Origin: Roseibacillus sp.
Lineage (GTDB): Bacteria; Verrucomicrobiota; Verrucomicrobiia; Verrucomicrobiales; Akkermansiaceae
Reading direction: 5' to 3'
Length of the DNA: 17,947 nucleotides
Assembly (NCBI GenBank): GCA_965242925.1
Contig: CBDEUM010000028.1
Location: 1-17,947 of the forward strand
Below the pieces are notes generated by a model that saw nothing but the letters and a program-made list of their open reading frames with translations, did no database searches and was not told where the DNA came from. This document shows positions 1 through 17,947 of this stretch, one piece after another. The position numbers were made by a program, and so were the translations under genes. The stretch's first letter is position 1. Each line of letters starts with the position of its first letter.

Positions 1-2339
1 GCCCCCTCCCGCCTCCCATCCAGTTTCTGCCCGGTCGCCATCAGGTTGCGATCGTCCGTCACCACCGCATATCCTGCCGCCAGCCTGCGGCACCCCGCCT
101 CGTCCAGCTGCAACTTGGCGAGAACATCCTCCCTGTTGGCCAGCTTGGGATAATCGCTGAACCGGAAAAGCCCTCCCTCCGGCGTCGCACCCGGAAGAAA
201 GGGATCCTCCAGGGATTTTCGCGATCCCACAAAAACGAAGTTATCGCTGATGAGATAGAGCTGGGTGTGGGGAAAGACCGCCAGCATGGTGGCACAGAAC
301 GAGCGCAGCAGATTCTCATCCACGAACTGCGCCCCCAGCCACTGCACGAAGGTCCCTTCCTCCTCAAGGTGATCGCGCACCAGATCAAGAAACTCACGGG
401 TGTAAAGATGGGAAGCTCCCGCGGTCCAGGGATGGGAGGGCTGGGAAACGATCGCATCATAGCGCTTGTCGGTGAGGCGAAGGGCTCCCCGCACATCATT
501 CACGATCACCTTGATGCGCTCATCCTGGAAAGGATCGATGGCCCTCCGGTCGGCAATGAACTGGTTGGCTCGAATCACTTCAGCCTCCAGTTCCACCACC
601 TCAATCGACTCGATTGAACGCGGCACTGCTTCCAGGAGGGCTCCGCCGCCGAAACCGACCACCAGCATGGATCTGGATTCAGGACGCAGGACCACGGGCA
701 GGGCCGGAAGCCACCGGATACTGGTGTAGGAAAGCTTGCCCGCGCCCCTCGCAAAAACCTCAGCCTCGCGCAGACCATTGGTGTTCAGCAGGAAACTCCC
801 CTGTCGCTCCAGGACGGCCACGCTGGCGGAATGCCCCACCGCGTGATGAATGAGCACCGGGGTCTTCCCCCCTCCGGCCCGGGAAACCCCCGGCGTGAGC
901 GTGAGCAACTCCAGAGGAGGCCCCGGATGATAAAAGACCCCCGTGACCAGGACCAGGACCGCTGCCGCCGCTGCCGGAATGGACGGACGCGGCTTCATGA
1001 AGATCAGGATGAGGGCACCCAGCAGGAGATTGACCACGATCGCCCACTTGAAACTCGATCCAAACCCCAGTTCTGGAACGAGAACGTAGCCCGCGCCCAC
1101 TGCTCCGAAAATAGCTCCGACCGTATTCCATGAATAGACACGTCCCGCCATCCGTCCGGCTTGCCCCGGGTCCCTGGTGAGTGCGCGCACCGCCAGCGGA
1201 AAGGTGGCCCCGATGCAGATGGTGGCCGGGAGGAGCAACCAGATGCAGAGATTTGCCAGCGAGCCTGTCGTCGCCTCGCCCCAGCGCTTGTCTGCGAAGC
1301 CGCTCGACGAGAGGTAGAGAAAGAGCAGGAGGGTGATCAGCCCGGCCGCGATCTCCACCCCGGCCAGCCAGTAACAGGAACGCCTCTGCTGCCCGGCGAA
1401 GCGGGCACCCAGCAACCCCCCGATGGCGATCCCCCCCAGGAAGGCCGCCAGCATGGTGGCGAAGGCCACGAGGCTTCCTCCCACTACGTGAGCCAGCAAC
1501 CGCGACCAGAGGATCTCATAGACAAAGGAAACCGCACCCGAGAACAGCATGACCACCAGAATGAGGGTTGCAGAGATCCCGGAAGGCATCCCGGTGAGAC
1601 TCTTCTCATCCTTTTCCCCGGCGCTCACCGCCTCCTCACCCTCAACTGCCTCCCCGGCGCTCACCCGCGGAACCCGCAGGGCCACGAACCAGCCAAGAAC
1701 CGCCACCGTGAGGTTGAGCGCGACTCCGATGAAGGACGTCTGCCACAGGCCCAGCCGCGGAATGAACAGAAAGGCCGCCAGCAGGGTTCCCGCCACCGCC
1801 CCAAAGGTGTTGAGAGCGTAGAGCCAGCCCACCCGTCTGCCAATCTGCTCCTCCCTGCGCACGATTCCCGCCGCCAGGATGGGCAGGGTCGCTCCCATGC
1901 AGGCGGTGGGAATGAGCAGGACCACACAACCAAGGCCAAGAAAGGCCAGCGCTTCTCCCGGGCCGCCATCCGGGGGCGGAGCCGACTGGCCACCCAGCAA
2001 CATGGCATGCAATGCCGCCACGCCCTTGAGCAGCAACGGCACCAACACAGCGGAGAGCGCGATAACGCATTCCAGGATCGCGTAAGTTCGGATAGGGCGC
2101 TCCAGCCGGTGCACCCGGCGGGAAGCCAGGGCCGCTCCCACCGCCAACCCCCCCATGTAAGCCACCAGCACCGTGACGATGGCCAGTTCTGAGGTGCCGA
2201 AGATCGTGGAAAGATAACGCATCCAGACCATCTGGTAGACCAGCCCCGCGATCCCCGAGAGAAGGAAGCACAGCGAAACACCCCAGAAGGCGACGTCGAA
2301 GGTTGCCCCTGAAGGCACTGGGCGCTGGCGGGTGGTCAT
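1..2339 (-). CDS. Fused multi-TM membrane domain / spermidine-synthase-like SAM-dependent transferase (3' end truncated by window edge)
   Basis: Hand translation from the ATG at 2339 gives MTTRQRPVPSGATFDVAFWGVSLCFLLSGIAGLVYQMVWMRYLSTIFGTSELAIVTVLVAYMGGLAVGAAL, a typical N-terminus of fused MFS/spermidine synthase proteins. The same frame later gives MLVVGFGGGALL, VVELEAEVI, VIVNDVRGAL, YDAIVSQPSHPWTAGASHLYTREFL and VTDDRNL. The ORF track lists nothing in this frame, consistent with no stop before the window edge. Confidence 0.9.
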   Translation of the reverse strand, partial: MTTRQRPVPSGATFDVAFWGVSLCFLLSGIAGLVYQMVWMRYLSTIFGTSELAIVTVLVAYMGGLAVGAALASRRVHRLERPIRTYAILECVIALSAVLVPLLLKGVAALHAMLLGGQSAPPPDGGPGEALAFLGLGCVVLLIPTACMGATLPILAAGIVRREEQIGRRVGWLYALNTFGAVAGTLLAAFLFIPRLGLWQTSFIGVALNLTVAVLGWFVALRVPRVSAGEAVEGEEAVSAGEKDEKSLTGMPSGISATLILVVMLFSGAVSFVYEILWSRLLAHVVGGSLVAFATMLAAFLGGIAIGGLLGARFAGQQRRSCYWLAGVEIAAGLITLLLFLYLSSSGFADKRWGEATTGSLANLCIWLLLPATICIGATFPLAVRALTRDPGQAGRMAGRVYSWNTVGAIFGAVGAGYVLVPELGFGSSFKWAIVVNLLLGALILIFMKPRPSIPAAAAAVLVLVTGVFYHPGPPLELLTLTPGVSRAGGGKTPVLIHHAVGHSASVAVLERQGSFLLNTNGLREAEVFARGAGKLSYTSIRWLPALPVVLRPESRSMLVVGFGGGALLEAVPRSIESIEVVELEAEVIRANQFIADRRAIDPFQDERIKVIVNDVRGALRLTDKRYDAIVSQPSHPWTAGASHLYTREFLDLVRDHLEEEGTFVQWLGAQFVDENLLRSFCATMLAVFPHTQLYLISDNFVFVGSRKSLEDPFLPGATPEGGLFRFSDYPKLANREDVLAKLQLDEAGCRRLAAGYAVVTDDRNLMATGQKLDGRREG

Positions 2340-2599
2340 CAGGGAATCCGGGAACACGGCGAGAGGCACCGCAGAGCGATCATAGAAAACTCCCGCTTCT
2401 CCCGCACTGATTTTTTCAAGGACCAATCCCGCCCGTCACCCGATGAAGAAAATCCTGTTCCCGGAATCCTTGGAGTCCTGTCCGGCCAACCGCAAAATGC
2501 CGGGACGAGGAAGTACCCCGGACAAGCTAACGCCTTGCCTACCGCCACATTTCGGCGAAGAGTGGGGATGCTCCGCGACTGAAGGAGCGACCCCGGTCG

Positions 2600-4495
2600 A
2601 TGGGATCTCCTCCTCCAATCCGTTTTCGTCCCCGAACCCTCCCCGGCGCATGGCGCGCACTCCTGTGGGCCGGCGCCGTGGCAATCACCCTCCTCGCTCC
2701 TGGGTGTGGCGAAAGGGAAAAGGACACCGGGAATACACCCACGCCCGACCTCGGAACCGATCCGTCTCCTCTCTCCCTCAAATCCCCGGGGGAACCCCTC
2801 CCGGAAGTCCTGTCCTCCTTTCCACAGGCGCGGGACGACCCCTCAACCGACGGCTGGGAAACGGAAGTGCTGGCGGCAAACGCAAGCAAGCAGCTCAAGG
2901 CACTGGGCCACCTCTTTTTCAAGGAAGGAGGTGCCGACCTGGCCGCTCTCCTCGCGCCGGGCTTCACCTGCGAACCCCTCGTCCCCGCCGGAATGAGCCC
3001 AGTCTTTGAAGACGACTTGGTCCTGGTCGAACGACAAACCTCCCCCACGCCTGCGCCGACCAGTAAAAAGGCCCTTGCAAGCGCCTTGGCAGAAATCCGG
3101 GAGCTTTCGCGGGGCGGCGGCCGAAACCATCAGGATGTGGAATTCAAGATCGTGGGCGTCTCCCCCGGATCCGCCGGCAACACCTTTAAGACCGAGGTGA
3201 TCTTCTCCCTCTCCTTCTCCACCGACAAGACCCTCGTCGAGCATCACGCCACATGGCTCGCGGATTGGAAGCACGAACCCGACCAGAACTCCCTCCCCGC
3301 CCTGGCCCATCTGGCCGTGCGGGACTTCGCACGCACCACGAGCAAGCGCAGCACCCCTCTCTACTCCGACGTAACCGCATCTGCACTCGGCGACACCCCC
3401 TGCTACCGCAACCAGCTTGGACTTGGCTTGAACCACTGGCTGGGCCGCCTTCCCGTGCGCGCCATGCTCAACCGCTTTGGCACACCGGGACTTGCACTCG
3501 GAGACATCAATGGCGATGGCCTGGAGGATCTCTATCTCTGCCAGGAGCCAGGGCTCCCCAATCGCCTCTTCCTGCAGAAACCCGACGGCACCGCCGAAGA
3601 AACCTCCGCCGCCTGGGGTGTCGACTGGATCGATGACTCCCGCAGTGCCCTCTTCCTCGATCTCGACAACGACGGCGACCAGGATCTCGTGGTGGCCCTC
3701 TACGGGATGGTGGTCATTGCCCGTAACGACGATCGGAAACGATTCACGGTCGCCGCCGCCCTGCCTTGTAATCCTTCCACCACCTCGCTCGCTGCCGCCG
3801 ACTACGATCGTGACGGCCTCCTCGATCTCTTCGTCTGCGGCTATGTCCAGGACGACGGCGGTGCCTCCATCGGGGCCGCGAATGACCGCTTCGTCTATCA
3901 CGACGCCAGGAACGGGGCGCCCAATTCCCTCTTCCGCAACGTCGGTGACCTGGCCTTCCATGATGTCACCGCTTCCACCGGCCTCGATCAAAACAACCTG
4001 CGCTGGAGTTTCGCGGCGGCATGGGAGGACTACGACGACGACGGTGACCAGGATCTCTACGTCGCCAACGACTACGGCCGGAACAATCTCTACCGCAATG
4101 ACAATGGGAAATTTGTCGACGTGGCAGCCAGCGCCGGGGTGGAGGATGTCGGGAGCGGCATGTCGGCGGCCTGGGGTGACTACGACCGCGACGGCCGCAT
4201 GGACATCTACGTGGCCAACATGTTTTCTGCCGCCGGTTCCCGCATCACCACCCAGGGACAGTTCAAGACCGGCACCGATCAGAACATTCGCAACCGCTTC
4301 CGTCGTTTTGCACGAGGCAACACCCTCTTCCGCAACACCGGCGAGGGCTTTGAGGACGTGAGCGTGCAGACCGGGGTCACTGTTGGGCGCTGGGCCTGGG
4401 GTTCCAACTTCGTGGATCTTAACAACGACGCCTGGCCCGACTTCGTGGTGGCCAACGGTTACCTCTCCTCCGAAAGAGACAGCGGCGACTTATGA
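2600..4495 (+). CDS. N-terminal portion (product if TGA acts as stop): lipoprotein with FG-GAP/VCBS-like repeats (CRTAC1-family-like)
   Basis: Repeats DINGDGLEDLY, DLDNDGDQDLV, DYDRDGLLDLF, DYDDDGDQDLY, DYDRDGRMDIY and DLNNDAWPDFV, with NxL(F/Y)xN linkers; lipobox-like LAPGC. Confidence 0.9.
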   Translation: MGSPPPIRFRPRTLPGAWRALLWAGAVAITLLAPGCGEREKDTGNTPTPDLGTDPSPLSLKSPGEPLPEVLSSFPQARDDPSTDGWETEVLAANASKQLKALGHLFFKEGGADLAALLAPGFTCEPLVPAGMSPVFEDDLVLVERQTSPTPAPTSKKALASALAEIRELSRGGGRNHQDVEFKIVGVSPGSAGNTFKTEVIFSLSFSTDKTLVEHHATWLADWKHEPDQNSLPALAHLAVRDFARTTSKRSTPLYSDVTASALGDTPCYRNQLGLGLNHWLGRLPVRAMLNRFGTPGLALGDINGDGLEDLYLCQEPGLPNRLFLQKPDGTAEETSAAWGVDWIDDSRSALFLDLDNDGDQDLVVALYGMVVIARNDDRKRFTVAAALPCNPSTTSLAAADYDRDGLLDLFVCGYVQDDGGASIGAANDRFVYHDARNGAPNSLFRNVGDLAFHDVTASTGLDQNNLRWSFAAAWEDYDDDGDQDLYVANDYGRNNLYRNDNGKFVDVAASAGVEDVGSGMSAAWGDYDRDGRMDIYVANMFSAAGSRITTQGQFKTGTDQNIRNRFRRFARGNTLFRNTGEGFEDVSVQTGVTVGRWAWGSNFVDLNNDAWPDFVVANGYLSSERDSGDL

Positions 4496-6451
4496 AGTTT
4501 CTTCTGGCGACAGGTCGTGTCGCGCACTCTCGATTCCAGCGAAATGCCATCCGATCCGGCAGCCACCGGTGCCCACGTCGCCCTTTCCGCCATGATCGAT
4601 TCCGGGCGCTCCTTCAGCGGGCAGGAGCGCAATTGCGTCTTTCTCAACACCCGTGACGGACGCTTCGCCAACCTTTCCGCCGGGAGCGGACTCGACTTCC
4701 CTGACGACGGACGTGCCCTCGCGGTGTGCGACTGGGACCAGGACGGAGACCTCGACCTCTGGATCAGCAACCGCAACGCCCCGCGTTTGCGCCTCCTGCT
4801 CAACGAGGGAAACGGGAAGAACCACTTCCTTTCATTGCGTCTCCGCGGAAACGGGACCTCCGTCAATCGGGATGCCATCGGTGCCCGGGTGGAATTGATT
4901 CCCAAGGCCAAGAGTCTGCACCACCTGGTCCGCTCCCTGCGGGGGGGCGAGGGCTTTCTGGCCCAATCCAGCAAGTGGCTCCATTTCGGCCTCGGAGAGG
5001 AAAGGGACATCGCCGGGATCAGGGTGCGCTGGCCCGATGGCACGGTGGAATCCTTCCCAGGCGTAGCGGTCGACCGGCACTATCTTCTCCTCCAGGGCAC
5101 GGGAACCCCCCAACCGGTCGCCACCGGAAAACGGATAACCGCCCTCACCCCAGGATTGCAGGAGCCTTCCCCTTCCTCGGTCAAGGCCCGCATTCCGGTC
5201 GTCACCCACCTGCGCGCTCCCAAGCTCAATGTCCGCAACAGCCAGGGGCAGGCCACGCTCGGCAACCAGAGCCTCCTCGTCAACCTCTGGGCCACCTGGT
5301 GCGCCCCCTGCCTTGAGGAACTGGGCCACCTCCGCGACCGCGCCGACGAACTGCGCACTGCCGGTCTGCAGGTTCTCGCCCTCAATGTCGACGATCTCGA
5401 CCCCGCCACCGCCGGCGATCCCTCCCGGGTCACCAGCGAACTGGGGTTCCCCTTTCCTTCCGGCAAGGCTTCCGCACCCCTCGTGGCAGCCTTCCAGGAA
5501 TTCCACGACAACCTGGTGGGACTCAACCGTCCCCTGCCCGTGCCCACCAGCTTCCTCATCAGCCCCGACGGGCATGTTTCCGTCATCTACAAAGGCCCCC
5601 TCGAGATCGACCAACTGCTTCAGGATCTCACTCATTCAACCGGCACCGTGGACGAACGTCTGCAGCGGGCCGCCCAGTTGCCCGGCTCCCAACTCTCCCA
5701 CCCCCTCGTGGCCCGCAGCCGGCTCACCCAGGAAGCCTCCACCCAGTTTCGCTACGGCCTCGCCCGCCGGGCCGTCAACGACCTCGAGGGCGCCGCCTAT
5801 TATCTTGCGGCGGCCCGCCGTCTCGATCCCGCTTACGCGCCCGCGGCCAAGGAACTGGCCAGCCTCCACCTGGCCCAGAGTCGCTGGACGAACGCACAGT
5901 CGGAATTGCAGGCCTACCTCCAACTGGAACCCCGGGACGCGGTCGCTCACCAAGAAATGGCCCTCCTCCAGGCCCGCCTTGATCAGCCTGAAAAGGCCCG
6001 GCGCCACTTCGAAAAGGCCCTCCGGCTGAACCCGGACGATAGCCTGGCTCACTTCCAGTTCGCCGCCTTCCTCGCTCCCCGGGACCCCGCCACCGCGATT
6101 TCCCGCTACCGGACCGGCCTCCACCTCCGGCCCGACAATCGCTTCGCGGCCAACAATCTGGCCTGGCTCCTGGCTACTCACCCCCGGGAGGAGATCCGAA
6201 ATCCCGCCGAGGCGCTCAAGATCGCCCTCCGGCTCGACCGGGAGAGCGGAGGCCGAGTAGCCAATCTTCTCGACACCCTCGCCGCCGCCCAGGCTGCCAC
6301 CGGGAACTTTGAGGCTGCCGCGGCCTCCGCCCGCAAGGCTCTGTCCCTGCCCCAAACAGCTCAAAACAAACAACTTGCAGAGGGCCTCAACGCTCGCCTG
6401 ACCCACTATCTGGAGGGCAAGCCCTACCTTGAGACGGAGTCCGCTCAATAA
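2600..6451 (+). CDS. Putative lipoprotein: FG-GAP/CRTAC1-type beta-propeller + ASPIC/UnbV-like + TlpA/redoxin-like CxxC domain + TPR repeats, with one in-frame TGA (candidate selenocysteine, residue 632); ~1283 aa if read through
   Basis: ORFs 2600..4495 and 4517..6451 share a frame (4517-2600=1917=3x639). The junction reads GAC TTA TGA AGT TTC TTC TGG CGA CAG GTC GTG = D-L-*-S-F-F-W-R-Q-V-V. Six DxDxDG-type FG-GAP motifs precede the TGA and a seventh (DWDQDGDLDL) follows it. AAGGAG lies at 2582-2587 upstream of the ATG. A hydrophobic stretch ends in LLAPGC (Cys36). Confidence 0.75.
4496..4528 (+). promoter_or_regulatory. Putative bacterial SECIS element directly 3' of the in-frame UGA
   Basis: Stem GCGACA (4507-4512) / TGTCGC (4518-4523) is a perfect 6-bp pairing with loop GGTCG (4513-4517). 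The stem begins after an 11-nt spacer from the UGA and the loop begins with GG after 17 nt. It contains CAGGUC, as in the E. coli fdhF SECIS apex (GCAGGUCUGC). Confidence 0.65.
4496..6451 (+). CDS. C-terminal portion: last FG-GAP repeat, ASPIC/UnbV-like domain, thioredoxin-like (WATWCAPC) domain, TPR repeats
   Basis: NRDAIGARVEL...GGEGFLAQSSKWLHFGLG...IRVRWPDG is ASPIC/UnbV-like. LLVNLWATWCAPCLEEL...PVPTSFLI is TlpA-like with a cis-Pro loop. ARRHFEKALRLNPDDSLAHFQFA and NNLAWLLAT...LDTLAAAQAATGNF are TPR-like. The annotated GTG start at 4517 has no evident RBS and overlaps the hairpin. Confidence 0.9.
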   Translation, partial: SFFWRQVVSRTLDSSEMPSDPAATGAHVALSAMIDSGRSFSGQERNCVFLNTRDGRFANLSAGSGLDFPDDGRALAVCDWDQDGDLDLWISNRNAPRLRLLLNEGNGKNHFLSLRLRGNGTSVNRDAIGARVELIPKAKSLHHLVRSLRGGEGFLAQSSKWLHFGLGEERDIAGIRVRWPDGTVESFPGVAVDRHYLLLQGTGTPQPVATGKRITALTPGLQEPSPSSVKARIPVVTHLRAPKLNVRNSQGQATLGNQSLLVNLWATWCAPCLEELGHLRDRADELRTAGLQVLALNVDDLDPATAGDPSRVTSELGFPFPSGKASAPLVAAFQEFHDNLVGLNRPLPVPTSFLISPDGHVSVIYKGPLEIDQLLQDLTHSTGTVDERLQRAAQLPGSQLSHPLVARSRLTQEASTQFRYGLARRAVNDLEGAAYYLAAARRLDPAYAPAAKELASLHLAQSRWTNAQSELQAYLQLEPRDAVAHQEMALLQARLDQPEKARRHFEKALRLNPDDSLAHFQFAAFLAPRDPATAISRYRTGLHLRPDNRFAANNLAWLLATHPREEIRNPAEALKIALRLDRESGGRVANLLDTLAAAQAATGNFEAAAASARKALSLPQTAQNKQLAEGLNARLTHYLEGKPYLETESAQ

Positions 6452-6679
6452 TCTGGATCACCGTTTCCTGTCCCTTTCCACCACTCTCCACTCCACCGAC
6501 AATCAGGTATCAAACCTCTCCCTGATAAATATCCTTAATGCTTACTTATTCAGGATTGCGAATAACTTCACCAACATTTACCAGATTTTTTCATTATCAT
6601 CGTTGACTAGGCCTCTCAATTTCCTTCAACTCTAGAGGTTCAAAGAAATTTGAGCCATCGTTCTAAGCCACGCCATAAC
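6452..6679. promoter_or_regulatory. AT-rich intergenic region, probable promoter/operator region of the PEP-CTERM gene
   Basis: Visibly AT-rich against GC-rich flanks. A -35-like TTGACT lies at 6603-6608 with no clear -10. An imperfect dyad at 6615-6654 is centred on CTCTAGAG. Confidence 0.45.
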
Positions 6680-7477
6680 ATGAAGAAACCCATCACCTTG
6701 CTCATCCTCGCCAGCTTGGCTCTCCCGGCCACCGCGGCAACCTACTCTAACAATTTCGACGGCTATGCCGACGGCACCACGGATCTTGGTGATGGCACGG
6801 CCTTCAATGGTGCCTCCGCCTCCATTCAGGGTGGTCGCCTGCAACTCACCATCGACAACCAGGGCCTTGGCTTCGCCAGTTTCACCATCCCCGCCCTGGC
6901 CAACTCCTCGCAGGGTTGGTCGATGTCGGCTGATATCGAGATGTTCGATGCCGTTGGGGGCAACCCGCCGGCCGACGGCTTCTCCTTCAACTACGGTGAC
7001 TTCGCCGTGGGCGAGCGAGGACAGGCCGAGGACGGCATGGCCGGACGTCCGGGCGTGACGAGCAACCTCTCCTTCGAGGTCGACACCTGGATGAACTTTG
7101 ACGCCGAACAGGGTGTCAACATTTCCGGAGTCATTGGTGGGGTCGACATCCAGAATCAGCTTGGGGCTTTCAACAACGGACCCATTCTCAACGACGGCCA
7201 GACAGTGACCGGGACCATGACCGCGAGCTACGATGCCGTCGCGGGAACAGTGTCCTTTGTCACCACCGGCCTCAACACCAACGCCGACTTCGTCGACATC
7301 GACCTTGGCGGAAACAGCGGGGACGACGCCTGGAACTTTGGCTTCTCCGCCCGAGTTGGTGGCGCCAACCAGGACCTCTTCATCGACAACCTGGTCATCA
7401 CCACCGTGCCGGAGCCCAGTGGACTCGCGCTCCTCGGCTTGGGAGCCTTTGGGTTCTTCCTGCGCCGCCGCCGGTAA
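6680..7477 (+). CDS. PEP-CTERM sorting-domain protein with an L-type (legume/ConA-like) lectin-like domain, 265 aa
   Basis: ATG at 6680 gives signal peptide MKKPITLLILASLALPATAA. The C-terminus VPEPSGLALLGLGAFGFFLRRRR is a canonical PEP-CTERM (PEP, TM helix, Arg cluster). PADGFSF and SFEVDTWMN resemble the legume-lectin ADG and VEFDT..N motifs. Confidence 0.93.
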   Translation: MKKPITLLILASLALPATAATYSNNFDGYADGTTDLGDGTAFNGASASIQGGRLQLTIDNQGLGFASFTIPALANSSQGWSMSADIEMFDAVGGNPPADGFSFNYGDFAVGERGQAEDGMAGRPGVTSNLSFEVDTWMNFDAEQGVNISGVIGGVDIQNQLGAFNNGPILNDGQTVTGTMTASYDAVAGTVSFVTTGLNTNADFVDIDLGGNSGDDAWNFGFSARVGGANQDLFIDNLVITTVPEPSGLALLGLGAFGFFLRRRR

Positions 7478-8409
7478 CTGACTTTGGCTTTAAGTTTTCA
7501 TGTAACGGGGCTTCGATCTACGAAGCCCCGTTTTCTTTTGCCCCGTTATCCACTTCCTTTTGACCGAATCACAGTTATAGATCCGTTACTCTCTTCGATG
7601 ATCGCTACCCTTGCAGGAAAGCCTCTCACTGTCCCTGTAAAGAAATCCTCCCACCCCTCATGATGCCCTTCCGAATATCCCCTTCCCTGACAGGCCTCAT
7701 GGCCTCCTTCTCCCTTCTGAGCAGTGGCCTGACCCTTGCCGCGACCTACTCTAACGATTTCGACTCCTACCCCGACGGCACCACGGATCTTGGTGATGGC
7801 ACGGCCTTCAATGGTGCCTCCGCCTCCATTCAGGGTGGTCGCCTGCAACTCACCATCGACAATCAGGGCCTTGGCTTCGCCAGCTTCACCATCCCCGCCC
7901 TGGCCAACTCCTCGCAGGGTTGGTCGATGTCGGCTGATATCGAGATGTTCGACGCCGTTGGGGGCAACCCGCCGGCCGACGGCTTCTCCTTCAACTACGG
8001 TGACTTCGCCGTCGGCGAGCGAGGACAGGCCGAGGACGGCATGGCTGGTCGCCCGGGTGTGACGAGCAACATCTCCTTCGAGGTCGACACCTGGATGAAC
8101 TTTGACGCCGAACAGGGTGTCAACATTTCCGGAGTCTTGGATGGCGTCGACATCCAGAATCAGCTTGGGGCTTTCAACAACGGGCCCATTCTCAATGACG
8201 GCCAACGAGTGATCGGGACCATGACCGCGAGCTACAATGCCGCTAATGGAACGGTGTCCTTTGCCACCACCGGCCTTGAAACCAACGCCAACTTCGTTGA
8301 CATCGATCTTCAGGGGGCCGTCGGGGACGACGCCTGGAACTTCGGCTTCTCGGCCCGGGTCGGTGGTGCCAACATGGACGTCTTCATCGACAACCTGGTG
8401 ATCACAACC
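6740..8409 (+). repeat. Near-identical 666-nt direct repeat (6740-7405 and 7744-8409) shared by two adjacent genes
   Basis: Colinear with offset 1004 and no indels. By hand, 19 of 222 residues differ. Tract 6768-7041 vs 7772-8045 has 4 mismatches in 274 nt, all synonymous. Confidence 0.95.
7504..7539 (+). terminator. Rho-independent terminator after the PEP-CTERM gene
   Basis: AACGGGGCTTCG (7504-7515) / CGAAGCCCCGTT (7521-7532) is a perfect 12-bp inverted repeat with loop ATCTA, followed by TTCTTTT. Confidence 0.88.
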
Positions 8410-11376
8410 GGTGATGGAGGAGGAGGCAGCCCGGACCGCGATGGAGACGGTCTCTCTAATGTCTACGAGGAAGCCAACGGCCTTGATCCCGACGACGACG
8501 GTACCATTGGCGAATCGGCCCCCGGGGCCAAGGACGGTCCTAACGGCGCCCTTGGCGATCCCGACGGCGACAGCCTGACAAATACCCAGGAACAGGCGTT
8601 GGGAACCGATCCCCAGGATGTCGACACCGACGGTGATGATCTTACCGACGATGTCGAGGACGGCGGCGGCATCTACGTCAGCGCCAGCCAGACCGGAACC
8701 GACCCCCTCACGGCCGACACCGATGGTGATGGCCTCCCCGACGGCGTGGAGGATCCCAATCTGCCCTTCGTGAATGCCAGTCAACCCGGCACCGACCCCA
8801 ATAATCGCGACACCGATGGCGACTTCACCGGTGACGGGTCCGAGATTGACCAGGGTCGCGATCCCACTGTCCCTGACGGCGGCGGCGGCAGTGCTTACGT
8901 CCAGGACTTCACCTACCCCGACGGCACCACTGATCTTACTGATGGCTCGGTCATGACCGGCAGTTCGGCCAGCATTCAGGGCGGACGCCTGCAACTCACC
9001 ATCGACAACGTGGGTGGCGGCTTTTCCAGCTTTTCCATCCCTGCCCTGGAGGGCTCTTCCGTGGGATGGAGCGCCACTTTTGATCTCGAGATCTTCGACG
9101 CCGTTGGTGGCAACCCTCCGGCCGATGGCTTCTCCTTCAACTACGGCAATGCCCCCCTCGGCACTCTCGGCTGGGCGGAGGAAGGCATTGACCCCAACGT
9201 CGCATCGGAGAATGTCTCCTTCGAGGTCGACACCTGGATGAATGCTGACGCTGAGCAGGGTGTCAACATCTCAGGGGTTGCGGGTGGTCAGGATCTCGGG
9301 CAACTCGCCTTCACCAATGGTGTCATTCTCGACGATGGCCAACGGGTGACCGGTACGGTTGAAATCGAATGGGATCCGGTCAACGGGGCCAGCTTCACCA
9401 CCACCGGACTCAACACCAACGCCGACTTCTCCACTGTCAGCACCGCCGCCTTCCAGGCCGATGATGATTTCACCTTCATCATCTCTGCCCGCGTAGGCGG
9501 AGCCAACGAGGACCTCTTCATTGACAATCTTGTCGTGACCACCGGTGCTCCCGGAGACGCCGACGGGGATGGCCTCTCCAATGCCTACGAGGAAGTCAAC
9601 GGACTCGATCCCAACGACGACGGAACCATTGGCGAGTCCTCGCCCGGGGCCACGGACGGTCCCAACGGGGCCCTCGGCGATCCGGATGGTGATGGATTGA
9701 CCAACACCCAGGAGCGTGACCTGGGAACCGATCCCCAGGATGATGATACCGACGGAGACACTTTGACCGACAGCGAGGAACTCAGTGATGCCAACGGTTT
9801 TGTCACTAACCCCTCCCTTAGCGATAGCGACGGCGACAGCCTCAGCGACGGCGAGGAAATCAACACCCATGGGACTGACCCCCTCCTTCGCGACACCGAC
9901 GGCGATACTATAACAGACTCGGCCGAGATCAACAACGGCACCAATCCCCTCGTCTACAATCCGCCTCCCTCTGGCTACTGCCAGAACTTCGACGGCTACC
10001 CCGACGGTACCACGGATCTTGGTGACGGCTCCGTCATGGCTGGTCAGGCCGCCAGCATCCAGGATGGCAAGCTCCGCCTCACCATCGACGGCCAGGGCCT
10101 TGGCTTTTCCAGCTTCTCCATCCCGGCCCTGGGTGGATCCGCCGATGGCTGGACGGCCTCCTTTGATGTCGAGATCAGCGACGGCCCCGGCGCCAACGTG
10201 CCGGCCGACGGCTTCTCCCTCAACTACGGCGATGCCCCCCTCGGCACTCTGGGCTGGGCGGAGGAAGGCATTGGGCCCGCCGACGCATCGGAGAATCTCT
10301 CCTTCGAGGTCGACACCTGGATGAACTTCGACACCGAACAGGGCGTCAATATTTCCGGCGTGGCCGGTGGGATCGATGTCGGTCAACTCGCCTTCACCAA
10401 TGGACCTATTCTCAATGATGGCGCTACCGTTACGGGCACGGTTTCGATCACCTGGGATCCCGTCAACGGGGCGACCTTCATCACCACCGGCTTCGACACC
10501 AATGCCGAATTCCTCAACGTCGCCACCGGTGCCTTTGTCCCGGATGACTCCCACACCTTCATCATTTCCGCGCGGGTGGGTGGAGCCAACGAAACCCTCC
10601 TCATCGACAATCTCTGCATCCTCACCGGACCGCCAACCAAGACGCAGTTCGAGCTCAGAAATGTGGGCAGCGATCTGGAGTTCACCTTCGATAGCGAGGC
10701 CGGCAAAGTCTACGACATCCTCAGCTCCACCGACCCGGAAGCCGAACCGGATTCTGCCGCCTGGGCCGTGTGGCAGGCCGACATTCCCGCCACCGCACCC
10801 GTTAACGTGGAGACCTTTGCACGACCCGCGGATGCCAGGCGCTTCTTCGTGATCCGGGAGAAGGATGCCCCGCCCTTCTTCGTCGAGGACTTCGAATCGG
10901 GCCAGGGTGATTGGACCACGGGCGTGAACGATGCCAACGGGAATACTGCCTGGGTATTGGGATCTCCCGATGGAAGCACCGGGCCCATCACCGGCGCTGA
11001 TGGCTCAGGCAATGCCTTCGCCACCAACCTCGGTGACTACGGGAATGATGCCGATATCTTCCTGCGATCGCCCGTAATCGACCTCACCGGTGGTGGAATC
11101 ACGACCGCCACCCTCACCTTGGATCATTACCGTGATGCCGATGGCTTCGGAGACCTTTTCGGAGTGCGTGTTCTCAGAGCCGGTGACCTGAGCGAACTGG
11201 GAACCCTCGATCCGGATCCCATCGTTTTTGATGCGGACTGGGTGGAGTTCAGTGGAAACCTTCCCGCCTCCGCGGTGGGCGAGGAAGTCATCCTCGAGTT
11301 CTGGTTCACCAGCGATGCCACCAACGATGCCTTCAGCGGCTGGTCCATCGACAACGTGGCTGTCGGACTGCAGTAA
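7660..11376 (+). CDS. Large secreted acidic multidomain protein: 3 L-type-lectin-like domains separated by Ca-binding DxDGDG (bacterial thrombospondin type 3-like) repeats, plus C-terminal beta domains
   Basis: Signal-peptide-like N-terminus (...SFSLLSSGLTLAA). Three homologous ~220-aa domains each contain PADGFSxNYG, SFEVDTWMN and SARVGGAN. Two blocks of DTDGDGLxD...GTDP repeats lie between them. The C-terminal domain EDFESGQGDWT...GWSIDNVAV is MAM/cleaved-adhesin-like by my recognition only. Confidence 0.9.
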   Translation: MMPFRISPSLTGLMASFSLLSSGLTLAATYSNDFDSYPDGTTDLGDGTAFNGASASIQGGRLQLTIDNQGLGFASFTIPALANSSQGWSMSADIEMFDAVGGNPPADGFSFNYGDFAVGERGQAEDGMAGRPGVTSNISFEVDTWMNFDAEQGVNISGVLDGVDIQNQLGAFNNGPILNDGQRVIGTMTASYNAANGTVSFATTGLETNANFVDIDLQGAVGDDAWNFGFSARVGGANMDVFIDNLVITTGDGGGGSPDRDGDGLSNVYEEANGLDPDDDGTIGESAPGAKDGPNGALGDPDGDSLTNTQEQALGTDPQDVDTDGDDLTDDVEDGGGIYVSASQTGTDPLTADTDGDGLPDGVEDPNLPFVNASQPGTDPNNRDTDGDFTGDGSEIDQGRDPTVPDGGGGSAYVQDFTYPDGTTDLTDGSVMTGSSASIQGGRLQLTIDNVGGGFSSFSIPALEGSSVGWSATFDLEIFDAVGGNPPADGFSFNYGNAPLGTLGWAEEGIDPNVASENVSFEVDTWMNADAEQGVNISGVAGGQDLGQLAFTNGVILDDGQRVTGTVEIEWDPVNGASFTTTGLNTNADFSTVSTAAFQADDDFTFIISARVGGANEDLFIDNLVVTTGAPGDADGDGLSNAYEEVNGLDPNDDGTIGESSPGATDGPNGALGDPDGDGLTNTQERDLGTDPQDDDTDGDTLTDSEELSDANGFVTNPSLSDSDGDSLSDGEEINTHGTDPLLRDTDGDTITDSAEINNGTNPLVYNPPPSGYCQNFDGYPDGTTDLGDGSVMAGQAASIQDGKLRLTIDGQGLGFSSFSIPALGGSADGWTASFDVEISDGPGANVPADGFSLNYGDAPLGTLGWAEEGIGPADASENLSFEVDTWMNFDTEQGVNISGVAGGIDVGQLAFTNGPILNDGATVTGTVSITWDPVNGATFITTGFDTNAEFLNVATGAFVPDDSHTFIISARVGGANETLLIDNLCILTGPPTKTQFELRNVGSDLEFTFDSEAGKVYDILSSTDPEAEPDSAAWAVWQADIPATAPVNVETFARPADARRFFVIREKDAPPFFVEDFESGQGDWTTGVNDANGNTAWVLGSPDGSTGPITGADGSGNAFATNLGDYGNDADIFLRSPVIDLTGGGITTATLTLDHYRDADGFGDLFGVRVLRAGDLSELGTLDPDPIVFDADWVEFSGNLPASAVGEEVILEFWFTSDATNDAFSGWSIDNVAVGLQ
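8434..9960 (+). repeat. Two blocks (~8434-8877 and ~9556-9960) of Asp/Gly-rich Ca-binding-type repeats
   Basis: DGDGLSNVYEEANGLDPDDDGTIGESAPGAKDGPNGALGDPDGD vs DGDGLSNAYEEVNGLDPNDDGTIGESSPGATDGPNGALGDPDGD, each followed by DTDGD/GTDP units. Confidence 0.88.
8893..10626 (+). repeat. Second (8893-9543) and third (9973-10626) lectin-like domain copies within the large protein
   Basis: Shared YPDGTTDLxDG, APLGTLGWAEEGI, SFEVDTWMN, GQLAFTNG, WDPVNGA and FIISARVGGANE, with long stretches of nucleotide identity. Confidence 0.92.
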
Positions 11377-11401
11377 TACAATCACCACCCACACCTGCTT
11401 T

Positions 11402-11437
11402 AATGGGGCCATTCCCGACAGCGGATGACCCCGTTTT
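11402..11437 (+). terminator. Possible Rho-independent terminator after the large lectin-like gene
   Basis: AATGGGGCCATTC (11402-11414) / GGATGACCCCGTT (11423-11435), with two G-U pairs and one mismatch, ending in a short T run. Confidence 0.5.
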
Positions 11438-11536
11438 CGTCCAACTGAAACGGCGCATGACGTTTTCGACAAGCAAATGGGAGGTTCATTGCTTGAAAAA
11501 CAGCCTGGCGTGTGCCTAATCCTGACCAGATACAAC

Positions 11537-12034
11537 ATGAGAATCCCCTGTCCAGTCTGCGCCACCCTGATCATGGCCGGGGAGGAACATGTCGGCATGA
11601 AGAACCGCTGTGTCACCTGTCGAACCAAGTTCCTCATCCCCTCCCGCGAGGATGGCCAGGCGCAAATCCTTGAACGCGGTGTGGCGCCGCAGTCGAGCGT
11701 CCCCACCCTGCAGGTCCGACCCCCGGAAACCGCTTTGCCAAGCAACCCCGGAAGCGAAAAGAAGGCCCCGCCTTACAAACTGCTCACCTCTTCCGATCCG
11801 TTACGGGCTCCCACCAATGCCCCCGGCGGAAAAACCTTCCGGGCTCTCCCGTCCGTTCCACCACCACACCCTTCCGGGACTGAACCTCCTCCCAGGGTTC
11901 AGGTCCACCTCAGGAAAAAGTTGGTGCGGCGGAAGATCCCCAAGAAAAAGGCCGTCAGAAAACACAGTCTTGAACACCTCCCCGCCCTCGATCCCGACCC
12001 CGGACCTCCGGAACAGGACAATCCCGGGAAATGA
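11537..12034 (+). CDS. Hypothetical protein with N-terminal Zn-ribbon (CxxC-x16-CxxC) and Pro-rich/basic low-complexity tail
   Basis: MRIPCPVCATLIMAGEEHVGMKNRCVTCRTKFLIP. I prefer the ATG at 11537 over 11477 because such Zn-ribbons usually sit at the extreme N-terminus. Confidence 0.7.
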   Translation: MRIPCPVCATLIMAGEEHVGMKNRCVTCRTKFLIPSREDGQAQILERGVAPQSSVPTLQVRPPETALPSNPGSEKKAPPYKLLTSSDPLRAPTNAPGGKTFRALPSVPPPHPSGTEPPPRVQVHLRKKLVRRKIPKKKAVRKHSLEHLPALDPDPGPPEQDNPGK

Positions 12035-12208
12035 CCCGCCTCCACGGGAACCCAGTCCGCCCCTCCGAAACTGGAGCGCTTCCCGATAACTCCAGGAGCT
12101 GGAAATCCGGACTCTTTCTTTTTCCCGATCCCACCGGGTATCGCTTGGCGAGGGTTCTCTACGCCGGAACCTCCCGCTACTCTGCCCCGTGCCCCGCCGG
12201 CTTCCCGG

Positions 12209-13072
12209 TCACTTCCTCCACTCAAACTCAGGCAACTTGCTCCGGTCCAGCCCCTTGAGGTGCCCCTTTCCCGCCCGCGAGGTATCATCGGGACGCACGT
12301 AGACCCAGTCGTTGTCACCAAACACTTCCTCACAGAACCTGGCTGCCTCCGGGTCATACTTCTTCAGTTCCTCCCGCGTGTTGACGTGGTTGTGAATCTT
12401 GTCGTTTTCCCGGTTAGTATTGAACCAGCACTGCACCGCCTCCGCCCAGTACTCGTGGTAGTGCCCAGCCGCATAGGTTCCCTTCCACCTGCCCTCAGCC
12501 AGTGATTCCCTGTAAGCCGCCTTCAACCTCCTGTCGAAAGTCTTGTCCAGGACGTTGATGGCCATGAGATGGACGGCATGCGCAATCTCGTGTACCAGAA
12601 TGTTCTCAGTAGGATAGGGATCCCCAGGACAGCAGAGCATGTTTTCTTCCGCACAGCTCACCGCGGGTCGATGCCAGGTCGCCCCCAGTCCCCGCGACCG
12701 GTTCCATCGTTCGGGGGGCCGCAGGTCGCTATGCTCGGGAATGTCGAGGGTCACCTCGCTCACTCCCATCACGGCCAGCCGGGCCTTGCTCTTTCCCAGC
12801 TGCCGGAGAAGATCCGGCCGTTTTCCCAGCATGGACTGTACAATCCAGGCCGCCTCCCTGAGAGCGTAGGGGGAAACCTTCCCGGACGCCACGATGGGAA
12901 AGCCCTCCAGCAGGACAACCTGCTGGTAGAACCCGGCGAGCTTGAATTCCCTGCGCAACCCGGGGCTGATCTTTTCAACTTCCTGCCCGGGTGAGGGATT
13001 TGGAGCCGTAAGGAAGAGACCGGAGCAAAGAGCTATCATACGCTGCATCGACAGCAAAGGTAGGGATTCCAT
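12209..13072 (-). CDS. Putative secreted zinc metallopeptidase-like protein (HEXXH zincin)
   Basis: ENILVHEIAHAVH with downstream YAAGHYHEYWAEAVQ (third-ligand Glu candidate) and ELKKYDP. The hydrophobic N-terminus suggests the real start may be one of the next two Mets. Confidence 0.8.
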   Translation of the reverse strand: MESLPLLSMQRMIALCSGLFLTAPNPSPGQEVEKISPGLRREFKLAGFYQQVVLLEGFPIVASGKVSPYALREAAWIVQSMLGKRPDLLRQLGKSKARLAVMGVSEVTLDIPEHSDLRPPERWNRSRGLGATWHRPAVSCAEENMLCCPGDPYPTENILVHEIAHAVHLMAINVLDKTFDRRLKAAYRESLAEGRWKGTYAAGHYHEYWAEAVQCWFNTNRENDKIHNHVNTREELKKYDPEAARFCEEVFGDNDWVYVRPDDTSRAGKGHLKGLDRSKLPEFEWRK

Positions 13073-13162
13073 CTGAATTCCTCAAGCCACGGGTCGCGTT
13101 CCGGGGGCCATCAATCCAGCCCAATGGATTCCGGTGGACCCGGAGAATTCTCCTCCCCCCTG

Positions 13163-13196
13163 AAAAAAATTGAGGCGGCCTCCCCGGCCGCCTCAA
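13163..13196 (-). terminator. Rho-independent terminator after the DUF1080 gene
   Basis: TTGAGGCGGCC (13170-13180) / GGCCGCCTCAA (13186-13196) is a perfect 11-bp stem with a 5-nt loop. A7 at 13163-13169 is a U7 tail on the minus strand, and the stem lies ~30 nt after the TAG at 13228. Confidence 0.88.
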
Positions 13197-13227
13197 GGAG
13201 GACATTCAATTCAGGAAGCGATCGAGA

Positions 13228-13878
13228 CTACTTGAGCGGCTTGATCCTGATATTGCGGAAGCGCACTTCAAATCCGCCCGGAGAGTGGTACTGCAATCCA
13301 ATGATGCCTTCCTTGGCCGCTTTCTTGGCATCCTTGTCGTCGAACTCGATCGCGACCACGCCATTCAACTCCTGTGTCAGCTTTGGACCGTTGGCTGTGA
13401 TCCTGTACTTGTTCCATCCATTGTCCTTCTTGATGGTCGGCTTGTTCTTGTATTTTCCGGCCAGCAGGCCACGTCCCTTCTCCTCATAGAGCTTTCCATA
13501 CCATCCATTTCCAATATCCGCCTGGTAACCGCTCACCACCCACTTGTTGGCACCATTCGCAGACTGCTTGGAGCGGATCTGGATCCCGCTGTTCCCTTTG
13601 CCATCCACCAGGATCCACTCCGCCTCCAGTTCGAAATTGGCGAAGGGATGCTTGTAAATGAGGAAGGTATTGCCTCCCTGGAGCCGGGCGACATGACCGG
13701 AAATATACCCGTCCTTGACCCTCCAGATATCCGGGTTTCCGTCCCAGCCAGCGAGGTCTTTTCCGTTGAACAACGTGATCCATCCATCCTTGTCGGGCTT
13801 GGGCAGTTCGTGGTGGTCCGCGAAGAGCGGCATGACACCAGAGGCAAGGGCAATTACGAGAGTGGTGATTTGTTTCAT
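13228..13878 (-). CDS. DUF1080 / 3-keto-disaccharide hydrolase family protein, secreted, 216 aa
   Basis: Signal peptide MKQITTLVIALASGVMPLFA from the ATG at 13878. Family motifs GWITLFNGKDLAGW, NSGIQIRS, GYQADI, WNKYRI and GIIGLQYH...VRFRNIRIK. Confidence 0.92.
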   Translation of the reverse strand: MKQITTLVIALASGVMPLFADHHELPKPDKDGWITLFNGKDLAGWDGNPDIWRVKDGYISGHVARLQGGNTFLIYKHPFANFELEAEWILVDGKGNSGIQIRSKQSANGANKWVVSGYQADIGNGWYGKLYEEKGRGLLAGKYKNKPTIKKDNGWNKYRITANGPKLTQELNGVVAIEFDDKDAKKAAKEGIIGLQYHSPGGFEVRFRNIRIKPLK

Positions 13879-14064
13879 GGTTTTCGAGTGTGCCTTGGGA
13901 TTTTTCAGATCCAGGGGAAGGACGCGAGCCTTTTCGCCGCCTTCGATCCCCTTCCCGGTCTCCAGATCACCCGGTGATCTCGATGATCGGTCCCGCCCCC
14001 TGTAGGCCGCTGCATTTCCCTCGAGGGTCATGAAAGCGGGCGAAGCGCAATGCGCATCGGAAAT

Positions 14065-16107
14065 CTAAGGGTCCAGGGGCTTCAGCGCTTCCATGAGCCT
14101 GGGGAGCAACCGGGTAATCTCCTGCCTGGAATCGATCGCGAACCAGCGCTTCGATCCCTCTCCCACGGAACGGACACTGAAAGTCACCAGGCCTCCGCCT
14201 GCAGCCACCTGATCTCCCAGCACCAGGAAGAAGAAACCACCTGTGTCGAGGTCGGAGTTCCAGGTAGGAAGATAGAACAACTCCACCGAATCGTCCTCAC
14301 TGCTCCAGCGGGACAAATGATTCGTCACATCGAACCGCAGCCGTTCCTCGCCATCCATGACCAGGGCGAATCCCCCGGTTTTCGGCTCCGTGCTCCAGCC
14401 CACACCTCCCGAAAAACAAAGGACTCGTTTCTCCGTGCCTTTCTTCCGGACCTTGCTCTCCCAGCCGACTTCCGCTCCCCGTTTCTCCTGCCGGATGAAC
14501 ACCCGCTCGACGAAGTCTCCCGCCAGATTGTGCCACATGGTACTTTCCCCGGTCCCGATATCGATCTTCCGGATAGCGGGCTTGGCCCCCCGGAGGTGCT
14601 TGGCCAGCAATTTCGCCCGAGCGGCATCCTCCCCACTCCCGGGAGCCCCTGCCCATTCGGAAAGTTTCCCGAAGGCCGCGTCTTCTCCGCTGGGCGCTCG
14701 ATGAAAAGGAGCCGGCTTCTGGTCCCCCGGGGCCGCGAACTCCTTTCCCACCACCCTGTGGACCGCTCCCACCACGACCTCTTCAACCTCCGGTTTGTAG
14801 CGCCCCGGCTGCTCGTAGTAGACCTGTGAAAAGTCCGCCTCGTAGCCCCCCTCCGCCAGGACCCGCCTGGACGGTATATAGCCGGGCATGCCATTGGCCC
14901 ACGCCGTGATCCACAGACGTGACCAGGCCAGTTCCCGGTTCAGACGCACCGAGTAGTCGACCACCACCTCACCGGGAAGAAACACCATCGCCAGGTCCTT
15001 CCCGAATTGCCAGCTGGTCACCGGGTAGGGCACGTGGGAGGGAATCCCCTCCCCGGCATCAAGGCGCTTGAGCATCGCGATCCCCAGCTGCCCGTCAAAT
15101 CCTCCCTTCGCTTTCAACTCCTCCCAATAGGTCCGCGGCTTGGGATCCACCAGCGGCAGCTGCACTGTCGTTCCCGCCACGGCAGGGGCTCCTCCAAGCT
15201 CGCTCATCCCGTCCCCCAGCAACCGCTGTACTTCTTTTCCGATCGCGCGTCCATGGAGTTCTGCGATCTGAAGGTTCCCTCCCGGCTGTGGACCGATGTC
15301 CGCCCCACAGCCGATTGTCATGAGAGCCGTAGCCGAGGGAAAGGCCGCTTCCATCGACTCGTTGGCATAGCCGGCCCAATCCCCGCTGACGTGATTCCGT
15401 CCACCAACCGTGGTGCAGTGGCAGGCATAGTTCGCCCATAGAATCCTGACCCTTCCATTCCGATCTTTCGCGGCGAGAACCGGCAGGCTGTGATCAACAG
15501 GAGCGCCGTGCTGAAGGCCGAATCCACGCCATTCATTTCCCACCATGACCCGCCGGTTTCCCCCGAAGTCCGCCCGGCCCTGCCCCCAGGAGAGATGCAT
15601 CGGCTGGCGATTCTGCAACGCCATTCTCACCGCCTGCGCCATCTTCTCGAGGGCGAAATCGGTATAGCGCGCCATCCTCTCTTCCTGCTCCGGAGTCATC
15701 CGTCCCGCCCACAGAACCCGGGCGTAACCAACCAGGCTGGGCGCATTGTGGGTATGAGTGGCTGCCACCACCAGTCGTTCCGGGACAATTCCTTCCCGCG
15801 AGAGACTCTGCGCCAGCCTCGCCTTGAGAGCTGCAGGGACCCCGCAATTGTCAAGAACCACGATCGCAACCGGATCCTCATTTCCGATCACCATCGCACG
15901 CGCCCACAACCTGGTATCGATTCCTTCCAGCTCGGTCCTGCGGCCTCCGTAGCCGGCAAGAACCACCGGGTGACCGGGAGTAACATCCACCTTGGCCGCA
16001 CCCACCTCTACCAATCGTTCGTCAGCCTGGACCGTTCCCACCAGAAAAACCGCTGCAACCCCGGACAACACACCCAGTCGGAAATGAATTCGCCTCCCTT
16101 TCAACAT
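14065..16107 (-). CDS. Neutral/alkaline non-lysosomal ceramidase-like amidohydrolase with extra C-terminal domain, secreted
   Basis: VGAAKVDVTP, LAGYGGR, ATHTHNAP, NYACHCT, SGDWAGY, GCGADIGP, LPGEVVVDY and GYIPS...GGYE. A signal-peptide-like segment ending VQA follows the ATG at 16107. Confidence 0.85.
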   Translation of the reverse strand: MLKGRRIHFRLGVLSGVAAVFLVGTVQADERLVEVGAAKVDVTPGHPVVLAGYGGRRTELEGIDTRLWARAMVIGNEDPVAIVVLDNCGVPAALKARLAQSLSREGIVPERLVVAATHTHNAPSLVGYARVLWAGRMTPEQEERMARYTDFALEKMAQAVRMALQNRQPMHLSWGQGRADFGGNRRVMVGNEWRGFGLQHGAPVDHSLPVLAAKDRNGRVRILWANYACHCTTVGGRNHVSGDWAGYANESMEAAFPSATALMTIGCGADIGPQPGGNLQIAELHGRAIGKEVQRLLGDGMSELGGAPAVAGTTVQLPLVDPKPRTYWEELKAKGGFDGQLGIAMLKRLDAGEGIPSHVPYPVTSWQFGKDLAMVFLPGEVVVDYSVRLNRELAWSRLWITAWANGMPGYIPSRRVLAEGGYEADFSQVYYEQPGRYKPEVEEVVVGAVHRVVGKEFAAPGDQKPAPFHRAPSGEDAAFGKLSEWAGAPGSGEDAARAKLLAKHLRGAKPAIRKIDIGTGESTMWHNLAGDFVERVFIRQEKRGAEVGWESKVRKKGTEKRVLCFSGGVGWSTEPKTGGFALVMDGEERLRFDVTNHLSRWSSEDDSVELFYLPTWNSDLDTGGFFFLVLGDQVAAGGGLVTFSVRSVGEGSKRWFAIDSRQEITRLLPRLMEALKPLDP

Positions 16108-16193
16108 AAGGAATAGATTAGAACGCGCCGGAAAAAACGCGAGGGCCGATTCATCACCTCGACAGAAGCGGAGAAACCGACCTACCATTCTGC

Positions 16194-17081
16194 ATGTCCC
16201 AAGTCTTCGCCATTGCCTGCACCCTGGCTCTTCTCACGGCCATCCGCTGCCTCGCCGTCGAAGTGCCGGACAACTTGAAGAAGGGCAACCTCGTGGCATG
16301 GTGCATCGTCCCGTTCGATGCCTCCGAGCGTGGCCCCGCCGAGCGATCCGCAATGCTCACCGGACTCGGCCTCAAGCGTTGTGCCTACGACTGGCGAACC
16401 AGGCATGTCGCCGAGTTCGAAGAGGAAATCCGGCAGTATAAGAAGCAGGGCATTGAATACTTTGCCTTCTGGGGACAGCACGAGGAGGCCTTCCAACTCT
16501 TCAGGAAACACGATCTTCATCCTCAGATCTGGCACACCCTCGGGAGTCCCAACCTGAAATCGCAAGCCGAAAATGTCTCCGCTGCTGCTGCCGCCATAAG
16601 ACCCCTTGTCGAGCAGACCGCGAAACTGGGTTGCAAGCTTGGGCTCTACAATCACGGCGGATGGGGTGGAGAACCTGCCAACCTCGTGGCGGTCTGCCGC
16701 CTGCTTCACAAGGCGGGACACAGTCACGTCGGGATCGTCTACAACTGGCACCATGGTCACGGACACATCGCCGACTGGGCCGACGTTCTCGGACAGATGC
16801 AACCCTACCTGCATTGTCTCAATCTCAACGGCATGAACACTGCTGCAAAGCCCAAGATTCTCACTCTCGGCCAGGGCCAGCACGACCTCGCCATGCTCCG
16901 GACCACCGTCACGAGCGGCTACCGCGGCCCTATCGGAATCCTCGACCACCAGAGCCACCTCGACACCAGAGAAGTTCTTCTGGACAACCTGACCGGGCTT
17001 GCGTGGCTCACCAGGGAACTGGCCACGCCAAGATCGGGAGGATCGAAACCGACACCTCAAGCCAAGCCCGTGACAAAATGA
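16194..17081 (+). CDS. Sugar phosphate isomerase/epimerase-like (xylose isomerase-like TIM barrel) protein, probably exported
   Basis: LVAWCIVPFD, LGLYNHGGWGGEP, VGIVYNWHHGH, LNLNGM and GYRGPIGILDH, with a hydrophobic N-terminus. Transcribed divergently from the ceramidase-like gene. Confidence 0.8.
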   Translation: MSQVFAIACTLALLTAIRCLAVEVPDNLKKGNLVAWCIVPFDASERGPAERSAMLTGLGLKRCAYDWRTRHVAEFEEEIRQYKKQGIEYFAFWGQHEEAFQLFRKHDLHPQIWHTLGSPNLKSQAENVSAAAAAIRPLVEQTAKLGCKLGLYNHGGWGGEPANLVAVCRLLHKAGHSHVGIVYNWHHGHGHIADWADVLGQMQPYLHCLNLNGMNTAAKPKILTLGQGQHDLAMLRTTVTSGYRGPIGILDHQSHLDTREVLLDNLTGLAWLTRELATPRSGGSKPTPQAKPVTK

Positions 17082-17129
17082 AGATCCCTCCGTTACGCTG
17101 CATCCCAGCCCAGTCTCTACAACTGCGGT

Positions 17130-17927
17130 CTAGTTGGGATCATCATCAGGATCCCGGGTCCAGACCACGCTGCTTCCTTCCTCCAGAGTCTTGACCTTGC
17201 CGCTACCTGTTATGATATCGGCGGGGGCTTTGACCTCCACATGACCATCGGCAAAAAGGAGAAGCCCCCGCTGGTTATGGCGGGCGGCGAAGGCTTTGGG
17301 GCCGGCCTTGGGAGATGCCGAAAAATTCGCCTGTGAGCTGACAACTTTTTTATCCTTGGGCATACCGCGCTCAAGGAAGATAACGGTGTTAACCGGGGCC
17401 TGGATCGAAGCCACGGTGCCCTGCGGCTTGTGTCCCGTTTCGTTTTCCCGGCGCTGCAGACGACTGTTCATGCCGATGGCGAACAACGGAGCCTTGAGCT
17501 TTTTTTCGCTCTTCGGGTAGGGCGCCCCCGGCACATGAAGAGGATATGAGTCTTCATAAAAAAGCTGTGGTTCGCCATCCTCACCAATTTCGCCCACCGA
17601 TTTATGGGCCATTCCCAAGAGAAGGGCATTATACCATACTTCCCTTGCTTCCGGCTCAGCAGCAGCCTCCCAGGTGTCGCCCGAACCAGAGTGGTTCTCA
17701 CGGGGAAGCAGACCCCCATTTTCTCCGGTATAGGCCATGAAGCTCTGGCCTAGATCCTTGATCTTCTGTGTCGCCCGCACAAGGTGGGCCTTTTGACGAC
17801 CGTTCTTCATTACTTGCAGGGTGAGGCCCGCCAGCACCATCACGACCGACATGGTGACCAGAATCTCCATCAGCGTGAAACCTGTCGGCCTCACGGTGGG
17901 AGTCGTTGAGCGGCTCGTAACGTTCAT
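17130..17927 (-). CDS. Prepilin-type N-terminal cleavage/methylation protein with C-terminal H-X9-DG motif
   Basis: G|FTLMEILVTMSVVMVLAGL is a prepilin peptidase site with Glu at +5. RHNQRGLLLFADGH gives H, 9 residues, DG. ATG at 17927; upstream context is cut by the window edge. Confidence 0.9.
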   Translation of the reverse strand: MNVTSRSTTPTVRPTGFTLMEILVTMSVVMVLAGLTLQVMKNGRQKAHLVRATQKIKDLGQSFMAYTGENGGLLPRENHSGSGDTWEAAAEPEAREVWYNALLLGMAHKSVGEIGEDGEPQLFYEDSYPLHVPGAPYPKSEKKLKAPLFAIGMNSRLQRRENETGHKPQGTVASIQAPVNTVIFLERGMPKDKKVVSSQANFSASPKAGPKAFAARHNQRGLLLFADGHVEVKAPADIITGSGKVKTLEEGSSVVWTRDPDDDPN

Positions 17928-17947
17928 GGATCTGAAAGGGGCCACAC

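Follow-up and report, generated by a model that had tools for sequence, protein, structure and literature searches.

Results

One reading frame across an apparent stop codon

The window analysed here is the whole 17,947-nt stretch of contig CBDEUM010000028.1 from Roseibacillus sp. Gene callers place two ORFs on its forward strand, 2600-4495 (631 aa) and 4517-6451 (644 aa, GTG start), which lie in the same frame. The sequence-only reading had described them as one frame split by a single TGA, and read-through translation bears this out: the TGA at 4493-4495 is the sole interruption of the 1283-codon frame 2600-6451. With TGA read as U, the peptide around codon 632 is SGDL-U-SFFWRQVVS. The features of the locus are collected in Table 1.

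Table 1. Features of the locus, in window coordinates
Feature	Coordinates	Strand	Details
Read-through CDS	2600..6451	+	1283 aa with U632; gene callers: 631 + 644 aa
Lipoprotein signal, predicted	2600..2707	+	ends LLAPG-C36; Pro at -2 non-canonical; judged by eye
FG-GAP beta-propeller, seven motifs, helical inserts	3362..4804	+	Pfam PF13517/PF01839; AF2 model
Constrained UGA context	4487..4499	+	-1 codon TTG/TTA; +1 favours AGT
In-frame TGA, inferred Sec632	4493..4495	+	start of predicted helix: model residue 383, helix 382-393
bSECIS stem-loop GCGACA-GGUCG-UGUCGC	4507..4523	+	inside codons for WRQVVS
Ser673, tracks Sec; inferred neighbour of Sec site	4616..4618	+	sequence comparison
ASPIC/UnbV domain, residues 759-828	4874..5083	+	PF07593 E 1.8e-17
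TlpA/ResA-like thioredoxin-fold domain with WCAPC	5258..5581	+	PF00578 E 1.4e-9
TPR repeats	5777..6364	+	profile matches

The translated protein is a member of the CRTAC1/ASPIC-UnbV family, with a seven-repeat FG-GAP propeller followed by an ASPIC/UnbV domain; the PF07593 and FG-GAP Pfam models exceed their cut-offs. Six FG-GAP motifs had been reported before the TGA and a seventh after it, and DxDxDG is indeed found at residues 302, 354, 401, 477, 527 and 606, then at 711. The TGA falls within an insert of the sixth repeat of the propeller. An AF2 model of residues 250-850 (pLDDT 92.5) runs unbroken across the UGA codon as a single fold. Its top fold match is murine CRTAC1 (PDB 9etn_A; Foldseek E 1.5e-29), with a structural alignment of Z 42.7 and rmsd 2.3 over 455 residues. 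CRTAC1 is also the only phmmer match in the PDB, and a PDB profile search with the protein was dominated by TPR matches. Of the 585 model residues spanned, about 130 have no aligned counterpart in CRTAC1, from which the protein also differs by its helical inserts, predicted lipid anchor, and TlpA and TPR domains. At the N-terminus, 9 of the 11 distinct paralogs have a hydrophobic stretch and then a Cys. The WCAPC cysteines of the thioredoxin-fold domain are C901 and C904 (5300-5311); the ResA and TlpA models score under their cut-offs on this domain. A DsbD membrane domain is encoded in the source genome. A promoter and terminator scan around the gene gave nothing above shuffles.

The TGA is conserved across relatives

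All 13 aligned family sites in the source genome, 11 of them distinct, are TGA. Among 61 related Verrucomicrobiales genomes, which hold up to 17 family matches each, one TGA is present in all 150 listed of 225 matches. TGA was likewise found in 73 of the 91 matches in 201 Planctomycetota genomes and at 62 of 79 parsed metagenomic loci, none of which had TAA or TAG. This in-frame UGA is flanked by coding conservation on both sides, and its recurrence among paralogs, and in Verrucomicrobiales and Planctomycetota alike, answers the concern that it might be private to this assembly. In marine sequencing runs, variants near the site were synonymous only (4492, 4498 and 4510) and spared the TGA, among records none of which bridged the codon by 31 letters on each side. 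RNA runs contained just 0.05-0.16 of the sequence words, and in the one run that was mapped no record covered the codon.

A hairpin downstream of the TGA is maintained beyond coding constraint

The perfect 6-bp stem with a GGUCG loop and an 11-nt spacer was found as claimed: its arms are GCGACA (4507-4512) and TGTCGC (4518-4523), its loop is GGTCG, and 11 nt lie between it and the TGA. The consensus for bacterial SECIS elements asks for a 3-9 nt loop with G in its first two positions, a 4-16 bp stem, 16-37 nt to the loop and an MFE <= -7.5 (PMC13188914). The hairpin agrees with this consensus, having a 5-nt loop that starts with GG, 6 bp, a spacing of 17 nt and, for the 26-nt piece 4505-4530, a folding energy of -9.5 kcal/mol. 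Taken singly it is within chance (z = -1.42; 16 of 200 shuffles fold at least as well), and three longer pieces around it gave z = -0.03 to +1.39, one of them adopting a different fold. The excess over chance comes solely from comparing homologs.

In that comparison, the five core stem pairs are complete in 115 of 125 TGA genes (synonymous codons alone predict 4.2) versus 0 of 21 sense-codon homologs (1.0 expected). The stem covariation score is 0.304 against 0.140 when shuffled (0 of 500), with 22 double-sided changes. The RNA structure is thus conserved beyond amino-acid constraint, contrary to one of the refutations that the sequence-only reading had named. As a counter-example, one Asp-codon homolog (L119) retains all five pairs, and the exact stem register is absent from 4 of 8 further TGA loci. 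Constraint also extends to the codon at -1, which is TTG or TTA in 106 of 128 genes, whereas these two make up about 15% of all Leu codons there. The UGA codon may also lie within a small GACUU/AAGUU stem, and an invariant Val codon opens with the GU of the hairpin loop.

SelB-dependent decoding of Sec through an in-frame SECIS is textbook biology. E. coli fdhF (UGA140) likewise has an in-frame UGA, a stem about 11 nt downstream and a CAGGUC apex; checked against the fdhF sequence, the apex lies at +17 there and +16 here, as had been stated. The upper stem of fdhF carries a bulged U, whereas the 6-bp stem here is perfect and has no long lower stem; nor is the encoded protein related to formate dehydrogenase. 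The FdhA and SelD hairpins of the source genome have the related apices GGUCU and CAGGCCG.

The family co-occurs with selenocysteine machinery

The proposed search for selABCD found selB, selC (anticodon TCA) and a Sec-type SelD in the source genome, together with FdhA (UHAP). The selA gene was not found in this assembly (89.9% complete) with TIGR00474, PF03841 or congener SelA queries; it is present in 18 of 19 congeners. The family occurs in 30 of 38 related genomes with selA or selB versus 0 of 23 with neither and, outside the genus, in 11 of 18 versus 0 of 23. All 40 Planctomycetota genomes with a TGA match have selB (39) or selA (1), and no TGA-carrying genome was found with neither gene. 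In two planctomycete genomes (G070 and G207) where selA and selB were not found, the column holds a TGC-encoded Cys and there is no stem. In a single-contig genome (G045), selD, selB and selA are all no more than 10 kb away from a family gene. A crude home-made de novo selenoprotein scan returned 53 candidates, among them FdhA but only 3 of the 13 family sites.

Residues that vary with the probable Sec

Unsplit homologs had been predicted to carry Cys or Ser at the Sec column. Cys does occur, in 8 of 31 unsplit close homologs, but the others have Asn, Ala, Arg, Met and further residues, and at least 11 different residues fill the column in unsplit homologs. TGC was verified in one homolog (L028) and six planctomycete loci, and a deep subfamily uses Cys, including the two genomes without detected Sec machinery. 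In a sister family the residue is Trp. So low a share of Cys is unusual for a catalytic Sec.

Ser673 is present in 97 of 97 Sec rows versus 11 of 43 sense rows; Cys forms have Asn, as do three TGA loci that are exceptions at this position. The CxxC motif is intact in 105 of the 108 Sec genes having a Trx domain versus 5 of 41 non-Cys sense genes; the domain is missing from nine Sec genes. After correction for kinship, the links of Sec with CxxC and Ser673 are non-significant (7 and 6 independent pairs, median p 0.125), with independent pairs never opposite in direction. Cys679 was considered as a resolving Cys (65 of 97 Sec versus 5 of 43 sense rows) and rejected, independent pairs being 0.7 with and 0.5 against. 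Nor did Met541 give a signal.

Discussion

Gene callers split members of this propeller family into two genes at an apparent stop codon that almost certainly encodes selenocysteine in one large exported protein of a widespread, multi-copy bacterial family. Comparison shows a conserved UGA, a covarying stem that goes with it, co-occurrence with Sec machinery, Cys in machinery-less relatives and a continuous fold. From this we infer Sec insertion, export and lipidation: UGA codon 632 is very probably decoded as Sec, as the sequence-only reading had suggested, to give a single 1283-aa exported lipoprotein. As is usual in bacteria, the stem-loop within the WRQVVS codons would recruit SelB and Sec-tRNA(Sec). 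Sec632 would then be placed at a helix N-terminus, within the conserved helical lid that the CRTAC1-like propeller carries, where the lid residues would be D630, U632, S633, W636 and R637 with S671, S673, E676, R677, N540 and R548. There it may act as a nucleophile or redox centre toward an extracytoplasmic substrate and be re-reduced by the fused TlpA-like CxxC domain, with electrons from a DsbD/CcdA-type donor, while the TPRs might choose partners. Taken as a whole, the explanation is highly probable; its functional part, a redox Sec re-reduced by the fused CxxC domain, has about an even chance given Sec.

Only this functional part is challenged by the suggestion that Sec is inserted but binds a ligand or metal (a soft metal, halide or thiol) in a non-catalytic CRTAC1-like propeller, the TlpA domain having a separate job. 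We consider this unlikely, if by no means negligible: CRTAC1 is the nearest fold, with no catalytic relative standing out, the column accepts Ala, Asn, Gly, Met and Arg in unsplit homologs, and some Sec genes do without the Trx domain; against it, CxxC decays in most Sec-less homologs, and independent pairs, though non-significant, are never reversed. The diversity of residues at the column would also suit a UGA serving mainly as a selenium-gated switch, in which full-length product needs Sec-tRNA and the identity of residue 632 is minor. Constraint on the codons flanking the UGA exceeds the stem, notably the TTG/TTA bias at -1, in keeping with such a switch, which is nonetheless improbable: a deep subfamily has Cys even where machinery was not found, termination would leave a six-motif propeller, and the shift of Ser673 and CxxC upon Sec loss suggests a chemical role.

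Far less probable still is a true stop, with a second protein made from the in-frame GTG at 4517 or a downstream ATG and the halves assembling non-covalently. Databases do hold many C-terminal halves beginning just past the site, but the stop is always TGA, TGA forms are found solely alongside selA or selB, and third positions vary in the codons that separate the TGA from the GTG, where W636, R637 and V639, invariant in unsplit homologs, are retained; a lipoprotein signal is predicted for the first half, and the second half has no signal peptide. That the TGA is a sequencing error, a nonsense mutation or a codon reassigned to Trp or Gly has a negligible probability and is refuted by the comparative data. 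The assembly does have flaws, as a frameshift in a near-duplicate on contig C37 indicates, and the Trp of the sister family would fit reassignment; yet over 100 divergent genes share this TGA, it is the only one in 1283 codons, the Trp four codons on is TGG in 125 of 125, and tRNA-SeC is present.

Some known proteins offer partial parallels. Neisseria PilB, an exported enzyme with its own thioredoxin-like reductant, fuses a TlpA-like domain to MsrA/MsrB. The present protein lacks an Msr domain, and what the NCBIfam MsrAB model hits, far under its cut-off, is the Trx part alone. UnbV may be linked to enediyne halogen chemistry, which stands outside the present argument, and a search on UnbV/enediyne function gave nothing usable. 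Thioredoxin-fold selenoproteins (Prx-like, Redoxin and UGC-containing TlpA; PMC13188914) likewise have a TlpA/AhpC-TSA domain in the chain, but the present protein has CxxC as its Trx motif and would carry its Sec about 270 residues before that, in the propeller.

The family is absent from the 119 prokaryotic selenoprotein families in the whole of Table 1 of a 2026 catalogue, where the D-L-U-S-x-x-W-R motif is also missing (PMC13188914), and no NCBIfam 20.0 model reaches its cut-off on the protein, in line with the earlier suggestion of an undescribed or under-annotated selenoprotein family. Our literature search found no paper linking the CRTAC1/ASPIC-UnbV family to Sec; a term search of the BSepDB supplement gave 0 matches, as did positive-control terms. 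Screens for Cys/Sec pairs may have missed the family because most unsplit homologs have a residue other than Cys at the column. The decoding mechanism is known, and it is the protein family that would be new, bringing an exported beta-propeller scaffold to catalogues of mostly thioredoxin-fold and metal-site selenoproteins.

More tentatively, and at somewhat less than an even chance, this may be among the largest uncatalogued bacterial selenoprotein families: surface-anchored CRTAC1-like propeller enzymes with a lid-helix Sec and their own CxxC reductant, ancient in the PVC group, expanded to at least 11 copies per genome and accounting for most selenoproteins of marine Roseibacillus-like Verrucomicrobia. 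If so, the propeller family would be a main reason why these bacteria retain the Sec machinery and would offer an initial catalytic foothold in the ASPIC/UnbV family. The Sec reading would mend a recurring two-gene annotation and, since Sec marks a probable active site, would make the role of bacterial CRTAC1/ASPIC-UnbV proteins directly testable. The richest selenoproteomes in BSepDB have 46-63 genes; 11 distinct copies here and up to 17 in relatives would alter estimates of selenium demand in marine Verrucomicrobia and Planctomycetota.

An in-frame UGA followed by a hairpin

The sequence-only reading had proposed that two annotated open reading frames of the window gene are one frame broken by a single TGA. 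Both indeed lie in one common frame, and translation with TGA as selenocysteine (Sec, U) gives 1283 aa in which U632 is the sole odd codon. The placement of six FG-GAP motifs before the TGA and a seventh after it agrees with the DxDxDG motifs, six of which are N-terminal and the seventh C-terminal to the TGA; termination at the UGA would lose the seventh repeat and leave the second half without a signal peptide. The perfect stem with a GGUCG loop is present downstream and satisfies the bSECIS consensus as quoted in the covered part of PMC13188914. The noted CAGGUC apex also recurs, beginning at +16 in the window gene and +17 in E. coli fdhF, and recoding of the window gene would work as it does there. 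Taken alone, the window hairpin does not go beyond chance (best z -1.42; three longer pieces, z -0.03 to +1.39).

Features of the window gene and its surroundings
Feature	Window position	Residues	Source
Read-through coding sequence (+)	2600-6451		
First annotated ORF	2600-4495		
Second annotated ORF	4517-6451		
In-frame TGA	4493-4495	632	
Small stem GACUU/AAGUU around the UGA (possible)	4487-4499		
Stem GCGACA/TGTCGC, loop GGTCG	4507-4523		
FG-GAP repeats			Pfam
ASPIC/UnbV		759-828	Pfam
AhpC-TSA with WCAPC		887-994	Pfam
TPRs			Pfam
PEP-CTERM protein gene	6680-7477		
Terminator-like hairpin, 12 pairs	7504-7532		
1238-aa TSP3-repeat protein gene	7660-11376		

Conservation of the TGA across genomes and metagenomes

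A TGA private to this assembly, such as a sequencing error or recent nonsense mutation, is contradicted by its recurrence within the genome, across two phyla and in metagenomes. All 13 aligned family sites in the window's genome (G000) are TGA followed by AGT, and these represent 11 distinct genes once a near-duplicate on contig C37 and one identical pair are set aside. Family matches occur in 30 of 61 Verrucomicrobiales genomes, with exactly one TGA in 150 of 150 among the matches listed (of 225). In Planctomycetota, at least 49 of 201 genomes match the family and at least 73 of 91 matches have the TGA, both lower bounds because at most 35 candidates were scored per genome. Metagenomes were queried with SFFWRQVV, which is blind to the preceding codon; among the 79 loci parsed from the best 80 of 542 matches, ranked by likeness to the window, 62 have TGA, 17 a sense codon (Ala 8, Gly 5, Ser 4) and none TAA or TAG. 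Named TGA-bearing records include Roseibacillus, Akkermansiaceae, other Verrucomicrobiia and Planctomycetota MAGs.

In marine runs compared with the window, reads pile up at 4472-4533 (depth 577-1360 vs roughly 10-55 elsewhere in two runs); variants near the site fall only at 4492, 4498 and 4510, all synonymous, and the TGA itself has none. No marine record extends 31 letters past the codon in both directions, and the RNA run leaves it uncovered.

Two paralogous sites in G000 are irregular. L043 (C37:1-3296), a 99% amino acid copy of the window gene, has an extra base just past the hairpin that shifts the frame, and may be a strain variant, contamination or an assembly error. L046 (C30:153375) keeps the TGA and hairpin behind an upstream frame of merely 319 codons and may be a broken gene or an assembly error.

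RNA constraint beyond the protein sequence

Hairpin covariation beyond amino acid constraint, which the earlier reading had named as a form of support, is found in the family. After de-duplication of the sites, 115 of 125 TGA genes have the five core pairs complete, where resampling synonymous codons within those genes predicts 4.2; among sense-codon homologs 0 of 21 do, vs 1.0 expected. Where the peptide is WRQVV, 95 of 98 TGA genes write the first valine as GTC and 96 of 98 the second as GTG, the choice being scattered in sense genes, and the arginine codon mostly tracks its paired codon (CGA/CGG with TCG, CGC/CGT with GCG). Among 55 of 116 distinct downstream sequences, hand-picked for diversity, plus the window's own, the covariation score is 0.304 vs 0.140 when shuffled (0/500), with 22 double-sided changes; every slid register scores below the true one. 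Eighteen loci missed by the first filter were checked separately: the full five pairs occur in one of 10 sense loci, and the eight TGA loci comprise four with five pairs, three with a shifted-register stem and one keeping four pairs.

The flanking codons are also biased. TTG or TTA precedes the TGA in 106 of 128 genes vs about 15% of the same genes' leucine codons, and occupies this position in 2 of 21 sense homologs; AGT, which makes up about 32% of AGY codons in the remainder of these genes, follows it in 82 of 125.

The single sense locus with the full hairpin, L119 (G161:C24), encodes Asp and is perhaps a recent Sec loss. At L228 (G159:C216) the family column holds TGA, and the peptide after it, RLLVIEN, is unrelated; all five pairs still form in the same register, around a loop that has no early G, and this may be a SECIS type of its own.

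Selenocysteine machinery

The search for selA, selB, selC and selD in G000 succeeded for all except selA. The genome has a tRNA-SeC with anticodon TCA, selB above cut-off and a SelD carrying its own in-frame TGA; selA was not found in the assembly (89.9% complete) and is present in 18 of 19 congeners. Of the Verrucomicrobiales genomes, 30 of 38 with selA or selB have the family vs 0 of 23 with neither, and outside Roseibacillus 11 of 18 have it vs 0 of 23, counts that come from kin and hence non-independent genomes. Of the 40 planctomycete genomes in which a match spans the TGA, 39 have selB and the other, G088, has selA; no TGA-bearing genome with neither gene was encountered in either group. 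In G070 and G207, where neither selA nor selB was found, the family form is a TGC-encoded Cys without the stem. The single-contig genome G045 has a family gene less than 10 kb from a fused selD, a selB and a selA.

Selenoprotein genes of known type provide further observations. The SelD gene of G000 (CAGUASK; C14:573853-574776) has CAGGCCG at +16, the offset of the family's CAGGTCG, and an FdhA gene (UHAP; C22:63568) has a hairpin with a GGUCU loop. At the G045 locus (L091, 5327-17788), the family gene adjoins a surface protein, the fused selD, the selB and the selA.

Selenoprotein catalogs

The window gene shows the testable features of a bacterial selenoprotein gene, selA aside, and from comparative evidence its TGA is very probably a real Sec codon, strongly supported. 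It sits in a large, multi-copy family on a CRTAC1-like scaffold that is uncatalogued among the sources covered. As the sequence-only reading suspected, the family lies outside the classical ones: it is not among the 119 in Table 1 and the covered text of PMC13188914, which takes in families from Haft and Tolstoy 2025 and in its covered parts has no mention of FG-GAP, CRTAC, UnbV, VCBS or propeller, and no NCBIfam 20.0 model reaches its cut-off for the window protein. A search by term for FG-GAP, CRTAC and ASPIC found none of them in the covered main texts of deep-Sep (PMC12013277), BSepDB (PMC13326102) and SelCysML (PMC13745706) or in four deep-Sep supplements, where a control term matched. 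Full-text searching, within the literature it reached, returned no relevant paper that combines selenoprotein and ASPIC, selenocysteine and FG-GAP, or selenoprotein, bacteria and CRTAC1; in the covered part of PMC3174227, ASPIC/UnbV appears solely as a group of paralogs that has expanded. The candidate lists of Deng et al. 2026 might bear on novelty.

Residues at the Sec column and their history

Among proteins of 705-2246 aa, 31 of the 120 listed (of 192 matches) span the motif unsplit, and about 50 others are C-terminal halves beginning right after the Sec site. The expected Cys or Ser appears in part (Cys 8, Ser 1); the remainder are Asn 6, Ala 5, Arg 3, Met 3 and one each of Glu, Gly, Tyr, Gln and Asp. 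The TGC codon was verified at seven loci. In FastTree trees with the site masked, Sec rows occupy the clade's deepest branches and the sister family bears Trp; 8 Sec/sense changes are needed in 139 rows and 12 in a wider set. The simplest reading of these trees is ancestral Sec with repeated loss, but the basal supports lie at 81-93 and there are long branches that meet.

The Trp of this sister ASPIC family (L222-L227, DYW) is one base from TGA. Two planctomycete loci, L121 and L132, have a Cys-Sec dipeptide (DC-U-TFYWR) and lack the downstream WxxxCxxC motif.

Structure and proposed function

An AF2 model of residues 250-850 (63 input rows; pLDDT 92.5, pTM 0.94) has murine CRTAC1 as its best structural match and places residue 632 where a helix begins, within an insert of two helices that the sixth repeat carries. 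A lipoprotein-like signal begins 9 of 11 paralogs, as judged by eye. Sec and sense forms share D630, S633, W636, R637, S671, E676, R677, N540 and R548 as conserved residues. Among Sec genes that have the TlpA domain, 105 of 108 keep its CxxC (9 more have no such domain and 11 were truncated), as do 5 of 41 sense genes other than the Cys ones and 2 of 6 with Cys. Ser673 is found in 97 of 97 Sec rows vs 11 of 43 sense rows; Asn replaces it in 13 of 13 Cys forms checked and in three deep TGA loci. By independent pairs, neither the CxxC link (n=7) nor the Ser673 link (n=6) is significant (never opposite; median p 0.125 for each). A DsbD membrane domain was found in G000.

From the tracking of Sec by CxxC and Ser673, the conserved residues and the DsbD domain, we infer that the family protein could be an exported enzyme that depends on Sec for redox or nucleophilic chemistry and whose Sec center would be recycled by its own CxxC domain, a proposal to which we give an even chance. 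A binding role for the Sec propeller is conceivable and rather doubtful, and a UGA serving as a selenium-gated switch is quite improbable.

Downstream in the window, the PEP-CTERM and TSP3-repeat proteins, with the terminator-like hairpin between their genes, share a near-identical lectin-like domain, present in three copies in the latter.
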